This document shows positions 1 to 64,000 of a DNA stretch of 64,000 nucleotides, piece by piece. The notes beneath the pieces are model-generated. The model did not search any database. It was not told the DNA's origin and saw only the letters and a program-made list of their open reading frames with translations. Source of the DNA: Candidatus Latescibacterota bacterium (GTDB lineage: Bacteria > Latescibacterota > UBA2968); NCBI GenBank assembly GCA_965207885.1, contig OZ242311.1, forward strand, positions 640,001-704,000, written 5' to 3'. How positions within the stretch are numbered: position 1 is the first letter of the stretch; each line of letters opens with the position of its first letter. The position numbers and the translations under genes are program-made.

Positions 1-231
1 GTCGCGCATTTCTGTTTGTATCTGGGCGATGTCTCCGCCCGCTTTTTTTATTTGGGGGATTTGGGCGGAGACGCTGTTGCGTTTTGCGCGTAGCTGTCCG
101 GCTTCTGCGATGTGCGCGCGGCGCTTTTCATCCCAGACGAGCAGGTCCGTGAAGTCGATGTCGTCCATGCGTTTTTTTAATGCCCGGATGACGTATTCGG
201 GGTTTTTGCGGATGAGGTTGATGTCGAGCAT
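1..231 (-). CDS. serS: Serine--tRNA ligase, N-terminal part (runs off window)
   Basis: Manual translation MLDINLIRKNPEYVIRALKKRMDDIDFTDLLVWDEKRR matches the SerRS N-terminal coiled coil; AGGAG RBS upstream. Confidence 0.9.
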   Translation of the reverse strand, partial: MLDINLIRKNPEYVIRALKKRMDDIDFTDLLVWDEKRRAHIAEAGQLRAKRNSVSAQIPQIKKAGGDIAQIQTEMRD

Positions 232-408
232 GAAGGATTACTCCTGAAGAGAATAGGAAAAAATGTGCCAATTTGTTGGGTTACAGGTGGTCATTTTGAC
301 CATAATGTTCCATTTTTGCCACATGAATTTTTCAGCTATATATGAGCGTTTTAGGATAAGTTCTGTAAAATCAGCTATTAAAAAAAATAATATGAAAAAT
401 AATAAAAG

Positions 409-424
409 TGGCACGGGATTTGCT
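409..424 (+). promoter_or_regulatory. Sigma-54 (-24/-12) promoter
   Basis: TGGCAC-GGGAT-TTGCT fits the consensus spacing; AT-rich tract upstream and palindrome GGTCATTTTGACC at 289-301. Confidence 0.7.
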
Positions 425-472
425 TATAGATAAAGGTAAAGAAAAACTGTCACCCATAGAAGGAGATATTCC

Positions 473-640
473 ATGATGTGCATCGATCTGGAAAAACGCG
501 ACCAAATGGCTTATCGCGCGCTGTTTTATGCGATTCACGGTGATGTTGACCGGTCTGAAAAAATTCGGACAGTGCTGCGCCAGGATCGCGAGACACGGGA
601 ACGGGTTCCCGTTGCCACTCGTGAATTTGTTCCGGTTTAA
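473..640 (+). CDS. Small hypothetical protein (55 aa), absent from ORF track
   Basis: AAGGAG RBS then MMCIDLEKRDQMAYRALFYAIHGDVDRSEKIRTVLRQDRETRERVPVATREFVPV*; downstream of the sigma-54 motif. Confidence 0.6.
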   Translation: MMCIDLEKRDQMAYRALFYAIHGDVDRSEKIRTVLRQDRETRERVPVATREFVPV

Positions 641-1761
641 ATGAGACCTCTTTGCTGTAGTGAGGCTTGCGCTTTTGCAAAGCCGTCTATGGCTTCGCGG
701 TCTCGTCCCCATTCGACGAGTTCTTCCATGCCGTGTTGAAAACTGACACTGGGCTTTAAGCCCAGTGTTTTTTTTATGCGCGAGATGTCGGCAATGCTGT
801 GGCGGGTGTCGCCCTGGCGATAGGTGCCGGGGATGTGGGGCGCGAGGTGTTCAGTGCCCAGGATATTGGACAGGGTCAAGGCGATGTGTTCAATGGATGT
901 GCCGATTCCGCTGCCGACGTTGAAGGCCTGATAATCTCCTTCAGATTTTTCCATGGCGAGGATGTTGGCCCGTACGATGTCGTGGACGGAGATGAAGTCG
1001 CGCGATTGTTTGCCGTCTTCGTAGATGACGGGTCTTTTGTTGTTTTTGAGGCGGCTCATGAAGATGGCAGTGACACCCGTATAGGGGTTGGAGAGCGATT
1101 GCCGGGGTCCAAAGATGTTGAAGTAGCGCAGGGCTACTGAGGGTATTTTGTAGGCGCGACCTATGTTGAGGACCATGTCTTCTTGATGCGTTTTGGTTTG
1201 TGCGTAGATGGTGTGGCATAAGCGTTCGGTGTCTTCGGGTACAGGTGCTGGAAGCATGTCCTTTTTGCATACGGGACACTTGTGTTCCCAGTTGGCTCTT
1301 TTTAGCTGGTTTTCTGGACGGAGACCAGGGTGTTGTGGACCGTGTTCTGCACATGTGTAGCGGCCCTCGCCATAGCTGGTTTGCGAGGCTGCGACGATGA
1401 GTTTTTCAATGTTGTGTTTGTTGTTGACGAGGATGTCGAGCAGGTTCGCCGTGCCTCCGGTGTTGACGTCAACGTATTTTTTAATTTCGTATTGCGATTG
1501 TCCCACGCCAACGGCGGCGGCTTTGTGGAAGATGATTTCAATGCCTTGAAGGGCTTTTTTCAAGGCGTCGTAATCGCGGATGTCGGCCTGGATAAATTCG
1601 GCATGGGGGTTGGCGTAATCCGGCAATTCGCGGTTGGGGTGTACCTGTGGGTCCAGGTTGTCAAAGATGCGTACGCGGTGCCCGCGCTGTACGAGTTTAT
1701 CGACGAGGTAAGAGCCTACAAATCCCATGCCGCCGGTTACGAGGATGTTTTTGGTGGTCAT
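637..1761 (-). CDS. NAD-dependent nucleotide-sugar epimerase/dehydratase
   Basis: VTGGMGFVGS Rossmann motif, YAQTK (YxxxK), LRYFNIFGP. Confidence 0.9.
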   Translation of the reverse strand: MTTKNILVTGGMGFVGSYLVDKLVQRGHRVRIFDNLDPQVHPNRELPDYANPHAEFIQADIRDYDALKKALQGIEIIFHKAAAVGVGQSQYEIKKYVDVNTGGTANLLDILVNNKHNIEKLIVAASQTSYGEGRYTCAEHGPQHPGLRPENQLKRANWEHKCPVCKKDMLPAPVPEDTERLCHTIYAQTKTHQEDMVLNIGRAYKIPSVALRYFNIFGPRQSLSNPYTGVTAIFMSRLKNNKRPVIYEDGKQSRDFISVHDIVRANILAMEKSEGDYQAFNVGSGIGTSIEHIALTLSNILGTEHLAPHIPGTYRQGDTRHSIADISRIKKTLGLKPSVSFQHGMEELVEWGRDREAIDGFAKAQASLQQRGLI

Positions 1762-2691
1762 TTATTCAAGAATTTTTCGAATGTTGAATTTTTCATTGGG
1801 CTGTGGTCCCCGGGTCAGCATGTCGGCGAGCAGGCCCGTGCAGACGAATTGCACACCGAGTACGGTGAGAAAGACCCCGAGCATCAGGAGGGGATACCGG
1901 TATTGAATGGTGCCGGTTTGGAGCCATAGGGATGCGATGTATGCGTTGATGAGCATGCCTATGGTGCCAAAGATGAGGCCCACTGTGCCAAAGAGGTGGA
2001 GGGGACGGCCCATGTATTTGCCGATGTACATGACGGTGAGGAGGTCTAAAAATCCTTTGAGCAGGCGCCCCCAGCCGTATTTGGTTACGCCGTATTGTCG
2101 CGGGTGGTGCTGGACGGGAATTTCACCGATGCGATATCCTTCCATGTGGGCGAGTACGGGGATGTAGCGGTGGAGTTCGCCGAGTACGCGTATGTCTTTT
2201 GTGACTTCACTGCGATAGATTTTGAGGCCGCAGTTAAAGTCGTGTATGTCAATGCCCGATACAAAGCCCGTGACCCAGTTGAAGAATTTGGAGGGCAGGG
2301 TTTTGCCCAGTGGGTCAAAGCGTTTTTTCTTCCATCCAGAGACGAGGTCATAGCCTTCTTCGATTTTGGCCAGCAGGTTGGGGATTTCTGCCGGGTCGTC
2401 TTGCAGGTCGGCGTCCATGGTGATGATGTATGTGCCGCGTGCGCGTTGAAATCCAGCGGTATAAGCTGCGGCTTTGCCAAAGTTGCGTCGGAATTGGATG
2501 ACTTTGACTTCGGGGTAGGTGTTGTGCAGGTCTTCCAATACGGCGATTGACCCGTCGGTGCTGCCGTCGTCAATGAAGATGACTTCGTAGGTACGGTCCT
2601 GGGTGGCGAGCACGCCGCGGATTTGTTCCATGAGCGGGCGCAGGCTTTCTTCTTCGTTGAGCAGGGGTATGACGAGGCTGAGGTCGGGCAT
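1762..2691 (-). CDS. Glycosyltransferase family 2 (ArnC/polyprenol-phosphate glycosyltransferase-like)
   Basis: VIPLLNEEE, DDGSTD, RRNFGKAAA, MDADLQDDP, two C-terminal TM helices. Confidence 0.9.
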   Translation of the reverse strand: MPDLSLVIPLLNEEESLRPLMEQIRGVLATQDRTYEVIFIDDGSTDGSIAVLEDLHNTYPEVKVIQFRRNFGKAAAYTAGFQRARGTYIITMDADLQDDPAEIPNLLAKIEEGYDLVSGWKKKRFDPLGKTLPSKFFNWVTGFVSGIDIHDFNCGLKIYRSEVTKDIRVLGELHRYIPVLAHMEGYRIGEIPVQHHPRQYGVTKYGWGRLLKGFLDLLTVMYIGKYMGRPLHLFGTVGLIFGTIGMLINAYIASLWLQTGTIQYRYPLLMLGVFLTVLGVQFVCTGLLADMLTRGPQPNEKFNIRKILE

Positions 2692-2778
2692 GGGGCGCGT
2701 GTTGTTGAGGTTAGAGGATTAGAGTTAAAAGACAAAGATAGCAAAGGGCGCGTTTTTTTACAAATGTGAATCGGGTGT

Positions 2779-4308
2779 TCATTTAAATTTTAAGACGTAG
2801 GTGTTGGGATTGCGTGCGATGTGGATGATTTTAAAGCGGTTTTCATGTGTCTGGATGGCGGGGACGAGAAATTCGGGTGTGGACTGATATCCAATCCGGT
2901 CGATGACGACGATGTCGATGTTTTTTTGTTCAAATTCGGCAATCACCTCATCTGGTGTTTTCCAGGCGTAGCCCGTGGCTTTGCGGTTGGCTATTGCGTT
3001 CATGAGATACGGCTTGCGGCAGGCGATTTTGACATCTGGATCGGTGTTGTCTTTAATCCATTCTGCAGCGGCAAAGTAAGTGTCCCAGTTGGGTGGTAAC
3101 CACCCGATGCGTTCGGCGAGATAGTTGGTCTCATAGATATTTGAGCCGAGGAGAAAGAGAAAAAAGAGTACGGTGCCCGCGCGCGAGGCGGTTTTTTTGA
3201 GTGCTCGGGCGAGAAGTCGGAGCAGTTCGTCCATGCTGGTGAGGATGGCGTAGAAGAGGATGGGTATGGCCGGGACGAGAAAGCGCGTGTCGGACCACGT
3301 ATCAGGCCAGAGGATGTAGAGGCCCAGATAGCAGGTGAGGTACACGATGAGCAAGTGCCGTTTTATGAGTCCGACGATCAGGGCGTATAGGATCAGGGCG
3401 GAGAAGAAGATTCCGACGCCGAAGAAAGAGTCGGTGTCGATAGAAAAGGGTAGCAAGATGTAGGGGATGACGAGTTGGCTGTAGAGTTCGAGATTTGCGA
3501 GGATGCGTTCGATCAGGGCGGTGAATGTGAGCATGCCCTCTTCCGGGCGATAGGGGTTTATGCTGAGTAGTTGTTCGATGTAGGGCGTGCCGCCGAGTGA
3601 TGCGTTGCGGATTTGATAGGGCAGGGCGAGGAGGACGCTGCCTATGGCGATGAGTCCCGCTTCTTTCCATTTTTTGTGCAGGGCAAAGAAGAAGATGCCG
3701 GTGCCGATGAGGATGAGTCCCGCGCTGCGAATGTAGTAGGCAGCGATTATGGCGATGATTGCAGGGGCGAGTGCGGATAGGGTATCGGACTTGTGTGCGC
3801 GGTGGAGGAGGAGGAGTGCTATGAGAGAAAATAGGAGAAAGGGGATTTCGGACATGACCTGGTGCGAGTAATCCAACAGGAGAGGGGAGGCGAGACATAG
3901 CGCGCTTACGCCGAGTGCCATGGGGGGACTGGCAAAGCGGCGGATGAGGAGATAGGTGAGGGGGATTGAGATGGCGTAGAGGAGGAGGACGAGGCTTTTG
4001 AGTGCGATGAGGTTGCTCGGAAAGATGATGTGGGTGATGGCGAGGAGGAGCGGAAATCCAAAGGGGTATTTGGTGTGTGGGATGGGTTCGCCTTCTATGG
4101 TTTCCGAGAGTCCATACCCATCGGCAAGGGATCGCCCCAGGTTGATGAATTGGGCATTGTCGCCAGTGAGGGATAGGTTGGCGTCGAAGAGGAGAATGCC
4201 CATGAACAAACCGCACAGGCCCAGCGCGGGCAAGAAATAGGGTTTGTTTTCGTGCTGCGCGAGGTTAAAGAGGGGAGAGGATGTCTTTTGTTGGCGTTTT
4301 TTGTTCAT
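2779..4308 (-). CDS. GT-C fold membrane glycosyltransferase (ArnT/PMT-like)
   Basis: Polytopic; GDNAQF first-loop motif, KYPFGFP, MSEIPF, RFLVP. Confidence 0.7.
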   Translation of the reverse strand: MNKKRQQKTSSPLFNLAQHENKPYFLPALGLCGLFMGILLFDANLSLTGDNAQFINLGRSLADGYGLSETIEGEPIPHTKYPFGFPLLLAITHIIFPSNLIALKSLVLLLYAISIPLTYLLIRRFASPPMALGVSALCLASPLLLDYSHQVMSEIPFLLFSLIALLLLHRAHKSDTLSALAPAIIAIIAAYYIRSAGLILIGTGIFFFALHKKWKEAGLIAIGSVLLALPYQIRNASLGGTPYIEQLLSINPYRPEEGMLTFTALIERILANLELYSQLVIPYILLPFSIDTDSFFGVGIFFSALILYALIVGLIKRHLLIVYLTCYLGLYILWPDTWSDTRFLVPAIPILFYAILTSMDELLRLLARALKKTASRAGTVLFFLFLLGSNIYETNYLAERIGWLPPNWDTYFAAAEWIKDNTDPDVKIACRKPYLMNAIANRKATGYAWKTPDEVIAEFEQKNIDIVVIDRIGYQSTPEFLVPAIQTHENRFKIIHIARNPNTYVLKFK

Positions 4309-4415
4309 GATAGGTAACTTTTTATTTGTTATTTTTATATAAAGCGTTTGATTGAGAATTCACAGGTTTTAGAATATGCTACCGGAAAATTCAATACCTA
4401 AAATTATTCACACGA

Positions 4416-5516
4416 TTGGAAAAGGAGAATGCCGTTTTGAAAATTGCCATTACCGTTGAGGCACTAAAAAATGAATATTTCGCGGGGGTTGAGCAGTATA
4501 TCTCCAATCTCACTTACCAGCTTTTAAATCGTAGTGAGCTTGCTTTGACGCTTATTGCACCATCAGGTCTTCCTCATTCTCTTTTTCCTGCTCATACCCG
4601 TGTGATCTACCATGATCCGACTCTGGTATTGGGGAGCGGTCTTTTTTCGGCTGTTTTTTTTCCACCCAAAAATCTTTCAAATTTCGATCTGGTTCATTGT
4701 CCCACAGTGACTGCGCCATTTTTTTTTCGTCCCAATGCCAGGGTCGTTATGACCGTTCACGACCTGATTCCCCTTCTTTTTCCCAGGTGGCAGACTACCA
4801 GAAGGGTCCTTTATTTTAAATATTTTTTGAAGTATCGATTCCGGTTTGTGGATCGTTTTATTGCCGTTAGCAACACCACCAAACAGGATCTCATTGATCT
4901 CTTCGAGATACCTGATCACAAGATTGATGTGGTCTATGAAGGGGTTTCTGAGCGGTTTAGACCAATAGAAAAAAAAAGGGAAGACTTTATCCTAACTGTT
5001 GGTACTCTGGAGCCGAGAAAAAATTTCAAGAGAATCATTGAAGCCTATATCTCCCTTCGGACAGAAGAAAAGATCAGTGACAAACTGATTATTGTAGGAA
5101 AAAAAGGGTGGCTTTTCGACGATATTTTGGCCATTCCAGGAGCGTTCCAGGATGACATTATCTTCAAAGGCTATGTATCTGAAGATGAGTTGATTCGCCT
5201 ATTTCAGACCGCACGGTTTTTTATTTATCCTTCAATGTACGAAGGGTTCGGCCTTCCTATTCTCGAGGCCATGGCTTGTGGATGCCCTGTCATAACGAGT
5301 AATACATCGAGTATGCCCGAAGTGGCGGGCGACGCAGCCTCTCTCGTAGATCCTTACCGGATAGAAGAGATAAAGAACGCTATGTACACTCTGACAAATG
5401 ATGCAGGATTGTGTACTAAAATGAGTGCTGAAGGAATTCGCAGAGCTTCACAGTTTTCATGGCAGCGTGCCGCCGAGCAAACCTCTCAAGTGTATGAAGA
5501 GGTACTGGCTCTTTGA
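4416..5516 (+). CDS. Glycosyltransferase family 4
   Basis: TVHDLIP, VGTLEPRKN, YEGFGLPILEAMACG; AT-richer and opposite in orientation to neighbours. Confidence 0.9.
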   Translation: MEKENAVLKIAITVEALKNEYFAGVEQYISNLTYQLLNRSELALTLIAPSGLPHSLFPAHTRVIYHDPTLVLGSGLFSAVFFPPKNLSNFDLVHCPTVTAPFFFRPNARVVMTVHDLIPLLFPRWQTTRRVLYFKYFLKYRFRFVDRFIAVSNTTKQDLIDLFEIPDHKIDVVYEGVSERFRPIEKKREDFILTVGTLEPRKNFKRIIEAYISLRTEEKISDKLIIVGKKGWLFDDILAIPGAFQDDIIFKGYVSEDELIRLFQTARFFIYPSMYEGFGLPILEAMACGCPVITSNTSSMPEVAGDAASLVDPYRIEEIKNAMYTLTNDAGLCTKMSAEGIRRASQFSWQRAAEQTSQVYEEVLAL

Positions 5517-5521
5517 ACGCC

Positions 5522-6475
5522 CTATGATACGCTATTAAAAAATTCTTCATACTGCGATGCCACGAGCCGGTGATCGCATTTGGCCAGTACGTTTTCGCGC
5601 GCTTTGCGGCCTATTTTCGGGTTGACGGGTGTGCTGGTGAGTTGGAGTATTTGTTTGGCAAAGGCGTCGGTGTCGTAACGGGGAATGAGGTACCCGCTTT
5701 TTCCGTGTTCTATGACTTCGTGCAGGGATGGGAGATCAAATGCGACGATGTTGCGCCCGAGTGCCATTGCGCCCAATAGCGAGTGCGGGATGAGGTTGAA
5801 GGTGGTGGTGATTACGACGCACCGCGCTCTGGCCTGGTAGTCGGGCATTTCGTTTTGGGGGAGGGCGCGTTTGGAGACATTGGGATAGTTGTTAGGGTCG
5901 ATTTCGGGATTGACGCCCAGGAATTCGAAGTGTACTTCGGGGTCTTGTTCATAGACTTTGTGCATGATGGGTTCCAGGTATTCCCATCCCATGATGTCGC
6001 GCGATGCAAAGTGATTGCCCACGCATAAGACGCGCTTGGGGTCGGGGTCTTCTTCTCTTAAGGTGAAGATGTCGGCATCGACCGGACAGTACATGACTGC
6101 TGAGTCTATGTTCCAGCGTTTCAGGAGATATTCGCGGCCCCATTCGCATACGCTGACTTGATGTGCGAATTTGTAAACGGTTCCCGCAAATCGCTTGATT
6201 GACGGAATCCACCAGTGGGTGAGTACTATGGGAATACCGGGGCGGAATTTTTTCCATTTGTACAAAAAGGCCTGTCCCACGTCCTGCGTTGAGCCGACCC
6301 ATAAGACATCGGGATTTTTCGGCCATTCGCGTTTGACGCCCTGGGCTACTGGTGCGCGTGTTTCATCCCATTTTCCAACGCCTTCGGTGAGATAGATTTC
6401 ATGTCCGCGTGCAACCCATTCGCGCAACAAACTTTCCTGTACGCCTTCATGGCAGGCATAGACCTGGATTTTCAT
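5522..6475 (-). CDS. Glycosyltransferase family 4 (divergent)
   Basis: C-terminal GT-B signature SLLGAMALGRNIVAFDLPSLHEVIEHGKSGYL; start placed at MKIQVY. Confidence 0.75.
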   Translation of the reverse strand: MKIQVYACHEGVQESLLREWVARGHEIYLTEGVGKWDETRAPVAQGVKREWPKNPDVLWVGSTQDVGQAFLYKWKKFRPGIPIVLTHWWIPSIKRFAGTVYKFAHQVSVCEWGREYLLKRWNIDSAVMYCPVDADIFTLREEDPDPKRVLCVGNHFASRDIMGWEYLEPIMHKVYEQDPEVHFEFLGVNPEIDPNNYPNVSKRALPQNEMPDYQARARCVVITTTFNLIPHSLLGAMALGRNIVAFDLPSLHEVIEHGKSGYLIPRYDTDAFAKQILQLTSTPVNPKIGRKARENVLAKCDHRLVASQYEEFFNSVS

Positions 6476-6491
6476 AATAAAGTTCTCCGGA

Positions 6492-7544
6492 TTATATGAG
6501 CCGTTTCTGCCAGCTTGAGACAATTTCGGCAAAGGTGTCTTCGAGTGTTTTTGTGATGTCCCAGTTGGGGTAGTGCGATTTCATTTTGCGAAGGTCGCTG
6601 TAATAGCATATATGGTCGCCTTCGCGGTTCTGGTCGGTATAGGTGTATTGCATTTTTTTTCCGGAATACCGGGCGACGAGGTCAAATGCTTCGAGGATGG
6701 AGCAACTGTTGTTTTTTCCGCCGCCGAGGTTATAGACCTCGCCGCATTGGGGGGATTGGACAAAGGCCCACATGAAACGGGCAACGTCGAGGGCGTGGAT
6801 ATTGTCGCGTACCTGTTTGCCTTTGTAACCGAAGATGGTGTACGTGCGGCCCTCCATGTTGCATTTGACCAGGTAGCTCAAGAAGCCGTGTAGTTCAACG
6901 CCGCTGTGATTGGGTCCGGTGAGGCATCCGCCGCGCAGGCAACAGGTGGGCATGTCAAAATAACGCCCGTATTCCTGTACCATGATGTCGGCGGCGACTT
7001 TGGATGCGCCAAAGAGCGAGTGTTTGGATTGGTCAATGGTAAATGTTTCGGGGATGCCGTGTTTGTACGCGGGGTCGTCGTAATCCCATCGGGTGTCCAG
7101 TTCTTTTAAGGGGATGTGGTTGGGGGCATCGCCATAGACTTTGTTGGTGGACATGTGGATAAAGGGGGATTCGGGACAGGTTTGACGCGCGGCTTCGAGG
7201 AGGTTGAGCGTGCCGACGGCGTTGGTGTCAAAGTCGTCAAAGGGGATGCGTGCGGCGAGGTCGTGCGAGGGTTGGGCGGCTGCGTGTACGATGGCGCTGG
7301 GTTTTATATGGGATAGGAGTTCGCAAATGCCCGTGCGGTCACGGATGTCTATTTCGTGATGGTGGAAGTGTTTTAAGACGCTGTTCAGGCGCTTTTGATT
7401 CCAGCGCGTGTCTCCTTGGGGACCAAAAAAGACGGCGCGCTGGTTGTTGTCAATGCCGTGGATAATATATCCCTGTTCGGCAAAATAGACGCAGACTTCT
7501 GAGCCGATGAGGCCCGATGAACCAGTGACGAGAAGGGTTTTCAT
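6492..7544 (-). CDS. NAD-dependent epimerase, CDP-paratose 2-epimerase (RfbE)-like
   Basis: [43 protein letters not shown]. Confidence 0.8.
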
Positions 7545-7663
7545 GGATGCGCTTTTAGTCCGTGACTTGGTCGATGGATAGTAAGATTGAGAGGAAAAAC
7601 ATAGGGTTTTGAGGGAGAAAGGTCAAGCGATCAAATGGTGGGGGCGAACCTATGTGTTCGTCC

Positions 7664-9184
7664 CTATTTTTTTGTAATAGCGCGGATGACGGTTTTGATT
7701 TCGTCGATGAGTGTTTTGCGTTCGACGATGAGGAGGCCCGAACCATAACCCGTGGTGAAGATCGCGCTGCCTGCGAGGACGCCTATTGGGATTGGCAATG
7801 TGTTGAGCCATTCGGCACAGGCAATGTGCATGCCCGTGCCGATGGTTGCGGCGATGAGCGGGGGCGCGAATGTTTTGGCGATGGGGATATCGACATATGC
7901 GCGTACGAGGATGAGTGCGAGGATGAGGCCGACAATGGCGATGGCGTTCATGCTTATGGCGATGCCTACGGCTCCCATGTGATGGGCGAGATAGGGGGCG
8001 AGGATGAGGAGGATGAGGGCTTGCGCCGCAGAGAATTTTGCAATGCTTTTGGGGCTGCCTGCGCTGTAGAATAGGGCGTGTACATCGTCGAGGATAGGAC
8101 GGCAGAGGGAGTAGATGATGAGCCATTGGAGCAGGGGAGCGGCAGGTGCCCAGTCGGGTTTGAAGATGTGTATCCATCGGTTGGCTTCAAGCGCGAGGAC
8201 GAGGGAGATGGGGACTGTAGTGCGGAGGATGAGGCGCGAGGTTCGGCGGTATGCTGCGGAGAGTTGGTCGCGGTTGTTCTGGTAGCGCGCGTACACTGTG
8301 GCGGTGATGCGTACGATGACCATGGTGATGGCCCCGCTGGGTATTTGTGCAAAATTGTGTGCGGCGTCGTATATGCCGCGCAGGCTTAGTCCGAAGAACA
8401 GGCTGATGATGAGTTTGTCGTAGTGTTGAATGAATATTTTGGGTATGCCGCCGATCCAGAACCAGACGCCGTAGCGGATCATGCGCCGCGCGGCTTGCGC
8501 GTTGAAGGTGTGTAGCTGGTTCAGGGGAGGGGGATGGCGGAGCCAGACGACGGTGCAATAGAAGAGGATATAGGTGACGCTGTATGGGAAAAATCCGAGG
8601 ATGAGTGCCCATTTGCCATATCCGAGGTAGGCAACGGCGAGGCCGACGAGGGCTGCGAGGATGGTTCCTCCTGCATGTGCAAAGGCGAGGCGTCCAAATT
8701 CGAGGTTGCGCTGTAGCTGGGTTTCGGCGGTGAGTGCGGCTGTTCGGAGGAGGTCGAATGCGCCCAGTATGCCCAGGGCTATGGCGACTTTGGGGTAGTT
8801 TTGAGTGTCTGTAAAGCCGAGGTAGGTGTTGAAGAGTTCAAAGAGGTGTTCGGAATAGAGGGCGATGCAGAGGGCGAGGAGTGTGCTGATACTGCCCAGG
8901 CTAATGCTGAGTACAAAGTGCGTGGGTGCGAATTCATGGACGTTGTCGTGTTCGTGCAAGAGGGCGAAGTGTAAGCCGAGGTCTCGAATGGCGATGACAA
9001 GGGCGAGGATCGAATAGGCTGTGGTGATGGCGCCAAAGTCTTCGGGGACGAGAATCTGGTAGAGCAGGAGGAGGACCGCGAAGTTGATGAGGCGCGCGGG
9101 ATAGGTGCTGCCGAAGGTTTGTATCGCGCCGTGCGCTATGCGCTGGATGGCGGATGCTTCAGTTGGTGTTGTCGGTTTTTTCAT
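7664..9184 (-). CDS. Oligosaccharide flippase (Wzx/PST, MOP superfamily)
   Basis: About 12-14 TM helices, ILVPEDFG motif, LQRNLEF. Confidence 0.85.
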   Translation of the reverse strand: MKKPTTPTEASAIQRIAHGAIQTFGSTYPARLINFAVLLLLYQILVPEDFGAITTAYSILALVIAIRDLGLHFALLHEHDNVHEFAPTHFVLSISLGSISTLLALCIALYSEHLFELFNTYLGFTDTQNYPKVAIALGILGAFDLLRTAALTAETQLQRNLEFGRLAFAHAGGTILAALVGLAVAYLGYGKWALILGFFPYSVTYILFYCTVVWLRHPPPLNQLHTFNAQAARRMIRYGVWFWIGGIPKIFIQHYDKLIISLFFGLSLRGIYDAAHNFAQIPSGAITMVIVRITATVYARYQNNRDQLSAAYRRTSRLILRTTVPISLVLALEANRWIHIFKPDWAPAAPLLQWLIIYSLCRPILDDVHALFYSAGSPKSIAKFSAAQALILLILAPYLAHHMGAVGIAISMNAIAIVGLILALILVRAYVDIPIAKTFAPPLIAATIGTGMHIACAEWLNTLPIPIGVLAGSAIFTTGYGSGLLIVERKTLIDEIKTVIRAITKK

Positions 9185-11534
9185 TGTATATGCACAGCGC
9201 GATTGCGATGAGGAGGATGGCGATACCGCCGAGTGTGATCCACCGCGTGGTGGCTACGATGGGGTCGCGGTAGGTGAGTTCGACGATGTGTTCGCCGGGT
9301 TCAAGTGCGACTGCGGTCCAGAGGTAGTTGGCGCGTATGAGGGGTTTGGGTTCGCCGTTGACGGTGGTAGTCCAGTTGGGATGGTGGTTTTGCGAGATGA
9401 CGAGGATGCGGGGTCCCGGGGCTGTTGTGCCGAGTTTGAGATGGCCCTGGTGTTCGTTGTATTCGAGGCGTTTGACGCTGCCTGTTTCACTGGTGTTGGT
9501 GTCGGGGGTGATGCCGGGGTTTTCTTCGATGAGTGCTGTCTGCATGGGATTGGTGTTGGGGTCGGTCAGTTTTTGGAGGATCTGATTTTCATCGGGGATG
9601 ATTTCGTATTGGGGCGCGAGATAAAACCAGGGTAATGCACCGGGGTTGCGGTAGATGTGCAGGCCCTGACGTCCGGCAATTTTTTGGAGATATGGATCAC
9701 CCAGTTCAGATGGGGCGACGATGTATCTGGTGTTGAGGAGGTTGCGGATCGCGGGGTTGGGGTTGTAGAGTGCGTCGGATTTGAGGATGTTGTCGTAGCG
9801 CCTGATGGCGAAGTCGTGAAACCCGGTTACGAGGTCTATGCCGGGCAAGGGCATCTGGTTGTGGTCGGGTAGGGCGAGTACGCGGAAGAGGCTGTTGTCG
9901 CGTTTGAGGAAGGCAACGGCGTCGGCGTTGACGCGCTCCTGTGGTGGAACGCGGTTGGGGTTGACGTAGTTGAGAAATAGTTTGTCAATGCGCCAGGTGT
10001 CGATGAGGAGGACGGTGAGGAGCACAAGGGCAAAGGTGTGGATTTGGAGTTTATTTTGTGCGCGGAGATACGAGATGACGGTGAGTATGCCGACGAAGAG
10101 CGCGGCGAGCAATGCGCCCTGTCCTGCGATGGGAAGGTTATTCTGGGCGATTTGGAGGCGGGGGGCAGGTATGTCCGTCCAGACGATGTTTTGCCAGATG
10201 GATAGAAGTGCGGAAGGGGCAAAGGCAAATAGGAGGAGGATGGCGGTGCATATTCCGCCTGCGATGCCGATTTTTTTTGCTGCTTCGGGGGTGATGTCGT
10301 CGGTTATGAGGCGGTGGAGACTGTACGCACCAAGGGCGCACAGTGCAAAAGCAAAGAGGAAGGCGATCATGCCGGGTGCGCGCAGTACGCTGACGCCCGG
10401 GACGATGTGAAAGAGGAGTTTGTGCAGGGGGGTGTGGGGTCCGAGTGCATAGGCGACGGCGAGTATGAAGAGGCCGAGGAGGAATGCGATGTGGGTTTTT
10501 TTGCGTATGCGCGAGAGGGCGAGGATGGCGAAGAAGAGGGGGACGATGCCGATGTATTCGGAGTTGATTTTGAAGGCGTTGCGCCCCCAGTATTTGTGGG
10601 TTGTTGTGTTTGTGTCAAAGGCGACAAATTCGGGGATGACGAGGGCGAATATTTCTTCGGGATGGAGCGACCAGGATGAGGCAAATTCATATCCGTCTTC
10701 TTGTGCGGTAGCGGCGCGTTTTGACGATGTTGTTGTGTTCCAGTATTGTGGGATGACGCCTTCTGCGCCTATGGCGAGGCCCAGGCAGATCGCGCCTGCC
10801 GATAGGAGGGTTTGATAGAGGGCGGTTTTTGTGTTTTTGGTACGGGACAGGCTTCGTATGAGTTTGTAGAGAAAGAGCAGGCCCAGTGCCCAGAGGGCGA
10901 AGTAGGCCATCTGGAGGTGCGGGCTGTAGATGGCGATGCCAACGGTGCCGCCGAGGATTAAAAAGTAGATGATGCGCCGCGTGTCCATGCCCCGGTTGAG
11001 TGCCCAGTACATGAGGGGGAAGAGGCCGATGACGGTCATTTTTGCATAGTGCCCGGCCTGCGAGAAGGAGAGGAATGCAGGGGCAGAGGCGTAGGCCGCA
11101 CCCGCGATGAGGGCTGCGAGGGGATGGAGGCCAAAGCTGCGTGTGCAGAGGTACATGAAGTAACCTGCTGTGAACATGGCGAAGATGTAACGCCAGCCAA
11201 AATAACGGTGTTGGCTGGTGAAGAGGTCGATGATGATGAGGGGATAGTATTGGGCGCGCAGCGCGGCGGATTCTGGCATGCCGCCCATGTATCGGCTCCA
11301 GTTTTTTGGTGGCAATTTGCTCAGGGCTTCTGTAAAGGGCTCGTTGCCGCTGTGAAATTCTGTACCGGTGTCGCTGCCGAGGATCACATCGCCCGTGATG
11401 AGAAGGTGATAGAAATAGCCAGCCGTGAGCAGGGCAAAAAAGACTATGGGTACCCAGGGGCGGGATAGGAAGCGGGTGAAGTCAAACGCCGATTTGGTCT
11501 GGGTGGATGGACTACGCCTGCGTCGTTTGCTCAT
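9159..11534 (-). CDS. YfhO-family membrane protein (GT-C)
   Basis: Polytopic N-terminus; C-terminal SQNHHPNWTTTVNG...RANYLWTAVALEPGEHIVELTY resembles YfhO. Confidence 0.8.
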   Translation of the reverse strand: MSKRRRRSPSTQTKSAFDFTRFLSRPWVPIVFFALLTAGYFYHLLITGDVILGSDTGTEFHSGNEPFTEALSKLPPKNWSRYMGGMPESAALRAQYYPLIIIDLFTSQHRYFGWRYIFAMFTAGYFMYLCTRSFGLHPLAALIAGAAYASAPAFLSFSQAGHYAKMTVIGLFPLMYWALNRGMDTRRIIYFLILGGTVGIAIYSPHLQMAYFALWALGLLFLYKLIRSLSRTKNTKTALYQTLLSAGAICLGLAIGAEGVIPQYWNTTTSSKRAATAQEDGYEFASSWSLHPEEIFALVIPEFVAFDTNTTTHKYWGRNAFKINSEYIGIVPLFFAILALSRIRKKTHIAFLLGLFILAVAYALGPHTPLHKLLFHIVPGVSVLRAPGMIAFLFAFALCALGAYSLHRLITDDITPEAAKKIGIAGGICTAILLLFAFAPSALLSIWQNIVWTDIPAPRLQIAQNNLPIAGQGALLAALFVGILTVISYLRAQNKLQIHTFALVLLTVLLIDTWRIDKLFLNYVNPNRVPPQERVNADAVAFLKRDNSLFRVLALPDHNQMPLPGIDLVTGFHDFAIRRYDNILKSDALYNPNPAIRNLLNTRYIVAPSELGDPYLQKIAGRQGLHIYRNPGALPWFYLAPQYEIIPDENQILQKLTDPNTNPMQTALIEENPGITPDTNTSETGSVKRLEYNEHQGHLKLGTTAPGPRILVISQNHHPNWTTTVNGEPKPLIRANYLWTAVALEPGEHIVELTYRDPIVATTRWITLGGIAILLIAIALCIYNEKTDNTN

Positions 11535-12652
11535 TGTTGGGGTTCCTGTGGTGAGTTATTGGCAACTTTCAGATAGACATCTTCTTGCGCCTGTGCTGTG
11601 CGGTCCCAGGTGAATTGGGCGGCCCATTTGCGGCCCGCTGTTCCCAGGCGTTTGCGCAGGAAGGCGTCGCTGAGCAGGCGGTTCATGGCACTGGCGAGTG
11701 CCTGGGGATTTTCCGCTGGGACGAGGAGGCCGGTTTCATCGGCGCGGATGGCATCTGCCAGTCCGGGGATGTCGGTGCCTATGACGGCTTTGGCTGCGGC
11801 TGCGGCTTCAATGGCGACAATGCCCCAGCCTTCGTAGCGCGAGGGGGTGCAGACGAAGAGGGCATGGCCCATGAGGATGTTTTTTTGTTCGGGTGTGACA
11901 GCGCCGGTAAATTCGACGCGGTTTGCGATGTTGAGCTGATTGGCGATAGATCGTATTTCGCGCTTGCTTTGGGGGGTTCCGCGACCTGAGAGGATGAGGC
12001 GGATGTCGGGTGCGTTGAGTTTGGCAAAGGCGGATAAGAGGATGTCGATGCCTTTGTTGTGGATGTCCGTGCGCCCAAAATAGAGGATGTAGTTCTCTTC
12101 TGCCCAGGGTGCTTCAAAACAGATTTGATCAATGCCGTTATAGACGAGATAGAATTGTGCGTGGGGTGCGCGTTTTTCAAGCTGGCGCGTGACTGTGGGC
12201 GAGACGGTCTGGATGTGCGGATGAAGGCGCAGGGCGCGCTGTTCGGCTTTGCGGGCAATGTGGCCGAGCAGGGGATATTTTGCGATGGCGTGATCGCCCA
12301 TGAAATGGGAAAATTCGAGGAGGCTGTCGCGCCTTTTTTTTGCGGAGACGTAGAGGGGGGCAAAGGCTGAGAATTGATGGACCCACAGGTCGGTATTGGC
12401 GCGGGTGATTTCGCGGGAGGCGTGGTAGGCAAAACTCATTCGGCTGAGGAGGTACGAACGGTCCGATCCCACGCGGCGGATGTGTACGCCTTCTACGGTT
12501 TCTTCTCTGAGGGCGTCGGGATATGCGCCTGTCAGGATGGTGATCTGATGTTTGTGCGATAGACGACGGGCTATTTCCCATGTGCGCAGGGCACCGCCCC
12601 CACCACACCAGGGGTTGTCGATGTCGTCGTATAGGGTGTGTAAGATGTTCAT
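11531..12652 (-). CDS. Glycosyltransferase family 4
   Basis: GGGALR, YFGRTDIHNKG, PSRYEGWGIVAIEA. Confidence 0.9.
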   Translation of the reverse strand: MNILHTLYDDIDNPWCGGGGALRTWEIARRLSHKHQITILTGAYPDALREETVEGVHIRRVGSDRSYLLSRMSFAYHASREITRANTDLWVHQFSAFAPLYVSAKKRRDSLLEFSHFMGDHAIAKYPLLGHIARKAEQRALRLHPHIQTVSPTVTRQLEKRAPHAQFYLVYNGIDQICFEAPWAEENYILYFGRTDIHNKGIDILLSAFAKLNAPDIRLILSGRGTPQSKREIRSIANQLNIANRVEFTGAVTPEQKNILMGHALFVCTPSRYEGWGIVAIEAAAAAKAVIGTDIPGLADAIRADETGLLVPAENPQALASAMNRLLSDAFLRKRLGTAGRKWAAQFTWDRTAQAQEDVYLKVANNSPQEPQQ

Positions 12653-12663
12653 TTATAGATGGT

Positions 12664-13221
12664 TCATTCCCAGAGCATCTGGTCTATGACGTCGAATAAG
12701 TCGCGGCCGATGTAGCTTATGCGGTTGCGCGTTTGCTGGTCGATTTCTGCAAGGGCGTTTTCACCAGAGCCGGTGCGCACGAGGGCTGCGCGACATCCGG
12801 CATTCCACCCGGCTTCGAGGTCGGTTGCGTTGTCGCCTATCATGATAGAACCCGCGAGGTCGATGTTGTGTTCACTGGCGGCGCGCAAGATCATGCCCGG
12901 CGCGGGTTTGCGGCAGGTGCAGTTGTCTCTCCCATCGGGGTGATGGGGGCAGTGGTAGATGGCATGGATGGAGGCGTTGTGCGCGGACAATTGGTGTTTG
13001 AGTTCGCGGTGGATCTCAGAGAGTCCAGGTTCTGTGAGTAGGCCGCGCGCAATGGCGGATTGGTTGGTGATGACGATGACGGGATAACCGGCCTGGTTGA
13101 GACGCGCAATAGCTTCTCCCGCGCGCGGTATAAGCTGGAGTTGTTCCACGCGGTTGAGGTCGTGGACCTCGATGTTGATTGTGCCGTCGCGGTCGATGAA
13201 TGCTGCGGGTTGTGCGTTCAC
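12664..13221 (-). CDS. HAD phosphatase, GmhB/histidinol-phosphatase family
   Basis: DRDGTIN, ITNQS, CPHHP...CTCRKP, MIGD; GTG start overlaps the hisB stop. Confidence 0.85.
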   Translation of the reverse strand: MNAQPAAFIDRDGTINIEVHDLNRVEQLQLIPRAGEAIARLNQAGYPVIVITNQSAIARGLLTEPGLSEIHRELKHQLSAHNASIHAIYHCPHHPDGRDNCTCRKPAPGMILRAASEHNIDLAGSIMIGDNATDLEAGWNAGCRAALVRTGSGENALAEIDQQTRNRISYIGRDLFDVIDQMLWE

Positions 13222-13808
13222 AGGCTTCCTTTGGTCGAGGGTATGCCGCTGATCCTATTGTCGAGGGTGACGGCTTGTCGCAGGGATCGGGCGACGGCTT
13301 TGAAGATGGCTTCCATGCCGTGGTGCGCGTTGTTGCCGCGGATGAGGTCGATGTGCAGGTTCAGGCGGGCGTTGTGCGCGAGTGCGGTGAAAAATTCGAG
13401 GCCGAGTGCCGTGGGAAATGCGCCGATGCGTTCTTCGGCGAATGCGGCGTTATAGATCAGGTGCGCGCGTCCAGAGAGATCGACCACGGCGCGGGCAAGG
13501 GCTTCGTCCATGGGGACGTACGCAGAGCCGAATCGCGCGATGCCGGCTTTGTCGCCCAGTGCGTTAGATAGTGCTTGACCGAGGCAGATGCCGACGTCTT
13601 CGACGGTGTGGTGGGCATCGACTTCGAGGTCGCCTTTGCAGGTGACGGTGAGGTCGAATAAGCCGTGGCGGGCAAGGGCTGTGAGCATGTGGTCAAAAAA
13701 ACCGATGCCCGTGTCGATGTGCGATTCTCCCGTGCCCGTGAGGTTGAGGGTGAGGTCTATGTCGGTTTCAGAGGTTTTGCGCTGGATGTGTGCCGTGCGA
13801 GAGGACAT
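13218..13808 (-). CDS. hisB: Imidazoleglycerol-phosphate dehydratase
   Basis: RKTSETDI, TGIGFFDHML, DAHHTVED, PMDEAL, NAHHGMEAIFKA. Confidence 0.97.
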   Translation of the reverse strand: MSSRTAHIQRKTSETDIDLTLNLTGTGESHIDTGIGFFDHMLTALARHGLFDLTVTCKGDLEVDAHHTVEDVGICLGQALSNALGDKAGIARFGSAYVPMDEALARAVVDLSGRAHLIYNAAFAEERIGAFPTALGLEFFTALAHNARLNLHIDLIRGNNAHHGMEAIFKAVARSLRQAVTLDNRISGIPSTKGSL

Positions 13809-13826
13809 TGGGATGTGCCTTTTTGT

Positions 13827-13924
13827 GTAGGGGACGGTTCCCGTGCTCCCGTATAGAAGCACTACGGGACAGGCTTCCGTGTGTCATCGCGGCATGTTTT
13901 TGAGCCGCGATCCAGAAGGTTTTT
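13827..13924 (+). repeat. Composite palindromic repeat (GTAG-type + CCCGTA module + GTCATCGCGG hairpin)
   Basis: GTAGGGGACGG..., CCCGTATAGAAGCACTACGGGACAGGCT, GTCATCGCGGCATGTTTTTGAGCCGCGATCCAGAAGGTTTT. Confidence 0.85.
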
Positions 13925-13929
13925 GTTTT

Positions 13930-15336
13930 TTAATTTCCATCAGCAGGTTCGGGGAGTATGCGTTTTATTAAGTGATGTTTGTATCCAAAGCCGGGACCTT
14001 CGACTGTGGAGATGTCGATGTGGCCGTTTTGCCGGCGATAGACGCCGGGGTGTACGGCGGCTTCGGGGATTGAGGCTTCGGGGTAAAATTGCATGGCGTT
14101 GGTTTCAAAGCCCATGACGGTGCCAGCATAGGCGGTGAGCAAGGCGTGGGGGATTTGCGCGAGCATGGGATTTGTGAGGTCCTGTACCATGAGTGTCATG
14201 CCGTGTGCGCGTGCCCAGCAGAGGGAGAGCAGGGCGCCGGTCTGGGTTTTGCAGGTTTTGAGTGCGACGCCGGTCCAGCCGAGTTGCCGCCCCAGGCGTA
14301 TGACGCGCCAGTCGTGCGCGCTTTCGTCCATGAAGAGGGGTTTGCGTGCGGAGATGCTGTGGACGTGGAGGGGATTTTCAGAGAGTTCATAGGCAAAGGG
14401 CTGTTCGACATAGAGGATCATTTGATAGATGCGCGGGTGGTCGGTGAGGAGGCGGTCCAGGATGTCGTTGACGTAATCGACTTGTTGGACGGTGCAGTTG
14501 AAGTCTGTACACAACCACATGGCGTTGTTTTCGATGCCGATTTGTCCGATGCGGACGATGCGGTCGTAATCCCATCCGGGTTCTTGTCCGGTGAGTTTGA
14601 TTTTGAGGCAGGTGATGCCGTCGCGTTGTATCCAGTTGGGGAGGACTACGGGATAGCCGTCGTCGGGTTCATCGCCTGTGCGTTCAGAGTCGTCGAGGAG
14701 GTCGTTGCCGCCTACGGCGTGCCATGCGGGCAGGCGGTTTGGTCGCGGGCGGATGAGATAGTTTTCGGGATAGCGACCGGCGAAGTTGTCGTCGATGTCG
14801 TCGGCGGTGTCGAGGTAGTGCGAGAGGTCGGCGTTCATGAATTCTGCGTTGTACGTGTCGTAGATGTCGATGTTGTGGCACATGCCATAAGCGTCGTGCA
14901 GGGCGAGGTCATAAGCCGAGGCGCAGACGAGCGCGGATAGGCGGGGCATGTCTCCCGTGGTGTTTTGTTGTTCGATGTTGAAGGCCGACAGGAGGTTGGG
15001 GAGGATGTTTTCCTGGACTATGTGGCCGATTTCGATGGGGTGACCGGCGGTGTCGATGCCTGCATAGGCGCGTCCGATTTTGAGGCAGAAGTTTTTCATG
15101 GCCGTTTCCCGGATGGCATAAGTGAGGTGCGGCGATGGCCATGCCCAGGGCGCGCTTAAAGGTGTTTCTCCCCAGCCAGAAGCGGTGTTGCCGCGCTGGT
15201 CTTCGACGTCGATGCGGACTCTGACGCAGGTGACGCTGTCGAGTTGTTCGGTGCCAAAGCGGTAGGGTATGCGCGTTTGTACGGGGAGGAAGTAGGTGGC
15301 GACGGATTTGATTTTTATGTCTGTTGGTTTGGGCAT
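13930..15336 (-). CDS. Enolase superfamily (mandelate racemase/muconate lactonizing-like) protein
   Basis: LKIKL, TDFN, YVEQP, MDES metal ligands, ALKTCK, C-terminal GPGFG. Confidence 0.75.
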   Translation of the reverse strand: MPKPTDIKIKSVATYFLPVQTRIPYRFGTEQLDSVTCVRVRIDVEDQRGNTASGWGETPLSAPWAWPSPHLTYAIRETAMKNFCLKIGRAYAGIDTAGHPIEIGHIVQENILPNLLSAFNIEQQNTTGDMPRLSALVCASAYDLALHDAYGMCHNIDIYDTYNAEFMNADLSHYLDTADDIDDNFAGRYPENYLIRPRPNRLPAWHAVGGNDLLDDSERTGDEPDDGYPVVLPNWIQRDGITCLKIKLTGQEPGWDYDRIVRIGQIGIENNAMWLCTDFNCTVQQVDYVNDILDRLLTDHPRIYQMILYVEQPFAYELSENPLHVHSISARKPLFMDESAHDWRVIRLGRQLGWTGVALKTCKTQTGALLSLCWARAHGMTLMVQDLTNPMLAQIPHALLTAYAGTVMGFETNAMQFYPEASIPEAAVHPGVYRRQNGHIDISTVEGPGFGYKHHLIKRILPEPADGN

Positions 15337-15401
15337 GGGTTTGTCTTTCGTGAAAACAAGCTATCAGCAGTCAGCAGTCAGCAAAACAAGGGTATTAGAG
15401 C

Positions 15402-15444
15402 CGTCATCGCGGCATGTTTTTGAGCCGCGATCCAGAAGGTTTTT
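15402..15444 (+). repeat. CGTCA...TCCAG palindromic repeat
   Basis: 15403-15444 identical over 42 bp to 13883-13924. Confidence 0.9.
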
Positions 15445-16506
15445 TTATTTTAATGTCCATTCAAGTGCCTCCAAAAAGCGGTCGTTTTCTCGTTCGGTGC
15501 CGATGGATACGCGCAGCGCCCTGTCGAGCATAGGATAGGATGTGACGTTGCGGATGAGTACGCCTTGTTCGATTAGTCCGGTGAAGACGAGGTCCGGGTC
15601 GGCGACTTCAAAGAGGATGAGGTTGGCGTGTGATGGATAGGGTGTGACGCCTTCTATTTTGGCGAGGGCCTGGAAGACGCGCTCGCGTTCTGAGCAGATG
15701 AATGCGATGCGTTTTTGTATGAGGTCTTTGTGGTTGAGGATGGCCATGGCCGCTGTGTGCGAGAAGATGTTGATGTCAAAGGGGATTTTGCCTTTGATGA
15801 TTTCGTCGCGCAAGTCGGGGTGGGCGATGAGATATCCAATGCGGATGCCCGCGGCGCCAAATGCTTTGGAGAGGGTTTTGAGTACGATGAGGTTGGGGTG
15901 TTTGGGCAAGAGGTCGATGGCGGTCTGATCGTAGAATTCGCCGTAGGCTTCATCGACCATGACGAGGGCGCTGGTGCTGGATAAGAGTTTGTCGAGGTCT
16001 GTGTTTGAGATGGCGCATCCCGTGGGGTTGTTGGGGGAGCAGAGGATGATGAGGCGCACGTTTTTTTCGCTGGCAGCGCGACATAGAGCCGGGATGTCGA
16101 AGCCGTAGTTTTCTGTGAGGGGAATGTCGAGGACGCGTCCGCTGAATATGTCGGTGTAGAGGCCGTAGAGGGAGAATGAGGGCGAGGGGATGACGACCTG
16201 GACACCGGGTGCGGATACGACGCCGAGGACGAGTTGTACGAGGGTGTTCGATCCGTTGCAGACGATGAGTCCACCGGGTTGGACGCCTGCGTGGTCGGCG
16301 AGTGCTTCGACGAGGTCCATTTGCATGGGTTCGGGATAGCGCGACCAGGATTTGTCCCGGACGGCGCGCAAGATGTCGTCTTTCAAGCTGTCGGGTACGT
16401 CAAACGGGCTTTCGTTTTGATTGAGCTTGATGGGACAATCGTAGGCGGTGAGATGGTACCCGTGCAGGGCGCGGACTTCGGGTTTTATGTTTTGGAGGTA
16501 GGTCAT
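15445..16506 (-). CDS. hisC: Histidinol-phosphate aminotransferase
   Basis: KLNQNESP, CSPNNPTG, VDEAYGEF, TLSKAFGAAGIRIGY. Confidence 0.95.
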   Translation of the reverse strand: MTYLQNIKPEVRALHGYHLTAYDCPIKLNQNESPFDVPDSLKDDILRAVRDKSWSRYPEPMQMDLVEALADHAGVQPGGLIVCNGSNTLVQLVLGVVSAPGVQVVIPSPSFSLYGLYTDIFSGRVLDIPLTENYGFDIPALCRAASEKNVRLIILCSPNNPTGCAISNTDLDKLLSSTSALVMVDEAYGEFYDQTAIDLLPKHPNLIVLKTLSKAFGAAGIRIGYLIAHPDLRDEIIKGKIPFDINIFSHTAAMAILNHKDLIQKRIAFICSERERVFQALAKIEGVTPYPSHANLILFEVADPDLVFTGLIEQGVLIRNVTSYPMLDRALRVSIGTERENDRFLEALEWTLK

Positions 16507-16558
16507 TGTGAAGTGTGAAGGTTGAAGTGTGAAGGGGGAAGGGTGGCCTTCTCACTTC

Positions 16559-17866
16559 TCACTTCTTCCTTCTTCCTTGTCTTATCCTGATGGCATTGGC
16601 ATGGGCGTCGAGGCCCTCGGTTTCGGCCATGCTGATGATGTGGCCCGCGGTTTTTTGCAGGCGTTGGTCGGTGTATTGTAAGATGCTGATGTTTTTGGTG
16701 AAGGTGTCAACGCCAACGGATGACGCGAATCGGGCGGCACCGGCCGTGGGCAGGATGTGGTTGGTGCCCGCATAGTAGTCGCCCACGGGTTCGGATGATG
16801 CCGCGCCGAGGAACACGGCGCCGGCATGGCGAACGGTTTGCAGGTGTGCCCAGGGATCGGCGACGATGAGTTCGAGGTGTTCGGGTGCGATGCGATTGGC
16901 GAGGTCAATGCCTTCGGCAAGGTCGCGCACGACGACGATTGCGCCAAAGCGGTCGAGTGCTTTTTGTATGGCTTCGCGGTGTGTCAGGTCGGCGGCTTGA
17001 TGGGCGATTTCGTCGGCGATTTGCGTTGCGAGGTCGGCATAGGGTGTGATGCAGACCGCGGCTTCATATCCGCTGCCGTGTTCGGCCTGTGAGAGGAGGT
17101 CGGCGGCGACGTGTTTGGCGTTTGCGGTGCGGTCGGCGATGACGACGATTTCGCTGGGTCCGGCGATCATGTCGATGTCAACGGTTCCGAAGACGAGTTT
17201 TTTTGCGATTTGTACATAGGGGTTGCCGGGTCCGACGAGTTTGTCAACGCGGGGTATGGTGTCGGTGCCATAAGCGAGCGCGGCGATGGCTTGTGCGCCA
17301 AAGATTTTGTAGATTTCGCGTATGCCTATGTGATGGGCTGTGGCGAGGACGGCGGGGTGTATGGCGCCGTTTGGCTGCGGGGGCGTGGCGATGCAGAGGT
17401 GCGGGACGCCTGCGATTTGCGCGGGGATGGCGGCCATGAGCAGGGTGGAGAATAAGGGGGCACTTGCGCCGGGGATGAGCAGGGCAACGCGTTCGATGGG
17501 TAAGATGCGTTTGCCGAGGATGACGCCGTCACCGTCTTCGATGAAGTAGGATGTTTGTCGCTGTATTTCGTGAAATTTGCGGATGTTTGCCGCGGCTGCG
17601 TCTATGATTTCGATGAATTTGGGGTCGGCGTTGCGATGGGCTGCTTTGATTTCGGTTTCGGGCACGCGTATGTCGGCGGCTTTTATGGCAATGCCGTCGT
17701 ATTTTTTGGTGTACGCGAGGAGGGCGCGGTCCCCCTGTTCTCTTACGGTGCTGACGATTTCTCGCACGGTTGCTTCCTGTTCGGCGGAGAAATCAGGGGT
17801 GCGCGAGAGTATGGCGTCGAGCTTGGGGGGTGTCTCTTCGGGGTTGTATTTGATGATTTCGATCAT
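16559..17866 (-). CDS. hisD: Histidinol dehydrogenase
   Basis: GAQAIAALAYGT, GPGNPYV, IDMIAGPSE, SQAEH, APEHLEL, GTNHILPT. Confidence 0.97.
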   Translation of the reverse strand: MIEIIKYNPEETPPKLDAILSRTPDFSAEQEATVREIVSTVREQGDRALLAYTKKYDGIAIKAADIRVPETEIKAAHRNADPKFIEIIDAAAANIRKFHEIQRQTSYFIEDGDGVILGKRILPIERVALLIPGASAPLFSTLLMAAIPAQIAGVPHLCIATPPQPNGAIHPAVLATAHHIGIREIYKIFGAQAIAALAYGTDTIPRVDKLVGPGNPYVQIAKKLVFGTVDIDMIAGPSEIVVIADRTANAKHVAADLLSQAEHGSGYEAAVCITPYADLATQIADEIAHQAADLTHREAIQKALDRFGAIVVVRDLAEGIDLANRIAPEHLELIVADPWAHLQTVRHAGAVFLGAASSEPVGDYYAGTNHILPTAGAARFASSVGVDTFTKNISILQYTDQRLQKTAGHIISMAETEGLDAHANAIRIRQGRRKK

Positions 17867-17881
17867 TTTATTGCTTCTCGT

Positions 17882-20278
17882 TTAATTTATCCATCCGGAT
17901 AGATCAGCCTCTAATTTGGGATCCAGTTCAAGTGCCCTTTGAAAGTGGTACAGAGCTTTGGGCTGGTCGTTCAGAAATCGGGCCGTGATTTTCCCTATAG
18001 TGGCGTGTACACCAGCTTGTTTATCGTCTAATTGTAACGATTGATCGAGATACTCTACTGCCTGTTTGTAGTCTTCTCCCTCAACAGCAATATTTGCCAG
18101 AGAATTATAAGCCACAGGTAGTGGGTGAATTTGGGTTGAATACAAGAGGACTTTCGCGGCTTCTTCTTTTTCCTGGCGTTCGTATAGACGATAGGCGAGA
18201 ACGATATACAGATTGGCTGCCTCGACTTCCTTTCCTGAGACGATTCGCTGAGTCCCTTCCTCAAGCACGGACAAAAATAGATCGGTCAGACCCAATTCCA
18301 ATAAACTCTGCCCGCTTCCCCAGAGCAGCCAATGCGAATTCAGATTGCGTGCTATCTCTGTCCAGTATGCCTGGGATAGTTTCAGGGCCTCTTCCCCTCG
18401 TTGCTTGTGTATTTCTGATGCAATGAGATAGACAATTTTCGATTGGGGAAATTGCGCTATCGCCCGTCTGGCCGCCAGCAGACTCTGGTCGAGATCTCCT
18501 GCCTGAAGCGCGGAACAGGCTGTCTCCAACAGAGGATCGACACAATGGGGATTTGTCGAGGATTGTTTCTGCAGGTTTGCCATGCCCTGCTGATAGGCGG
18601 CGTTTTTTCTGAAAATCATGACAGTTGGGTGCTCAAAGCCTACAAATGTCGGTTCACTGCCTTCATCTTTGAACGCTATACTACCCAGAGAGGGATAGTG
18701 CCTGAAGCGCTGGACCAAATCAAAACCCAACTTACCATCTACCAATGTTCGGTAGAAAGCTGCACCCCCCGGAACCAGTTCGGGGGCGGCAGTGAATTGT
18801 TGGTAGCGGTTGACGTCTGTTATGGCTATGTAATCCAGGGGGCGTAGCTGATCCTGTGCAAAAATGAACTCTGCTTTACAGGTCGCAAATCCACGTAATG
18901 CAAAGAGCGCTCCCATCCTGATCGGACGAACGGAATATTGCTCTGAATTGATCATTCCGCGCATAGAGAACCCACCCCTTTCGACACCGATCCGGCTATT
19001 GGCGGGGATGTGTTTGTCTATCCAGCGTGCGGCCTGGATGCGGCTGTCTTCTCTGGTATAGAGGCTGGCAAAAGCAACGCCGTATATGGTGCTGTACATA
19101 AATATTGCAGCGCAAATTCCTATGGCCAATTTTCGCACCCGTGCAAATTGAAGGGACCGGATGAACCAGACGCAAAAATCCGCCGACAAAAGAGCCAGGA
19201 AGGGCAGCAGAGGCAGAAGGTACCTTATGGGCTTGGCCTGCAAACCGCCGATTGCGTAAAAATAGATCCCGATCCAGAGCAAGATCAATCCTTTTTGATG
19301 GTCTATTTTCCAGAGGCTATAAGATAATCCAAATATGAAGAGGATGGTGAGAGGCCAACCCACTCCCAGAGGCCACAGATGGCTCCAGTGATACAGATAA
19401 GGGATGGTGTGGATATCTACCAGGCTCCAGATTGTGAGGAATTCTCCTCGCGCCCAGTCCATCGCAAAACCCAGACCGTAAGGATTTGTTTCCTGAAAAA
19501 TCAGGTCTCTGTCCAGGACGAGAAAAGGCTGGAGCGCGACCAGACACAACACGGTTGATAGACCCGCCAGCCAAATAGAGGGGGTCAGGACTGCTTTTAA
19601 TTGCCGCTGGTGGATGACATGGCCGACCAGCAATATAAATCCCGCTGATAAGCCTATCAGGCGCACGGCGGCACTGAGTCCGATCAATATGCCCGTCAAT
19701 ACAAACCACCGCCAATCAGGCCGTTCCAATGTTCTTAAAAGGACATACACGGTGGCCAGAATCAGCAGTGTGAACAATCCATCTACGGTATAGAAATGGG
19801 CCAGTTGAATTGCTATTGGGGCTACGGCTACGATGCAGACAGCGAGCAGACCTGTCAGGTCACTGAACCACCGGGTACCCAATAACCAGACCAGATACAG
19901 GGTCAGACAAGAAACCAGTACCGATAGGATACGAGCGGTGAAATATACATATCTGACCCTATCGGGTGATTTCTGGTTTGTAAAGTCCTGGCCCAAAATA
20001 ATTCTGTTAAAATTCAGTACACCTTTTAAAAAATAGATGGGCAGCATACCATAGCTGGTGATTTTGGGGGCGAGGGGATCAATGGGATCTAAAGCGGCCT
20101 GGATGAGGGCCGTTTCGTCGGGATGGAAATGGTAAAATGCCCTCTCAGATTGGCTTGCCCCGTCTATTACAAACGAACTGTCCCCTCTGGTCAATCCCAC
20201 AAAGCGCAGCGAACAGCCCAGTATGATGCATAATACTACACAGTGAGAAATTTTGATCTGCTTCCTGATCCCACGCAT
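17882..20278 (-). CDS. GT-C (PMT/ArnT-like) membrane glycosyltransferase with C-terminal TPRs
   Basis: FHPDE loop motif, AHFYTVD, RYLLPLLP, TPRs ending ALYHFQRALELDP. Confidence 0.8.
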   Translation of the reverse strand: MRGIRKQIKISHCVVLCIILGCSLRFVGLTRGDSSFVIDGASQSERAFYHFHPDETALIQAALDPIDPLAPKITSYGMLPIYFLKGVLNFNRIILGQDFTNQKSPDRVRYVYFTARILSVLVSCLTLYLVWLLGTRWFSDLTGLLAVCIVAVAPIAIQLAHFYTVDGLFTLLILATVYVLLRTLERPDWRWFVLTGILIGLSAAVRLIGLSAGFILLVGHVIHQRQLKAVLTPSIWLAGLSTVLCLVALQPFLVLDRDLIFQETNPYGLGFAMDWARGEFLTIWSLVDIHTIPYLYHWSHLWPLGVGWPLTILFIFGLSYSLWKIDHQKGLILLWIGIYFYAIGGLQAKPIRYLLPLLPFLALLSADFCVWFIRSLQFARVRKLAIGICAAIFMYSTIYGVAFASLYTREDSRIQAARWIDKHIPANSRIGVERGGFSMRGMINSEQYSVRPIRMGALFALRGFATCKAEFIFAQDQLRPLDYIAITDVNRYQQFTAAPELVPGGAAFYRTLVDGKLGFDLVQRFRHYPSLGSIAFKDEGSEPTFVGFEHPTVMIFRKNAAYQQGMANLQKQSSTNPHCVDPLLETACSALQAGDLDQSLLAARRAIAQFPQSKIVYLIASEIHKQRGEEALKLSQAYWTEIARNLNSHWLLWGSGQSLLELGLTDLFLSVLEEGTQRIVSGKEVEAANLYIVLAYRLYERQEKEEAAKVLLYSTQIHPLPVAYNSLANIAVEGEDYKQAVEYLDQSLQLDDKQAGVHATIGKITARFLNDQPKALYHFQRALELDPKLEADLSGWIN

Positions 20279-20327
20279 GGGTTAGGTTCCTGAATGGTCT
20301 TTCAAATAAGTTTCTTGGCTGAATCCA

Positions 20328-20433
20328 CTGGACGCCTGCTTAAAACATGCAGAGCCTGCCCCTGTATGCTCTAAGCAGGGGCGTGACGAACGGGAGTTGT
20401 CATTGCGGCAGGGTTTTAGCCGCAGAAGGTTTT
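20328..20433. repeat. Inverted doublet of palindromic repeats with nested module
   Basis: CTGGACGCCTGC...GCAG[AGCCTGCCCCTG..CAGG]GGCGTGACG then GTCATTGCGG...CCGCAGAAGGTTTT. Confidence 0.8.
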
Positions 20434-20528
20434 GCTTTTGTTTTTATCCTGCCCATCCTTTCATCCTGCCCATCCTGATGAACTGGTCTGGAAAACGACC
20501 AGTTGTACACCGCTTCAGACAGAGGTTT

Positions 20529-21407
20529 TCAATAGATCACTTTGTTTAAGGGATATTCGATGATGCCTTCGGCGCCCGATTTTTTGAGTTTTGGTATGAG
20601 GTCGCGCACGATGCGTTCATCGACGATGACTTCGATGGCGACCCAGTTTTCGTCGAGTAAGTTGGCGATGGTGGGGTTGTTGAGCGCGGGTAAGTTTTTG
20701 ACGATTTGAGCGAGATCGGCGCGGCGTACGTTCATTTTGAGGCCGACTTTGTCTTCGGCGTTGAATGCGCCGATGAGCAAGGTGGCGATGTGTTGCGCTT
20801 TTTCGCGTTTCCACGCATCGTTATAGGCATTTTTGTTGGCGATGAGTCTGGGGGTGGTTTCAAACATGGTGTCTATGACGCGCAGGTTGTTGGCGCGCAG
20901 AGAGGATCCGGTTTCGGTGAGTTCGGCGATGGCATCGACGAGGCCGGGTACGCGGACTTTGGCTTCGGTAGATCCCCAGGAGTATTCGACTTCGGCGGTT
21001 ATGCCGTGGTTTTTGAGGTGGTTGCGCGTGGCTGTGACGAGTTCGGTGGCGATGCGTTTGCCCTGCAGGTCCTGGATGGTCTGAATGTCCGAGTCTTCGG
21101 GTACCGCGATGATCCAGCGCGCGGGTTGCGATGTGGTTTTGCTGTAGGCAAATTCGGCGATTTCGATGATGTCGGCTTCGTTTTCCAGGATCCAGTCAAT
21201 GCCGGTGAGTCCAATGTCGAGGACGCCGCGTTCGACGTAGTGCGCGATTTCCTGGGCGCGCAGAAATAAGCCCTCGAGTTCGGGGTCGTCGATGACGGGC
21301 GTGTAGGACCGGTGGCTGGTGCGGATGCGATAACCGGCTTTGGCAAATAGGGTGAGCGTAGATTCCTGAAGGCTTCCGGAGGGAAGGCCGATTTTTAATA
21401 TGGGCAT
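20529..21407 (-). CDS. hisG: ATP phosphoribosyltransferase (long form)
   Basis: GLPSGSLQ, RAQEI, DIGLTGIDW, GSTEAK, TETGSSLRAN, C-terminal regulatory domain. Confidence 0.97.
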   Translation of the reverse strand: MPILKIGLPSGSLQESTLTLFAKAGYRIRTSHRSYTPVIDDPELEGLFLRAQEIAHYVERGVLDIGLTGIDWILENEADIIEIAEFAYSKTTSQPARWIIAVPEDSDIQTIQDLQGKRIATELVTATRNHLKNHGITAEVEYSWGSTEAKVRVPGLVDAIAELTETGSSLRANNLRVIDTMFETTPRLIANKNAYNDAWKREKAQHIATLLIGAFNAEDKVGLKMNVRRADLAQIVKNLPALNNPTIANLLDENWVAIEVIVDERIVRDLIPKLKKSGAEGIIEYPLNKVIY

Positions 21408-21610
21408 AAGGGGTCTGCTCCTGTATTAACACATAAATCAAATGTACTAAAACAAATGAATTATACACACCCTCATTTATTTTTTTCATTTACTACTTTA
21501 TCTACATCTGTATAAGATAAGATTTTTTGTTTTTTTTGGGAAATTTAATGCCTATAATTATGAAAATCGAGTTCCTCCAGAAGAATTGACCTGACAACAG
21601 GAGTCTAATC

Positions 21611-22105
21611 ATGGGAAAATCACATCTCGTCGGTTTGATTACGGATACACACGATAATAAACACGCGATTGAGAAGGCTATGAGGCTTTTCAATGCGCGC
21701 GATGTGGGGCTGGTGCTGCACGGGGGCGATTATATCGCGCCGTTTAATGCGCGCTGGATGGGCGATTTGACGGTGCCTTTTGTCGGGGTTTTTGGGAATA
21801 ACGATGGGGAGAAGTTCGGTTTGCGGGCACTTTTTGAAGATCTGGGACCGATTCACCGCCCGCCTTATGTACAAGAGTGGGAGGGCAAGCGCATTTTGAT
21901 GTTGCACGAGCCAGATGAGGTGGATGCTCTGGCGAATAGCGGTGCTTATGATGTGATTTTTTACGGGCATACGCACGAGATTGATGTGCGAAGAGGAGAT
22001 ACGCTGGTGATTAATCCGGGAGAGGCGTGTGGGTGGACGACGGGGCGGGAGACGGTGGGGATTCTGGATTTGAATGCGATGGATGTGGAGATTGTGGATT
22101 TGTAG
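21611..22105 (+). CDS. Metallophosphoesterase (YfcE/MJ0936 family)
   Basis: DTHD, HGGD, GNND, GHTH, INPG. Confidence 0.9.
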   Translation: MGKSHLVGLITDTHDNKHAIEKAMRLFNARDVGLVLHGGDYIAPFNARWMGDLTVPFVGVFGNNDGEKFGLRALFEDLGPIHRPPYVQEWEGKRILMLHEPDEVDALANSGAYDVIFYGHTHEIDVRRGDTLVINPGEACGWTTGRETVGILDLNAMDVEIVDL

Positions 22106-22117
22106 GGGAGGTGCAAT

Positions 22118-23932
22118 ATGAGCGCGCATATTGACGGCATAGTGGCGCTGATGCCCAGGGAGCCTGGTGTGTACATTATGAAGGGCGACGAGGGGCAGAT
22201 TATTTATATCGGCAAGGCAAAGGTGTTGCGCAGCCGGGTGCAGCAGTATTTTCGTCCGAATGCCCATGATGGGCGGCGGCAGTTTCGGGCACTGGTTCGC
22301 AATGTGCGCGATTTGGAATATATTGTTACGGATACGGAGTTGGAGGCGTTGATTTTAGAAGCGAATTTGATTAAGGCACACAAGCCGCGCTACAATATCA
22401 GTTTGAAGGACGATAAGAAGTATCCGTATATCCGCATTACAAAGGAGGCGTTTCCCCGCGTTGTGGTGACGCGCGATGTGGTGAAGGATGGGTCGCGCTA
22501 TTTGGGTCCTTATACGGATGTGCGGGCGATGCGGCGGATGGTGGAGACGATGCACCGGTTGTTTCGGATTCGGAGTTGTGATTACGATTTGCCAAAGGCC
22601 AATGTGCGGTTGTGTCTGGATTACGAGATCAAGCGGTGCGATGGGCCCTGCGAGGGGTTGATTGTGGCAGACGCGTATCAGAAGATTGTGGATGAGGCGG
22701 TGTTGTTTTTGACGGGGCGGCATACGCAGGTTATGGTGACGCTTAAAGAGCGGATGAGGCAGGCGGCAGAGGCGCTGAGGTTCGAGGAGGCGGCGATTTA
22801 TCGGGATCGCATTCAGGCGCTGGAGCAGGCTTCGAGCCGGCAAAAGGTGGTGTCCAATGATTTGACGGATTGGGATGCGATTGCGGTTGCGCGGGAAGAT
22901 GACGAGGCTTGCGGGGTGGTGATGGAGGTGCGCGATGGGCGGTTGATCGGGCGACAGAATTATTTTCTCGGCGGGGTGCTGGATGCGTCTGAAGAGGAGG
23001 TGGTTTCAAAATTTGTGCAGTTGTTTTACGCGACGGCTACATTTGTGCCGCGAGAGGTGTGCCTGCCGGGTGATATCGAGGATCGGGAGACGGTGCTCGA
23101 TTGGCTCACAGAGCGTTCAGAAGGCGGGGTTGAGATGCGCGTGCCCCAGCGGGGGGATAAGTTTCGGCTGATAAAGATGGCGGAGAATAATGCGCGGCTG
23201 TTGTTGACGGAGCGGCGGTTGAAGCGCGAGAATCGCAGGTCGCAAGCGCCGGCAGCCGTGCAGGCGCTTCAGCGCGATTTGCATCTGGAGAAGCCGCCGC
23301 GGTGGATTGAGGCGGTGGATATTTCAAATATTCAGGGGTCGGATCCGGTGGCGTCGCTGGTGTGTTTTGTGGATGGCAGGGCGCGAAAGCGCGAGTACCG
23401 GCATTTTAAAATTACGGGGATTGAAGGTCCCAATGATTTTGCGATGATGCAGCAGGTGGTGACGCGGCGGTTTAAGCGGCTGATGGAGGAGGGCAAGTCT
23501 TTTCCGGATTTGCTGTTGGTTGACGGGGGCAAGGGTCAGCTTTCGAGTGTGGTTGAGGCGCTGCGAGCGTTGGGGATTGAAGATCAACCGGTGATTGGAC
23601 TGGCGAAGCGGTTGGAGGAGGTGTTTTTGCCGGGTCTGTCCGATCCGCAGAATATTCCGAAGTCGTCGTCGTCGTTGAAGTTGTTGCAGATGTTGCGCGA
23701 TGAGTCGCACCGGTTTGCGATTGAATACCACCGCAAGTTGCGACAGAAGCGGACGCTGACGTCGGAGTTGGACGAGATTCCCGGGGTGGGTCCGTCGCGG
23801 CGCATCGCACTGTTGAAGCATTTCGGTTCGGTGAAGCGGATCCGAGAGGCAGAGGTCGAAGAGGTGGCAGAGGTCGAGGGGGTAGGGTTGCGGTTGGCTG
23901 AGGTGATTTGTGAGGGGTTGAGGAAAATGTAG
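22118..23932 (+). CDS. uvrC: Excinuclease ABC subunit C
   Basis: PGVY..YIGKA, UVR domain, DISN, DGGKGQ, RDESHRFAI, HhH. Confidence 0.97.
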   Translation: MSAHIDGIVALMPREPGVYIMKGDEGQIIYIGKAKVLRSRVQQYFRPNAHDGRRQFRALVRNVRDLEYIVTDTELEALILEANLIKAHKPRYNISLKDDKKYPYIRITKEAFPRVVVTRDVVKDGSRYLGPYTDVRAMRRMVETMHRLFRIRSCDYDLPKANVRLCLDYEIKRCDGPCEGLIVADAYQKIVDEAVLFLTGRHTQVMVTLKERMRQAAEALRFEEAAIYRDRIQALEQASSRQKVVSNDLTDWDAIAVAREDDEACGVVMEVRDGRLIGRQNYFLGGVLDASEEEVVSKFVQLFYATATFVPREVCLPGDIEDRETVLDWLTERSEGGVEMRVPQRGDKFRLIKMAENNARLLLTERRLKRENRRSQAPAAVQALQRDLHLEKPPRWIEAVDISNIQGSDPVASLVCFVDGRARKREYRHFKITGIEGPNDFAMMQQVVTRRFKRLMEEGKSFPDLLLVDGGKGQLSSVVEALRALGIEDQPVIGLAKRLEEVFLPGLSDPQNIPKSSSSLKLLQMLRDESHRFAIEYHRKLRQKRTLTSELDEIPGVGPSRRIALLKHFGSVKRIREAEVEEVAEVEGVGLRLAEVICEGLRKM

Positions 23933-23959
23933 TGGCGAGGTAGGCCTCGTCCCTGAAGG

Positions 23960-24193
23960 TTAAGATTTATTCAGCGTCAAAATGATGGTGATAGCCGTTC
24001 CGATATTGGTAAGGAGAACTGTAATCAGTAAGCCGACTGTCCACTTAAAGTTGCTGTTGATTCGATTCTCGATATTCGTAAAACGGTTGTCCATGTTGTT
24101 TAATCGATTGTCGATGCTATTCAATCGGTGGTTGATCTGCTCAACGATCGCTTCAAGGGCTGCGACACGGCTTTCAATGGTGGGAACGTTCAT
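23960..24193 (-). CDS. Small coiled-coil protein with C-terminal TM anchor
   Basis: Heptads RLNSIDN/RLNNMDN/RFTNIEN then hydrophobic tail; AAGGA RBS. Confidence 0.7.
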   Translation of the reverse strand: MNVPTIESRVAALEAIVEQINHRLNSIDNRLNNMDNRFTNIENRINSNFKWTVGLLITVLLTNIGTAITIILTLNKS

Positions 24194-24280
24194 AATGCGT
24201 CCTTTTTGTGTGCAAAGAGTATATTCAGTTCTATGTGTTTTGTCAACGCGATATCCTCATTTTTTCTCTGGTGATAAATC

Positions 24281-25201
24281 ATGTCTATAGACCAGATACA
24301 AATTGCCTCGGAACTTCAGCGCGCGTTGCAGAGGTTTCTCGATTCTGTGACGCTGGAGCGCGGGTTGTCGGATAATACGGCGCGTGCTTATGAGCGCGAT
24401 TTGAGCCGGTATTTGACGCTGTTGACCGATTTGGGGATCCGCGCGCCGGATGAGATTTCTCAGACAGAGGTGTCCGCGCTGTTGAATTTGCTTTCGGAGA
24501 TGGGGCTGGAGGCGTCGAGTGTGGCGCGCAATTTGACGGCGGTGCGGATGTTTCACCGGTTTTTGTTGGGGGAGGGTCTCGCGCGCCGGGATCCGACGGA
24601 GCATTTGAAGCCGCCTAAGTTGGGGCGAAAGCTGCCTTCGGTGCTGAATATTTACGAGGTTGAGCGGTTGATGCTGGCACCGGATGTGGAGACGCCCCTG
24701 GGGTTGCGCGATCGCGCGCTTATAGAGATGCTTTATGGGGCGGGGTTGCGGGTGTCGGAGTTGATCGGCTTGTCGCAGGTGGATTTGCTGTTTGATGTGG
24801 AGGTGGTTCGGGTGCTGGGCAAGGGCGGGCGCGAGCGGGTGGTGCCGATTGGGTCAGAGGGTATTGAGTGGGTGACGGCGTATTTGCATGCGGTGCGTCC
24901 TGGTCTGGTTAAGCCCCATACCGGGGTTGAGGTGTTTTTGAATTTTCGCGGTGGTCCGTTGTCGCGGATGGGCGTGTGGAAGGTGCTGAGGCAATACGTG
25001 GTGCTGGCGGGGTTGGAGAAGAAGGTGAGTCCACATACGTTGCGGCATTCTTTTGCGACGCATTTGCTGGAGGGTGGCGCAGATTTGCGGGCGGTGCAAG
25101 AGATGCTGGGGCATGCGGATATTTCAACGACGCAGATTTATACCCATGTCGATCGGGAGTATTTGAAGGAGGTGCACCGGACGTTTCATCCGAGGGCGTG
25201 A
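24281..25201 (+). CDS. xerD: Tyrosine recombinase XerD
   Basis: ERGLSDNT..AY.RDL, RDRA..EMLYGAGLRVSEL, SPHTLRHSFATHLL, TTQIYTHV. Confidence 0.92.
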   Translation: MSIDQIQIASELQRALQRFLDSVTLERGLSDNTARAYERDLSRYLTLLTDLGIRAPDEISQTEVSALLNLLSEMGLEASSVARNLTAVRMFHRFLLGEGLARRDPTEHLKPPKLGRKLPSVLNIYEVERLMLAPDVETPLGLRDRALIEMLYGAGLRVSELIGLSQVDLLFDVEVVRVLGKGGRERVVPIGSEGIEWVTAYLHAVRPGLVKPHTGVEVFLNFRGGPLSRMGVWKVLRQYVVLAGLEKKVSPHTLRHSFATHLLEGGADLRAVQEMLGHADISTTQIYTHVDREYLKEVHRTFHPRA

Positions 25202-25264
25202 GGGGTGTGAAGAGGCCTCACACAAAGACATAAAGACACAAAGGTACGGAACGATAAAGGCACT

Positions 25265-25297
25265 CGTCATCGCGGCATGTTTAAAGCCGCGATCCAG
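25265..25297 (+). repeat. CGTCA...TCCAG palindromic repeat
   Basis: CGTCATCGCGGCATGTTTAAAGCCGCGATCCAG. Confidence 0.9.
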
Positions 25298-25421
25298 AAA
25301 GTTAGGTGCTTTCATGGCCTCTGCAAGAGGCATGGTTTTATATTGCGGGAGAAATATTTTACCTTATTTTTTCTTTATTCGCAGTTGTCATAGAAAAAAC
25401 GATTTTACAAGGGAGGTTGTT

Positions 25422-25787
25422 ATGTTTCGAGATATTTGTCGCGTGTTCGCGTTGGCACTCGTGGCTGGTGTGATATGGGGTAATGCACAGATCACGAGTT
25501 CTTCCGCGATGGCCGCCGATGATGAGGATGCGCTCACCAAAGCTTATGTAATGAAGGCCATTGAGCGTTACCAGCGCGATGGCCGGGAAGCCACACTCGC
25601 ATACTACAGTAGCCGAGAAAGTATCGAAGGCGAGCGGCTCATGCTTATCATTGACCCGCAGCAAAGCATCATACTGGCAAGTGGTTTATCCACGCGCGTC
25701 GGTGCGCCCGCGCCCGCCCTCGGTCCAGTCACTCCGGAAGGCATCTGGATGGATCATCAAGGTATTCATCCCAGAACCCGACAGTTA
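25422..25787 (+). pseudogene. Secreted tandem Cache-domain protein, 5' fragment
   Basis: GGGAGG RBS, signal peptide, TKAYVMKAIERYQRDG repeat unit; frame rejoins 30736 once the element and one TSD are removed. Confidence 0.85.
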
Positions 25788-25816
25788 GGGAATTATATAC
25801 AATAGTGCCGAAGTGA

Positions 25817-26281
25817 TTAAAAACGCTTGAGTGCTTCAGCAAAGTAGTCAATTTTCCGGTTGGGCACATCTTCGCCATTGTATTGCATCTCTATATACAC
25901 GCGCGGCGTTGGGTGCCTGTTTCGGTCATATTCACTGCGTAGTTCTATTGCAGTCTGTCCATTGTCCGTGATCCAGGTCGGGTTCAGGTATGCACAGTCT
26001 TTAACCGGATCCCCGTTTTTCTCTATAAGCACATTTTGGACATTCTCATATAACTTGTCACATTTCTGAAACAAGCAATAATCCAAAGATATGAGCTTAT
26101 ATATGTCTTCTTCTCGGCTAAAACGGTAGCTCAAAACACCCTCACACCTAAGGACCCACCCTTTATATGACAGTGTGAGTTGGTCTTCCTTGTGCAACTC
26201 CCACCCCGAACCTTCTTCGGATGCTTTTACTTCTTCCCGAGAAGCACCCCAGTACGTATTCAATACTTTTATTCTGGACAT
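25817..26281 (-). CDS. Hypothetical cargo protein (154 aa)
   Basis: GGAGG RBS; YWGASREEVKASE N-terminus; stop abuts the left TIR. Confidence 0.7.
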   Translation of the reverse strand: MSRIKVLNTYWGASREEVKASEEGSGWELHKEDQLTLSYKGWVLRCEGVLSYRFSREEDIYKLISLDYCLFQKCDKLYENVQNVLIEKNGDPVKDCAYLNPTWITDNGQTAIELRSEYDRNRHPTPRVYIEMQYNGEDVPNRKIDYFAEALKRF

Positions 26282-26347
26282 ATTATCCCTCCAAAAAGTT
26301 TTTCTTTGCTCTACGGCAAAGTGTAACTATATTGCTCTTGTTCATCA

Positions 26348-26880
26348 TTAGGTAGTGTCTGAAAAGTAAGCTTTGAAGAGTTGTCTGATACAGGCCAGCT
26401 TGACCATAGTGAGAAAATGAGTCGCCTTTTTTTCAAATCGGGTCACAATCCGTCGGCAGTGTTTAAGCCAACCAAAGAGACGCTCCACGATATTGCGTTT
26501 GGCATATAATCTTTTATCACACTTAGGCCGTGGTCCTCTCTTACGCCGTTTTCTGCCTTTGGGAATCGCCTTGTTTGGGATAGCAGCCTTGATACCCCGT
26601 TTGCGTAGATAGACTCTGATGCGTGAGACATCATAAGATTTATCAGCTACCAGATACTTGGGTCGGTTTCTTGGACGCCCTCGTTTGGTGGGTATGCATA
26701 CCTTTGACAGTAGCCTTTCAGCCTGTGTGGATTCTGACTGGTTACCAGGGAGAAGATCCACTGCTAAAGGATGCCCGACTGCATCGCAAAGAAGATGGAT
26801 TTTCGTGGTCAAACCGCCACGAGAGCGTCCTAAAGCGTGATCTGGGGGCTCTTCTTCACCCTTTTTGCCCTTTTTTTTTC
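26348..26880 (-). CDS. IS5 transposase OrfB (catalytic part, reached by a frame change)
   Basis: GRSRGGLTTKIH, ADKSYD, YAKRNIVERLFGWLKHCRRIVTRFEK. Confidence 0.85.
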
Positions 26881-27287
26881 GCTCCTGCCGCGGCTTGTGT
26901 GGCTCGAATATGGGTTGCATCCATCATCCAGGTCGCATAATCTAAAAGACCATCTTCACCCAATTTGAGATGTAGCTTTTCTACAATGCGATCAAAGGTG
27001 CCATCCTGTTTCCATTTGCAGAATCGGTCAAAGGCTGTCTGCCAAGGACCATATCGTTCTGGCAGGTCGCGCCAAGCTGCACCTGAACACAATATCCAGA
27101 AGATCCCGTTGAATAATGTACGATCATCCCGACGGGGACGACCCATCTTCTTCGGCGGTGGGAACAGGTCTTGGATCAGATGCCAAGCCTCGTCGCGCAG
27201 TTCATATCTCCGTTGCATATCATACTCCTTGGTTTAGGGCGTATGCTGCAACTAAAATACATACTTTACGACTTTTCAGACACTACC
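26351..27287 (-). mobile_element. IS5-family (IS427-like) insertion sequence
   Basis: 17 bp TIRs GGTAGTGTCTGAAAAGT, TA duplication, two-ORF transposase. Confidence 0.9.
26856..27218 (-). CDS. IS5 transposase OrfA
   Basis: RYEL.D..W, NGIFWIL.SGA.WRDLPERYGPWQT, DATHIRA, ends at an A9 run. Confidence 0.88.
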   Translation of the reverse strand: MQRRYELRDEAWHLIQDLFPPPKKMGRPRRDDRTLFNGIFWILCSGAAWRDLPERYGPWQTAFDRFCKWKQDGTFDRIVEKLHLKLGEDGLLDYATWMMDATHIRATQAAAGAKKKGQKG

Positions 27288-27706
27288 TAGGCAAACACCC
27301 GGAGGTCGGGTGGCCTACTAAATACAAGAGCCTTACAAAGGTCGGACTTGCTACCCGACCGGTGAATAGGTAGGACTTTCCGTAGATGTGTTTGCGTAAT
27401 GGTGAACTCCGCCCGGCACCTTTTTAAGTGCCGAGAGGGGGCACAGCATCATGCTTGCACATCCCTTCTGATCGAAGATAAAATCGCCTTACGCGAGATT
27501 ATGTGCCAAAGCCCTGGCGGATAAACAGTTATCGTTTATTGTCCGCCGGGGCTTTTTGTTTTTGCTGTGCCTCACGCACCGTGCTGTTCATCATCATTGG
27601 CATTGCGCTACCAAATGCATGAGCACTTCGGAGACAGGTTGCTAATCTGTCCAGGCAGTGGGGCACAGCTTGAACGGAAAGGAGGTGAATTAGGTTAATT
27701 CAGCCT
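27288..27706 (+). ncRNA. Putative structured ncRNA or long leader; its 5' end (26340-26350) is separated by the IS5
   Basis: Multiple long pairings: GCAAACAC/GTGTTTGC, GGTCGGGTGGC/GCTACCCGACC, GCACAT/ATGTGC, GCTGTGCCTCAC/GTGGGGCACAGC; no credible ORF. Confidence 0.5.
27508..27563 (+). terminator. Intrinsic terminator-like hairpin inside the structured region
   Basis: AAAGCCCTGGCGGA...TCCGCCGGGGCTTTTTGTTTTT. Confidence 0.65.
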
Positions 27707-27770
27707 CATTGTAGTATGCCACAAAAACAACCAATTCGCAAGTTTTTACAACAAGGAAAGGAGAAGAGTA

Positions 27771-28049
27771 ATGGCAGAAATAAAAACGGTTCAATGTCCA
27801 CATTGTAAAAAAAATGTGCGTTTTGAGAAAAGCGCATCTGGCAAATGGGTTGGAACTATTGCTGGTGGTGGCATAGGGTGGGGGATTGGGTCGGGTTTGG
27901 GCATAGCCGGGGGAATACTCGGCGCACCTATCGCTATACCCGCTGCGCTTGTGGCATTGGGTATAGGCGCACTATTGGGCAATAGAGCAGGGGCAATAGC
28001 AGATAATTCTGTAAAATGTCCAAACTGCAAGGAGCACATGTCAATATGA
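27771..28049 (+). CDS. Small glycine-zipper membrane protein flanked by two CxxC pairs
   Basis: CPHC...GxxxG-rich hydrophobic core...CPNC; AAGGAG RBS. Confidence 0.8.
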   Translation: MAEIKTVQCPHCKKNVRFEKSASGKWVGTIAGGGIGWGIGSGLGIAGGILGAPIAIPAALVALGIGALLGNRAGAIADNSVKCPNCKEHMSI

Positions 28050-28060
28050 AAGGGGCAAGT

Positions 28061-28696
28061 ATGAAGTTTCGCAACTTACTCACGGTGGCCTTTCTGATGC
28101 TGACGGTCAACATCCAAGCGAGTCCACTTGGAGAGAACCCGTTTGGCTTCAAGATGGGTATAACTCAAGACGATGTGCGCAACTTGGAAGGCGTTGTTGT
28201 CGATAGTGCCTGGGTATCGGGAAAGACAAAAGTTTTGACACTCTCCAAAGTGCCAGTGCCAGATGCAAGGTTTGTGACCTTTAACCTGTATTTCACAGAG
28301 AAGCACGGCCTTTATACACTTCAGGCCATGAGCAATTTTCTCAGGGTTGGGACAGGCGGGCAGGACATTATGCCGAAATATGTTGCGCTTCGTGAAGAAT
28401 TGGCAAAAATCTATGATAAGTACACCAAATATGGATTCACCAAATCGGCTTATGTGGATGGCATCGCCACTTGGGAGACTGGTATTGAGTGGGCATTGCA
28501 AGTCAGAAAGGGAAGCGGTCGGCACGATGGGCACGCTTTCGTTTCAAACTGGCTATTAGGCTTGGGTGGTCAAAAACAAAGCGAGCAACTCAGCATTGTT
28601 GGGCTATCAATCAGGGTGTGGGATCCCGCAAACCTTGTGCTGACATTCGGCTTTCGCAATATGCATGATGCCGGCGACTATGTTAGTAATCCTTGA
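28061..28696 (+). CDS. Secreted hypothetical cargo protein
   Basis: Signal peptide MKFRNLLTVAFLMLTVNIQA then PFGFKMG. Confidence 0.7.
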   Translation: MKFRNLLTVAFLMLTVNIQASPLGENPFGFKMGITQDDVRNLEGVVVDSAWVSGKTKVLTLSKVPVPDARFVTFNLYFTEKHGLYTLQAMSNFLRVGTGGQDIMPKYVALREELAKIYDKYTKYGFTKSAYVDGIATWETGIEWALQVRKGSGRHDGHAFVSNWLLGLGGQKQSEQLSIVGLSIRVWDPANLVLTFGFRNMHDAGDYVSNP

Positions 28697-28862
28697 TGAC
28701 CACGGTGGTCTTCCAAGTGATGCGTGGCCTGGAGTTTCTTGCCAATATCCGGTTGAGATCTTTCCTGTTCTGTTGTTCGACCCGGCTCTGCCTTTCATGA
28801 CAGGTTCTGGTGCATAGCACATAATAGCCAAGATACGGGCAGTTCTGGCATTTGAATTCCAT
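28683..28862 (-). CDS. Small Cys-rich hypothetical protein (59 aa), absent from ORF track
   Basis: AAGGAG-6nt-ATG; MEFKCQNCPYLGYYVLCTRTCHERQ...VVIKDY*. Confidence 0.5.
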   Translation of the reverse strand: MEFKCQNCPYLGYYVLCTRTCHERQSRVEQQNRKDLNRILARNSRPRITWKTTVVIKDY

Positions 28863-29028
28863 GTCAAGCTCCTTACAGATAATCGCTTGACAGATTTCCC
28901 CAATTCATGTAAGTTTGGGTATCATCTGTCGGCGATGGTATATATGGGGCCCGCCCTTATCCCAATGGGGGCGGGCTGCTGCATTTTGCAGCAGTATGTG
29001 TACATTTTACCGTATTCGCTTATTGCTG

Positions 29029-29970
29029 TCAAGCCGTGAGGTCGCAATACCTCAGCCGTTTCCCCTCAAATCCTCGCACGATCATCTTCATCTGCTCAAT
29101 GGTGTCCTTCATCCGCATGTTCTGCCGTGCCACAAACTCTGCGATATACCTCCACAGGTGCTTCTTGCTCATCTTGTGATACACACCCATGATGGCACGT
29201 TTGATGCCCGACCAGAAAGATTCGATGCCGTTTGTGTGAGCGTCATCTCGGACATATTCTCCCCGCGAGTGAATCACCTTTTCGTGTTCGTATCCTTCCA
29301 GGTCATTATAGACGTGTGACCCGTCTGTATAGACGGTTGCACCCTTCTTGGTGCGATCTTCTATAAACGCGTGTAGGGTGTCCTCATCGGGATCGTCAAT
29401 CACAAGGGCCTGAACCTGTTTGGTCTCTCTATTCTTCACGCCAGCCACAGGGATTTTGCCCGATGTGCCTCTGCCAGCACGCAGTTTCTTCTTCGCGTGT
29501 TTGTTGCCTTCCTTGCCGCCGATATAGGTCTCATCAACTTCTACTGTGCCCTCAAACAGGAAGAGTTGCTCTTCTGCCATCGCCTCACGGATACGATGCA
29601 GAAGATGCCATGCTGTTTTCTGTGTGACACTCAAATCACGATGGATCTTCATGGATGAAATCCCTTTGAGTGTGGTGGTAAAAAGATAGACAGCAAATGC
29701 CCATATCTGATAGCCAAGGTTGGAACACGCCATAATGGTGCCCGTCTTTACAGAGAACCGTTTGTCACAGTCCCTGCATCTGTGTGGCATGGTCTTGTGC
29801 GCCGTCCTTTCATTCACATTGACACTCCCACAACACGGGCAGGCCATCCCATCAGGCCAGCGTGTGTGGATAAACCACTTCTCTGCGGTCGCGTTGTCGG
29901 GGAACATCTTGAACAACTGGATGAGGGATATGCCCTCTCGCTGATGCATGCCAGGCGCATTGCGTGCCAT
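29029..29970 (-). CDS. IS1595-family DDE transposase
   Basis: Zn ribbon CPCC/CRDC, HTH, VEVDETYIGG, VYTDG, HTNGIESFW. Confidence 0.95.
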   Translation of the reverse strand: MARNAPGMHQREGISLIQLFKMFPDNATAEKWFIHTRWPDGMACPCCGSVNVNERTAHKTMPHRCRDCDKRFSVKTGTIMACSNLGYQIWAFAVYLFTTTLKGISSMKIHRDLSVTQKTAWHLLHRIREAMAEEQLFLFEGTVEVDETYIGGKEGNKHAKKKLRAGRGTSGKIPVAGVKNRETKQVQALVIDDPDEDTLHAFIEDRTKKGATVYTDGSHVYNDLEGYEHEKVIHSRGEYVRDDAHTNGIESFWSGIKRAIMGVYHKMSKKHLWRYIAEFVARQNMRMKDTIEQMKMIVRGFEGKRLRYCDLTA

Positions 29971-30320
29971 AGGTACACCTCACTTTTCTCTTGCAATTTG
30001 TGTGGTGACCCGTTATTTTTTATTCAAGCTAACCTAATCTCATTGTTTAGCTTTTTGGAGGGCAGTTGGGCGAGCCCTATGTTCCAGCATAGGGCTCGCC
30101 CTTTTTATATCTGCCCAAAAAATAATGGGTTACGATTTGAAATAAGATAACATTCCGTACGCTAAAATGCAAGTATTTTTTACTGCTCAAATGTGCAGTA
30201 AAAAAGAAAAGTGCTTGATTCTGAGAACCCGTTGGGTTAGATTTGGGCATCCATTATTAGCGCCATTTACGGTTGTATCAGCAACCGTAAATGGCTAACC
30301 CCCACATCCAAGGAGGAAAC

Positions 30321-30626
30321 ATGGGGATCTTTAATCCGGGGCGGCCATCCACCCAGGATCCGCCGGGCAGCATGGGACTGTATCGCTCAGTAGGACCCGA
30401 GGGCAATCTTAAGTATATCGGGTCGGCGAGTGACCTGAGTAGCCGTATCAATGCTCAGATCAGGTCAGGTGCTAAGGTGTCGCCTGGTGACACAATAGCT
30501 TGGCAGGCGGCCAAGCTAGGCACAACTATTCAACAAGTGAGGGCACATGAGGCCGCAAAGATAGCCCAACACAACCCACCCCTGAACCTCAGAGCGGGTG
30601 GAGGAGGACGCCTGCCAAATACGTGA
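30321..30626 (+). CDS. Minimal GIY-YIG nuclease-family cargo protein
   Basis: GLY...YIG, SRI, HE, PPLN motifs; AGGAGG RBS. Confidence 0.75.
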   Translation: MGIFNPGRPSTQDPPGSMGLYRSVGPEGNLKYIGSASDLSSRINAQIRSGAKVSPGDTIAWQAAKLGTTIQQVRAHEAAKIAQHNPPLNLRAGGGGRLPNT

Positions 30627-30642
30627 TGATAATGTGTAACGA

Positions 30643-30677
30643 GAAAAGGGAGAACACGATCTGTGTTCTCCCTTTTT
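30643..30677. terminator. Intrinsic terminator
   Basis: GAAAAGGGAGAACAC-gatct-GTGTTCTCCCTTTTT. Confidence 0.75.
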
Positions 30678-30735
30678 GTTTGCCAACATCTTTCTTGGTC
30701 ACTTCGGCACTATTGTATATAATTCCCGACAGTTA

Positions 30736-31977
30736 GGCCCCATGCGCAACTTCCTCATTCGGCACGATGATCTCGTTTTCATGGCCGGGCATTTCACGTT
30801 GCAAGAAAATCTGGCCGACGTCACCCGCAATTACATCGCCAAAGCGATCGCGCACTACGACCGAGAGGGCCTGGAAGCGACCATCGCGTATTACAACAGC
30901 CGGGAAAGCGTGGATGGGCATTTTTATTTGTTCCTCATCGGGGCCGATGATCTCTACCTGGCACATCCCATTTTCCCGCACCTGATCGGCACGGACATCA
31001 AGGACGTGGTGGGTTCGGACGGTTACGAACTGGGGAAGGAGATCGCCAAGGCGACCGCGGAAGGCCATTGGGTGGAATACCTGTGGCCGAACCCGGTAAC
31101 GCTGCAGGAAGAACATAAGGCGGCCTGGGTGGTGCGCCACGACGGGCTGATCTTCGCCTCGGGCTACTACACCTCGGACACCGAGGCCGGGTCGCCGCCC
31201 TGGCAGGGTGCCGATCCGAGGGAGTACACCGTGGCGTACGTGCAACGGGCCATTGACCGCTACAAGAGCGATGGCCTGGAGGCGATGAAGGCCTACTACA
31301 ACAGCGTGGCCTCCATTGAGGGCGAGTGGTATTTGTTCGCCACCGGCGCGGACGACATCTATCACGTCCACCCGCTGATTTCCAAACTGATCGGCACGGA
31401 CCTCAAGGATGTGGTGGGTTCCGATGGCTACGAACTGGGCAAGGCGCTGGTCAAGGCGGGGGACGGCGTGGGCGTTTGGGTGGAATACCTGTGGCCGCAT
31501 CCGGTGACGCTGGCGGAGGTTCCCAAGGTGGGCTATGCCATTCGGCACGATGGGATGATTTTCGCTTCGGGCTATTACCCTGCCCCGGAGAGTCCCGAAG
31601 CGGGCACCAAGGCATACGTGCAGGCTGCCATAGACAAGTACAAACAGGATGGCCTGGAAGCTACAGTCGCCTACTACAGCAGCCGGGAGAGCATTGAAGG
31701 CCAATCGTCCCTGTTCCTGATTGACGAGAATGACCGCATCGCTGTCTTCCTTGTTGCGCCCGGAGCGGTGGGTCTCAATATCGAGGCCATTAAGGTACCC
31801 AGCACCGGATTTGAACTTGGCAAAGAAATAGTGCGTGCGACCGAGGCCGGGCACTGGATTCACTACCAGCGGCCCCACGTGAGAACCGGCGTAATCCTGG
31901 ATGCACATGCATGGGTGATTCGCTACGATGGCCTGATTTTCGGGTCGAGCTACTTTGGCGAACCGGCGGGCGATTGA
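30736..31977 (+). pseudogene. Secreted tandem Cache-domain protein, 3' fragment (end of unit 1 plus three units)
   Basis: Repeated Y..KAI..Y..DGLEA..AYY, YLF, WVEYLWPNP, RHDG.IFASGYY; no TM or output domain. Confidence 0.85.
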
Positions 31978-32595
31978 GAAGCCTTTGTCTCGCATTACTA
32001 CGCGCGAGCAGGCGACGAATCCCCATCGCTTATGGCTGCGTTTGAAGCGCAGCCATAAGTAGCTTTAACCGTTTTTGCACCACGCAATATTAGAGGATGT
32101 AATCATGGCGGAAGTCAGGCAGGTAAATGAGGGTATTCGCTACGAACCAGAGGACAAATGTCCCCGGTCTGTAGCCATACTCTCTGCCGTTCAGATGGCA
32201 TCGCCAAATATCGTCATGGTCGTGGTGTTTACGACTGTGGTCATTCGATCATCGGGCGAGACCGGGGCCTATTTGCCGTGGGCCGTGTTTATGGCCTTGA
32301 TAACGTGCGGATTCACGTCAATTATTCAGGCTTTCCGTGGTCGAATTGGGACTGGACTTCTCATTTTGACGGGTTTCAATATCCCTTTTATTGCGATCTC
32401 TACGCTTGCCTTAGAAAAAGGCGGACCGGGCTTGCTGGCGATTTTGACCGTTGTCTCGACGCTCATTCAGTTGGTGCTCACGATGTACCTTCCGCTGTTG
32501 CGCCGAATATTTACGCGAACCGTCAGTGGCACAATTGTGATGTTGGTCGCAGCTACGGCAGCTCCCTTCCTGTTTAACGATGTTGTGAAATCGAC

Positions 32596-33793
32596 CATAG
32601 TACACGACAAAAAATAAAAGACCTGTGAAAAAAGCTAAAAAGAGTTAGGTTTGAATGTCCCAAGACAAACCTTTCTCATCTTAACAAGGCACAGGTCTAT
32701 GTCTCCTGAAACTATTGAACTTCAAACGATTATGCAAGGATATTTTCACTGGCATAAAGCCCGAATAACGTTTACCGCTGCGTTCATATTGTCGCTGATA
32801 AAATTGCGTAGCGTCAATTTTATGAAACTGGCAAACGCACTCAATGGAACCGTCAAGCAGAAATCTAATTATCGTCGTATCCAACGCTTCTTTGCCCACT
32901 TTGCCTTACCCTATGCGTGTGTGAGACAATTGATCTTGCACTTATTACCTATAAAGTCGGATTTTATAGTCTCAATAGATCGCACCAATTGGAAGTTGGG
33001 AAAATTCAATATCAACATCCTAACCGCAGGCATTATCTATGAAGGGGTCGCCTTTCCTATCTGTTGGCACTTGTTAAAAAAACGGGGCAATTCCAATAGT
33101 GATGAGCGTATCCATTTGATGCAAGAAATGCTCAACTGCATCTGCAAATCGCATATCCGCGTTGTCGTCGCAGACAGAGAATTTATTGGAAGAGAATGGT
33201 TTAGGTGGTTAGACACACAAAATATACCCTTTGTTATTCGCATCAAGGAAAACGCTCTTGTCTCATCAGGCGGTAGAGAGATCCCCATAAGAAAACGGTT
33301 TGAAAATCTTAATATCCATCAGCAGGTCAACTTGTGCAAACGCCACCGCGTTTATGACCTGCCTGTATATCTGTCTGCACTAAGATTGAAGGACCAATAC
33401 CTCATTCTTGCCAGCAACCAAAAAGGTCAAGCCGCATTGGATACCTATAAAAAACGATGGGGCATTGAAGTCCTTTTTGCCAATCTTAAAAGTCGAGGAT
33501 TTAATCTGGAAGAGACCCATCTTATACATCAAGACCGCATTGAGAAACTCATCGCGCTTTTGGCCATTGCCTGCATCTGGGCGCATATCATCGGCGAATG
33601 GATAGCAAAAACAAATCCTTTGACGATCAAAAATCACGGGCGGATGGAGAAAAGTCTCTTCCGATATGGGTTGGACTATTTGCAGTATGTCCTGCTCAAT
33701 ATAAACCAACAAACCCAACAGTTCCTCATATGCATTCGTTTACTGAGTAATCCGCCACTGTTTAAAACAATTTAAGTTTTGTCGTGTACCATG
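32596..33793 (+). mobile_element. IS4-family (IS10-like) insertion sequence, copy 1 (1198 bp)
   Basis: TIRs CATAGTACACGACAAAA / TTTTGTCGTGTACCATG; 9 bp TSD GAAATCGAC. Confidence 0.95.
32651..33775 (+). CDS. IS4-family transposase
   Basis: IDRTNW, ADREF, YKKRWGIEVLFANLKSRGFNLE (YREK motif). Confidence 0.95.
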   Translation: MNVPRQTFLILTRHRSMSPETIELQTIMQGYFHWHKARITFTAAFILSLIKLRSVNFMKLANALNGTVKQKSNYRRIQRFFAHFALPYACVRQLILHLLPIKSDFIVSIDRTNWKLGKFNINILTAGIIYEGVAFPICWHLLKKRGNSNSDERIHLMQEMLNCICKSHIRVVVADREFIGREWFRWLDTQNIPFVIRIKENALVSSGGREIPIRKRFENLNIHQQVNLCKRHRVYDLPVYLSALRLKDQYLILASNQKGQAALDTYKKRWGIEVLFANLKSRGFNLEETHLIHQDRIEKLIALLAIACIWAHIIGEWIAKTNPLTIKNHGRMEKSLFRYGLDYLQYVLLNINQQTQQFLICIRLLSNPPLFKTI

Positions 33794-35081
33794 GAAATCG
33801 ACACAGGATTTGCCCGTTGATCGCGTTATCGCGACCCTGACAACATCTTTGCTTGTTGGGGTACTGATAATTTTGCGTGCGCCACAGATCTGGCGGCTGT
33901 GGATAGTCGGTATCACCATTTTGGCGGGTCTGATTGTCGCAGTGCCTTTGGGGTTGTACGATAACAGCGGTGTGGTCGAAGCTGCCTATATTGGTTTTCC
34001 CGTTCCCGTCTGGGAAGGTTTGGATTTGACCTTTGGCGTTGAATTTTGGGGGCTTCTGCCGGCTTTTATCTTTGTCGGTTTGGTGACTTTTGTGAAGGCT
34101 GTTGGGGATATTGGCGTGATCCAAAGAGCTTCGCACCGAGAGGTACAGGCACAGGATTTCAGAGTTGTTCAAGGCGGCCTCAATGCCTACTCCGTGGGCA
34201 ATTTGATCGTGGGCTTTCTGGGCATTCCCTCTGCCACGACGCCCTGGGCACTCACTGCAACGTATGTCTCTCTTACAGGCGTGGCTACGCGGATAGTGGG
34301 TGTGTACATGGGGTTGTTTATGATCGGGGTGGCATTTTTGCCCAAGTTGGGGGCTTTTCTCATTGCGATTCCGAGTCCGGTTCTGGCGGCTGTCTATATC
34401 ATCGTATTTGGCGGGCTTTTCGTGGAAGGGGCAAAGGTGGCGTTCGATGATAAGATTGATCATCGCAAGAGTATCGTCATCGCGGTATCGATAATGGTTG
34501 GGCTTTCTTCTGGGAGTATTGCTGGATTTTTTGACGGGTTTGTGCACGAGTTGCTCGATAGCGGGGTTACGGTGGGAAGCCTGACGGTTATTGGCATGAC
34601 GCTTTTGGTGGAGCTGACCGGTTCGCGGCGGAGAAAAATTCAAGTGCCGCTGGAGTTGTCTGCATTGCCCGCGATTGACGAGTTTCTCGTTGCGTTTGCC
34701 GAGAAATACGGTTGGACGGAGAGCGGGCAATACCGCCTGCGTTCGGTAGGGGAAGAGATGCTGGTGAGTCTTGTGACGCAGGATGAAAAGGAATCTTCCA
34801 GTACACCGCGGCAACTGATCATGGGTATTCGCATGGATGATGGGGTAGCAGAGGTTGAATTTCTGGCGGCTTCGGATGGCGAGAATATCGAAGACCAGAT
34901 CGCGTATTTGGGTGAGGATGCGTATGCCGAGGATGATCACGAGTTTTCGATCCGGCTTTTGCGGCATTACGCTTCATCGGTGCATCATCGGAAGTATGAG
35001 GGGATCGATGTTATTACGGCTCGGGTGGAGAATGCGATGTGAAGAACGGATAGACGAGGGTTTCACCCTCCTGTTTTGCGT

Positions 35082-36212
35082 TCATAAGGTGAGAAATTTC
35101 GGATAGGTCGTCAGGTTTTCGAGGCCGTCTTCGGTGACGACGGCGAGGTCTTCGATGCGCACGGCGCCCCGGCCCGGGTAATAGAGGCCCGGTTCGATGG
35201 TGACGATGTGCCCGGCGCAGAGGGTTTCCGGGGTTTTGCCGATGCGCGGGGGTTCGTGGATTTCAAGGCCCAGGCCGTGACCCGTGCCGTGAAAGAATCC
35301 CTGCATGCGGCCGTCTATGTTGCCGGTTTCGAAGTTGCGGTTTTCAAAGAGTTCTGTGAGTGCCCGATGGATGGCCTGGCCGTCTGCTTCTGCGCGGACG
35401 CTGTCGAGGACGAGGTTTTGTCCGGCGAGGACTGCGTCGTAGATGTTCTGGAGGTCGGCAGAGGGTTCGCCTTTGACGACGGTGCGGGTGAGGTCGGCGA
35501 AGTAGCCGGTGGTGTTCGAGCGGGGGAAGATGTCGATGATGATGGATTGGTGCGCGTGTAGTGGGCCGGTGCCTTCGTTGTGGGGGTCGCAGGCCTGGTC
35601 GCCACCGGCGACGATGGTGTGACCGGCTGTGTAGTCGCGTTCGAGGAGGAGAAATTTTATTTCGCGTTTGACGGTTTCCGATGTGAGGGGTTCGCCGTTG
35701 TGGTAGAGGAGGTCGCCGCGGATTTCAGAGTTGCGGATGAGGGTTATGGCGGCGTCCATTGCGGCTTCGGTGTGTTGTTGGGCTTCGCGGATGTATTCGA
35801 TTTCTTCGGGGGTTTTGATTTCCCGGTCGGGCCAGTACGCGCCTTCTGGAAATGCCACTGTGTATCCGCGTTCGCGCAAGTCGTCTGCCGTGGCTATGGC
35901 AAAGGCGCGGGGGACGTTCAGGTGGGTGATGTTTTTTTCCCGTAGTACTTCGTGTAGGGCATCGATTTGAGAGGGTTCTTCATCGGTGTCCTTTTTTTTT
36001 GCTTTTTCCTGGTATTCGGATAGGGAGAGTACATGATCGACCTGGGCCTGGGCGCGCGCGCGGTCGCGTTCCAGGTCGGACATGAGGAGGTGTTTTTTTG
36101 CGCCGATTTGAAAGAAGATGAAGGGGTCGGGCGCGAGAAAGCGCGTGGCGTAGTACATGTCGGCGTCGGTTTCGCTGGCGGCTATCATGAGCCGCGCGTC
36201 AGAGATGCTCAT
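35082..36212 (-). CDS. Xaa-Pro peptidase (M24 family)
   Basis: IKTPEEI, PH, GYFADLTRT, HGTGHGLGLEIHE, TIEPGLY, VRIED. Confidence 0.92.
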   Translation of the reverse strand: MSISDARLMIAASETDADMYYATRFLAPDPFIFFQIGAKKHLLMSDLERDRARAQAQVDHVLSLSEYQEKAKKKDTDEEPSQIDALHEVLREKNITHLNVPRAFAIATADDLRERGYTVAFPEGAYWPDREIKTPEEIEYIREAQQHTEAAMDAAITLIRNSEIRGDLLYHNGEPLTSETVKREIKFLLLERDYTAGHTIVAGGDQACDPHNEGTGPLHAHQSIIIDIFPRSNTTGYFADLTRTVVKGEPSADLQNIYDAVLAGQNLVLDSVRAEADGQAIHRALTELFENRNFETGNIDGRMQGFFHGTGHGLGLEIHEPPRIGKTPETLCAGHIVTIEPGLYYPGRGAVRIEDLAVVTEDGLENLTTYPKFLTL

Positions 36213-36368
36213 TATTTAGATCCTAAGAAGCTGTTTTAAAATTATGAGAAAGTAAAAAAAGCGTATTCATCTTGTCAAATGCTTTTGAAGTGCCTCAAGG
36301 CCCTCAAGAGCCTTATTATTGGGATGGGGATATATATCCTGGGATTTTCTAAAATTTACAACAGTGCC

Positions 36369-36784
36369 CGCCCGATTGCCTTGTTCAAGCCCGTGTACCG
36401 TCTGTGATAGTATAGTCCCTTGCGGTGAGGAAGAATGTAGCTATCCGAGGAGAGAAAGACATTACGCTCTGTTGAATCAATAAATTGTGTTAAAATCTCC
36501 TCCTTCTTTTCTTTGGACAGAGAAGATGAATAAAGGCGATTGCTAAATAAAATTCCCTGAACACTGTATAACGTGACATCTGGACGGCGTTTTTCAATGT
36601 GTTGATAATAGCCCATTGACGTGGTTCCAAAATCGCCAAATACGAATAAAACCGCGCCTTCCGGTAAAGTATCCAATACCATGTCCGCGTATTGCTTTGC
36701 AAAGTCACTATTAGACCGATTATTGATTTTCCAGTCTTTATGCACCGACCACGCAACCATCGCCGCGCCAAGACCACATAAGAC
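36369..36784 (-). pseudogene. Fragment of a DUF2723/TMEM260-like membrane protein
   Basis: LDTLPEGAVLFVFGD...YYQHIEKRRPDV resembles the DUF2723 C-terminal region; no N-terminus present. Confidence 0.55.
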
Positions 36785-36819
36785 TTGCATAAATTACTGT
36801 TTTTGTGTATATTTACATT

Positions 36820-37926
36820 ATGGAATACTTAACATACAAATACAAAATGTATAGTCTCTGTGATCGCAATATGTATATCCATAGGGATATAGATTCTTTT
36901 GCTGAGGTGTATAATCATTTCATTGCCTTGCACAAGCGATACTATCGACGTTTTGGCAAGTATCCCAGTAAGTTCACAATGATTAACCATTTGGCAAAGC
37001 TGAAAAGAACAACACGCTTTGCACATTGGCGTTTGTTGCCGTCACAGGCATTGCAAAATGTGATTGAGCGCATAGACTTTGGCTATCAGAAATTTTTTGC
37101 CAGAGATAATAAGCGTCCGCCTACTTTCAGGTCTCGCTTTCGGTATCAGTCCTATACGCTGAAGCAAGCAGGATACAAATTCCTTGAGCGTAACAAGGTG
37201 CGTATTGGCAAGCGTATATTCAGATACCATAAGAGCAGAAAGTTCGATGTAGAGCGTATCAAGATGGTCACAATCAAACGTGACCGCGTAGGCGATTTGT
37301 GGCTATGTGTTGTTGCAAAGGCTGAGAGAATCAAGTCATTCATTATCAAGAACGGTAAAACCGCAGGTTTTGACTTTGGCTTGCAAACATATCTAACAGC
37401 CTCAGACAGCACAAGGACACAATCGCCATTGTTCTTCAATCGTAATTCGAGGAAAGTCAAAAAGGCTAATCGCAATCTTTCTCGTAAGAAGAAAGGTAGC
37501 AACAATCGTCACAGGGCAAGAGTAAATCATGCCAGAGTGCATAGGCGCGTTGCTAATCAGCGCAGAGACTATCATTGGCGACTTGCCTATCAACTGTGTA
37601 AAGACTATGACGTTATGTTCTTTGAGACTTTGAACATTGACGCCATGAAACAGTTGTGGGGACGAAAGATTAGCGATTTGGGCTTCTCAGACTTCTTGAA
37701 CATACTCAAGTATCTGGCAAAAAAGACTGGCAAAGTTGTCAAACAAATTGACCAATGGCTGCCCACGTCAAAGACATGCTCTGCTTGTGGCACAGTCAAA
37801 GAGGACCTCGAATTGCGAGAGAGAACATTCCATTGTTGCGCGTGTGGTCTTGAGATAGACAGAGACCTCAACGCGGCGATAAACATTCACAGGTGGGGGC
37901 GTCCACCTCTGGCGGAGGTAGCGTAA
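36820..37926 (+). CDS. tnpB: RNA-guided endonuclease TnpB (IS200/IS605 family), no tnpA
   Basis: TYKYKMY, SQALQ, GFDFGL (D), FETLN (E), TSKTCSAC/CCAC, DRDLNAAINI (D). Confidence 0.93.
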   Translation: MEYLTYKYKMYSLCDRNMYIHRDIDSFAEVYNHFIALHKRYYRRFGKYPSKFTMINHLAKLKRTTRFAHWRLLPSQALQNVIERIDFGYQKFFARDNKRPPTFRSRFRYQSYTLKQAGYKFLERNKVRIGKRIFRYHKSRKFDVERIKMVTIKRDRVGDLWLCVVAKAERIKSFIIKNGKTAGFDFGLQTYLTASDSTRTQSPLFFNRNSRKVKKANRNLSRKKKGSNNRHRARVNHARVHRRVANQRRDYHWRLAYQLCKDYDVMFFETLNIDAMKQLWGRKISDLGFSDFLNILKYLAKKTGKVVKQIDQWLPTSKTCSACGTVKEDLELRERTFHCCACGLEIDRDLNAAINIHRWGRPPLAEVA

Positions 37927-38028
37927 GACTTGCCGACCTTCGGGCAAGCAAGCAACTACTGTTGATCCCACAATCCCTGCTGAAGCAACAAGATTCTATA
38001 ATCCCAATGCTTTAGATTTGGGAGTACG

Positions 38029-38032
<4 letters not shown>
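37890..38032 (+). ncRNA. Putative omega/reRNA scaffold and IS right end; 5' boundary approximate
   Basis: Hairpins CTTGCCGACCTTCGGGCAAG and TCCCAA..TTGGGA ending in GTCAA directly after tnpB. Confidence 0.6.
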
Positions 38033-39501
<1,469 letters not shown>

Positions 39502-39538
39502 AGCGGGTACTCCTTTTGGGAATTAAGTGATTTTGATT

Positions 39539-39597
39539 GTCATTGCGGCATGTCCCCTGCTTAAGGCATGCAGGGGCATGCGTTAGCCGCAATCCAG
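39539..39597 (+). repeat. Palindromic repeat with nested CCCCTGC hairpin
   Basis: GTCATTGCGGCATGT[CCCCTGCTTAAGGCATGCAGGGG]CATGCGTTAGCCGCAATCCAG. Confidence 0.85.
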
Positions 39598-39693
39598 ATT
39601 TTTTACCACTTATAAGTTATGCAATTTCTATTTTCGACGATTAGACCCACGACCCCGTCCGATGGTTCCGAAAATCGGAGGCAAACCCCCAGA

Positions 39694-39769
39694 CTGGACC
39701 CCGTATAGAATCACTACGGGGTGACGATTGTCATCGCGGCATGCTTAAAGCCGCGATCCAGAAGGTTTT
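39694..39769. repeat. Inverted doublet of palindromic repeats
   Basis: CTGGACCCCGTA..TACGGGGTGACG then GTCATCGCGG..CCGCGATCCAGAAGGTTTT. Confidence 0.85.
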
Positions 39770-39781
39770 CTTGACTACTTT

Positions 39782-41284
39782 CTACAAATCGTATTGATCA
39801 ATCTTCCTGTACAGCGTGCGTACGGCCATGCCGAGTAGTTTTGCCGTGCGTTCTCGGTGGCCTCCGGTTACGCGCAGGGCATTGGCGATGGCTTCGCGTT
39901 CGAGTTCTCGCAAGGGGCGTATGTCCTTTTCGGTGAGTTCTTCGAGTTCCGCTTCTGTGTATCCAATTTCCGTTTCTTCTATGGGTGCGTCATAGATGGG
40001 GACGGGTATAGATGGCGGGGGCGATGTTTGCATGCTTTGCATCAAATAGGCTTTGAGTTCTTTGATGTCTTTGGCGACTTCGAGTATGGCCCAATAGAGC
40101 AGGTCGCGATCGGATTCTGCAGGTGTTTTGCCTGCGAGGACGGGGAGATAAGAGGGTTCTGTCACCGGGGATGTTTGGAGATATTGCGCGAGGTCCAGGG
40201 CAGATATGTGTCGGGTTTTGGATAGGACCATGAGGCGTTCGATGAGGTTGATGAGTTCCCGGACATTGCCCGGCCAGTGGTACTGTTGTAGCGCGTTCAT
40301 CGCGTCGGGTGCGAATTCTATGGGGGGCATGCGCAGTTCGGCGCTTTGTTTTTGGATGATGTTTTGCGCGATGAGGGGGATGTCATTGGGATGGGTGCGC
40401 AGGGGGGGCATGTCGATTTCTATGACGCGAAGGCGCTGGTAGAGGTCTTGCCGAAATTTGCCTTCGGCAACGGCTTGTTGCAGGTTGCGATTGGTGGCGG
40501 CTATGACGCGGACGTCAACGGCTATTGGGGCGGTGCTGCCCAGGCGGGTGACTTCTTTGGCGTCGAGGACGCGCAATAAGCGCACCTGTGCAGAGAGCGA
40601 CATTTCGCCGATTTCATCGAGGAAGACGGTGCCGCGGTTGGCGGCTTCAAAGATGCCGGACCGCTGCGCGCGCGCGTCGGTAAATGCGCCTTTTTCGTGG
40701 CCGAAGAGTTCGCTTTCGAGAAGGGTTTCGGGTATTGCGCCGCAGTTGATGATGAGAAATGGTTCGTCGCTGCGCGCGCTTTGCCGGTGGATGGCTTCGG
40801 CGATGAGGTTTTTTCCGGAGCCGCTTTCTCCTGTGATGAGTACGCTGACGGGGGTGGGCGCGATTTGTGCCACGCTTTCCCGGATTTGTTGCATGGCGTC
40901 CGAGCGGCCGAGGATGGCGGTGTCGGGCCGGGTGCGCTTTTGCGTCAGGGCGTCCTGCAATTCTGCGGGGATGAGTGGATAGGAGAGCAGGGCATCGGGG
41001 TCTAAGGTTGTTTGGAGTTGCGTGCCGTCTTGCGTGGTGATGACGAAGACGGGGATTTTTTCAGGTCGGTCGGATAATATGTCGGCGAGTTGCACTTCGG
41101 GCAATGTGGTTTCGTCCAGGATGAGCAGGTCAAACTGGTTTTCTGAGAGCAGTTTTCTGGCGGGTCTCACGCTGTTGGTCACAAGGGTTTGCCAGCCGAG
41201 TTCTTCGAGTGCAGCGCGCAGGTCCCGGCCCAGTGCAGTGGGCTGATCGACGATGATGAGGGCTTCTTTTTGGTCGGTGGGCAT
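39782..41284 (-). CDS. Sigma-54-dependent transcriptional activator (degenerate receiver-AAA+-HTH)
   Basis: GESGSGK, ESELFGHEKGAFTDA, FLDEIGE, WPGNVREL, C-terminal Fis-type HTH. Confidence 0.92.
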   Translation of the reverse strand: MPTDQKEALIIVDQPTALGRDLRAALEELGWQTLVTNSVRPARKLLSENQFDLLILDETTLPEVQLADILSDRPEKIPVFVITTQDGTQLQTTLDPDALLSYPLIPAELQDALTQKRTRPDTAILGRSDAMQQIRESVAQIAPTPVSVLITGESGSGKNLIAEAIHRQSARSDEPFLIINCGAIPETLLESELFGHEKGAFTDARAQRSGIFEAANRGTVFLDEIGEMSLSAQVRLLRVLDAKEVTRLGSTAPIAVDVRVIAATNRNLQQAVAEGKFRQDLYQRLRVIEIDMPPLRTHPNDIPLIAQNIIQKQSAELRMPPIEFAPDAMNALQQYHWPGNVRELINLIERLMVLSKTRHISALDLAQYLQTSPVTEPSYLPVLAGKTPAESDRDLLYWAILEVAKDIKELKAYLMQSMQTSPPPSIPVPIYDAPIEETEIGYTEAELEELTEKDIRPLRELEREAIANALRVTGGHRERTAKLLGMAVRTLYRKIDQYDL

Positions 41285-41312
41285 GGTTATAATATGGTCA
41301 GTGATTTTGCTT

Positions 41313-41402
41313 GTCATCGCGGCATGGTTTAAGCCGCGATCCAGAGGTTTTGCCTTTGATTCTGGTTTTTGCCCCCTGCTCAAAACCATGCAGGGGCAGG
41401 CT
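41313..41402 (+). repeat. Palindromic repeat plus CCCCTGC...GCAGGGGCAGGCT module
   Basis: GTCATCGCGGCATGGTTTAAGCCGCGATCCAG; CCCCTGCTCAAAACCATGCAGGGGCAGGCT. Confidence 0.85.
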
Positions 41403-41420
41403 TTTATCCCGTTCATCCTT

Positions 41421-44400
41421 TCATCTTGTAAATCCTGATTCTGACTGTGTTTTTATTTGTTGAATGCGTTTCTCTGCCTCAATGCCGTAGATACTGGCTA
41501 CGCCGTGGCTGCGTTTGATGGCTTCGAGTTCTTGTATGGCTTGTGCGATGTTGTTCTGTGCGGCATAGCAGTCCGCTATTTTCATTTGTGCAGATGCGAT
41601 CCACATCGGTCCCGCGTTCTGATTGTAGCGCAGGATTAAAAATTCTCGGAGTGCGTTGTCATAGTCGGCCAGTTCAAAATAATTTTCTGCGATGGAATAC
41701 TGGACGCTGGCTTTTTCGCCTTCCACGGTTACGAGTTTGAGCAGGGGGCGAAGTTCTGCAATGGCTCGTTCGTGGTCGCCTTTGTTGGGCAGGTAAATGG
41801 TGCCGATGTCGATGCGGGCGCTTAGGGCAAGGCGGTCCTGGGGAAATTCTCGGATGAGTTGGCGCGCAAAGTTGATGGCGAGGTCGTAAGCGTTGAGGTT
41901 GCTGTAGTTTTTTGCGAGTTTGTGGAGGATGCCGGGTTTTTCGGATTTGGCGACGCCTTTTTCTATGGCGTTGCGATATGCGCGTGCAGACAGGTTGTAT
42001 TCTTCGTTGCGTTCCCAAAATGCGGCGAGTTCGAGGTTGGCATCTACCCAGTGCGGGCTGTCGGGATAATTTTTTATGAATGTGCCCAGTGCGTTGAGAT
42101 AGGGTTCGTTGTTGCCGTCTTTGTCGGGTCCTTCGTCGCGATAGGCGCGGATGATGTAATAGCGCGCGTCGGCTTCTGCTTCGGTTCTGGCGTATTTTTT
42201 CGAGATGTCTTGAAAGATTTGTCGCGCTTTTTTGGGGTTTTTGACGGCGAGTTGATATTTGCCTTTTTCCACTTCAAAGCGGGCGACCCATTCGGTTGCT
42301 GTTTTATAGGTTTTTTTGAATTGGCCCGCGGCTTTGTTGGCTTCGCTGATGCGCCGGAGGCGGTAGAGGCTCAAGACTTCGCGGGCGGCCATGGTTTCGT
42401 TGCGCGCAGGTTCTGGTATGCGCTGGTACGCGGCGATGGCCTGGGCGTATTTTTCCGTTTGAAAGAGGAGATCGCCCACGGATTGGTCCGCCTGTGTGCC
42501 GAGCGGGCTGTCGGGATATTTTTTGGAGAATTCGCGGAAGGCGGTGAGGGCTTCTGATGTGCGGTTGAGATGTGTCAGGTGTTCGGCGCGCGTGTAGGCG
42601 ATGCTGTCGGCGTCGGGTGCTTGTGGATATTTTCGGAGGTACATGTTATAGGTTGTGATGGCTTTGTCGCGCTGGTTGTTCTGAGCATAGGATTCGGCGA
42701 GGCGGCGCAATAATTGGGGGGTGGTGTTGTGGGTGATCAATCGTTCGTCTATTTCTATGGCGCGTTGATAGTTGCCCAGGCGGTGGTGGCTTTCTGATAG
42801 GAGCGAGCGGGCAGATCGCTGGAGTGCGAGTGAGGGAGATGCGGACAGGAGTTCGGAGAATGCTTCGGCGGCGCTGGCGTAAAATTCCCGGTCGAGGAGT
42901 ATGCGCCCCAGTTGAAATTGCGCGTGGGATGACAGGTCGCTCTGGGGATAGTTGAAGAGAAAGTTTTTCAGGGTTTCTTCGGCGCGCGCGTGTTGTTGTT
43001 GCTGCGCCTGACACAAGCCAATGCCATATGTGGCTTTTTCACTGTGTGTGGGATTGCTGGCGTTTTTTTGTACCTGGAGGTACAGGCTCAGGGCGCTGTC
43101 GATGTGGGTGTTGGAAAAGTGGGCGTCGGCGATTCGCAGGAGCAGGGCGGGGCTGTTGGCATGTGTTTTGCGATATGCGCGATATGCGCTCAGGCGCGTT
43201 TGTGCGCGGAGGGTGTCGGGTTGTATGTGGGCTGTTTCTGTGTGTATGACTGCGAGCGCGGCGTCTTTTGTGTGGTCGTTGTCGGGGAATTTTTGGATGA
43301 GTATTTTGAGTGTTGTGAGGCCCTTGTTTTGCCATTCGTCTGGGGATTTGTTTTCAAGGGTGGCTCTGCGCGCCTGTTTTAGATAGCTGTTGCCGAGGAG
43401 ATAATAGGCTTCAGATGCCCAGGAGGGTGCGTTGCCAAATGCCGATTCATTGGGTATGGGTGTGTCGTCATCAGGTGATGTATCATTATTAGATGTGTCG
43501 TCCGATGTGTCGCTGGGTCCTTCGGCGGGTATGTCTTCAGATGTGCCGTCCCGCATGTCTCCCTGTGTCTGCCCATCAGATAATGCGAGTGCGGCTTCGG
43601 CTGCGCGTGCGGCTTCGGCCGCAAGGGCGAGTGTGTCGTCCGATGTGGTTGCGGGTGTGTTTTCGGGTGTTTTGTCTGTTTCTTCGACGAGTATGTGTTC
43701 ATAGGCTGAGGGGGGTATCCCCCGGGCTGTTAGCGCGGTTTCGAGGTGGGTGATTGCGCGGTTGTAGTGTTTTTGGTTGTAGAAGGTTTTGCCGAGTTTT
43801 AGTTGCGTGTGTGCGTCGTCGGCGATGCCGGGGAGGGTGGCTATCAGTTCGACCCAGATGCGGTCGCGGTCGGTTGTGGTGCCAAATTCCGTGAGGATCT
43901 GGATGCGCGTTTCCGCTGTTTCGGCGCGCGAGGCGTCGCCGTGATTTTTGATGTAGATGCGGTATTCTCGCAGTGCGCGTGCGGTTTCTCCGGTTTTTTC
44001 AAATACGCGGGCAAGGCCGTATTGACCTTCGGCGGCGTAGTGCGCGATTGGGCTGTTGATCAGGGTGCGATAATTTTCGGCTGCGAGGTCGTGCCAGTGC
44101 AGGTCTTCGCAGATTTGCGCGATGAGCAGTCGTGCTCTGGCTTTTTCGATAGGGGATTGTATGCGGGTCAGGTATGTTTGATAGGCCGATAATGCCTTTT
44201 GGTGCGTTCCAAGGGCGCGCCATAAGTTTCCGATGTCGCCGTATGCCTGGATGCTGATGTCCGTGTCTGGATATTTTTCCTGAAGACTTTTGAATGCGTC
44301 CAGGGCATTGCGATAATTTTTCAGGTCTGCAAATGTGCGGCCATAGCCTATCAGGGCATGGGCGTGGAAAGGGCTTTTGGGGTAGGTTCTTAGAAATGCG

Positions 44401-45353
44401 GCGTAGCGCTGTAGCGCACTTTCGCTTTTGCCGAGTTTGCGTTTTGCATTTGCACTTCCCAACAGGGCTTGTTGGCGACGGGTGTTGTTCGGTATTGTTC
44501 CGAGGGCGTTGTTATAGGTTTTTTCAGCGCTTGCCCAGTCGTTTTTGCCGGCGTGCCACGCGCCTGTGATGAGGTGCGAGTTCTGGGCGGCGGGTGTTGC
44601 GGGATATCTGGCGCGCAGGTTTGCAAAGATGCGTTCTGCTTCCGAGAGGTTGTCGCGCGATAGGGCGATGTTGCCCATTTCGAGGAGGGCGTCGGGTTTG
44701 CGTTTTGCGGGACCGGGACGTTCGGCGAGGGTGCGAAATTGCACGAGGGCTTCTTCGGTGCGCGATTCTTCGAGTAAGACGCTGCCCAGGTTGAAGGTGG
44801 CTTCGTTGATCAGAGGCGATTTGGGATATTGTTCGACGAGTTGGCGAAAGGCCGCGCCCGCTTCTGATAAGGCACCGCCTTTGTGGTAGTTCTCGCCAGC
44901 GGATAGGAGGTCCTGCGGCGCATTTGTCGAGGCGGGATAGGCCGCGTGTACATCGCGATAGGCCGCACCTGCTCGGGTGTGTTCTCCAAGTTGGCTGAGT
45001 GCATTGGCGCGTGCGCGCATTGCATTACCTACTTCGATGTGGGTGGCGTAGCGGTCGATGAATTGCTGAAAGGCTTCGAGTGCGAGGTCGTATTGTTCGG
45101 CTCTGGCAAGCGCCAATCCAACGCGCAGCATAGCATCGGGCAGTCGCTTGCTGGCGGGAAAGTTGATGATGAATTGCTTGTATTCCCGCGCGGCATCGGC
45201 ATAGAGTCCATCGTCGAAGATCCGAGTGGCGAGTTCGTAATGGGCGTTTTCATCCTGGGTCCCCTGCGCACAGAGGTGGGATGAGATGCCGAGGAGGAGG
45301 ATGCAAAATGCAGTGGTGATACCACGGGTTAATGTGTTTATAATAAGGATCAT
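41421..45353 (-). CDS. Large exported TPR protein (CpoB/BamD-like repeats) with an acidic linker
   Basis: Signal peptide, many A...Y..(F/L)...YP.S repeats, D/S/T-rich segment near 43440-43690; start uncertain. Confidence 0.85.
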   Translation of the reverse strand: MILIINTLTRGITTAFCILLLGISSHLCAQGTQDENAHYELATRIFDDGLYADAAREYKQFIINFPASKRLPDAMLRVGLALARAEQYDLALEAFQQFIDRYATHIEVGNAMRARANALSQLGEHTRAGAAYRDVHAAYPASTNAPQDLLSAGENYHKGGALSEAGAAFRQLVEQYPKSPLINEATFNLGSVLLEESRTEEALVQFRTLAERPGPAKRKPDALLEMGNIALSRDNLSEAERIFANLRARYPATPAAQNSHLITGAWHAGKNDWASAEKTYNNALGTIPNNTRRQQALLGSANAKRKLGKSESALQRYAAFLRTYPKSPFHAHALIGYGRTFADLKNYRNALDAFKSLQEKYPDTDISIQAYGDIGNLWRALGTHQKALSAYQTYLTRIQSPIEKARARLLIAQICEDLHWHDLAAENYRTLINSPIAHYAAEGQYGLARVFEKTGETARALREYRIYIKNHGDASRAETAETRIQILTEFGTTTDRDRIWVELIATLPGIADDAHTQLKLGKTFYNQKHYNRAITHLETALTARGIPPSAYEHILVEETDKTPENTPATTSDDTLALAAEAARAAEAALALSDGQTQGDMRDGTSEDIPAEGPSDTSDDTSNNDTSPDDDTPIPNESAFGNAPSWASEAYYLLGNSYLKQARRATLENKSPDEWQNKGLTTLKILIQKFPDNDHTKDAALAVIHTETAHIQPDTLRAQTRLSAYRAYRKTHANSPALLLRIADAHFSNTHIDSALSLYLQVQKNASNPTHSEKATYGIGLCQAQQQQHARAEETLKNFLFNYPQSDLSSHAQFQLGRILLDREFYASAAEAFSELLSASPSLALQRSARSLLSESHHRLGNYQRAIEIDERLITHNTTPQLLRRLAESYAQNNQRDKAITTYNMYLRKYPQAPDADSIAYTRAEHLTHLNRTSEALTAFREFSKKYPDSPLGTQADQSVGDLLFQTEKYAQAIAAYQRIPEPARNETMAAREVLSLYRLRRISEANKAAGQFKKTYKTATEWVARFEVEKGKYQLAVKNPKKARQIFQDISKKYARTEAEADARYYIIRAYRDEGPDKDGNNEPYLNALGTFIKNYPDSPHWVDANLELAAFWERNEEYNLSARAYRNAIEKGVAKSEKPGILHKLAKNYSNLNAYDLAINFARQLIREFPQDRLALSARIDIGTIYLPNKGDHERAIAELRPLLKLVTVEGEKASVQYSIAENYFELADYDNALREFLILRYNQNAGPMWIASAQMKIADCYAAQNNIAQAIQELEAIKRSHGVASIYGIEAEKRIQQIKTQSESGFTR

Positions 45354-45390
45354 GAAAAGTGTGAAGGTTGAAGGTTGAAGTGTGAACAAC

Positions 45391-45447
45391 CGTAGGGGCG
45401 AGGCATGCCTCGCCCGTCATCGCGGCAGGGTGTAAGCCGCGATCCAG
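45391..45447 (+). repeat. GTAG-type REP fused to a CGTCA repeat
   Basis: CGTAGGGGCGAGGCATGCCTCGCC directly joined to CGTCATCGCGG..CCGCGATCCAG. Confidence 0.85.
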
Positions 45448-45519
45448 TGGTTTTGAGGTTTTTGTCCTGCCTCCCGAATGTATCACATTTTACAAAAGGC
45501 GTCAATGGGAGATAGTGTT

Positions 45520-46371
45520 TTGAAAATTGTCGAATACGCATATGCAAAGCTCAATTTGGGGCTGAAGATTCTCGGGCGGCGCAGCGATGGGTTTCACAAT
45601 ATTTTATCGGTTTTTCAGACTGTGGATCTGTGCGATCGCCTCGTTTTTGAGCCAGCGGGACAGGGGCAGATTATTTTGTCGTGCGACGATGCGGATTTGC
45701 CCACTGGTCCAGAAAATCTGGTCTATAAGGCGGTTCTGGCGTTTCGGTCTTATACGGGGATGGATCACGGGGTTGAGGTTGTGATAGAGAAGCGGATTCC
45801 GATGGCGGCGGGTTTGGGCGGGGGGAGTTCAGATGCAGCGGCTGTGTTGCGGGTTTTGAATCGGGCGTGGGAAGCGGGTCTTTCAGGTGGAGAATTGCGC
45901 GAGATAGGCGCGACTTTGGGGTCCGATGTGCCGTTTTTTGTGCGGCAAAAGGGTACGGCAGTGGTTTCGGGGCGGGGAGAGATTATGCGGTATGTGCCGT
46001 GGTCTGCAGATGTGGCTTATGTGCTGGTTTGTCCGGGGTTCCAGGTGCATACGGGCTGGGCGTTTGCGAATTATAAAAAGACCTTGACAGGGCATGGTGA
46101 ATATGATAGCTTCATTAATTCTGTAAAAGATTTGCCTGTTTCGGGTTTTTGGGGGCGTATTGAGAATGATTTTCTGTCTCTTATCGTTCAATCGCATCCG
46201 GAAACGCGCGATATTTTGTCGCGGTTGACAGATGCCGGCGCGATCGTTGCGTCGATGTCTGGCAGCGGTTCTACGCTGTACGGTGTTTTTGAGTCTCGAG
46301 ATGTTGCCGAGGCTGTTTGGGCAGGGTTTAAAGCCGATCAGTTTCGGGCGTTTTTGTGTTGTCCGGTTTGA
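45520..46371 (+). CDS. ispE: 4-diphosphocytidyl-2-C-methyl-D-erythritol kinase
   Basis: AKLNLGL, KRIPMAAGLGGGSSDAA, GSDVPFF, MSGSGS. Confidence 0.96.
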   Translation: MKIVEYAYAKLNLGLKILGRRSDGFHNILSVFQTVDLCDRLVFEPAGQGQIILSCDDADLPTGPENLVYKAVLAFRSYTGMDHGVEVVIEKRIPMAAGLGGGSSDAAAVLRVLNRAWEAGLSGGELREIGATLGSDVPFFVRQKGTAVVSGRGEIMRYVPWSADVAYVLVCPGFQVHTGWAFANYKKTLTGHGEYDSFINSVKDLPVSGFWGRIENDFLSLIVQSHPETRDILSRLTDAGAIVASMSGSGSTLYGVFESRDVAEAVWAGFKADQFRAFLCCPV

Positions 46372-46375
46372 TTTA

Positions 46376-46456
46376 CGTAGGGGCGGTGCCTGTATAGAGG
46401 CATTACGGGGCAGGCTCCAGGGTGTCATCGCGGTATGGTGTTGAGCCGCGATCCAG
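46376..46456 (+). repeat. Composite palindromic repeat
   Basis: CGTAGGGGCGG, CCTGTATAGAGGCATTACGGGGCAGGCT, GTCATCGCGG..CCGCGATCCAG. Confidence 0.85.
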
Positions 46457-46474
46457 AAGATTTTGGAGAATATC

Positions 46475-47191
46475 ATGTCCGATCAAGTTTCTCTCAATGT
46501 AGATGTTCGCACGGAAGCTGGCAAGAAGGTCGCCAAAAAGTTGCGCTTTCGCGGTCAATTGCCCGCGGTTGTCTATGGCGAAGGTGCCGAGTCTGTTGCC
46601 TGTTCCGTGGATCAGCGCAGGTTGACGGATTTGTTGAAGGCGCACGGTCGCAATGCCATTATTTCGCTGAGTGCGGGCGATACAAGCCAGAGTACGATTA
46701 TTAAGGATATTCAGTATCATCCCGTGCGCGATGAGATTTTACATGTGGATTTTCACCGCATTGATTTGACGCGCAAGATTGTGGTTGAGGTGCCCCTTCA
46801 CGCTACGGGGTCGGCTGTTGGCGTGCGGATTGGCGAGGGGATTCTGGAACAGATGTTGCACGATCTCGAGGTCGAGTGCCTGCCCACAGAGATCCCCGAT
46901 CATATTGAAATCGATGTGTCGGATCTGGATATCGGCGATTCGCTGCACGTTTCGGATATTGTCGTGGATGGCGATGATTTTTCTATTGTGACGGATAGCG
47001 ACCGCACGATTTTTGCGGTGGCTGCGCCCTCGCTTGTTATTGAAGAGGAAGAGGAAGAGGCGGACGAAGAAGGATTGGTCGCTGAGGGCGAAGAAGGCGC
47101 TGAGGGCGAAGAAGGCGCAGAAATGCAGGAGCCAGAGCTTATTGAGCGCGGCAGACGCAGCCGCGATGACGAAGAAGGCGATGAGTCGTAG
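46475..47191 (+). CDS. rplY: 50S ribosomal protein L25 (Ctc)
   Basis: PAVVYG, IQYHPV...HVDF, ECLPTEIP, IGDSLHVSD, acidic tail. Confidence 0.96.
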   Translation: MSDQVSLNVDVRTEAGKKVAKKLRFRGQLPAVVYGEGAESVACSVDQRRLTDLLKAHGRNAIISLSAGDTSQSTIIKDIQYHPVRDEILHVDFHRIDLTRKIVVEVPLHATGSAVGVRIGEGILEQMLHDLEVECLPTEIPDHIEIDVSDLDIGDSLHVSDIVVDGDDFSIVTDSDRTIFAVAAPSLVIEEEEEEADEEGLVAEGEEGAEGEEGAEMQEPELIERGRRSRDDEEGDES

Positions 47192-47738
47192 TGTAAAGGC
47201 GATTGTGGGGTTGGGCAATCCGGGCGCGCGCTATGCACAGACGCGCCACAATGTGGGGTTTTGGGTGGTTGATGCGCTGGGCAAAGATGCACTATGGCAT
47301 GCATTTGAATTTTGTACGTGGTGCAGGTTTTCAGATGATCTGGTGCTGGCCAAGCCGCTGACGTATATGAATAAGAGCGGTTTGGGTGTGGCGGAAATTG
47401 TGCGGTGTTTTCAGGTTGCACGGGCAGATGTTCTGGTGGTGGTTGACGATGTGCATATAGATTTGGGTCGGTTGCGCTTTCGGCGCGCGGGCAGTCACGG
47501 TGGGCACAATGGTTTGCGGTCTGTTGAATGCGCGTTGGGGGCTGCAGATTTTCCGCGGTTGCGCATCGGTGTTGGGCAACCCACCCGGTTGGATGGCATG
47601 ATTGATTACGTGTTGGGTAAATTTACATTCGAAGATCGGGATGTGATTACAGATGCGGTTGGGCAAGCGGTTAACGGCGCGCTTTGCTGGGCAAGAGAAG
47701 GTATTGAACGGGCGATGAATCAGTATAATAAGAAGTGA
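47181..47738 (+). CDS. pth: Peptidyl-tRNA hydrolase
   Basis: VGLGNPG..Y..TRHNVGF, KPLTYMNKSG, GGHNGL, RLRIGVG. Confidence 0.96.
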   Translation: MSRSVKAIVGLGNPGARYAQTRHNVGFWVVDALGKDALWHAFEFCTWCRFSDDLVLAKPLTYMNKSGLGVAEIVRCFQVARADVLVVVDDVHIDLGRLRFRRAGSHGGHNGLRSVECALGAADFPRLRIGVGQPTRLDGMIDYVLGKFTFEDRDVITDAVGQAVNGALCWAREGIERAMNQYNKK

Positions 47739-47820
47739 GCGGGTCTCACACGAGCGGGGTACAACTGGCTGTCTCTCAGGCCAGTTCAAGACACAAAGAC
47801 ACAAGGACGATAAAGGCGTT

Positions 47821-47853
47821 CGTCATTGCGGCAGGGTTTAAGCCGCAATCCAG
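47821..47853 (+). repeat. CGTCA...TCCAG palindromic repeat
   Basis: CGTCATTGCGGCAGGGTTTAAGCCGCAATCCAG. Confidence 0.9.
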
Positions 47854-47877
47854 GGGTTTTGTTGTTATTGCGCGTGG

Positions 47878-49896
47878 ATGGGTTTGGAGTTCTTTATGAT
47901 TGTGATTTTGGCACCTGTGCTGGGCGTGGTTGGGCTGGTTTGCGCTGGTTTGATTTATCTCTATGTTGCCAGACAATCAGAGGGCACAGAGCTGATGCGG
48001 GAGATCGCGGCGGATATCGAGGATGGTGCCGTGACCTTTTTGAAGCGCGAATACAGCGTGCTCGCCGTTTTTATTGTGCTGGTGTTTGCGCTGGTGTACT
48101 GGGGTATCAATTTGCCCACGGCCATATCTTTTTTGGGCGGCGCGCTTTGTTCGCTTGGCGCGGGTTTTATCGGGATGAAGGCGGCGACCAAGGCGAATGT
48201 GCGGACGGCTTATGCCGCCAGTCAAAGTGGGCGGGATAAGGCGTTGAATGTCGCGTTTTCCGGCGGGGCAGTGATGGGACTATCTGTGGCAAGTCTGGGG
48301 CTTTTTGGCGTGGGCTTGCTTTTTTATTTTTACGGCAAACCCGATCAGGCGGCTATGATTAATGGTTTTGCTATGGGTGCGAGTTCTATTGCGCTCTTTG
48401 CCCGGGTTGGGGGGGGTATTTATACCAAGACGGCAGATGTGGGGGCGGATCTGGTGGGTAAGGTGGAGGCCGGGATACCGGAGGACGATCCGAGAAACCC
48501 AGCTGTTATTGCAGACCATGTGGGCGATAATGTGGGCGATGTGGCGGGGATGGGTGCGGATATTTTTGAGTCTTATGTGGGGTCTATTATTGCGACGATT
48601 GCGATTGCGGCAACGGCTGGTGGCGCGGCATTGGTCACGTTGGGAGGCGATTCGGGCATGGTGCGGGTCGCGGCGATGCAATATCCGCTTGTCGTGGTTA
48701 TGATCGGTTTGTTGGCGTCGATGATCGGCGTGGGGTCTATTCGCATTTTGCAGTCTTTAAGTCCAGATGCAGCGCTGCGCTACGCCACGTATATTTCCGC
48801 TCTTTTGATGCTTGTTGGATCTTTTTTTGCCGCGGAATATCTCGGTTTGGCTCGCGGGGTGTTTTGGGCTATTCTCTTTGGTTGTCTCGTCGGTATTGCC
48901 ATTGCGCTGATGACGGAGTACTACACGGGCGGGGCACCTGTTAAGCGCATTGCCCATTCTTCGGAGACGGGATCGGCGACCAATATGATCGCGGGTCTGG
49001 CAGTGGGGATGGAGAGTACGACGTTGCCGATTTTGGGGATTTGTGTTGCTATTGCAGGGTCGTTTCACTTTGCGGGATTGTACGGTATTGGCATTGCCGC
49101 TGTGGGTATGTTATCGACTGTGGGCGTTACGATGGCGGTGGATGCTTATGGTCCAATTGCCGATAATGCGGGCGGTATTTCCGAGATGGCCCATTTGGGT
49201 CCGGAGACGCGCGAGATTACCGATGAGCTGGACTCGCTCGGGAATACGACGGCGGCGATTGGTAAGGGGTTTGCGATTGGTTCTGCTGCGCTGACTGCGC
49301 TGGCGCTGTTTTCCGCGTATTCGGCGGCTGTGGGGATCGATTCTATTAATTTGACCAAGCCCCTGGTTGTGATTGGTCTGTTTTTGGGCGGTGGTGTGCC
49401 TTTTTGCGTGGCGGCACTGACGATGACGAGTGTGGGCAATGCGGCGTTTAAGATGGTTGAAGAGGTGCGTCGGCAGTTCCGCGAGATTCCAGGGCTGATG
49501 GAGGGGACGGGCAAGCCGGATACGCGCCGCTGTGTGGATATCAGTTCTGTGGCGGCTTTGCGCGAGATGGTGGTGCCCGGTCTGGTGGCTGTGTTGACGC
49601 CGGTGCTGGTTGGCTTTTTTCTGGGGGCAGAGGCGCTGGGCGGTATGCTGGCGGGGGCGACGGTGTCGGGTGTGTTGCTGGCGCTGATGATGGCGAATAG
49701 CGGGGGTGCGCTGGATAATGCGAAGAAGTTGATTGAGGGGGGCAATTTGGGCGGTAAGGGGTCCGAGGCTCACAAGGCAGCCGTGGTTGGCGATACGGTT
49801 GGCGATCCCTTAAAAGATACGTCTGGTCCCGCGTTGAATATTTTGATTAAGTTGATGTCGGTGGTTTCACTGATGCTGGCACCTTTGCTGGCGTGA
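47878..49896 (+). CDS. hppA: Membrane pyrophosphatase, K+-dependent, probably Na+-translocating
   Basis: [42 protein letters not shown]. Confidence 0.95.
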
Positions 49897-49990
49897 CCCC
49901 GTATAAGAGCATTACGGGGCAGGCTGCTATTGTCATTGCGGCATGGTCCCGTATAGAGTCACTACGGGACATGCTTAAGCCGCAATCCAG
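49897..49990 (+). repeat. Composite palindromic repeat with nested module
   Basis: CCCCGTA..TACGGGGCAGGCT; GTCATTGCGGCATG[GTCCCGTA..TACGGGAC]ATGCTTAAGCCGCAATCCAG. Confidence 0.85.
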
Positions 49991-50034
49991 GATTTTGTTT
50001 TAAGGTTGTCTTTATAGAAGGTTCGCGTTTTTCA

Positions 50035-50087
50035 CAACCCCGTTCAGAACACGGTTTTCTGAACCATACGTCCATGGGGGATAGTTT
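50035..50087 (+). promoter_or_regulatory. Possible S6:S18 autoregulatory leader
   Basis: CCCC, hairpin GTTCAGAA..TTCTGAAC, and GGGG near the RBS of rpsF. Confidence 0.35.
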
Positions 50088-50432
50088 ATGTCACGAGATT
50101 ACGAGATGGCTTTGATTGTCGATACGCAGGTCGATGCGGACGCGACGATTGATCGCTATGCGTCGTTGCTCGCCGATCAGGGCGCTGCGGTGGTCAATGT
50201 TGACCGCTGGGGCGTGCGCAGGCTCGCTTATGAGATTCAAAAGCGGCAGCAGGGCGACTATACATTTTTTTATTTTCAGGCCGATCCGGGCGCGATTGCA
50301 GATGTCGAGCGGGCGTGCCGTTTGGATGAGGATGTTTTGCGGCATCTGATTCTTCAGACTGATATTCCTCCTCAGGTGGAGGAAGAAGAGGATGCTGAAG
50401 AGGTTTCAGTAGAGGAGGACGGCGATGAATAG
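50088..50432 (+). CDS. rpsF: 30S ribosomal protein S6
   Basis: [23 protein letters not shown]. Confidence 0.96.
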
Positions 50433-50676
50433 AGGACGTTTGAAAATTTGCCATATTTGCGAGGGTCATTCAAGGGCTTGCCATTTTAAAGCACACCGTT
50501 TGGATGTTCACTATAAGAATGATCGTTTGTTGCGCCGGTTTGTTACAGAGCGCGGGAAAATTGTTCCGCGGCGTATGACGGGTACGTGTGCAAAGGGGCA
50601 GCGCGCATTGGTGCGCGCGATTAAGCGCGCCCGCTTTCTCGCGCTTATGCCTTATGTGAATGATTCGGTTCGGTGA
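50425..50676 (+). CDS. rpsR: 30S ribosomal protein S18 (Cys-containing form)
   Basis: [40 protein letters not shown]. Confidence 0.95.
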
Positions 50677-50690
50677 GATAGGATTACACG

Positions 50691-51134
50691 ATGAAAATTA
50701 TTCTTACAGCAGATGTGGATACGCTGGGCAATGCTGGCGATGTGGTGGAGGTGAAGGATGGGTACGCGCGAAATTTTTTGCTGCCGCGCTCGGTGGCGTT
50801 GATTGCAAATGAGCGCAATATGGCGGTGTACGAGAAGGTGCGCCAGCAACGCGAAGCCCAACAAGCCCGTGAAACGCGCGATGCCGAGTCTCTGGCAGAG
50901 GCTCTGAAAGAGGTTTCGTGCAATGTGGCTGTCAAGGCAGGCGAAGAGGATCGCATTTTTGGATCGGTGACAGCACAGCAAATAGCAGTCGCGCTCAGTG
51001 ACCTGGGGTTCGATATTGATCGTCGAGACATAGAACTCGAAGAGCCAATTCGAGCACTGGGGGTATATGATGTGCCCATCCGACTTTATGCGGGGGTTGT
51101 GGTGTCTGTGAAGGTTTGGGTGGTTAGAGAGTAG
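50691..51134 (+). CDS. rplI: 50S ribosomal protein L9
   Basis: MKIIL..DV..LG..GDVVEVKDGYARNFLLP, IFGSVT. Confidence 0.97.
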   Translation: MKIILTADVDTLGNAGDVVEVKDGYARNFLLPRSVALIANERNMAVYEKVRQQREAQQARETRDAESLAEALKEVSCNVAVKAGEEDRIFGSVTAQQIAVALSDLGFDIDRRDIELEEPIRALGVYDVPIRLYAGVVVSVKVWVVRE

Positions 51135-51166
51135 GGAAGTGTGAAGTAGGAAGTAGGAAGTGTGAT

Positions 51167-51206
51167 AAAAAAAACGGAGGACGTTTTCGCGTCCTCCGTT
51201 TTTTTT
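51167..51206. terminator. Bidirectional intrinsic terminator
   Basis: A-run-CGGAGGACG-ttttcg-CGTCCTCCG-T-run between convergent genes. Confidence 0.85.
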
Positions 51207-52152
51207 ATGCATTTCTCGCACATCGAAACCCCAAGTTGCCCGTGGAGCTGTCCGGCGTGTTTGCGCTGCGGGCAGCCACGCGGTATCGGTTGCAGTAGGA
51301 GTCGTGACACAAATAGGAGCCGCCGCGCATGCTTTTCGCCTGTCCGATGGGGGGACCCGTGGGGTTCTTTGCGGTGCTTTTGAGGTGGAAGGTGGGGCTG
51401 AACCAGTCGCTGCACCATTCCCAGACGTTGCCCGAGATGTTGTAGATGCCGTAGTTGTTGGGGGGGAAGGATGTGACGGGTGCGGTGCCGATGTGTCCGT
51501 CTGCCCGGGTGTTTTGTTCGGGGAATGTGCCCTGCCAGATGTTGCACATGTGTTTGCCATTGGGTTCGAGGTCGTCGCCCCAGGGGTAGCGCATGCTTTT
51601 TAAGCCGCCCCGTGCGGCAAATTCCCATTCGGCTTCTGTGGGCAGGCGTTTTCCCGCCCAGTTGCAATAGGCGATCGCGTCGTTCCACGAGATGTGGATC
51701 GCGGGGTGATGCCAGCGGTTGTTGATATTTGTGCGGGGTCCTTCGGGGCGGTGCCAGCAGGCGCTGTCAACAGCAAACCACCAGGGGGTATCGACGACGG
51801 TTTGCGAGATGTGCGAGGCGGTGTTGGAGGGGACAAAGAGGTGGAAGACAAAGGACCAGCCAAAGCGTTCGGCTTCGGTTTTGTACGCGGTTGCGCGGAC
51901 GAATTTGGCAAAGTCGGCGTTGGTGACGGCACACTCATCGAGGTAAAAGGGATCGACTGTGGCTTCGCGCACGGGTCCTTCGCCGTCTTCTGCAAAGCCT
52001 TCGTTGCCATCTGTTCCCATGAGAAAGGTGCCGCCCGAGAGGCGTACCATGCCTTTGAGGGATGTATCACTTCTGCGCCGCGTTTTTTGTTTGCGCGTTT
52101 TTCTTTTTTTGGATGAGACAGGTCTGCTCGCACCGCAGCAGGGGGAGGACAT
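51205..52152 (-). CDS. Formylglycine-generating enzyme (SUMF1 family)
   Basis: RLPTEAEWE, GNVWEW, RGGSYLCHDSYCNRYRVAAR, NLGFRC. Confidence 0.93.
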   Translation of the reverse strand: MSSPCCGASRPVSSKKRKTRKQKTRRRSDTSLKGMVRLSGGTFLMGTDGNEGFAEDGEGPVREATVDPFYLDECAVTNADFAKFVRATAYKTEAERFGWSFVFHLFVPSNTASHISQTVVDTPWWFAVDSACWHRPEGPRTNINNRWHHPAIHISWNDAIAYCNWAGKRLPTEAEWEFAARGGLKSMRYPWGDDLEPNGKHMCNIWQGTFPEQNTRADGHIGTAPVTSFPPNNYGIYNISGNVWEWCSDWFSPTFHLKSTAKNPTGPPIGQAKSMRGGSYLCHDSYCNRYRVAARSANTPDSSTGNLGFRCARNA

Positions 52153-52266
52153 AGTGATTCTCCTGAGGTTATGGGTTGCGCGAATACGGGTTTAATGATA
52201 CGATGCGACGTGCGGGCTGTCAAGAGAAGGGAGAAGTGTGAAGGGAGAAGTGTAAGAGGGCACCGT

Positions 52267-52744
52267 CGTCATTGCGGCAGGATGTAAGCCGCAATCCAGA
52301 AGGTTTTATCTGCTAAGAGAAGAGAGAAAGGTCATCAACAAAGCCGTCATCGCGGTATGGTTTTGAGCCGCGATCCAGAAGGTTTTATCTGTCCCTTGAG
52401 GTGTTAATAAAGGGGACAGACTATTTCCGCTTGCTTTTTGTCTGTTTATACTTCATTATTTTTAATGAATTCATTAATCCAGAGGTGTCGGGCAAAGCCT
52501 GCACCGCAATGCCTGCCATATAGAATCATTGCCTATGCGGAGGCACTCGTCATCGCGGTATGTATCCCTGCTCAACATCATGCAGAACCTGTCCCGTAGT
52601 GCCTTTATACGGGAGCCTGCCCCGTAGTGCTTTAATACGGGGGGCATGCGTAAGCCGCGATCCAGAAGGTTTTATCTGCTAAGAGAAGAGAGAAAGGTCA
52701 TCAACAAAGCCGTCATCGCGGTATGGTTTTGAGCCGCGATCCAG
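52267..52744 (+). repeat. Dense cluster of four palindromic repeats with nested modules and a 95 bp direct duplication
   Basis: Copies start at 52267, 52345, 52548, 52711; 52284-52378 matches 52650-52744 with one mismatch. Confidence 0.9.
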
Positions 52745-52756
52745 CGGAATCAACAA

Positions 52757-53044
52757 GTGAATCAACCTTGCGTATATATCATGGCGAGCAAACGCAACGG
52801 AACCCTGTACACTGGCGTTACCTCGAATCTTATCCAACGGGTTTGGCTGCACAAAAATAACCTGGTGGAAGGATTCACGAAGCGTTATAGCATCCACACA
52901 CTGGTTTGGTATGAGGTTCATGAAACAATGCAAAGTGCCATCATGAAGGAGAAGAGGGTGAAGAAATGGAAACGGGTATGGAAGCTTGCATTGATTGAAA
53001 AGAATAATCCAGGATGGCGAGATTTGTACACGGACTTCATCTGA
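52757..53044 (+). CDS. Stand-alone GIY-YIG nuclease (UPF0213-like)
   Basis: VYIMASKRNGTLYTGVTSNL..RV..HK, GFTKRY, LVWYE, AI.KEK..KKWKR.WK..LIE..NP.W.DL. Confidence 0.92.
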   Translation: MNQPCVYIMASKRNGTLYTGVTSNLIQRVWLHKNNLVEGFTKRYSIHTLVWYEVHETMQSAIMKEKRVKKWKRVWKLALIEKNNPGWRDLYTDFI

Positions 53045-53068
53045 CCTTATATTATAAGGATCTTATGA

Positions 53069-53338
53069 ATGGCAAAAACATCAGTCGAAATTCCCGATCA
53101 AAAAATGGCGGAATTGGAAGCCTATAAAGACCGGTTAGGAGAGCTTCTGTTGCTCGGGTTATCTCAGGTCAAAATTCAGGAAGCCCTGTTGCTCTACCAG
53201 CGTGGGCTTATATCAATTGGCAGAGCAGCAGAACTCGCAGATCTAACAGAGCAGGAAATGGTACATCAGGCTCGGATTGTTGGGATCCAACCTCGTTGGA
53301 GTAAAACCCAGGTTCAGGAAGAGATAGTGGAGAATTGA
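53069..53338 (+). CDS. UPF0175-family (antitoxin-like) protein
   Basis: LYQRGLISIGRAAELADL motif. Confidence 0.75.
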   Translation: MAKTSVEIPDQKMAELEAYKDRLGELLLLGLSQVKIQEALLLYQRGLISIGRAAELADLTEQEMVHQARIVGIQPRWSKTQVQEEIVEN

Positions 53339-53347
53339 AATTTTTCT

Positions 53348-53545
53348 ATGCCACGTAAAATTAGGGAACTCATTAAAGACCTTGAGGCTGCTGGGTTTGT
53401 AAATCGTGGCGGAAGAGGAAGTCATAGAAAATTTGTTCATTCCAAAGTTTCTAAATCGGTGATCCTTTCCGGTCAACTTGGTGATGATGCAAAACACTAT
53501 CAAGAGAGAGATGTCAAGGTGGCTATTGAGGTATCAAAAAGATGA
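53348..53545 (+). CDS. hicA: HicA-family toxin
   Basis: RELIKDLEAAGF...GRGSHRKF.H. Confidence 0.88.
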   Translation: MPRKIRELIKDLEAAGFVNRGGRGSHRKFVHSKVSKSVILSGQLGDDAKHYQERDVKVAIEVSKR

Positions 53546-53757
53546 AAAAAAGTGCCCGTTACGCGAAAATAGTGGCCTGGTCGAAAGAGGATCAGTGCTA
53601 TGTTGGAAGATGTCCGGGACTATTTTATGGTGGATGTCACGGCGATGACGAGCAAGAGGTGTTTTCAGAATTGTGTCGCATTGTCGAAGATACCATTGAA
53701 TTATACGAGCGAGACCGCAAACCACTGCCAGTACCCGAGATGCTAAGCATTGCCTGA
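53542..53757 (+). CDS. hicB: HicB-family antitoxin (short)
   Basis: WSKEDQCYVG.CPGL..CHGD...PLP; overlaps the hicA stop. Confidence 0.85.
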   Translation: MKKSARYAKIVAWSKEDQCYVGRCPGLFYGGCHGDDEQEVFSELCRIVEDTIELYERDRKPLPVPEMLSIA

Positions 53758-53788
53758 CTATTTTTTAATTCATATAAGGATTCCTCAC

Positions 53789-54403
53789 ATGACAGAAATG
53801 GAAGTGATTGCCGTGCAGCTTGAACCCAATAGCAATCATCCGCTGGTCTGGTTAAAGGATAAGGACCAGAAGGTTTTTTTGCCCATTGCAATTGGCAATT
53901 TTGAGGCGGTTGCGATTTCTCTGGTGCTTCACGATGAGCCGCCGCCGCGTCCTATTGCGTATGATTTGTTGTGTGCCATTATGGATGGGTTCGATGTACG
54001 CGTCGAGCAAGTGCTGGTCAGTGCGTTGAAAGACGAGACGTTTTTTGCCGAGATTACACTTGTCCGCGATGGGGAGTCGATTGTTATTGATTCGCGCCCG
54101 AGCGATGCGCTGGCATTGGCGTTGCGCGTTGATGCGCCGGTTTTTGTGGCGGACCAGGTGATTGAGGAGGCGGGGCTGTCGGTCAAGCAAGATGTGCCCA
54201 TTGAGGACGGCGAAGATAATATTGCTGCGATTGTTGCGTCTGTCGCAGAGGATGAACCCGCTGAGGAGGCGCCCGATCAGGTGACGCAGCAGGTAGATGC
54301 GCTCAAGGCGCGTTTGCAAGAGGCGGTCGCGCTGGAAGAGTACGAAGAAGCCGCCAGGCTGCGCGACGAAATCGGCAGGCTCGAACACAGTATTGAAAAA
54401 TGA
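53789..54403 (+). CDS. Bifunctional nuclease (DUF151) with C-terminal UVR domain
   Basis: LPIAIG..EA.AI, PPRP..YDL, DSRPSDALALALR, AVALEEYEEAARLRDEI. Confidence 0.9.
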   Translation: MTEMEVIAVQLEPNSNHPLVWLKDKDQKVFLPIAIGNFEAVAISLVLHDEPPPRPIAYDLLCAIMDGFDVRVEQVLVSALKDETFFAEITLVRDGESIVIDSRPSDALALALRVDAPVFVADQVIEEAGLSVKQDVPIEDGEDNIAAIVASVAEDEPAEEAPDQVTQQVDALKARLQEAVALEEYEEAARLRDEIGRLEHSIEK

Positions 54404-54469
54404 TCGCGCGTTATTATAATATTGTATAAGCCGTGATCCAGAAGGTTCTTTATATACAGGACATTATTC

Positions 54470-54769
54470 ATGACCAGAACATTTTCCTATACTCAAGCAC
54501 GCGATAGGCTTGCCAGTCTCTGCAAAGATGTGACGGATGACAGTGATTACGTCATTATCACCCGTCCAGGGCATGAAGATGTCGCTCTGATTTCTGCATC
54601 TGAGCTTTCCAGCCTTATAGAAACTGCACATCTTCTCAGTTCACCCAAAAATGCGAAACGACTGGCAACAGCGCTAAATCGAGCAAAAGCCGGTACAGAA
54701 CCCGCTCAATCCGTTGACGACTTGCGCGGCCTTCACACTTCTTTTCTCTGCGATTCAGTATTGAAATAA
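54470..54769 (+). CDS. Phd/YefM-family antitoxin, no adjacent toxin gene
   Basis: SYTQAR..LA, VIITR, SLIETAHLLSSPKNAKRL. Confidence 0.85.
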   Translation: MTRTFSYTQARDRLASLCKDVTDDSDYVIITRPGHEDVALISASELSSLIETAHLLSSPKNAKRLATALNRAKAGTEPAQSVDDLRGLHTSFLCDSVLK

Positions 54770-55032
54770 AAGCACATATCTTTCACCCTATCCCCACCTC
54801 TATAGATCAAAACGTACACGCTTAACGCCCAGCGCGTTCCACGTGTATGTATCTCTCAAAGTGATTCCTGCATTCAAGAGAAGCCGCCATACAGCATATT
54901 AAAAGCCTGATGCGGCTATTTGAGCTTTTGTCCATACAATGTATCGCTCAATTTCTGTGACGTTGGCCTGATATTTGCTCAGGGTCTGACTGTTGCGTGT
55001 AAAACTCATCCATCAGACTCAGGGCATCTCAC

Positions 55033-55914
55033 ATGGCCGAATATGACACCGTCTCCAAAGATCTGATCCAGACCTATCCCAAAGACTTTATCCGCCTCAC
55101 ACTTGAACAGGACGATGTAGAAGTCCTGGACATCCTCAACACAGAGCAAAACACAGTTGAAACGCGCCACATGGATAGCCTCATTCGCGTCCAGATCGCT
55201 GGTCAGGAGGCATTGGTGCATCACGAGTTTCAAACGACTGACGATCCCTCTATGCCGCTCCGCATGGCGGGCTATATAATACGTGCGATGGGGCAGCACG
55301 GTCTGCCGGTTTCTTCGAGTGTGATCTACTTGCGGCGCAGTGCGGGTCGGCGCGATCCAGGGTATTATGTCCAGGATTTTCTCGGCCGTCGTGTTTTGAT
55401 AGAATACACAGTGATTCGGCTGAGTGAAATAGAGGGACAGGATATTATTGATGGCGGACCTTCGGGCTTGTTTCCGTTCGTGCCGTTGATGAAGCGTCCG
55501 TCTGGAATAGATTCAGAGGCGTGGTTGCATCACTGTGTTGACGCGACGAATGCTTTGCCGGTGGATGAATCAATAAAGATTGACTTTTTGGACAGGATGA
55601 TGATATTGAGTGGGTTAGAGTATGATCCAACGCTGATCAATCGTATTCTATTACAGGAGGGTCTTATGGACGCTATTATGCGCGAATCATCGTTTGCACA
55701 ATACATTAGGCAACAAGGTATAGAACAAGGGGGAAGGCAACGCGCCATTGAAGATATTCTCGACGTGTTGGAGATTCGATTTGATCTGAGTGAAGCACAT
55801 CCCTTATCTGCCCGCATTGCCGCGATTGATGATTTGCAACGCCTGAAGCAGTTGCTCCGTGCAGCGATCCAGGTGTCCAGCCTTGAGGCATTTGAGCAAG
55901 CGTTGGATGGGTGA
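55033..55914 (+). CDS. Rpn/YadD-like (PD-(D/E)xK) protein
   Basis: YDTVSK.L, DSL, HHEFQT..D.SMPLRM..Y, QQGIEQG, LEIRF, IDDLQRLKQL. Confidence 0.75.
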   Translation: MAEYDTVSKDLIQTYPKDFIRLTLEQDDVEVLDILNTEQNTVETRHMDSLIRVQIAGQEALVHHEFQTTDDPSMPLRMAGYIIRAMGQHGLPVSSSVIYLRRSAGRRDPGYYVQDFLGRRVLIEYTVIRLSEIEGQDIIDGGPSGLFPFVPLMKRPSGIDSEAWLHHCVDATNALPVDESIKIDFLDRMMILSGLEYDPTLINRILLQEGLMDAIMRESSFAQYIRQQGIEQGGRQRAIEDILDVLEIRFDLSEAHPLSARIAAIDDLQRLKQLLRAAIQVSSLEAFEQALDG

Positions 55915-55952
55915 CGCGGTTACCCTGAAGCATGACGCCAATAATCCATCAC

Positions 55953-55993
55953 CGTCATCGCGGAGTGGTTTCATCCGCGATCCAGAAGGTTTT
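55953..55993 (+). repeat. CGTCA...TCCAG palindromic repeat (stem variant)
   Basis: CGTCATCGCGGAGTGGTTTCATCCGCGATCCAGAAGGTTTT. Confidence 0.85.
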
Positions 55994-56083
55994 TCTATCT
56001 GACCGCTGGATGTGTCTCCCAACCAGTCCCCGCCCCTCTTACTGTCCCCGTGCCGTTTTCCTCTTCTTCATTATATTATATTT

Positions 56084-57281
56084 CATGGTACACGACAAAA
56101 CTTAAATTGTTTTAAACAGTGGCGGATTACTCAGTAAACGAATGCATATGAGGAACTGTTGGGTTTGTTGGTTTATATTGAGCAGGACATACTGCAAATA
56201 GTCCAACCCATATCGGAAGAGACTTTTCTCCATCCGCCCGTGATTTTTGATCGTCAAAGGATTTGTTTTTGCTATCCATTCGCCGATGATATGCGCCCAG
56301 ATGCAGGCAATGGCCAAAAGCGCGATGAGTTTCTCAATGCGGTCTTGATGTATAAGATGGGTCTCTTCCAGATTAAATCCTCGACTTTTAAGATTGGCAA
56401 AAAGGACTTCAATGCCCCATCGTTTTTTATAGGTATCCAATGCGGCTTGACCTTTTTGGTTGCTGGCAAGAATGAGGTATTGGTCCTTCAATCTTAGTGC
56501 AGACAGATATACAGGCAGGTCATAAACGCGGTGGCGTTTGCACAAGTTGACCTGCTGATGGATATTAAGATTTTCAAACCGTTTTCTTATGGGGATCTCT
56601 CTACCGCCTGATGAGACAAGAGCGTTTTCCTTGATGCGAATAACAAAGGGTATATTTTGTGTGTCTAACCACCTAAACCATTCTCTTCCAATAAATTCTC
56701 TGTCTGCGACGACAACGCGGATATGCGATTTGCAGATGCAGTTGAGCATTTCTTGCATCAAATGGATACGCTCATCACTATTGGAATTGCCCCGTTTTTT
56801 TAACAAGTGCCAACAGATAGGAAAGGCGACCCCTTCATAGATAATGCCTGCGGTTAGGATGTTGATATTGAATTTTCCCAACTTCCAATTGGTGCGATCT
56901 ATTGAGACTATAAAATCCGACTTTATAGGTAATAAGTGCAAGATCAATTGTCTCACACACGCATAGGGTAAGGCAAAGTGGGCAAAGAAGCGTTGGATAC
57001 GACGATAATTAGATTTCTGCTTGACGGTTCCATTGAGTGCGTTTGCCAGTTTCATAAAATTGACGCTACGCAATTTTATCAGCGACAATATGAACGCAGC
57101 GGTAAACGTTATTCGGGCTTTATGCCAGTGAAAATATCCTTGCATAATCGTTTGAAGTTCAATAGTTTCAGGAGACATAGACCTGTGCCTTGTTAAGATG
57201 AGAAAGGTTTGTCTTGGGACATTCAAACCTAACTCTTTTTAGCTTTTTTCACAGGTCTTTTATTTTTTGTCGTGTACTATG
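56084..57281 (-). mobile_element. IS4-family (IS10-like) insertion sequence, copy 2 (1198 bp)
   Basis: Same TIRs as copy 1; 9 bp TSD ATTATATTT. Confidence 0.95.
56102..57226 (-). CDS. IS4-family transposase
   Basis: Translation identical to 32651-33775. Confidence 0.95.
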   Translation of the reverse strand: MNVPRQTFLILTRHRSMSPETIELQTIMQGYFHWHKARITFTAAFILSLIKLRSVNFMKLANALNGTVKQKSNYRRIQRFFAHFALPYACVRQLILHLLPIKSDFIVSIDRTNWKLGKFNINILTAGIIYEGVAFPICWHLLKKRGNSNSDERIHLMQEMLNCICKSHIRVVVADREFIGREWFRWLDTQNIPFVIRIKENALVSSGGREIPIRKRFENLNIHQQVNLCKRHRVYDLPVYLSALRLKDQYLILASNQKGQAALDTYKKRWGIEVLFANLKSRGFNLEETHLIHQDRIEKLIALLAIACIWAHIIGEWIAKTNPLTIKNHGRMEKSLFRYGLDYLQYVLLNINQQTQQFLICIRLLSNPPLFKTI

Positions 57282-57361
57282 ATTATATTTACCAGATATC
57301 TCAACAGCAGACCGCCTGGCGGCAATGGGGATTGGTGTAAGTTTTCTCTTACGGAGTTGAA

Positions 57362-59005
57362 ATGGCAAGAAGAAGAACGAGAAGGACGCGTCGCGATTCG
57401 CACGGGGATCGGCAGAGGTCGTCAGTTGCTGTGGTAGATCGTTTGTTGCATTTGCAGTCGCCCGATGAACGGCCGTGGAAGTTTTTGTTGCCGGTGCTTG
57501 TTTTGGCATTTGCGGTGCGTGCGGCGATTGCGCTGTGTGGCGATTTTGTTTTGCACCCGGATGAGGTGATGCAGTATTTGGAGCCGGCGCATCGTCTGGT
57601 CTTTGGCAGTGGGGTTACTTATTGGGAGTTTTTCTACGGGGCGCGTGCATGGCTGGTGCCGGGGATGGTTGCCGGGATGTTGAAGGTGTTTGACGTTGTT
57701 GGGCTTGGCGAGCCGTTCTGGTATGTGGGTGGTGTCAAGCTGATGTTTTGTGCAATTTCTCTGCTGATTCCAGTGGGGATGTATTTTTTTGCGCGGCGGC
57801 ATTTTGGGGAGTTATCGGCGCGGGTCGCGCTATTGGCGGGTGCGTTCTGGTATGAGTTGGCGGGGTTTGCCCACAAGCCGATGACGGAGTTTGTGGCTAC
57901 GGCTTTGCTGATGGTGTTGCTGGTGCTGTGTGTGCGGTCGTCGGTGGATAGGGTGGGGACGGTCTATCTGGTGGCGCTCATAGCGGTGCTGGTGGCGGCG
58001 GTGCGGTTGCAGTACGCGCCGATTGCATTGTTGTTTTTGGGTGTGTTCTTTTTGAGGACGGGGAAGCGGGTTCATCTCGCGGTTGTTGCAGGTGTGTTTC
58101 TGTTGGCGGTGGGCCTGTTTGATGCGCTGACGTGGGATGGCGGTTTGTTTCATTCCTATATTGCGAATATCCGTTTCAATCTCATCGTTGACCAGGGGCG
58201 CGCTGGCGAGACGCCCATATACCAGTTTTTGTGGTGGTTTTTGCTGACGAGTGTCGGGTTGGGTGCGCTGTGTGTGGTTGTCGCACTGCGCGATCTGCGG
58301 CGTTATGGGTTTTTGCTGGCGATGGTGGCTCTGGTGTTGCTGGTTCATTCTGTGCAGGCGCACAAGGAGTATCGGTTCGTTTTTGCGGTTGTTCCGCTGT
58401 GGCTTGTGATTGGCGCAGATGTGGTTGTGCGAGCCTTCGGGAATGCGCGTGTGTGGGGATTGGTGGGCGTTTTGTTCGCGGCAATTTCGATAGGTGGGGT
58501 TCTGAATGCGCTGCCTGCCCAGGATCAGGTGTATCGCGCTTTTTCCAGGGAGACGGGGAAGATGGGGTTTGTCCGCGGTCAGGATCCGATTTTTGCCGCG
58601 TATCGCTATCTGGCCCACGCGCCCGGTGTTCTGGGCGTGTGGCAGGTTGATCGGCCCTATTATAAGCTCCCCGGATATTACTATTTGCACCGCGAAATAC
58701 CGTTTTACGATGTGTATTCGGGGCGGGAAATAAACAAAAGTCTGGAGATAACAGCGGCCTCGGTTAGCCATATTGTGGCGGCGGATACCAGTCTCGCCAA
58801 TCCCATTTTCGGCTATACGGTGGAGAAGCAATTCGGCGATGTCCAGATCTGGCGCCGCGACGAGAATGATGCGCCGGTCCGTCAATGGGAGACGTACAAT
58901 CCGATCATCGTCATCGGTTTGAAACGGGTTTTGGCGCACCTCTATCCCAATGCGCCAAAACCTCCGGCTAATAGTGGTATCAGATTCGCGGCTGAAAGCA
59001 GGTAA
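57362..59005 (+). CDS. GT22 (PIG-B/Alg9-like) membrane mannosyltransferase
   Basis: HPDEVMQYLEPAHRLVFG..V.YWEF..G.R, HS...HKEYRF. Confidence 0.8.
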   Translation: MARRRTRRTRRDSHGDRQRSSVAVVDRLLHLQSPDERPWKFLLPVLVLAFAVRAAIALCGDFVLHPDEVMQYLEPAHRLVFGSGVTYWEFFYGARAWLVPGMVAGMLKVFDVVGLGEPFWYVGGVKLMFCAISLLIPVGMYFFARRHFGELSARVALLAGAFWYELAGFAHKPMTEFVATALLMVLLVLCVRSSVDRVGTVYLVALIAVLVAAVRLQYAPIALLFLGVFFLRTGKRVHLAVVAGVFLLAVGLFDALTWDGGLFHSYIANIRFNLIVDQGRAGETPIYQFLWWFLLTSVGLGALCVVVALRDLRRYGFLLAMVALVLLVHSVQAHKEYRFVFAVVPLWLVIGADVVVRAFGNARVWGLVGVLFAAISIGGVLNALPAQDQVYRAFSRETGKMGFVRGQDPIFAAYRYLAHAPGVLGVWQVDRPYYKLPGYYYLHREIPFYDVYSGREINKSLEITAASVSHIVAADTSLANPIFGYTVEKQFGDVQIWRRDENDAPVRQWETYNPIIVIGLKRVLAHLYPNAPKPPANSGIRFAAESR

Positions 59006-59022
59006 ATTGTTAGAGGTGATCC

Positions 59023-61002
59023 TTGGCTAATCGCAAGCAGTCTCGACAGCGATATCCGCACTTCGGCTATCGAATTGCCCTGCTTGCGGCAGTGTGCTTT
59101 GTCTTGCCGCAGGTGGTCATTGCCAATTCGCTACTTCACCACTTCTACATCTACGGTGCCCCTCTTTACGATGCTGGCTGGTTTGCCTACTGGATGACCC
59201 ATGCGCTGACGCTGGATGTTACGAGTATTCCCAGCATAGAAGATGTCCCGATGCCGATGCTGGGGCGTCACGTTTTCCTTTTTTTTCTTCCTCTTTCATG
59301 GATTTACCAGATATTTTCGTGGTTTCTGTCCGAGCAGATCTATTTTTCAATCGTGCAGGGTGCGTGGGCAGGGATGGTCAGTTTAGCGGTTTTTTTAATC
59401 GGCTATAGGGCGATGAATTGCTGGCTACTTGCGGTTGTATCCGTCGCCACCGGGCTAAACCCATTTGTGTTTACATCGACCAGTTTTCCCCATGTGGAGA
59501 TGGCGATGCCCGCATTTATCGCCCTGTTTATCGCTTCATGGATACGTCTGCGTGAACACCGTCGTTTGTGGTGGATGCCCTTTTTGCCACTGGCCGGTCT
59601 GCTCAGTGTCAGAGAGGATGCGGGGTTGCAAGGGGCCTGTTTGTTCATTCTGCTGACCGCGTACTTCTGGTGGCGCGTACGGGAGCGGCGGGACTTATGC
59701 CGGTTTTTTGGGCTGGTGTCCCTTGTTTGCATTGGGTACAGCGTTGTGGCATTTCTGGTGCGGCAGTCCTTCTCTGCCGGCGACGACACTATCGTGTGGA
59801 AGTTTGTCGGTTCGCCGCCCTACGCGCACCTGACCTTTGACCTGATTTGGGAACGGTTGGCCTTTATCGCGTCCAACCGTGAGTATGTGTACATCCCCAT
59901 GCTGGCGTTGGCTTTGCTCGCTGTCCTGCAAAGAAGCCTGTTGCCCCTGATCGCAGCGGTTTCGGTTTTGCCGTGGATGCTGTGGCATTTGATAGCGAAA
60001 GACCCGCTGGCTGGCACTTTTTTTCCCTATACGATGGCACCGGTGATGGTGGTGATGTTCTGGCCCCTATCGTCCGCCTTGCTGCGGAAGATGACGCAGG
60101 AGCCGGATGCTGCGCGGAAACACTCTGACCGACAAGGAGAATCAACGCCACCGAAATTCTGGTCAAAGATCACGGCGCAGTTTGATCGCCGACATATTCT
60201 GATTGCCGCTCTGCTGCAACTGGTTCTTTGTGTGTCTCTGACCGCTACCCTGACGGGTAACGACAATGTCCGCAAGATGGTCGTGCGCGATGGGTTCAGT
60301 TTTTCGTATATGGACAAGATCGCGCCAGTTGACCACGCGACCGATATAGTCCACAGGCTTATTGTCGATAATGCGATGGGCGAGTTTATTATGGACGAGG
60401 CGATGGCATCACTAATTTTGACGGATGTGCGACCTCACAATGTCCTGTCCCACGAATACTCTAAGTTTCAATATTTTGACGCTGCTGAGAGCGCAATCAC
60501 CTTTTCGTCGGGATTTCAGCCGTACTTTCAGCATGTAAATGACCGATTCGTTTATCACTATCCACAGGCAGATATTTATATTGTGAGCAAAAATGCTATT
60601 GTCGCGCTGGACGACACGCCCTTTGAACTGCAGAAGCTGTCTGAGGATGGTCGCGATTCTGCTGCGTTTAAGGCAGGCTGGCTCGGTACCAACCTCGGTC
60701 CGCTGAGTATCGGACAAAGTTCAAGTGTGCTGGTAGATGCAAATAGCGACGCAACGCTGTGCTTTGCTGTTCTGGCGCCGCTTCACCCGCCAGAGCATCC
60801 GTTGGAAGTCGCTATCTCATACGCTGGCGTGCCGACGCAGTCGCTCCAATTGGATAATAAGACGAGGAAGGACGCGTGTATTTCGATGTCGGAGTTGTCC
60901 GGCGATGTGCGCGTGCGCTTCAGCGTTGCCAACCCGCACCAGAGTAAGGACGAGTTCAACGGCGGTGGTCTCTCCATCACCGATATCGCGTGGCGGGAAT
61001 GA
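59023..61002 (+). CDS. Polytopic membrane protein, probable GT-C (DUF2079-like)
   Basis: YDAGWF, LGRH, FPHVE, VREDAG; soluble C-terminal domain. Confidence 0.6.
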   Translation: MANRKQSRQRYPHFGYRIALLAAVCFVLPQVVIANSLLHHFYIYGAPLYDAGWFAYWMTHALTLDVTSIPSIEDVPMPMLGRHVFLFFLPLSWIYQIFSWFLSEQIYFSIVQGAWAGMVSLAVFLIGYRAMNCWLLAVVSVATGLNPFVFTSTSFPHVEMAMPAFIALFIASWIRLREHRRLWWMPFLPLAGLLSVREDAGLQGACLFILLTAYFWWRVRERRDLCRFFGLVSLVCIGYSVVAFLVRQSFSAGDDTIVWKFVGSPPYAHLTFDLIWERLAFIASNREYVYIPMLALALLAVLQRSLLPLIAAVSVLPWMLWHLIAKDPLAGTFFPYTMAPVMVVMFWPLSSALLRKMTQEPDAARKHSDRQGESTPPKFWSKITAQFDRRHILIAALLQLVLCVSLTATLTGNDNVRKMVVRDGFSFSYMDKIAPVDHATDIVHRLIVDNAMGEFIMDEAMASLILTDVRPHNVLSHEYSKFQYFDAAESAITFSSGFQPYFQHVNDRFVYHYPQADIYIVSKNAIVALDDTPFELQKLSEDGRDSAAFKAGWLGTNLGPLSIGQSSSVLVDANSDATLCFAVLAPLHPPEHPLEVAISYAGVPTQSLQLDNKTRKDACISMSELSGDVRVRFSVANPHQSKDEFNGGGLSITDIAWRE

Positions 61003-61126
61003 AGGTAGCGAGATAGGAGAGGTGTGAGTGGGGATATTTGGGATGACAAGTATAAATTATTTGTCTATGTTGTGCAGGTGCAATAAGAAAAAATAAATGT
61101 CTGACAGACGATGGGAGTGACTAAAG

Positions 61127-61906
61127 ATGAAGGCAGTTATTCTGGCAGGTGGCCTGGGTACGCGCCTGGCGGAAGAAACAACGACCAGGCCAAAGCCGAT
61201 GGTCGAAATCGGCGGGCAGCCCATGCTCTGGCATATTATGAAAATATACCAGCAGCACGGGGTGTCCGATTTTATTGTGTGCCTGGGGTACAAAGGCGAT
61301 GTGATCAAGCAATATTTCCTCAATTACCGCAGCTATGTTTCAGATGTTTTTGTCGATCTTGCCAGTGGTAAGGTCGATTACGGCAAAGACCAGGTCGAGC
61401 CATGGCGCGTGACGCTTGCCGATACCGGGGAGAGAACGCAGACGGGGGGGCGGATCAGGCGCGTGCGCGACTATATCGGGGATGAGACCTTTTGTATGAC
61501 TTATGGCGATGCGGTTACGGATCTGGATATTGGGCGGGTGGTTGATTTTCACCTGTCGCACGGGAAAATGGCGACGGTTACGGCGGTGCGGCCTATCGCG
61601 CGTTTCGGAACGATAGAGTTGGATGGGCATCTCGTGTCGCATTTTGAAGAGAAACCTCCGGACGAAGGCGGGTGGGTCAATGGTGGTTTTTTCGTTCTGT
61701 CTCCCGGTGTTTTCGATCTCATTGACGGCGATGACGTTGTGTGGGAGCACTTCCCTATGCAGCACCTGGCCGCGGAAGGCGAATTGGCTGCCTATCTTCA
61801 CGATGGGTTCTGGCACTGCATGGATACGCCTCGGGACAAGCTCAATTTGGAAGAGTTGTGGGACAGCGGGAATCCGCCCTGGACGACCTGGAAAGGGGCG
61901 GTTTGA
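61127..61906 (+). CDS. rfbF: Glucose-1-phosphate cytidylyltransferase
   Basis: ILAGGLGTRL.EET..RPKPMVEIGG, TGGRI, TYGD, GFWHCMDT.RD. Confidence 0.95.
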   Translation: MKAVILAGGLGTRLAEETTTRPKPMVEIGGQPMLWHIMKIYQQHGVSDFIVCLGYKGDVIKQYFLNYRSYVSDVFVDLASGKVDYGKDQVEPWRVTLADTGERTQTGGRIRRVRDYIGDETFCMTYGDAVTDLDIGRVVDFHLSHGKMATVTAVRPIARFGTIELDGHLVSHFEEKPPDEGGWVNGGFFVLSPGVFDLIDGDDVVWEHFPMQHLAAEGELAAYLHDGFWHCMDTPRDKLNLEELWDSGNPPWTTWKGAV

Positions 61907-62991
61907 TGAACTGGCAGGGAAGGCGGGTCTTTGTGACCGGGCATACCGGATTTAAGGGCGGATGGCTGAGTTTGTGGTTGCACGAGGTCGGGGCACACGT
62001 ATTTGGTTATGGCCTGTTGCCGGAATCTGAGCCAAATTTGTTTGCGGCTGCGGGTATTGATCGCTTTGTTGACAGTACAATAGCCGATGTTCGGGATCTT
62101 TCCGCAGTGTGCGAAGCCCTGTCTCGTAGCGAGGCAGAGGTCGTGTTCCACCTTGCGGCTCAGCCACTGGTGCAACGCGGCTATGCAGATCCCATTGGGA
62201 CTTATTCGACGAATGTTATGGGTACGGCTCACGTCCTGGAGGCGGCTCGGGAGTGCGAGCGTGTGCGGGCGGTGGTTGTGGTGACGACGGATAAGTGTTA
62301 CGAGAGCAGGGAATGGGTTTGGGGGTATCGGGAAAATGATCGGCTGGGGGGAGACGATCCATATAGCAGCAGCAAGGCGTGTGCCGAGTTGTTGGCGCAG
62401 GCTTATCGACGGTCTTTTACCGGGGAGGATAAGCGGGATTTGCTGATTGCTACGGCGCGGGCGGGAAATGTCATTGGCGGTGGAGACTGGGCGCGAGATC
62501 GGTTGATTCCCGATGCTGTGCGCGCTTTTGGGGCGGGGGAGGTGTTGTTGATTCGCGCGCCCCATGCGGTGCGCCCGTGGCAGCATGTGTTGGAACCGAT
62601 CGGTGGGTATATCGCTCTGGCAGAGCGGTTGTTGAAAGGCGAGGCGAGACAGGCCGGTGCGTTTAATTTTGGTCCGATGCCGGGCAATGCTCGGTCTGTG
62701 CAAGAGGTCGTCGATGCTGTGGCAGAGTTGTGGGGAAATGGGGCGCAGTACAGGATTGATTGTCGGGAGTATCCGCCTGAGACGCGGTTGTTGTCTATCG
62801 ATAGTACAAAGGCGATGACGATGTTGGATTGGTGCCCGCGGCTGGATATGGTGACAACTTTGAAGATGACGGTTGATTGGTACAGGGCGCACTTGAGGGC
62901 CGCGGATATGAGCTGCGTGACCCGTGAACAGATCTGCGCTTATATGGAAATGCAAGCAATGCCTTTTGATGAGATCTATGGTGAATGTTAA
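61906..62991 (+). CDS. rfbG: CDP-glucose 4,6-dehydratase
   Basis: VTGHTGFKGGWL, HLAAQPLV, TTDKCY, DPYSSSKA, RPWQHVLEP. Confidence 0.95.
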   Translation: MNWQGRRVFVTGHTGFKGGWLSLWLHEVGAHVFGYGLLPESEPNLFAAAGIDRFVDSTIADVRDLSAVCEALSRSEAEVVFHLAAQPLVQRGYADPIGTYSTNVMGTAHVLEAARECERVRAVVVVTTDKCYESREWVWGYRENDRLGGDDPYSSSKACAELLAQAYRRSFTGEDKRDLLIATARAGNVIGGGDWARDRLIPDAVRAFGAGEVLLIRAPHAVRPWQHVLEPIGGYIALAERLLKGEARQAGAFNFGPMPGNARSVQEVVDAVAELWGNGAQYRIDCREYPPETRLLSIDSTKAMTMLDWCPRLDMVTTLKMTVDWYRAHLRAADMSCVTREQICAYMEMQAMPFDEIYGEC

Positions 62992-64000
62992 AGGACTATC
63001 CGAACGGATACGCGGCCAGCCATACGCGATGCTTTCGTTGTGCGCTTTTGGTGTGGCCGCCTATCTGTGTCTGGTGAATTTGGACTACGCTGGCTTGTGG
63101 CACGACGAGGGAGTGGTATCGTTTATCGGCAAGAATTTGCTGGAACAGGGCGATATCGTCGGCTGGGATGGTCGCAATTTGGTGGGCGGTACCAATGGAA
63201 ATGCCTTGAATGAAGATTTGCGCGACGTTGCGCCGCCGGTGCAGTATTTCCTTACTGCGACGGGGTTCGCCATCTTTGGCGTCAACGAGATCGGCGCACG
63301 GGTGTTGCACGCGCTGGCAGGGATATTCGCGCTGGGATTTTTCTACCTGATTCTGCGGCAACAACTGTCCGACAGTCCGCGTTTGGTGTTTTTTATTTTT
63401 CTTTTTTCTGCATGGTCCGTACAATTGTTGTTGTATTTTCGGCAGGCACGCTATTACGGTATCGTTGTGTTGTGCCTGATGGCGGGTTTTTATTTTTATG
63501 AACGCTACTGGCAAACCAAAAAGCCCGTTTGTCTCGCTGCGGTGACGCTTATTTCCGCACTCGCGTTTTTCAGTCACTACGCCGGTGGGACGGCGATGAT
63601 GCTTTCGCTGGCTGCGTATCACCTCATTTTTCGCAGGCGGGAGACCGCGAAGCGGGAGTGGGTGACTTTTGGGTGTTGCGGTATCGCGGTGGGCGCACTC
63701 GGCTCGGCGTATCTCATGTTTATTGGGCTGATCGGTGGTGGGCGCGATCCAATGGCATCGTTTCTCACCGCGGATTTCGGGGAATATCAAGGCGCAGTAC
63801 CCCTGTTTCTTCTCAAAGTCTGGATTTGCGTGCGCGATTTGTTCGCCGCAGATTGGATTTCGTGGACTGTGTTTCTCTGGTTTATGGTATTTCTCGTCTA
63901 TCGAAAGTCCGTTGTGCGGTCGCGCAGGCGTTCTGGACGGAGGAGGCGCACGGAAGTACGTGGCGAGGACCTGCCCGTGACTGCGGTGGGCAAAATCGTC
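62978..64000 (+). CDS. GT-C membrane glycosyltransferase, N-terminal part (runs off window)
   Basis: Manual translation MVNVKGLSER...NLDYAGLWHDEG; WxDE loop, RQARYY, many TM segments. Confidence 0.75.
   Translation, partial: MVNVKGLSERIRGQPYAMLSLCAFGVAAYLCLVNLDYAGLWHDEGVVSFIGKNLLEQGDIVGWDGRNLVGGTNGNALNEDLRDVAPPVQYFLTATGFAIFGVNEIGARVLHALAGIFALGFFYLILRQQLSDSPRLVFFIFLFSAWSVQLLLYFRQARYYGIVVLCLMAGFYFYERYWQTKKPVCLAAVTLISALAFFSHYAGGTAMMLSLAAYHLIFRRRETAKREWVTFGCCGIAVGALGSAYLMFIGLIGGGRDPMASFLTADFGEYQGAVPLFLLKVWICVRDLFAADWISWTVFLWFMVFLVYRKSVVRSRRRSGRRRRTEVRGEDLPVTAVGKIV

Follow-up and report, generated by a model that had tools for sequence, protein, structure and literature searches.

The window, a stretch of 64,000 nucleotides from a Candidatus Latescibacterota bacterium, contains a structured RNA whose first helix (P1) is cut by an insertion sequence. 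On the forward strand, a sigma-70-like promoter (26305–26333), composed of a weak −35 box (TTTGCT, 26305–26310), a 17-bp spacer and a −10 box (TATATT, 26328–26333), is followed by the first 11 nt of the RNA (26340–26350). A 937-bp IS5-family element on the reverse strand (26351–27287) then separates these 11 nt from the remainder of the RNA (27290–27433). Further downstream lie an intrinsic-terminator-like hairpin with a U run (27508–27562), a spacer without conservation (27563–27770) and a gene for a 92-aa protein (27771–28049), which has a glycine-rich hydrophobic middle between zinc-ribbon ends; the zinc-ribbon Pfam matches are weak and fall under their cut-offs.

The assignment of the insertion sequence to the IS5 family is based on its gene content and its ends. 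Two minus-strand reading frames (27218–26856 and 26920–26348), which overlap at a run of nine A residues, match the Pfam families DUF4096 (2.6e-28) and DDE_Tnp_1 (5.1e-17), with DUF4096 as the N-terminal part. The terminal inverted repeats are perfect over 17 nt (arms including the TA at 26349–26367 and 27271–27289), and the target duplication is a short TA (26349–26350 and 27288–27289). The element has recently been active, and the genome carries 23 copies of it, all with 100% identity. An uninterrupted allele is present on a sponge-metagenome contig (DNA run X7), in which position 26348 is joined to 27288 and 939 bases are skipped. In the relatives L007, L008 and L009 the homology likewise spans the junction (92.7% over 178, 82.3% over 175 and 78.3% over 207 positions, respectively). 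Together with the pairing of the rejoined P1 described below, this agrees with the preliminary description of a structured RNA split in its first helix, and we regard it as almost certain that the insertion interrupts a member of a genuine, conserved RNA family. The copy in the window is most likely dead, because the insertion leaves the promoter and the initial 11 nt detached from everything that follows. Taken alone, the window would offer the modest finding of one RNA copy killed by a very active insertion sequence.

To reconstruct the intact RNA, positions 26351–27289 were deleted by script. In the rejoined sequence, the 5′ strand of P1 (26340–26350 plus 27290–27298) pairs with 27388–27407 over 11 + 8 bp with one mismatch (−29.0 kcal/mol): the first 11 nt, the likely 5′ end of the RNA, face 27397–27407, and the last nine face 27388–27395. 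The rejoined 156 nt fold with −62.6 kcal/mol (z −4.35), lower than each of 200 dinucleotide shuffles; for the 3′ part without the upstream 11 nt, z is −1.89 and 7 of 200 shuffles are as low. P1 is followed by a C-rich linker (J1/2, 27299–27304; family consensus CCCGCnnn) and the 5′ strand of P2 (GUCGGGUGG, 27305–27313), which contains an invariant GUCGGGU. Its conserved partner, which had been missed before, is the P2 3′ strand at 27409–27417 (CCGCCCGGC). Between them lie the core (27314–27374), a pyrimidine-rich linker (J3/1, 27375–27387) and the 3′ strand of P1, so that P2 crosses P1 in the pseudoknotted order P1a-P2a-core-P1b-P2b. The core comprises P3 (27314–27318/27370–27374), an internal loop with GAAUA-like strands (27319–27329/27364–27369; AAAUA on the 5′ side in this copy), P4 (27330–27332/27361–27363) and P5 (27340–27345/27355–27360) with its apical loop (27346–27354). 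A last hairpin, P6 (27414–27419/27428–27433), overlaps the P2 3′ strand with its 5′ arm. Of two helices proposed earlier, GGTCGG/CCGACC corresponds to the conserved P5. The other, GGTCGGGTGGC/GCTACCCGACC, reaches −23.2 kcal/mol in the window, the best value of 108 members, and is weak across the family (mean −12.1 kcal/mol; −15 or below in 22 of 108).

The RNA measures about 170 nt and not about 400 nt, as the preliminary description had it. Conservation with relatives ends near 27440, and positions 27441–27770 have no match in 20 other genomes of the genus. The features reported for this second half, namely two copies of GGGGCACAGC, the hairpin with its U run and AAGGAGGT, are all present in the sequence. 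However, the alternative pairings of GGGGCACAGC, the hairpins containing GCTA and the burial of AAGGAGGT show neither conservation nor a clear excess in folding energy. Positions 27563–27770, which hold further hairpins and AAGGAGGT, fold like their shuffles (z −1.61; 11 of 200 as low), and the z of −4.65 obtained for 27435–27770 is therefore largely due to the terminator-like hairpin.

The RNA belongs to a previously undescribed family of strongly conserved structured RNAs in sponge-associated bacteria of many phyla. A 28-nt core pattern with 20 fixed bases occurs at no fewer than 118 genome loci in nine phyla (at least) and at 49 metagenome loci. A covariance model (R1) yielded 78 full-length matches in 83 sources outside its seed; it matches the window at 27297–27420 (90.1 bits, E 3.6e-14) and detects nine copies in the window's genome, intact ones at G000:C1:305009–305135 and 4766364–4766494 among them. 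Five of the 83 sources (L044, L062, L089, L105 and L121) contain the 28-nt pattern without a match to the model and may represent truncated copies or chance. In the phylum sample, 62 of 151 genomes gave matches to R1, with 1–14 copies per genome. Three genera of Latescibacterota are nearly saturated (18 of 19, 15 of 15 and 18 of 22 searched genomes), while few genomes of other genera contain the RNA.

No family in Rfam 15 accounts for this RNA. The whole window gave no hit at the gathering threshold against its 4227 models, and at eight loci whose homologues are uninterrupted nothing relevant from Rfam appeared at E values up to 1. The best sub-threshold match between 26200 and 27800 was sRNA-Xcc1 (RF02221), which is similarly small; we reject this identity, as 23.1 bits (E 0.39) lie far under the gathering score of 53 and the eight intact homologues lack the match. 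The likeness to phage C4/CI antisense RNAs suggested earlier was not borne out either: C4-type models are absent from the matches at E up to 10 over the same interval and, unlike these small phage RNAs, the family sits in chromosomal leaders, with no match to the 28-nt pattern in viral contigs and hence no sign of phage carriage. A tRNA-like origin, an idea that arose when BLAST returned four identical 74-nt matches from the genome, was also discarded; these matches lie in a 2.77-kb repeat, and ARAGORN detected no tRNA or tmRNA cloverleaf in the window or in 11 loci. The literature searched, in the form of listings and the openings of abstracts, contains no account of such a motif.

The helices P1 to P5 are backed by covariation. 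P1 measures 17–23 bp in the family, and its cognate duplexes average −29.6 kcal/mol compared to −14.5 kcal/mol for non-cognate ones, with 99 of 108 under the 5th percentile of the control. Of the 9 bp of P2, two vary, and canonical pairs occur at both in 86 of 108 members (shuffled mean 29.9, maximum 45); P2 is 97.7% paired, or 95.7% in an unseen set. Taken together, P2–P5 are 96.6% paired with a covariation of 0.280, compared to 0.147 after shuffling (0 of 500 as high) and 0.019–0.060 when slid; the unseen set gave 95.4% pairing and 0.287 compared to 0.166 (0 of 500). G-U pairs are frequent, for instance U-G in 69 and 73 of 86 members at two P2 positions, which means that the structure fits only this strand. 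Two of the checks named in the preliminary description, folding energy against shuffles and covariation in homologues, support a structured RNA.

Mutually exclusive pairings, which had also been predicted, do exist. In 99 of 106 members the hairpin after P2b begins inside its CCCGRC, so that the P2 3′ strand can be captured by P6 and only one of these two helices can form at a time. A linker of only 3–10 nt connects P2 with P1, which is about 20 bp long; the coexistence of P1 and P2 is perhaps too strained, in which case they may be alternatives rather than parts of one fold. The centre of the P5 apical loop is self-complementary in 69 of 86 members through six different 4-mers (AGCU, CAUG, GAUC, AAUU, GGCC and UGCA) and in 41 of 49 members of the unseen set, which adds GCGC, GUGCAC and GUAC. 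A further 11 of the 86 members carry a CGCU loop, which is not self-complementary.

The promoter recurs across the family at a fixed distance from the RNA. Its −10 box is kept in the relatives L007–L010, with L007 showing TTGACA-17-TATATT, and at 130 of the 153 loci of the family its first base lies 35–42 nt ahead of P2a; in the rejoined window sequence the distance is 38 nt. At 120 of 153 loci the promoter score was at least 13, a level reached at only 26 of 153 in a control interval. Since P1 in turn begins 24–27 nt before P2a, these fixed distances most likely place the start of the transcript on the first paired base, as had been suggested for TATATT at 26328–26333. Contigs from the RNA runs X22 and X24 match the insertion sequence only, with foreign flanks, and contigs cannot show RNA ends; they are uninformative either way on transcription of the RNA.

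Downstream of the RNA, 48 of 66 loci have a same-strand reading frame of at least 70 aa whose start lies 10–130 nt past P2b; the median distance is 43 nt, and 43 of the 48 fall within 25–65 nt. An N-terminal hydrophobic, signal-like segment was predicted for 36 of 50 downstream proteins compared to 5 of 50 control proteins, a comparison with a crude control, as start codons were uncurated; 12 of the 50 have a lipobox-like motif. The Pfam families include an ankyrin lipoprotein, an outer membrane protein barrel, M4, M8, M10 and M12A proteases, glycosyltransferases (GT2, GT8 and GT25), CsgG and collagen, while 33 of the 50 proteins match no Pfam family. These genes share no common pathway and so give no hint at a ligand. 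On the upstream side, a scan of the nearest reading frame at 73 loci for a conserved protein partner gave matches only to scattered families (IS110, IS1595, HigB and others), none of which recurs. The usual expression platforms of terminator or Shine-Dalgarno masking were not found in the family: P6 mostly lacks a following U run, most loci have no terminator between RNA and reading frame, and a masking hairpin was rejected as a general platform, given that the Shine-Dalgarno core is paired at 0.48 compared to 0.57 in shuffles, with 13 of 38 loci above control. The idea that the terminator motif GCCCTGGCGGA generally accompanies the family was likewise rejected, since only one of its six occurrences in the genome lies downstream of an RNA copy.

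Covariation and the close spacing of the reading frame describe a conserved structured domain in a 5′ leader, and we consider a cis-acting, switchable leader of the riboswitch type somewhat better than an even bet. An intact member would be transcribed from its own sigma-70-type promoter, with the first base of P1 as its 5′ end. The invariant GUCGGGU would pair with GCCCGRC just past the P1 3′ strand to form P2, which would enclose the conserved three-helix core in the pseudoknotted order given above. Alternatively, the P2 3′ strand would be taken into P6, formed with the next 15–30 nt. A ligand or factor that fixes, or fails to fix, the P1/P2 core could then govern expression of the gene that starts about 43 nt downstream, whose product is usually an exported protein, a lipoprotein or a protein that modifies the surface. 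The earlier proposal of a leader for a downstream envelope-type gene is in this sense most likely right. For the glycine-zipper gene in the window itself, control could be proposed only by analogy, as the terminator-like hairpin and 330 nt intervene and the RNA is broken.

Riboswitches are known to control varied surface genes, the c-di-GMP classes being an example. Like these classes and orphan riboswitch candidates, the family combines a position in the 5′ leader, a conserved pseudoknotted core and varied downstream genes, and a hairpin further downstream can compete for one strand of a core helix. It differs from riboswitches in that it matches none of the 4227 Rfam families, shows no terminator or Shine-Dalgarno-masking platform of the usual kind, and has a transcript predicted to start exactly at P1.

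It is unlikely that the RNA instead acts in trans, as a small RNA in its own right or as the RNA component of a ribonucleoprotein, with its own promoter and terminator and with downstream genes as mere neighbours. In the window, the terminator-like hairpin follows about 90 nt after P6; L007–L010 have a similar hairpin, starting with AGCCCTGGCGGA, at a comparable distance, and in the window's genus such a hairpin with a U run stands 60–110 nt past the RNA and before any reading frame, which would fit a free-standing RNA as well. The same holds for one copy in the window's genome with a hairpin and U8 about 35 nt after P2b, for the 18 of 66 loci without a close reading frame and for the number of copies per genome. 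The tight distance to the start codon, the presence of a same-strand reading frame at most loci and the enrichment of exported proteins behind the RNA are not expected of mere neighbours, and no protein gene recurs beside the RNA, upstream or downstream.

The same hairpins in the window's genus could be read through if the RNA acted on RNA polymerase by processive antitermination and thereby allowed transcription into horizontally acquired surface genes, a reading that we judge distinctly improbable. RNAs of this kind are put of phage HK022 and EAR of Bacillus. As with these, a promoter-proximal structured RNA, at whose first base the transcript would start, precedes surface or secreted functions and polysaccharide-type genes such as glycosyltransferases, and, the polymerase being conserved, an element that acts on it would function in all nine phyla. 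In contrast to them, the family, which resembles neither these RNAs nor any Rfam model, mostly has its start codon about 43 nt away without an intervening terminator; moreover, antitermination would not need the competition between P2 and P6.

Slightly less probable still is a constitutive expression cassette without sensing, in which a promoter and an mRNA-stabilising or translation-boosting 5′ structure are spread by mobile DNA. The burial of the 5′ end in a helix of about 20 bp would suit such a role, and there are traces of mobility: four identical copies in the genome are carried in the 2.77-kb repeat together with an unclassified transposase-like reading frame, transposases and toxin-antitoxin genes lie near some loci, and the family tree mixes phyla (24 label changes compared to a minimum of 7). 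A plain stabiliser, however, needs no invariant core, pseudoknot, competing hairpin or covarying self-complementary loop.

A DNA-level element, either a miniature transposon or an attC-like folded single-strand recombination site, is very improbable. It would explain the long inverted repeat around a middle of variable length, the many copies across phyla and the 74-nt repeat suggested by the initial BLAST look, but a transposon would have constant ends, and here it is P1, at the ends, that varies around an invariant middle; only one strand accommodates the G-U pairs, the promoter keeps a fixed distance, no target duplications or arrays of the RNA element were seen, and viral contigs lack the pattern. 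HDV-like ribozymes form a nested double pseudoknot with a short P1, P1.1, P4 and a J4/2 that contains the catalytic C. Self-cleavage of this type is scarcely credible here, since the family, although it shares the order P1a-P2a-hairpin domain-P1b-P2b, the continuation of P2 into P3 without a linker and the occurrence in many copies beside varied genes, has a P1 about three times as long, a 5′ end that would be set by the promoter without cleavage, no match to an Rfam ribozyme model and only 0–2 nt between P1b and P2b in 103 of 107 cases, so that without P4 or J4/2 there is no place for an HDV-type catalytic cytosine.

If the riboswitch-type leader is correct, the family would be a new class of structured regulatory RNA with covariation support about equal to that of accepted riboswitch candidates. 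It would be unusual in several respects: the extreme 5′ end of the transcript closes a pseudoknotted fold, a loop has been kept self-complementary through evolution, and the distribution goes by habitat and not by phylogeny. The genes that the RNA marks encode exported proteins, proteases, ankyrin proteins and glycosyltransferases. Such proteins are thought to shape the contact between symbiont and host, and the RNA may thus provide a handle on co-regulated genes in uncultured sponge symbionts as well as a defined target for ligand screening and structural work.

The self-complementary P5 loop suggests that two RNAs may pair loop to loop. Kissing interactions of this kind are formed by the DIS hairpin of HIV-1 and the hairpins of the guanidine-II riboswitch. 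In the family, too, the loop centre stays self-complementary through changes of several bases, whereas here the loop forms just one arm within a bigger pseudoknotted RNA, whose dimerisation is putative. It may be speculated, as a rather unlikely extension of the leader model, that the RNA represents a new class of riboswitch-like sensors functioning as loop-loop dimers, has spread in sponge-associated members of at least nine phyla and couples a shared in-host signal, such as a host or community metabolite, to exported and surface proteins. The copy in the window has TTGCTA in this loop instead of the TAGCTA of the close relative L008, a change of one base that breaks the self-complementarity.

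Deleting 26351-27289 by script yields a continuous sequence in which 26340-26350 and 27290-27298 pair with 27388-27407 to form helix P1 (11 + 8 bp, one mismatch, −29.0 kcal/mol), which bears out the proposal of the preliminary description that the IS5-family element splits the first helix. The folding energy of the rejoined 156 nt is −62.6 kcal/mol compared to −43.9 ± 4.3 kcal/mol for dinucleotide shuffles (z = −4.35), and none of 200 shuffles was as low; the segment to the right of the element by itself reaches z = −1.89 (7 of 200 shuffles). BLAST alignments of the rejoined sequence to loci from related genomes span the junction (L007, 92.7% over 178 nt; L008, 82.3% over 175 nt; L009, 78.3% over 207 nt). 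Moreover, a DNA contig of sequencing run X7, which carries a sponge metagenome label and belongs to another study, runs directly from 26348 into 27288, leaving out 939 bases. These two independent results show that the joined form is the ancestral state, and the contig lacking the element therefore reveals that an uninterrupted allele exists in nature.

The element itself (26351-27287) has perfect terminal inverted repeats, whose arms including the flanking TA cover 26349-26367 and 27271-27289, and is bordered by a TA target duplication (26349-26350 and 27288-27289). Its minus strand carries two overlapping ORFs with Pfam matches to DUF4096 (2.6e-28) and DDE_Tnp_1 (5.1e-17). They overlap at a run of nine T (26871-26879; nine A on the coding strand), and the second continues up to the element's terminus, where the TA duplication and a single flanking base provide its stop codon (26348-26350). 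One contig of run X22 has one base fewer in the T9/A9 run, which may give a fused transposase in some copies. The window's genome contains 23 copies with 100% identity across 937 bases, which indicates very recent movement. Three further transposase genes within 10 kb (29029-29970, 32651-33775 and 36805-37926), of IS1595 type, DDE_Tnp_1 type and TnpB/Cas12f-like OrfB_IS605 type, mark the region after the xerD-like gene at 24281-25201 as one where mobile DNA has inserted densely.

A search pattern of 28 positions with 20 fixed bases, derived from an alignment (A1) of the first nine homologues, gave at least 118 matches in contigs representing one genome per species, where about one is expected by chance according to our own arithmetic, 49 in metagenome contigs and none in viral contigs. 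The 118 listed matches belong to Pseudomonadota (26), Latescibacterota (24), Acidobacteriota (17), Gemmatimonadota (14), Nitrospirota (13), Binatota (12), Rhodothermota (5), Verrucomicrobiota (4) and Chloroflexota (2), with one lacking a phylum label. Binning errors cannot explain this spread, since many source records are closed chromosomes according to their titles. A tree of the RNA requires 24 changes of phylum label (minimum possible 7; shuffled labels, mean 50.9, minimum 43), a pattern that fits lineage-specific evolution with some transfer, or just the limited signal that so short an RNA provides. Runs X5-X8, labelled as sponge metagenomes, contain 0.23-0.40 of the words sampled from the window's DNA, and many other MAG series bearing the family are presumably sponge-derived as well.

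We then built a covariance model on 86 sequences (alignment A3), after 21 of the 107 aligned sequences had been dropped as duplicates or for long insertions or a missing P5. It detected nine copies in the window's genome, including the window copy (27297-27420, 90.1 bits), and had matches in 62 of 151 sampled genomes of the phylum, with three genera dominating (18 of 19, 15 of 15 and 18 of 22) and few in other genera. Applied to 83 sources outside its seed, it returned 78 full-length matches, among them all 17 of the dropped sequences that were offered.

Members share the strand order P1a-P2a-core-P1b-P2b (a and b being the 5' and 3' strands), followed by hairpin P6. P1 measures 17-23 bp in most members and is freely variable in sequence, and its cognate strands pair with a mean of −29.6 kcal/mol compared to −14.5 kcal/mol for strands of different loci (99 of 108 cognate duplexes lie below the control's 5th percentile). 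P2 pairs GUCGGGUNN with NNGCCCGRC, the latter located 0-2 nt after P1b in 103 of 107 members. As the search pattern fixed part of P2, information comes only from its two N pairs and from two U-G/U-A positions; 86 of 108 members have canonical pairing at both N pairs (shuffled, mean 29.9, maximum 45). P1 and P2 cross, since P1a precedes P2a and P1b precedes P2b; they are separated by a linker of just 3-10 nt and may coexist or alternate. In the core, P3 (CCUGC/GCAGG) is followed by an internal loop, each strand of which carries GAAUA, and then by P4 and P5. Across the 20 modelled pairs, 96.6% are canonical in A3, with a covariation of 0.280 versus 0.147 in shuffles (0 of 500) and 0.019-0.060 with the partner slid. 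Matches outside the seed gave 95.4% and 0.287 versus 0.166 (0 of 500), values biased in favour by an alignment fitted to the model.

In 69 of 86 members, the P5 loop has a self-complementary centre. Wherever two or four bases of AGCU have changed, the result is another palindrome (CAUG, GAUC, GGCC, AAUU, UGCA), with CUUG as the sole exception, and single-base variants (CGCU in 11, UGCU in 3, and others) are not palindromic. Matches outside the seed add GCGC, GUGCAC, GUAC and UUAA, and 41 of their 49 short loops hold a palindrome of at least 4 nt. Since covarying bases across the loop centre cannot pair inside one hairpin, the simplest reading of these sequences is that P5 loops would pair between two molecules. 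P5 corresponds to GGTCGG/CCGACC, one of two mutually exclusive helices proposed earlier; the other (27304-27314 with 27350-27360) is weak in most members. The window has the family's most stable version, at −23.2 kcal/mol compared to a mean of −12.1 kcal/mol, and 22 of 108 members reach −15 kcal/mol or lower.

In 130 of 153 distinct loci, the −10 box of the best −35/−10 match lies 35-42 nt before P2a, and the promoter score is at least 13 in 120 of 153 compared to 26 of 153 in a control window. P1 starts 24-27 nt before P2a. With both distances fixed, the predicted transcript start coincides with the first P1 pair, or lies no more than a few bases from it, family-wide, as had been suggested for the window. 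Downstream, an ORF of at least 70 aa on the same strand starts 10-130 nt after P2b in 48 of the 66 distinct loci that had sufficient DNA (median 43 nt, interquartile range 37-50; 43 of 48 within 25-65 nt). The upstream neighbours have nothing in common. An N-terminal hydrophobic segment was found in 36 of 50 downstream ORFs versus 5 of 50 in an admittedly crude control, and a lipobox-like motif in 12 of 50. Pfam assigned these ORFs to an ankyrin-repeat lipoprotein, an outer-membrane barrel, metalloproteases (four families), glycosyltransferases (three families), CsgG, a collagen-like protein, DUF1232 and a MunI restriction enzyme, and 33 of 50 to no family. The MunI-type endonuclease gene (L073:1638-2225; 3.1e-66), 21 nt downstream of its RNA, is an odd client among exported proteins.

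In 99 of 106 members, P6 starts inside the CCCGRC of P2b, so forming P6 takes up bases that P2 also needs. Given this competition, the fixed promoter and the tight distance to the start codon, we lean slightly towards a cis-acting, switchable leader. Pairing with the Shine-Dalgarno core is not above controls (0.48 versus 0.57) and P6 usually has no U run, both of which count against a classical riboswitch platform. The RNA may instead be a free small RNA, act on RNA polymerase or serve as a plain stabilising cassette. G-U pairs are numerous in the modelled helices and compatible solely with the strand read from the promoter; a DNA-level element is unlikely, as is a ribozyme. No Rfam 15 family matched, and literature listings and abstract openings contained no description of such an RNA; we file the family as a new class within structured bacterial leader RNAs.

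Some members occur paired or clustered on the same strand, 0.5-15 kb apart (for example L011:1478-1651 and 1968-2145; pairs also in genomes G015, G020, G060 and G148). L051 is identical to L008, which comes from a genome of the window's genus. L036, L047, L050, L075, L099 and L104 are near-identical including the promoter, and all have Latescibacterota titles except L050 (Gemmatimonadota), which could reflect recent inter-phylum transfer or a mis-binned contig. A Nitrospirota subtype (L027, L030, L037, L038, L084, L100, L111) has 15-25 nt inserted between P5 and P4b and, in most loci, glycosyltransferase genes downstream; the OY763007.1 genome holds at least five identical copies. A 2.77-kb unit, present in four 100% identical copies in the window's genome (L132:524-3291, equal to G000:C1:304523-307290, and three more places), encodes a 71-aa basic ORF, an intact RNA member, a 210-aa signal-peptide protein and a 279-aa transposase-like ORF, and looks like a transposon that would move the RNA along with its gene.

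In the window copy, the insertion severs the promoter and first 11 nt from the rest, the −35 box is weak and the P5 palindrome is broken by one base. This copy is most likely inactive, and its loss is recent, given the identity among the element's copies and the existence of an empty site. The preliminary description had proposed an RNA of about 400 nt. Conservation among relatives is limited to about 26328-27440, which delimits a conserved unit of about 170 nt, and 27441-27770 had no match among 20 other genomes of the genus. In this genus, P6 is followed 60-110 nt later by a hairpin that carries a U run; in the window it is a terminator-like hairpin at 27508-27562, and the next ORF (27771) lies 330 nt from P6. 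The span 27435-27770, which includes this hairpin, folds with z = −4.65, and the folding energy of 27563-27770 is like that of shuffles (z = −1.61, 11 of 200). The two GGGGCACAGC copies, extra hairpins and buried AAGGAGGT assigned to the second half are present, with no support beyond the sequence itself. In the non-conserved spacer after the terminator, 17 nt at 27582-27598 are 82% identical to the RNA start (26333-26349) and could be a remnant of a second RNA copy, or a chance likeness.

Follow-up and report, generated by a model that had tools for sequence, protein, structure and literature searches.

The small GIY-YIG protein encoded at 52757-53044 of the window (here, the whole 64,000-nucleotide stretch that was analysed, from the one-contig, 6.23-Mb Candidatus Latescibacterota genome G000) is very probably a member of the Ssn family of nucleases, and it lies directly behind a cluster of CGTC-tagged hairpins. 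The gene-repeat pairing, treated as undescribed in an earlier note on this DNA, is already on record together with its analogy to REP/RAYT systems, which was offered there as a hypothesis (Chenal 2025, PMC11893778); what is new is the lineage and the specificity, and the enzyme may add another ssDNA cutter to the tool set. These hairpins are probably the cognate motif of the nuclease, in a long-loop variant that only some members of a single Candidatus Latescibacterota genus have; for the explanation as a whole, with its route of spread, the odds are about even. The repeats show a pronounced polarity with respect to replication and a density gradient centred on the ssn region, and we give a probability of roughly 0.45 to the reading that their spread is initiated by Ssn and coupled to the replication fork.

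The ssn locus

All four CGTC-hairpin-CCAG units and the nuclease gene occupy the + strand, between two core genes that anchor the locus:

51205..52152, - strand: FGE-sulfatase-domain gene, left core anchor, in 20/20 congeneric genomes
52267..52299, + strand: repeat unit 1, with CGTC tag, 8-bp stem (T-A type), 9-nt loop and CCAG tail
52284..52378, + strand: first copy of a 95-nt duplication, 99% identical to the second copy
52345..52378, + strand: repeat unit 2, stem type C-G
52431..52460, + strand: promoter-like block, TTGCTT-18-TATATT in relatives, conserved among congeners
52548..52665, + strand: repeat unit 3, stem as in the other units, 96-nt loop with two nested hairpin modules
52650..52744, + strand: second copy of the 95-nt duplication
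52711..52744, + strand: repeat unit 4, beginning 46 nt 5' of the nuclease start codon
52757..53044, + strand: single-domain GIY-YIG nuclease of Ssn type (95 aa; PF01541, E 3.5e-14), with GTG as start codon
53069..53338, + strand: UPF0175 gene, accessory, in the same variable slot as ssn; presence varies among relatives
53348..53545, + strand: HicA gene, accessory, in the same variable slot as ssn; presence varies among relatives
53542..53757, + strand: 71-aa ORF in HicB position, no Pfam match; accessory, variable slot
53750..54403, + strand: BFN-domain/UVR gene, right core anchor

The arrangement first read from this region, four CGTCA-hairpin-TCCAG copies with nested modules and a 95 bp duplication across 52267-52744, held in every detail that was checked, as did the placement of the GIY-YIG gene, whose GTG start follows the end of unit 4 by 12 nt. 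Folded as DNA, unit 1 reaches -10.3 kcal/mol (z -3.3), and the loop of unit 3 encloses a 28-nt direct pair (52585-52612 and 52613-52640). The cluster was rightly called the densest, as this is the sole 1-kb stretch of the genome with four of its 134 copies. The repeat does occupy many intergenic gaps of the window, which holds eleven further complete units, every one on the + strand. The absence of a copy immediately downstream of the gene also stands: no full repeat lies directly on its 3' side, the right half of one is found near 54431, and the next full copy is at 55953. Short-read contigs of run X1 are identical, with 0 differing letters, to 52114-52323, 52357-52689 and 52715-53758, which makes an assembly artefact less likely, although the check is not independent if X1 is, as it may be, the source sample. 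In two runs, RNA contigs span the core genes on either side but leave ssn uncovered, which is no evidence either way.

The block at 52431-52460 is kept in 16/20 congeneric genomes, both with and without ssn, and was not flagged by a consensus promoter scan; judged from the sequence, it probably serves the host as promoter for the BFN-domain gene that follows, with the ssn cassette sitting behind it. The spacer at 52745-52759 is unlike the AT-rich spacer of the orthologues, and the start codon is GTG here and ATG in the orthologues, differences that may lower translation. Further along the window, and close to the ssn locus, are an Rpn-family nuclease gene (55033-55914; TIGR01784 below cut-off, with many paralogues genome-wide) and a DDE transposase gene (PF01609; 56102-57226).

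Probable kinship with the Ssn/SRM system

The nuclease gene is single-copy in G000, where the UvrC-sized GIY-YIG genes are separate genes, and PF01541 is the only Pfam domain of its product, a single-domain protein within the <150 aa class. It thereby resembles the Ssn family (cd10448), typified by SsnA of Neisseria meningitidis, whose members are single-domain GIY-YIG proteins of ~94 aa with CGTC-tagged NTS/SRM hairpins at their flanks (PMC11893778). Residues Y7, Y18, R28, H32, E65 and N84 are invariant in 17 aligned sequences, and the spacing of Y7, Y18 and E65 equals that of the essential SsnA residues Y6, Y17 and E64, an equivalence by spacing and not by alignment to SsnA. The predicted structure (pLDDT 94) displays the GIY-YIG fold; its top Foldseek matches are GIY-YIG domains at 21-29% identity, none at E<=0.001, and a PDB sequence search returned no match. 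The UPF0213/YhbQ-like and UvrC/Slx1 GIY-YIG domains share this fold and are more distant, and no CGTC hairpin was found at the homologues of 30-37% identity that were scanned.

The protein nests among homologues of 63-76% identity with NTS/SRM flanks. The best 80 of 345 GTDB homologues were taken, four of them congeneric orthologues, and 71 of these loci had enough flanking sequence. A CGTC hairpin lies <=500 nt from the gene at 62 of the 71 (shuffled flanks, 0), on both gene sides at 50, and at a density of 2.8 per kb compared to 0.25 per kb at 2-3 kb away. The published SRM pattern, an operational search string, fits 48 of the same 71 loci and so misses, as a net count, 14 of the 62 that bear hairpins; the NTS consensus (<=1 mismatch) is present at 8 of the best 80. 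The flanks of homologues, which the earlier note had named as a check, are thus enriched in hairpins, and its view that nuclease and hairpins belong together agrees both with this enrichment and with the published pairing. A quick, weakly supported tree places together the Latescibacterota proteins and four long-loop carriers, a grouping no more than suggestive of protein-repeat co-variation.

Published work describes binding of the hairpin by Ssn as ssDNA and on one strand only, with a cut a few bases upstream, and ssDNA cleavage has been demonstrated for four homologues (PMC11893778). By analogy, the earlier claim that the nuclease recognises or cuts these hairpins is probably correct, and the local hairpin is predicted to be bound only as the CGTC-first single strand and to be cut a few bases 5' of it. 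The local repeat shares with NTS/SRM (PMC11893778) the CGTC tag, an 8-bp stem opening with AT, a C after the stem, an intergenic population in the hundreds clustered at the gene, the presence of NTS/SRM at close homologues of the protein, and a symbiont host, as sponge metagenomes contain part of the window. It differs in its stem (ATYGCGGC), in a loop of 9-10 nt or longer, and in the nested hairpins that are possible within it, and 0/116 local copies fit the published SRM pattern (PMC11893778). Repeats at the gene are confined here to its upstream side, with no inverted copy, whereas they flank both sides in 42% of the published homologues, where this is not obligatory (PMC11893778), and at the orthologues in the congeneric genomes G009 and G004. 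The replication-linked polarity and chromosome-scale gradient seen here go beyond the published account, whose main text and searched supplements name neither leading or lagging strand, nor the replication fork, nor Latescibacter (PMC11893778); a literature search, with most subscription papers outside its range, returned no paper on the polarity of SRM, dRS3 or CGTC repeats.

The units also resemble the CGTC-tagged REPs, for which no dedicated enzyme was known to Di Nocera 2013 (PMC3733652), in the CGTC/TGTC tag, 8-9 bp stems with AT at positions 1-2, and a CCA tail. Those REPs have loops of 4-5 nt and are mostly arranged as head-to-head dimers (PMC3733652), whereas the present units are long-loop singletons or same-strand tandems. 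One small nuclease gene accompanied by many hairpins recognised as ssDNA recalls the layout of REP/RAYT (PMC6006769, PMC3971601). The enzymes of REP/RAYT and IS200/IS605, however, are HUH tyrosine transposases that join strands, whereas the present nuclease is of GIY-YIG type and lacks an HUH domain. The tags also differ, CGTC/TGTC here and GTAG/GTGG in REP/RAYT, and inverted doublets are absent. A RAYT partner can be rejected, as the earlier note had it: the genome's sole Y1_Tnp match (PF01797) lies 0.76 Mb off and, being followed by an ORF that we take to be TnpB-like from its TnpB motifs, is an IS605-type tnpA.

Repeat distribution and locus history

The G000 genome contains 113 strict copies of the repeat, whereas order-4 Markov sequence yields none in 2 Mb; once long loops are allowed the copies number 134, with 19 long-loop matches genome-wide. 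The variable stem pair covaries across the 134 copies (C-G in 88, T-A in 44, mismatched in 2), none of which has an inverted neighbour at a distance of up to 1 kb. In 79/134 cases (control, 0/134) a copy has >=15 nt of its 5' flank in common with another, and the lengths of these common flanks form a continuous range without a sharp boundary, a variability more in keeping with repair or template switching as the copying route than with the cut-and-paste movement of a defined unit. The sites turn over fast: the congener G020, whose FGE gene is 97% identical, has the repeat at only 1/31 alignable G000 sites. Comparison of G000 with its relatives yielded no clean filled/empty site pairs for an inserted unit, and other repeats replace the intergenic DNA instead.

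Density reaches 260 per Mb within 25 kb of ssn and falls to 6.6 per Mb beyond 1.6 Mb; it is 20-40 per Mb near dnaA, a low value that rules out an origin-proximal hotspot. Correspondingly, 37% of intergenic gaps <=50 kb from ssn hold a copy, compared to 1.4% far away. The gene ranks in the top 1-2% of positions for density in G000, G004 and G019, and in the Chloroflexota genome G046 at its best homologue; the three Latescibacterota peaks, which lie at ssn and not at dnaA, form one syntenic region and thus count as one observation. The lists used comprise 100 of 108 matches for G042, 100 of 125 for G019, and the T-type only for G004, and G044 was used for neither density nor polarity. Among unrelated genomes, G042 and G045 have no peak at the gene, G043 a weak one (8.6%), and G046 none at three of its four homologue matches, so that a general cis-gradient, supported at the 5% level by only 1/4 of them (G046), was rejected.

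Within the genus the repeat is present in 18/21 genomes, with 0-2 copies in the four most distant congeners, and it is found in 0/20 genomes of other genera. An intact ssn orthologue (82-99%) occurs in 6/21 genomes and a 36-codon fragment in one. What lies between the promoter-like block and the BFN gene varies: ssn, UPF0175, hicA or nothing may occupy this slot. In G019 and G004, ssn follows an Rpn gene and is shifted along by ~4 and ~22 kb. The orthologues of G009, G019 and G004 have a repeat at -45/-46, and in G007, G014 and G017 long-loop copies end just 5' of the ssn start. The ssn gene of G017 (L040) is cut after codon 36 by a loss that reaches into a downstream gene, one that in G014 (L043) stands behind an intact ssn, a comparison showing decay of ssn in place. 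At L084-L089 and L094 (G004, G015 and G014; syntenic to window 53000-57500), Rpn, UPF0175 and ssn follow the BFN gene in changing order, often each with same-strand repeats in front, in a cassette-array-like manner, and the repeats may be shuffling points.

These distributions bear on the most serious alternative to Ssn-initiated spread, which we consider possible though not the favoured account: that the role of Ssn is to screen incoming DNA as an ssDNA gate while general processes copy the repeats, with the gene region merely an insertion hotspot and with recombination, template switching or another enzyme shaping all intergenic repeats of the genus. Such a gate is known from Neisseria, where a role of SsnA in transformation, which Ssn lowers, has been demonstrated (PMC11893778). 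The present genome has a full ComEC-family gene and may be competent, and the slot also accepts UPF0175, HicA and Rpn genes. Support comes, too, from genomes that are repeat-rich without the gene. The richest, G015, has 286 copies, with a dense peak in the same region but without a gene, and no orthologue is detectable in it with this query either genome-wide or in 60 kb around the locus; ten further congeners have 33-92 copies and no intact orthologue. The earlier note had counted repeat-rich genomes without the gene as refuting its proposal, and G015, as judged with this query, partly answers to that description, but in the median carriers are the richer class: they hold 47-227 copies and the other eleven of the subclade 33-286, with medians of 120 vs 66 (one-sided p 0.03, among kin that are not independent and with the four distant genomes left out). 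The correlation of gene presence with repeat abundance that it had named as a check is seen within those limits, and it weighs against the gate, as does the confinement of the repeat to the subclade that carries or has possibly lost ssn.

Both the peak and the polarity are shared by other repeat families, which favours a general process. The genome has 118 GTAG-type palindromes and no RAYT match; one lies <=60 nt upstream of 22/134 CGTC units and downstream of only 3. GTAG-type palindromes and G-rich heptamers lying >400 nt from any copy also peak in the ssn region (top 2.2% and 7.6%), and both families are biased to the leading strand (90/118 and 29/39). Locus enrichment is nevertheless greater for the present repeat, at 20 loci vs a mean of 3.4, than for the unlinked GTAG palindromes, at 7 vs 2.4. 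Polarity and gradient are both firmly observed, and the confounds to them are real.

Strand polarity and the route of spread

In G000, the CGTC strand is the G/T-rich (leading) strand in 119/134 copies (p 3e-21 if copies are independent), as judged by third codon positions within 25 kb and our own gene calls. The polarity is present in all four contexts of neighbouring genes (upstream/downstream in the frame of the repeat: ++ 53, -- 36, -+ 28, +- 16), and called genes lie on the same strand in only 2619/5024 cases (52%). The skew is blocky, a sign that the sequence contains inversions or misjoins, and the orientation of the repeats changes with the blocks. Relatives agree, with 31/37 copies on the G-rich strand in G004, 13/14 in G020, and 60/60 in a mixed set drawn mostly from the syntenic region of ten congeners; the regions scored in other genomes were 20 x 20 kb each, picked for holding repeats, and contiguous in G020. 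Since dnaA (332.7 kb) marks a change of skew from minus to plus, and the G-rich strand carries the 5S rRNA and L6 genes, the G/T-rich strand has the leading-strand sequence. Leading-strand sequence serves as the template of the lagging strand, and hence the strand predicted to be cleavable would be exposed at the fork in ~89% of copies.

An orientation bias arising from use of the lagging-strand template is known for IS200/IS605 (PMC6006769, PMC3971601). In the mechanism that we favour, single-stranded template exposed at the replication fork would be cut by Ssn next to a hairpin. Repair of that cut by template switching or recombination of the host would then place a copy of the hairpin, together with flank of varying length, in intergenic DNA and keep its orientation relative to the fork. 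Ssn would act here as a trigger and not as a strand-joining transposase. To our knowledge, GIY-YIG enzymes form no covalent intermediate, and Ssn alone would thus be unable to join strands. The fuller proposal, in which Ssn is a hydrolytic, non-transposase mobiliser whose cuts on the fork template are copied by host repair preferentially near the gene with the founder orientation kept, is more doubtful. Were it true, it would explain a near-complete replichore polarity that is lineage-specific (G-rich in Latescibacterota, C-rich in two Dehalococcoidia) as well as the variable flanks; the gradient round the ssn region would be a fossil persisting after loss of the gene, and CGTC-type REPs would gain their missing route of amplification. 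The spread of SRM is made testable by a genus with many single-contig genomes in which ssn is carried, lost or moved, combined with the polarity and the distance gradient.

Polarity could, alternatively, arise after insertion, by purging of one orientation at the fork, or through choice of G/T-rich or C-rich target sequence, an account that we regard as improbable despite the opposite sign met in Dehalococcoidia. There, NTS-type repeats are on the G-rich strand in only 1/44 copies (G042) and 2/21 (G043), and the cleavable strand would lie on the protected template if the G-rich strand leads, as the dnaA skew switch and the L6 operon suggest for G042. The available text of PMC5291525 and 10.1101/345173 gives no answer on the sign of the skew. 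In G042 (the genome of L119; L179-L198), blocks as short as 20 kb alternate in GC skew, and NTS-type singletons of near-identical sequence track these changes, with 45/46 on the C-rich strand, a behaviour expected of target choice or later purging. The Chloroflexota genome G046, with weak skew, shows no polarity (6/12). A universal polarity is ruled out, as the sign in G042 and G043 is opposite to that in Latescibacterota. Purging, however, meets the difficulty that one enzyme geometry is unable to give both signs. Against target choice, the flanks of 30/110 scored leading-strand copies in G000 are not rich in G/T, and on the leading strand only 69% of background intergenic DNA is G/T-rich, compared to the 89% polarity of the repeat; local flank composition is no explanation for the polarity.

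That the repeats are RNA elements, such as terminators or stabilisers, with the nuclease gene a passenger, is largely refuted and very improbable: 133/134 copies are intergenic, most are followed by a T-rich tail, and RNA roles have been suggested for tagged REPs (Di Nocera 2013, PMC3733652), but the orientation of the present copies is independent of gene direction in the four contexts above, which rules out a terminator role, their sites are not conserved between G000 and G020, the gene-hairpin link extends across phyla, and SsnA is without RNA binding (PMC11893778).

The intergenic DNA of the genus is, more widely, a fast-changing mosaic of repeats, including GTAG-type palindromes, runs of G-rich heptamers, and CGCAGATG-type and AACGAATC-type elements, with examples at window positions 45390-45415, 51131-51165 and 52221-52255. 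A second Ssn-like gene (~46% identical) is located elsewhere at L012, L013, L015, L026 and L027 (G012, G020, G017, G014 and G004), and its empty site is at about 5,803,715 of G000:C1. The repeat associated with it is an inverted pair, TGTCATTCTGAGC.../...GCTCAGCATGACA, which among 17 genomes searched is present in the five carriers; G009 has a single copy, and G015, in which no second Ssn-like gene was found with this query, has 88 without strand polarity (44/44). The G045 genome (that of L160) contains at least 15 dispersed copies of an Ssn-like C-terminal fragment (residues 51-95), several with a stop, near NTS-type arrays, and these fragments are possibly non-autonomous derivatives.
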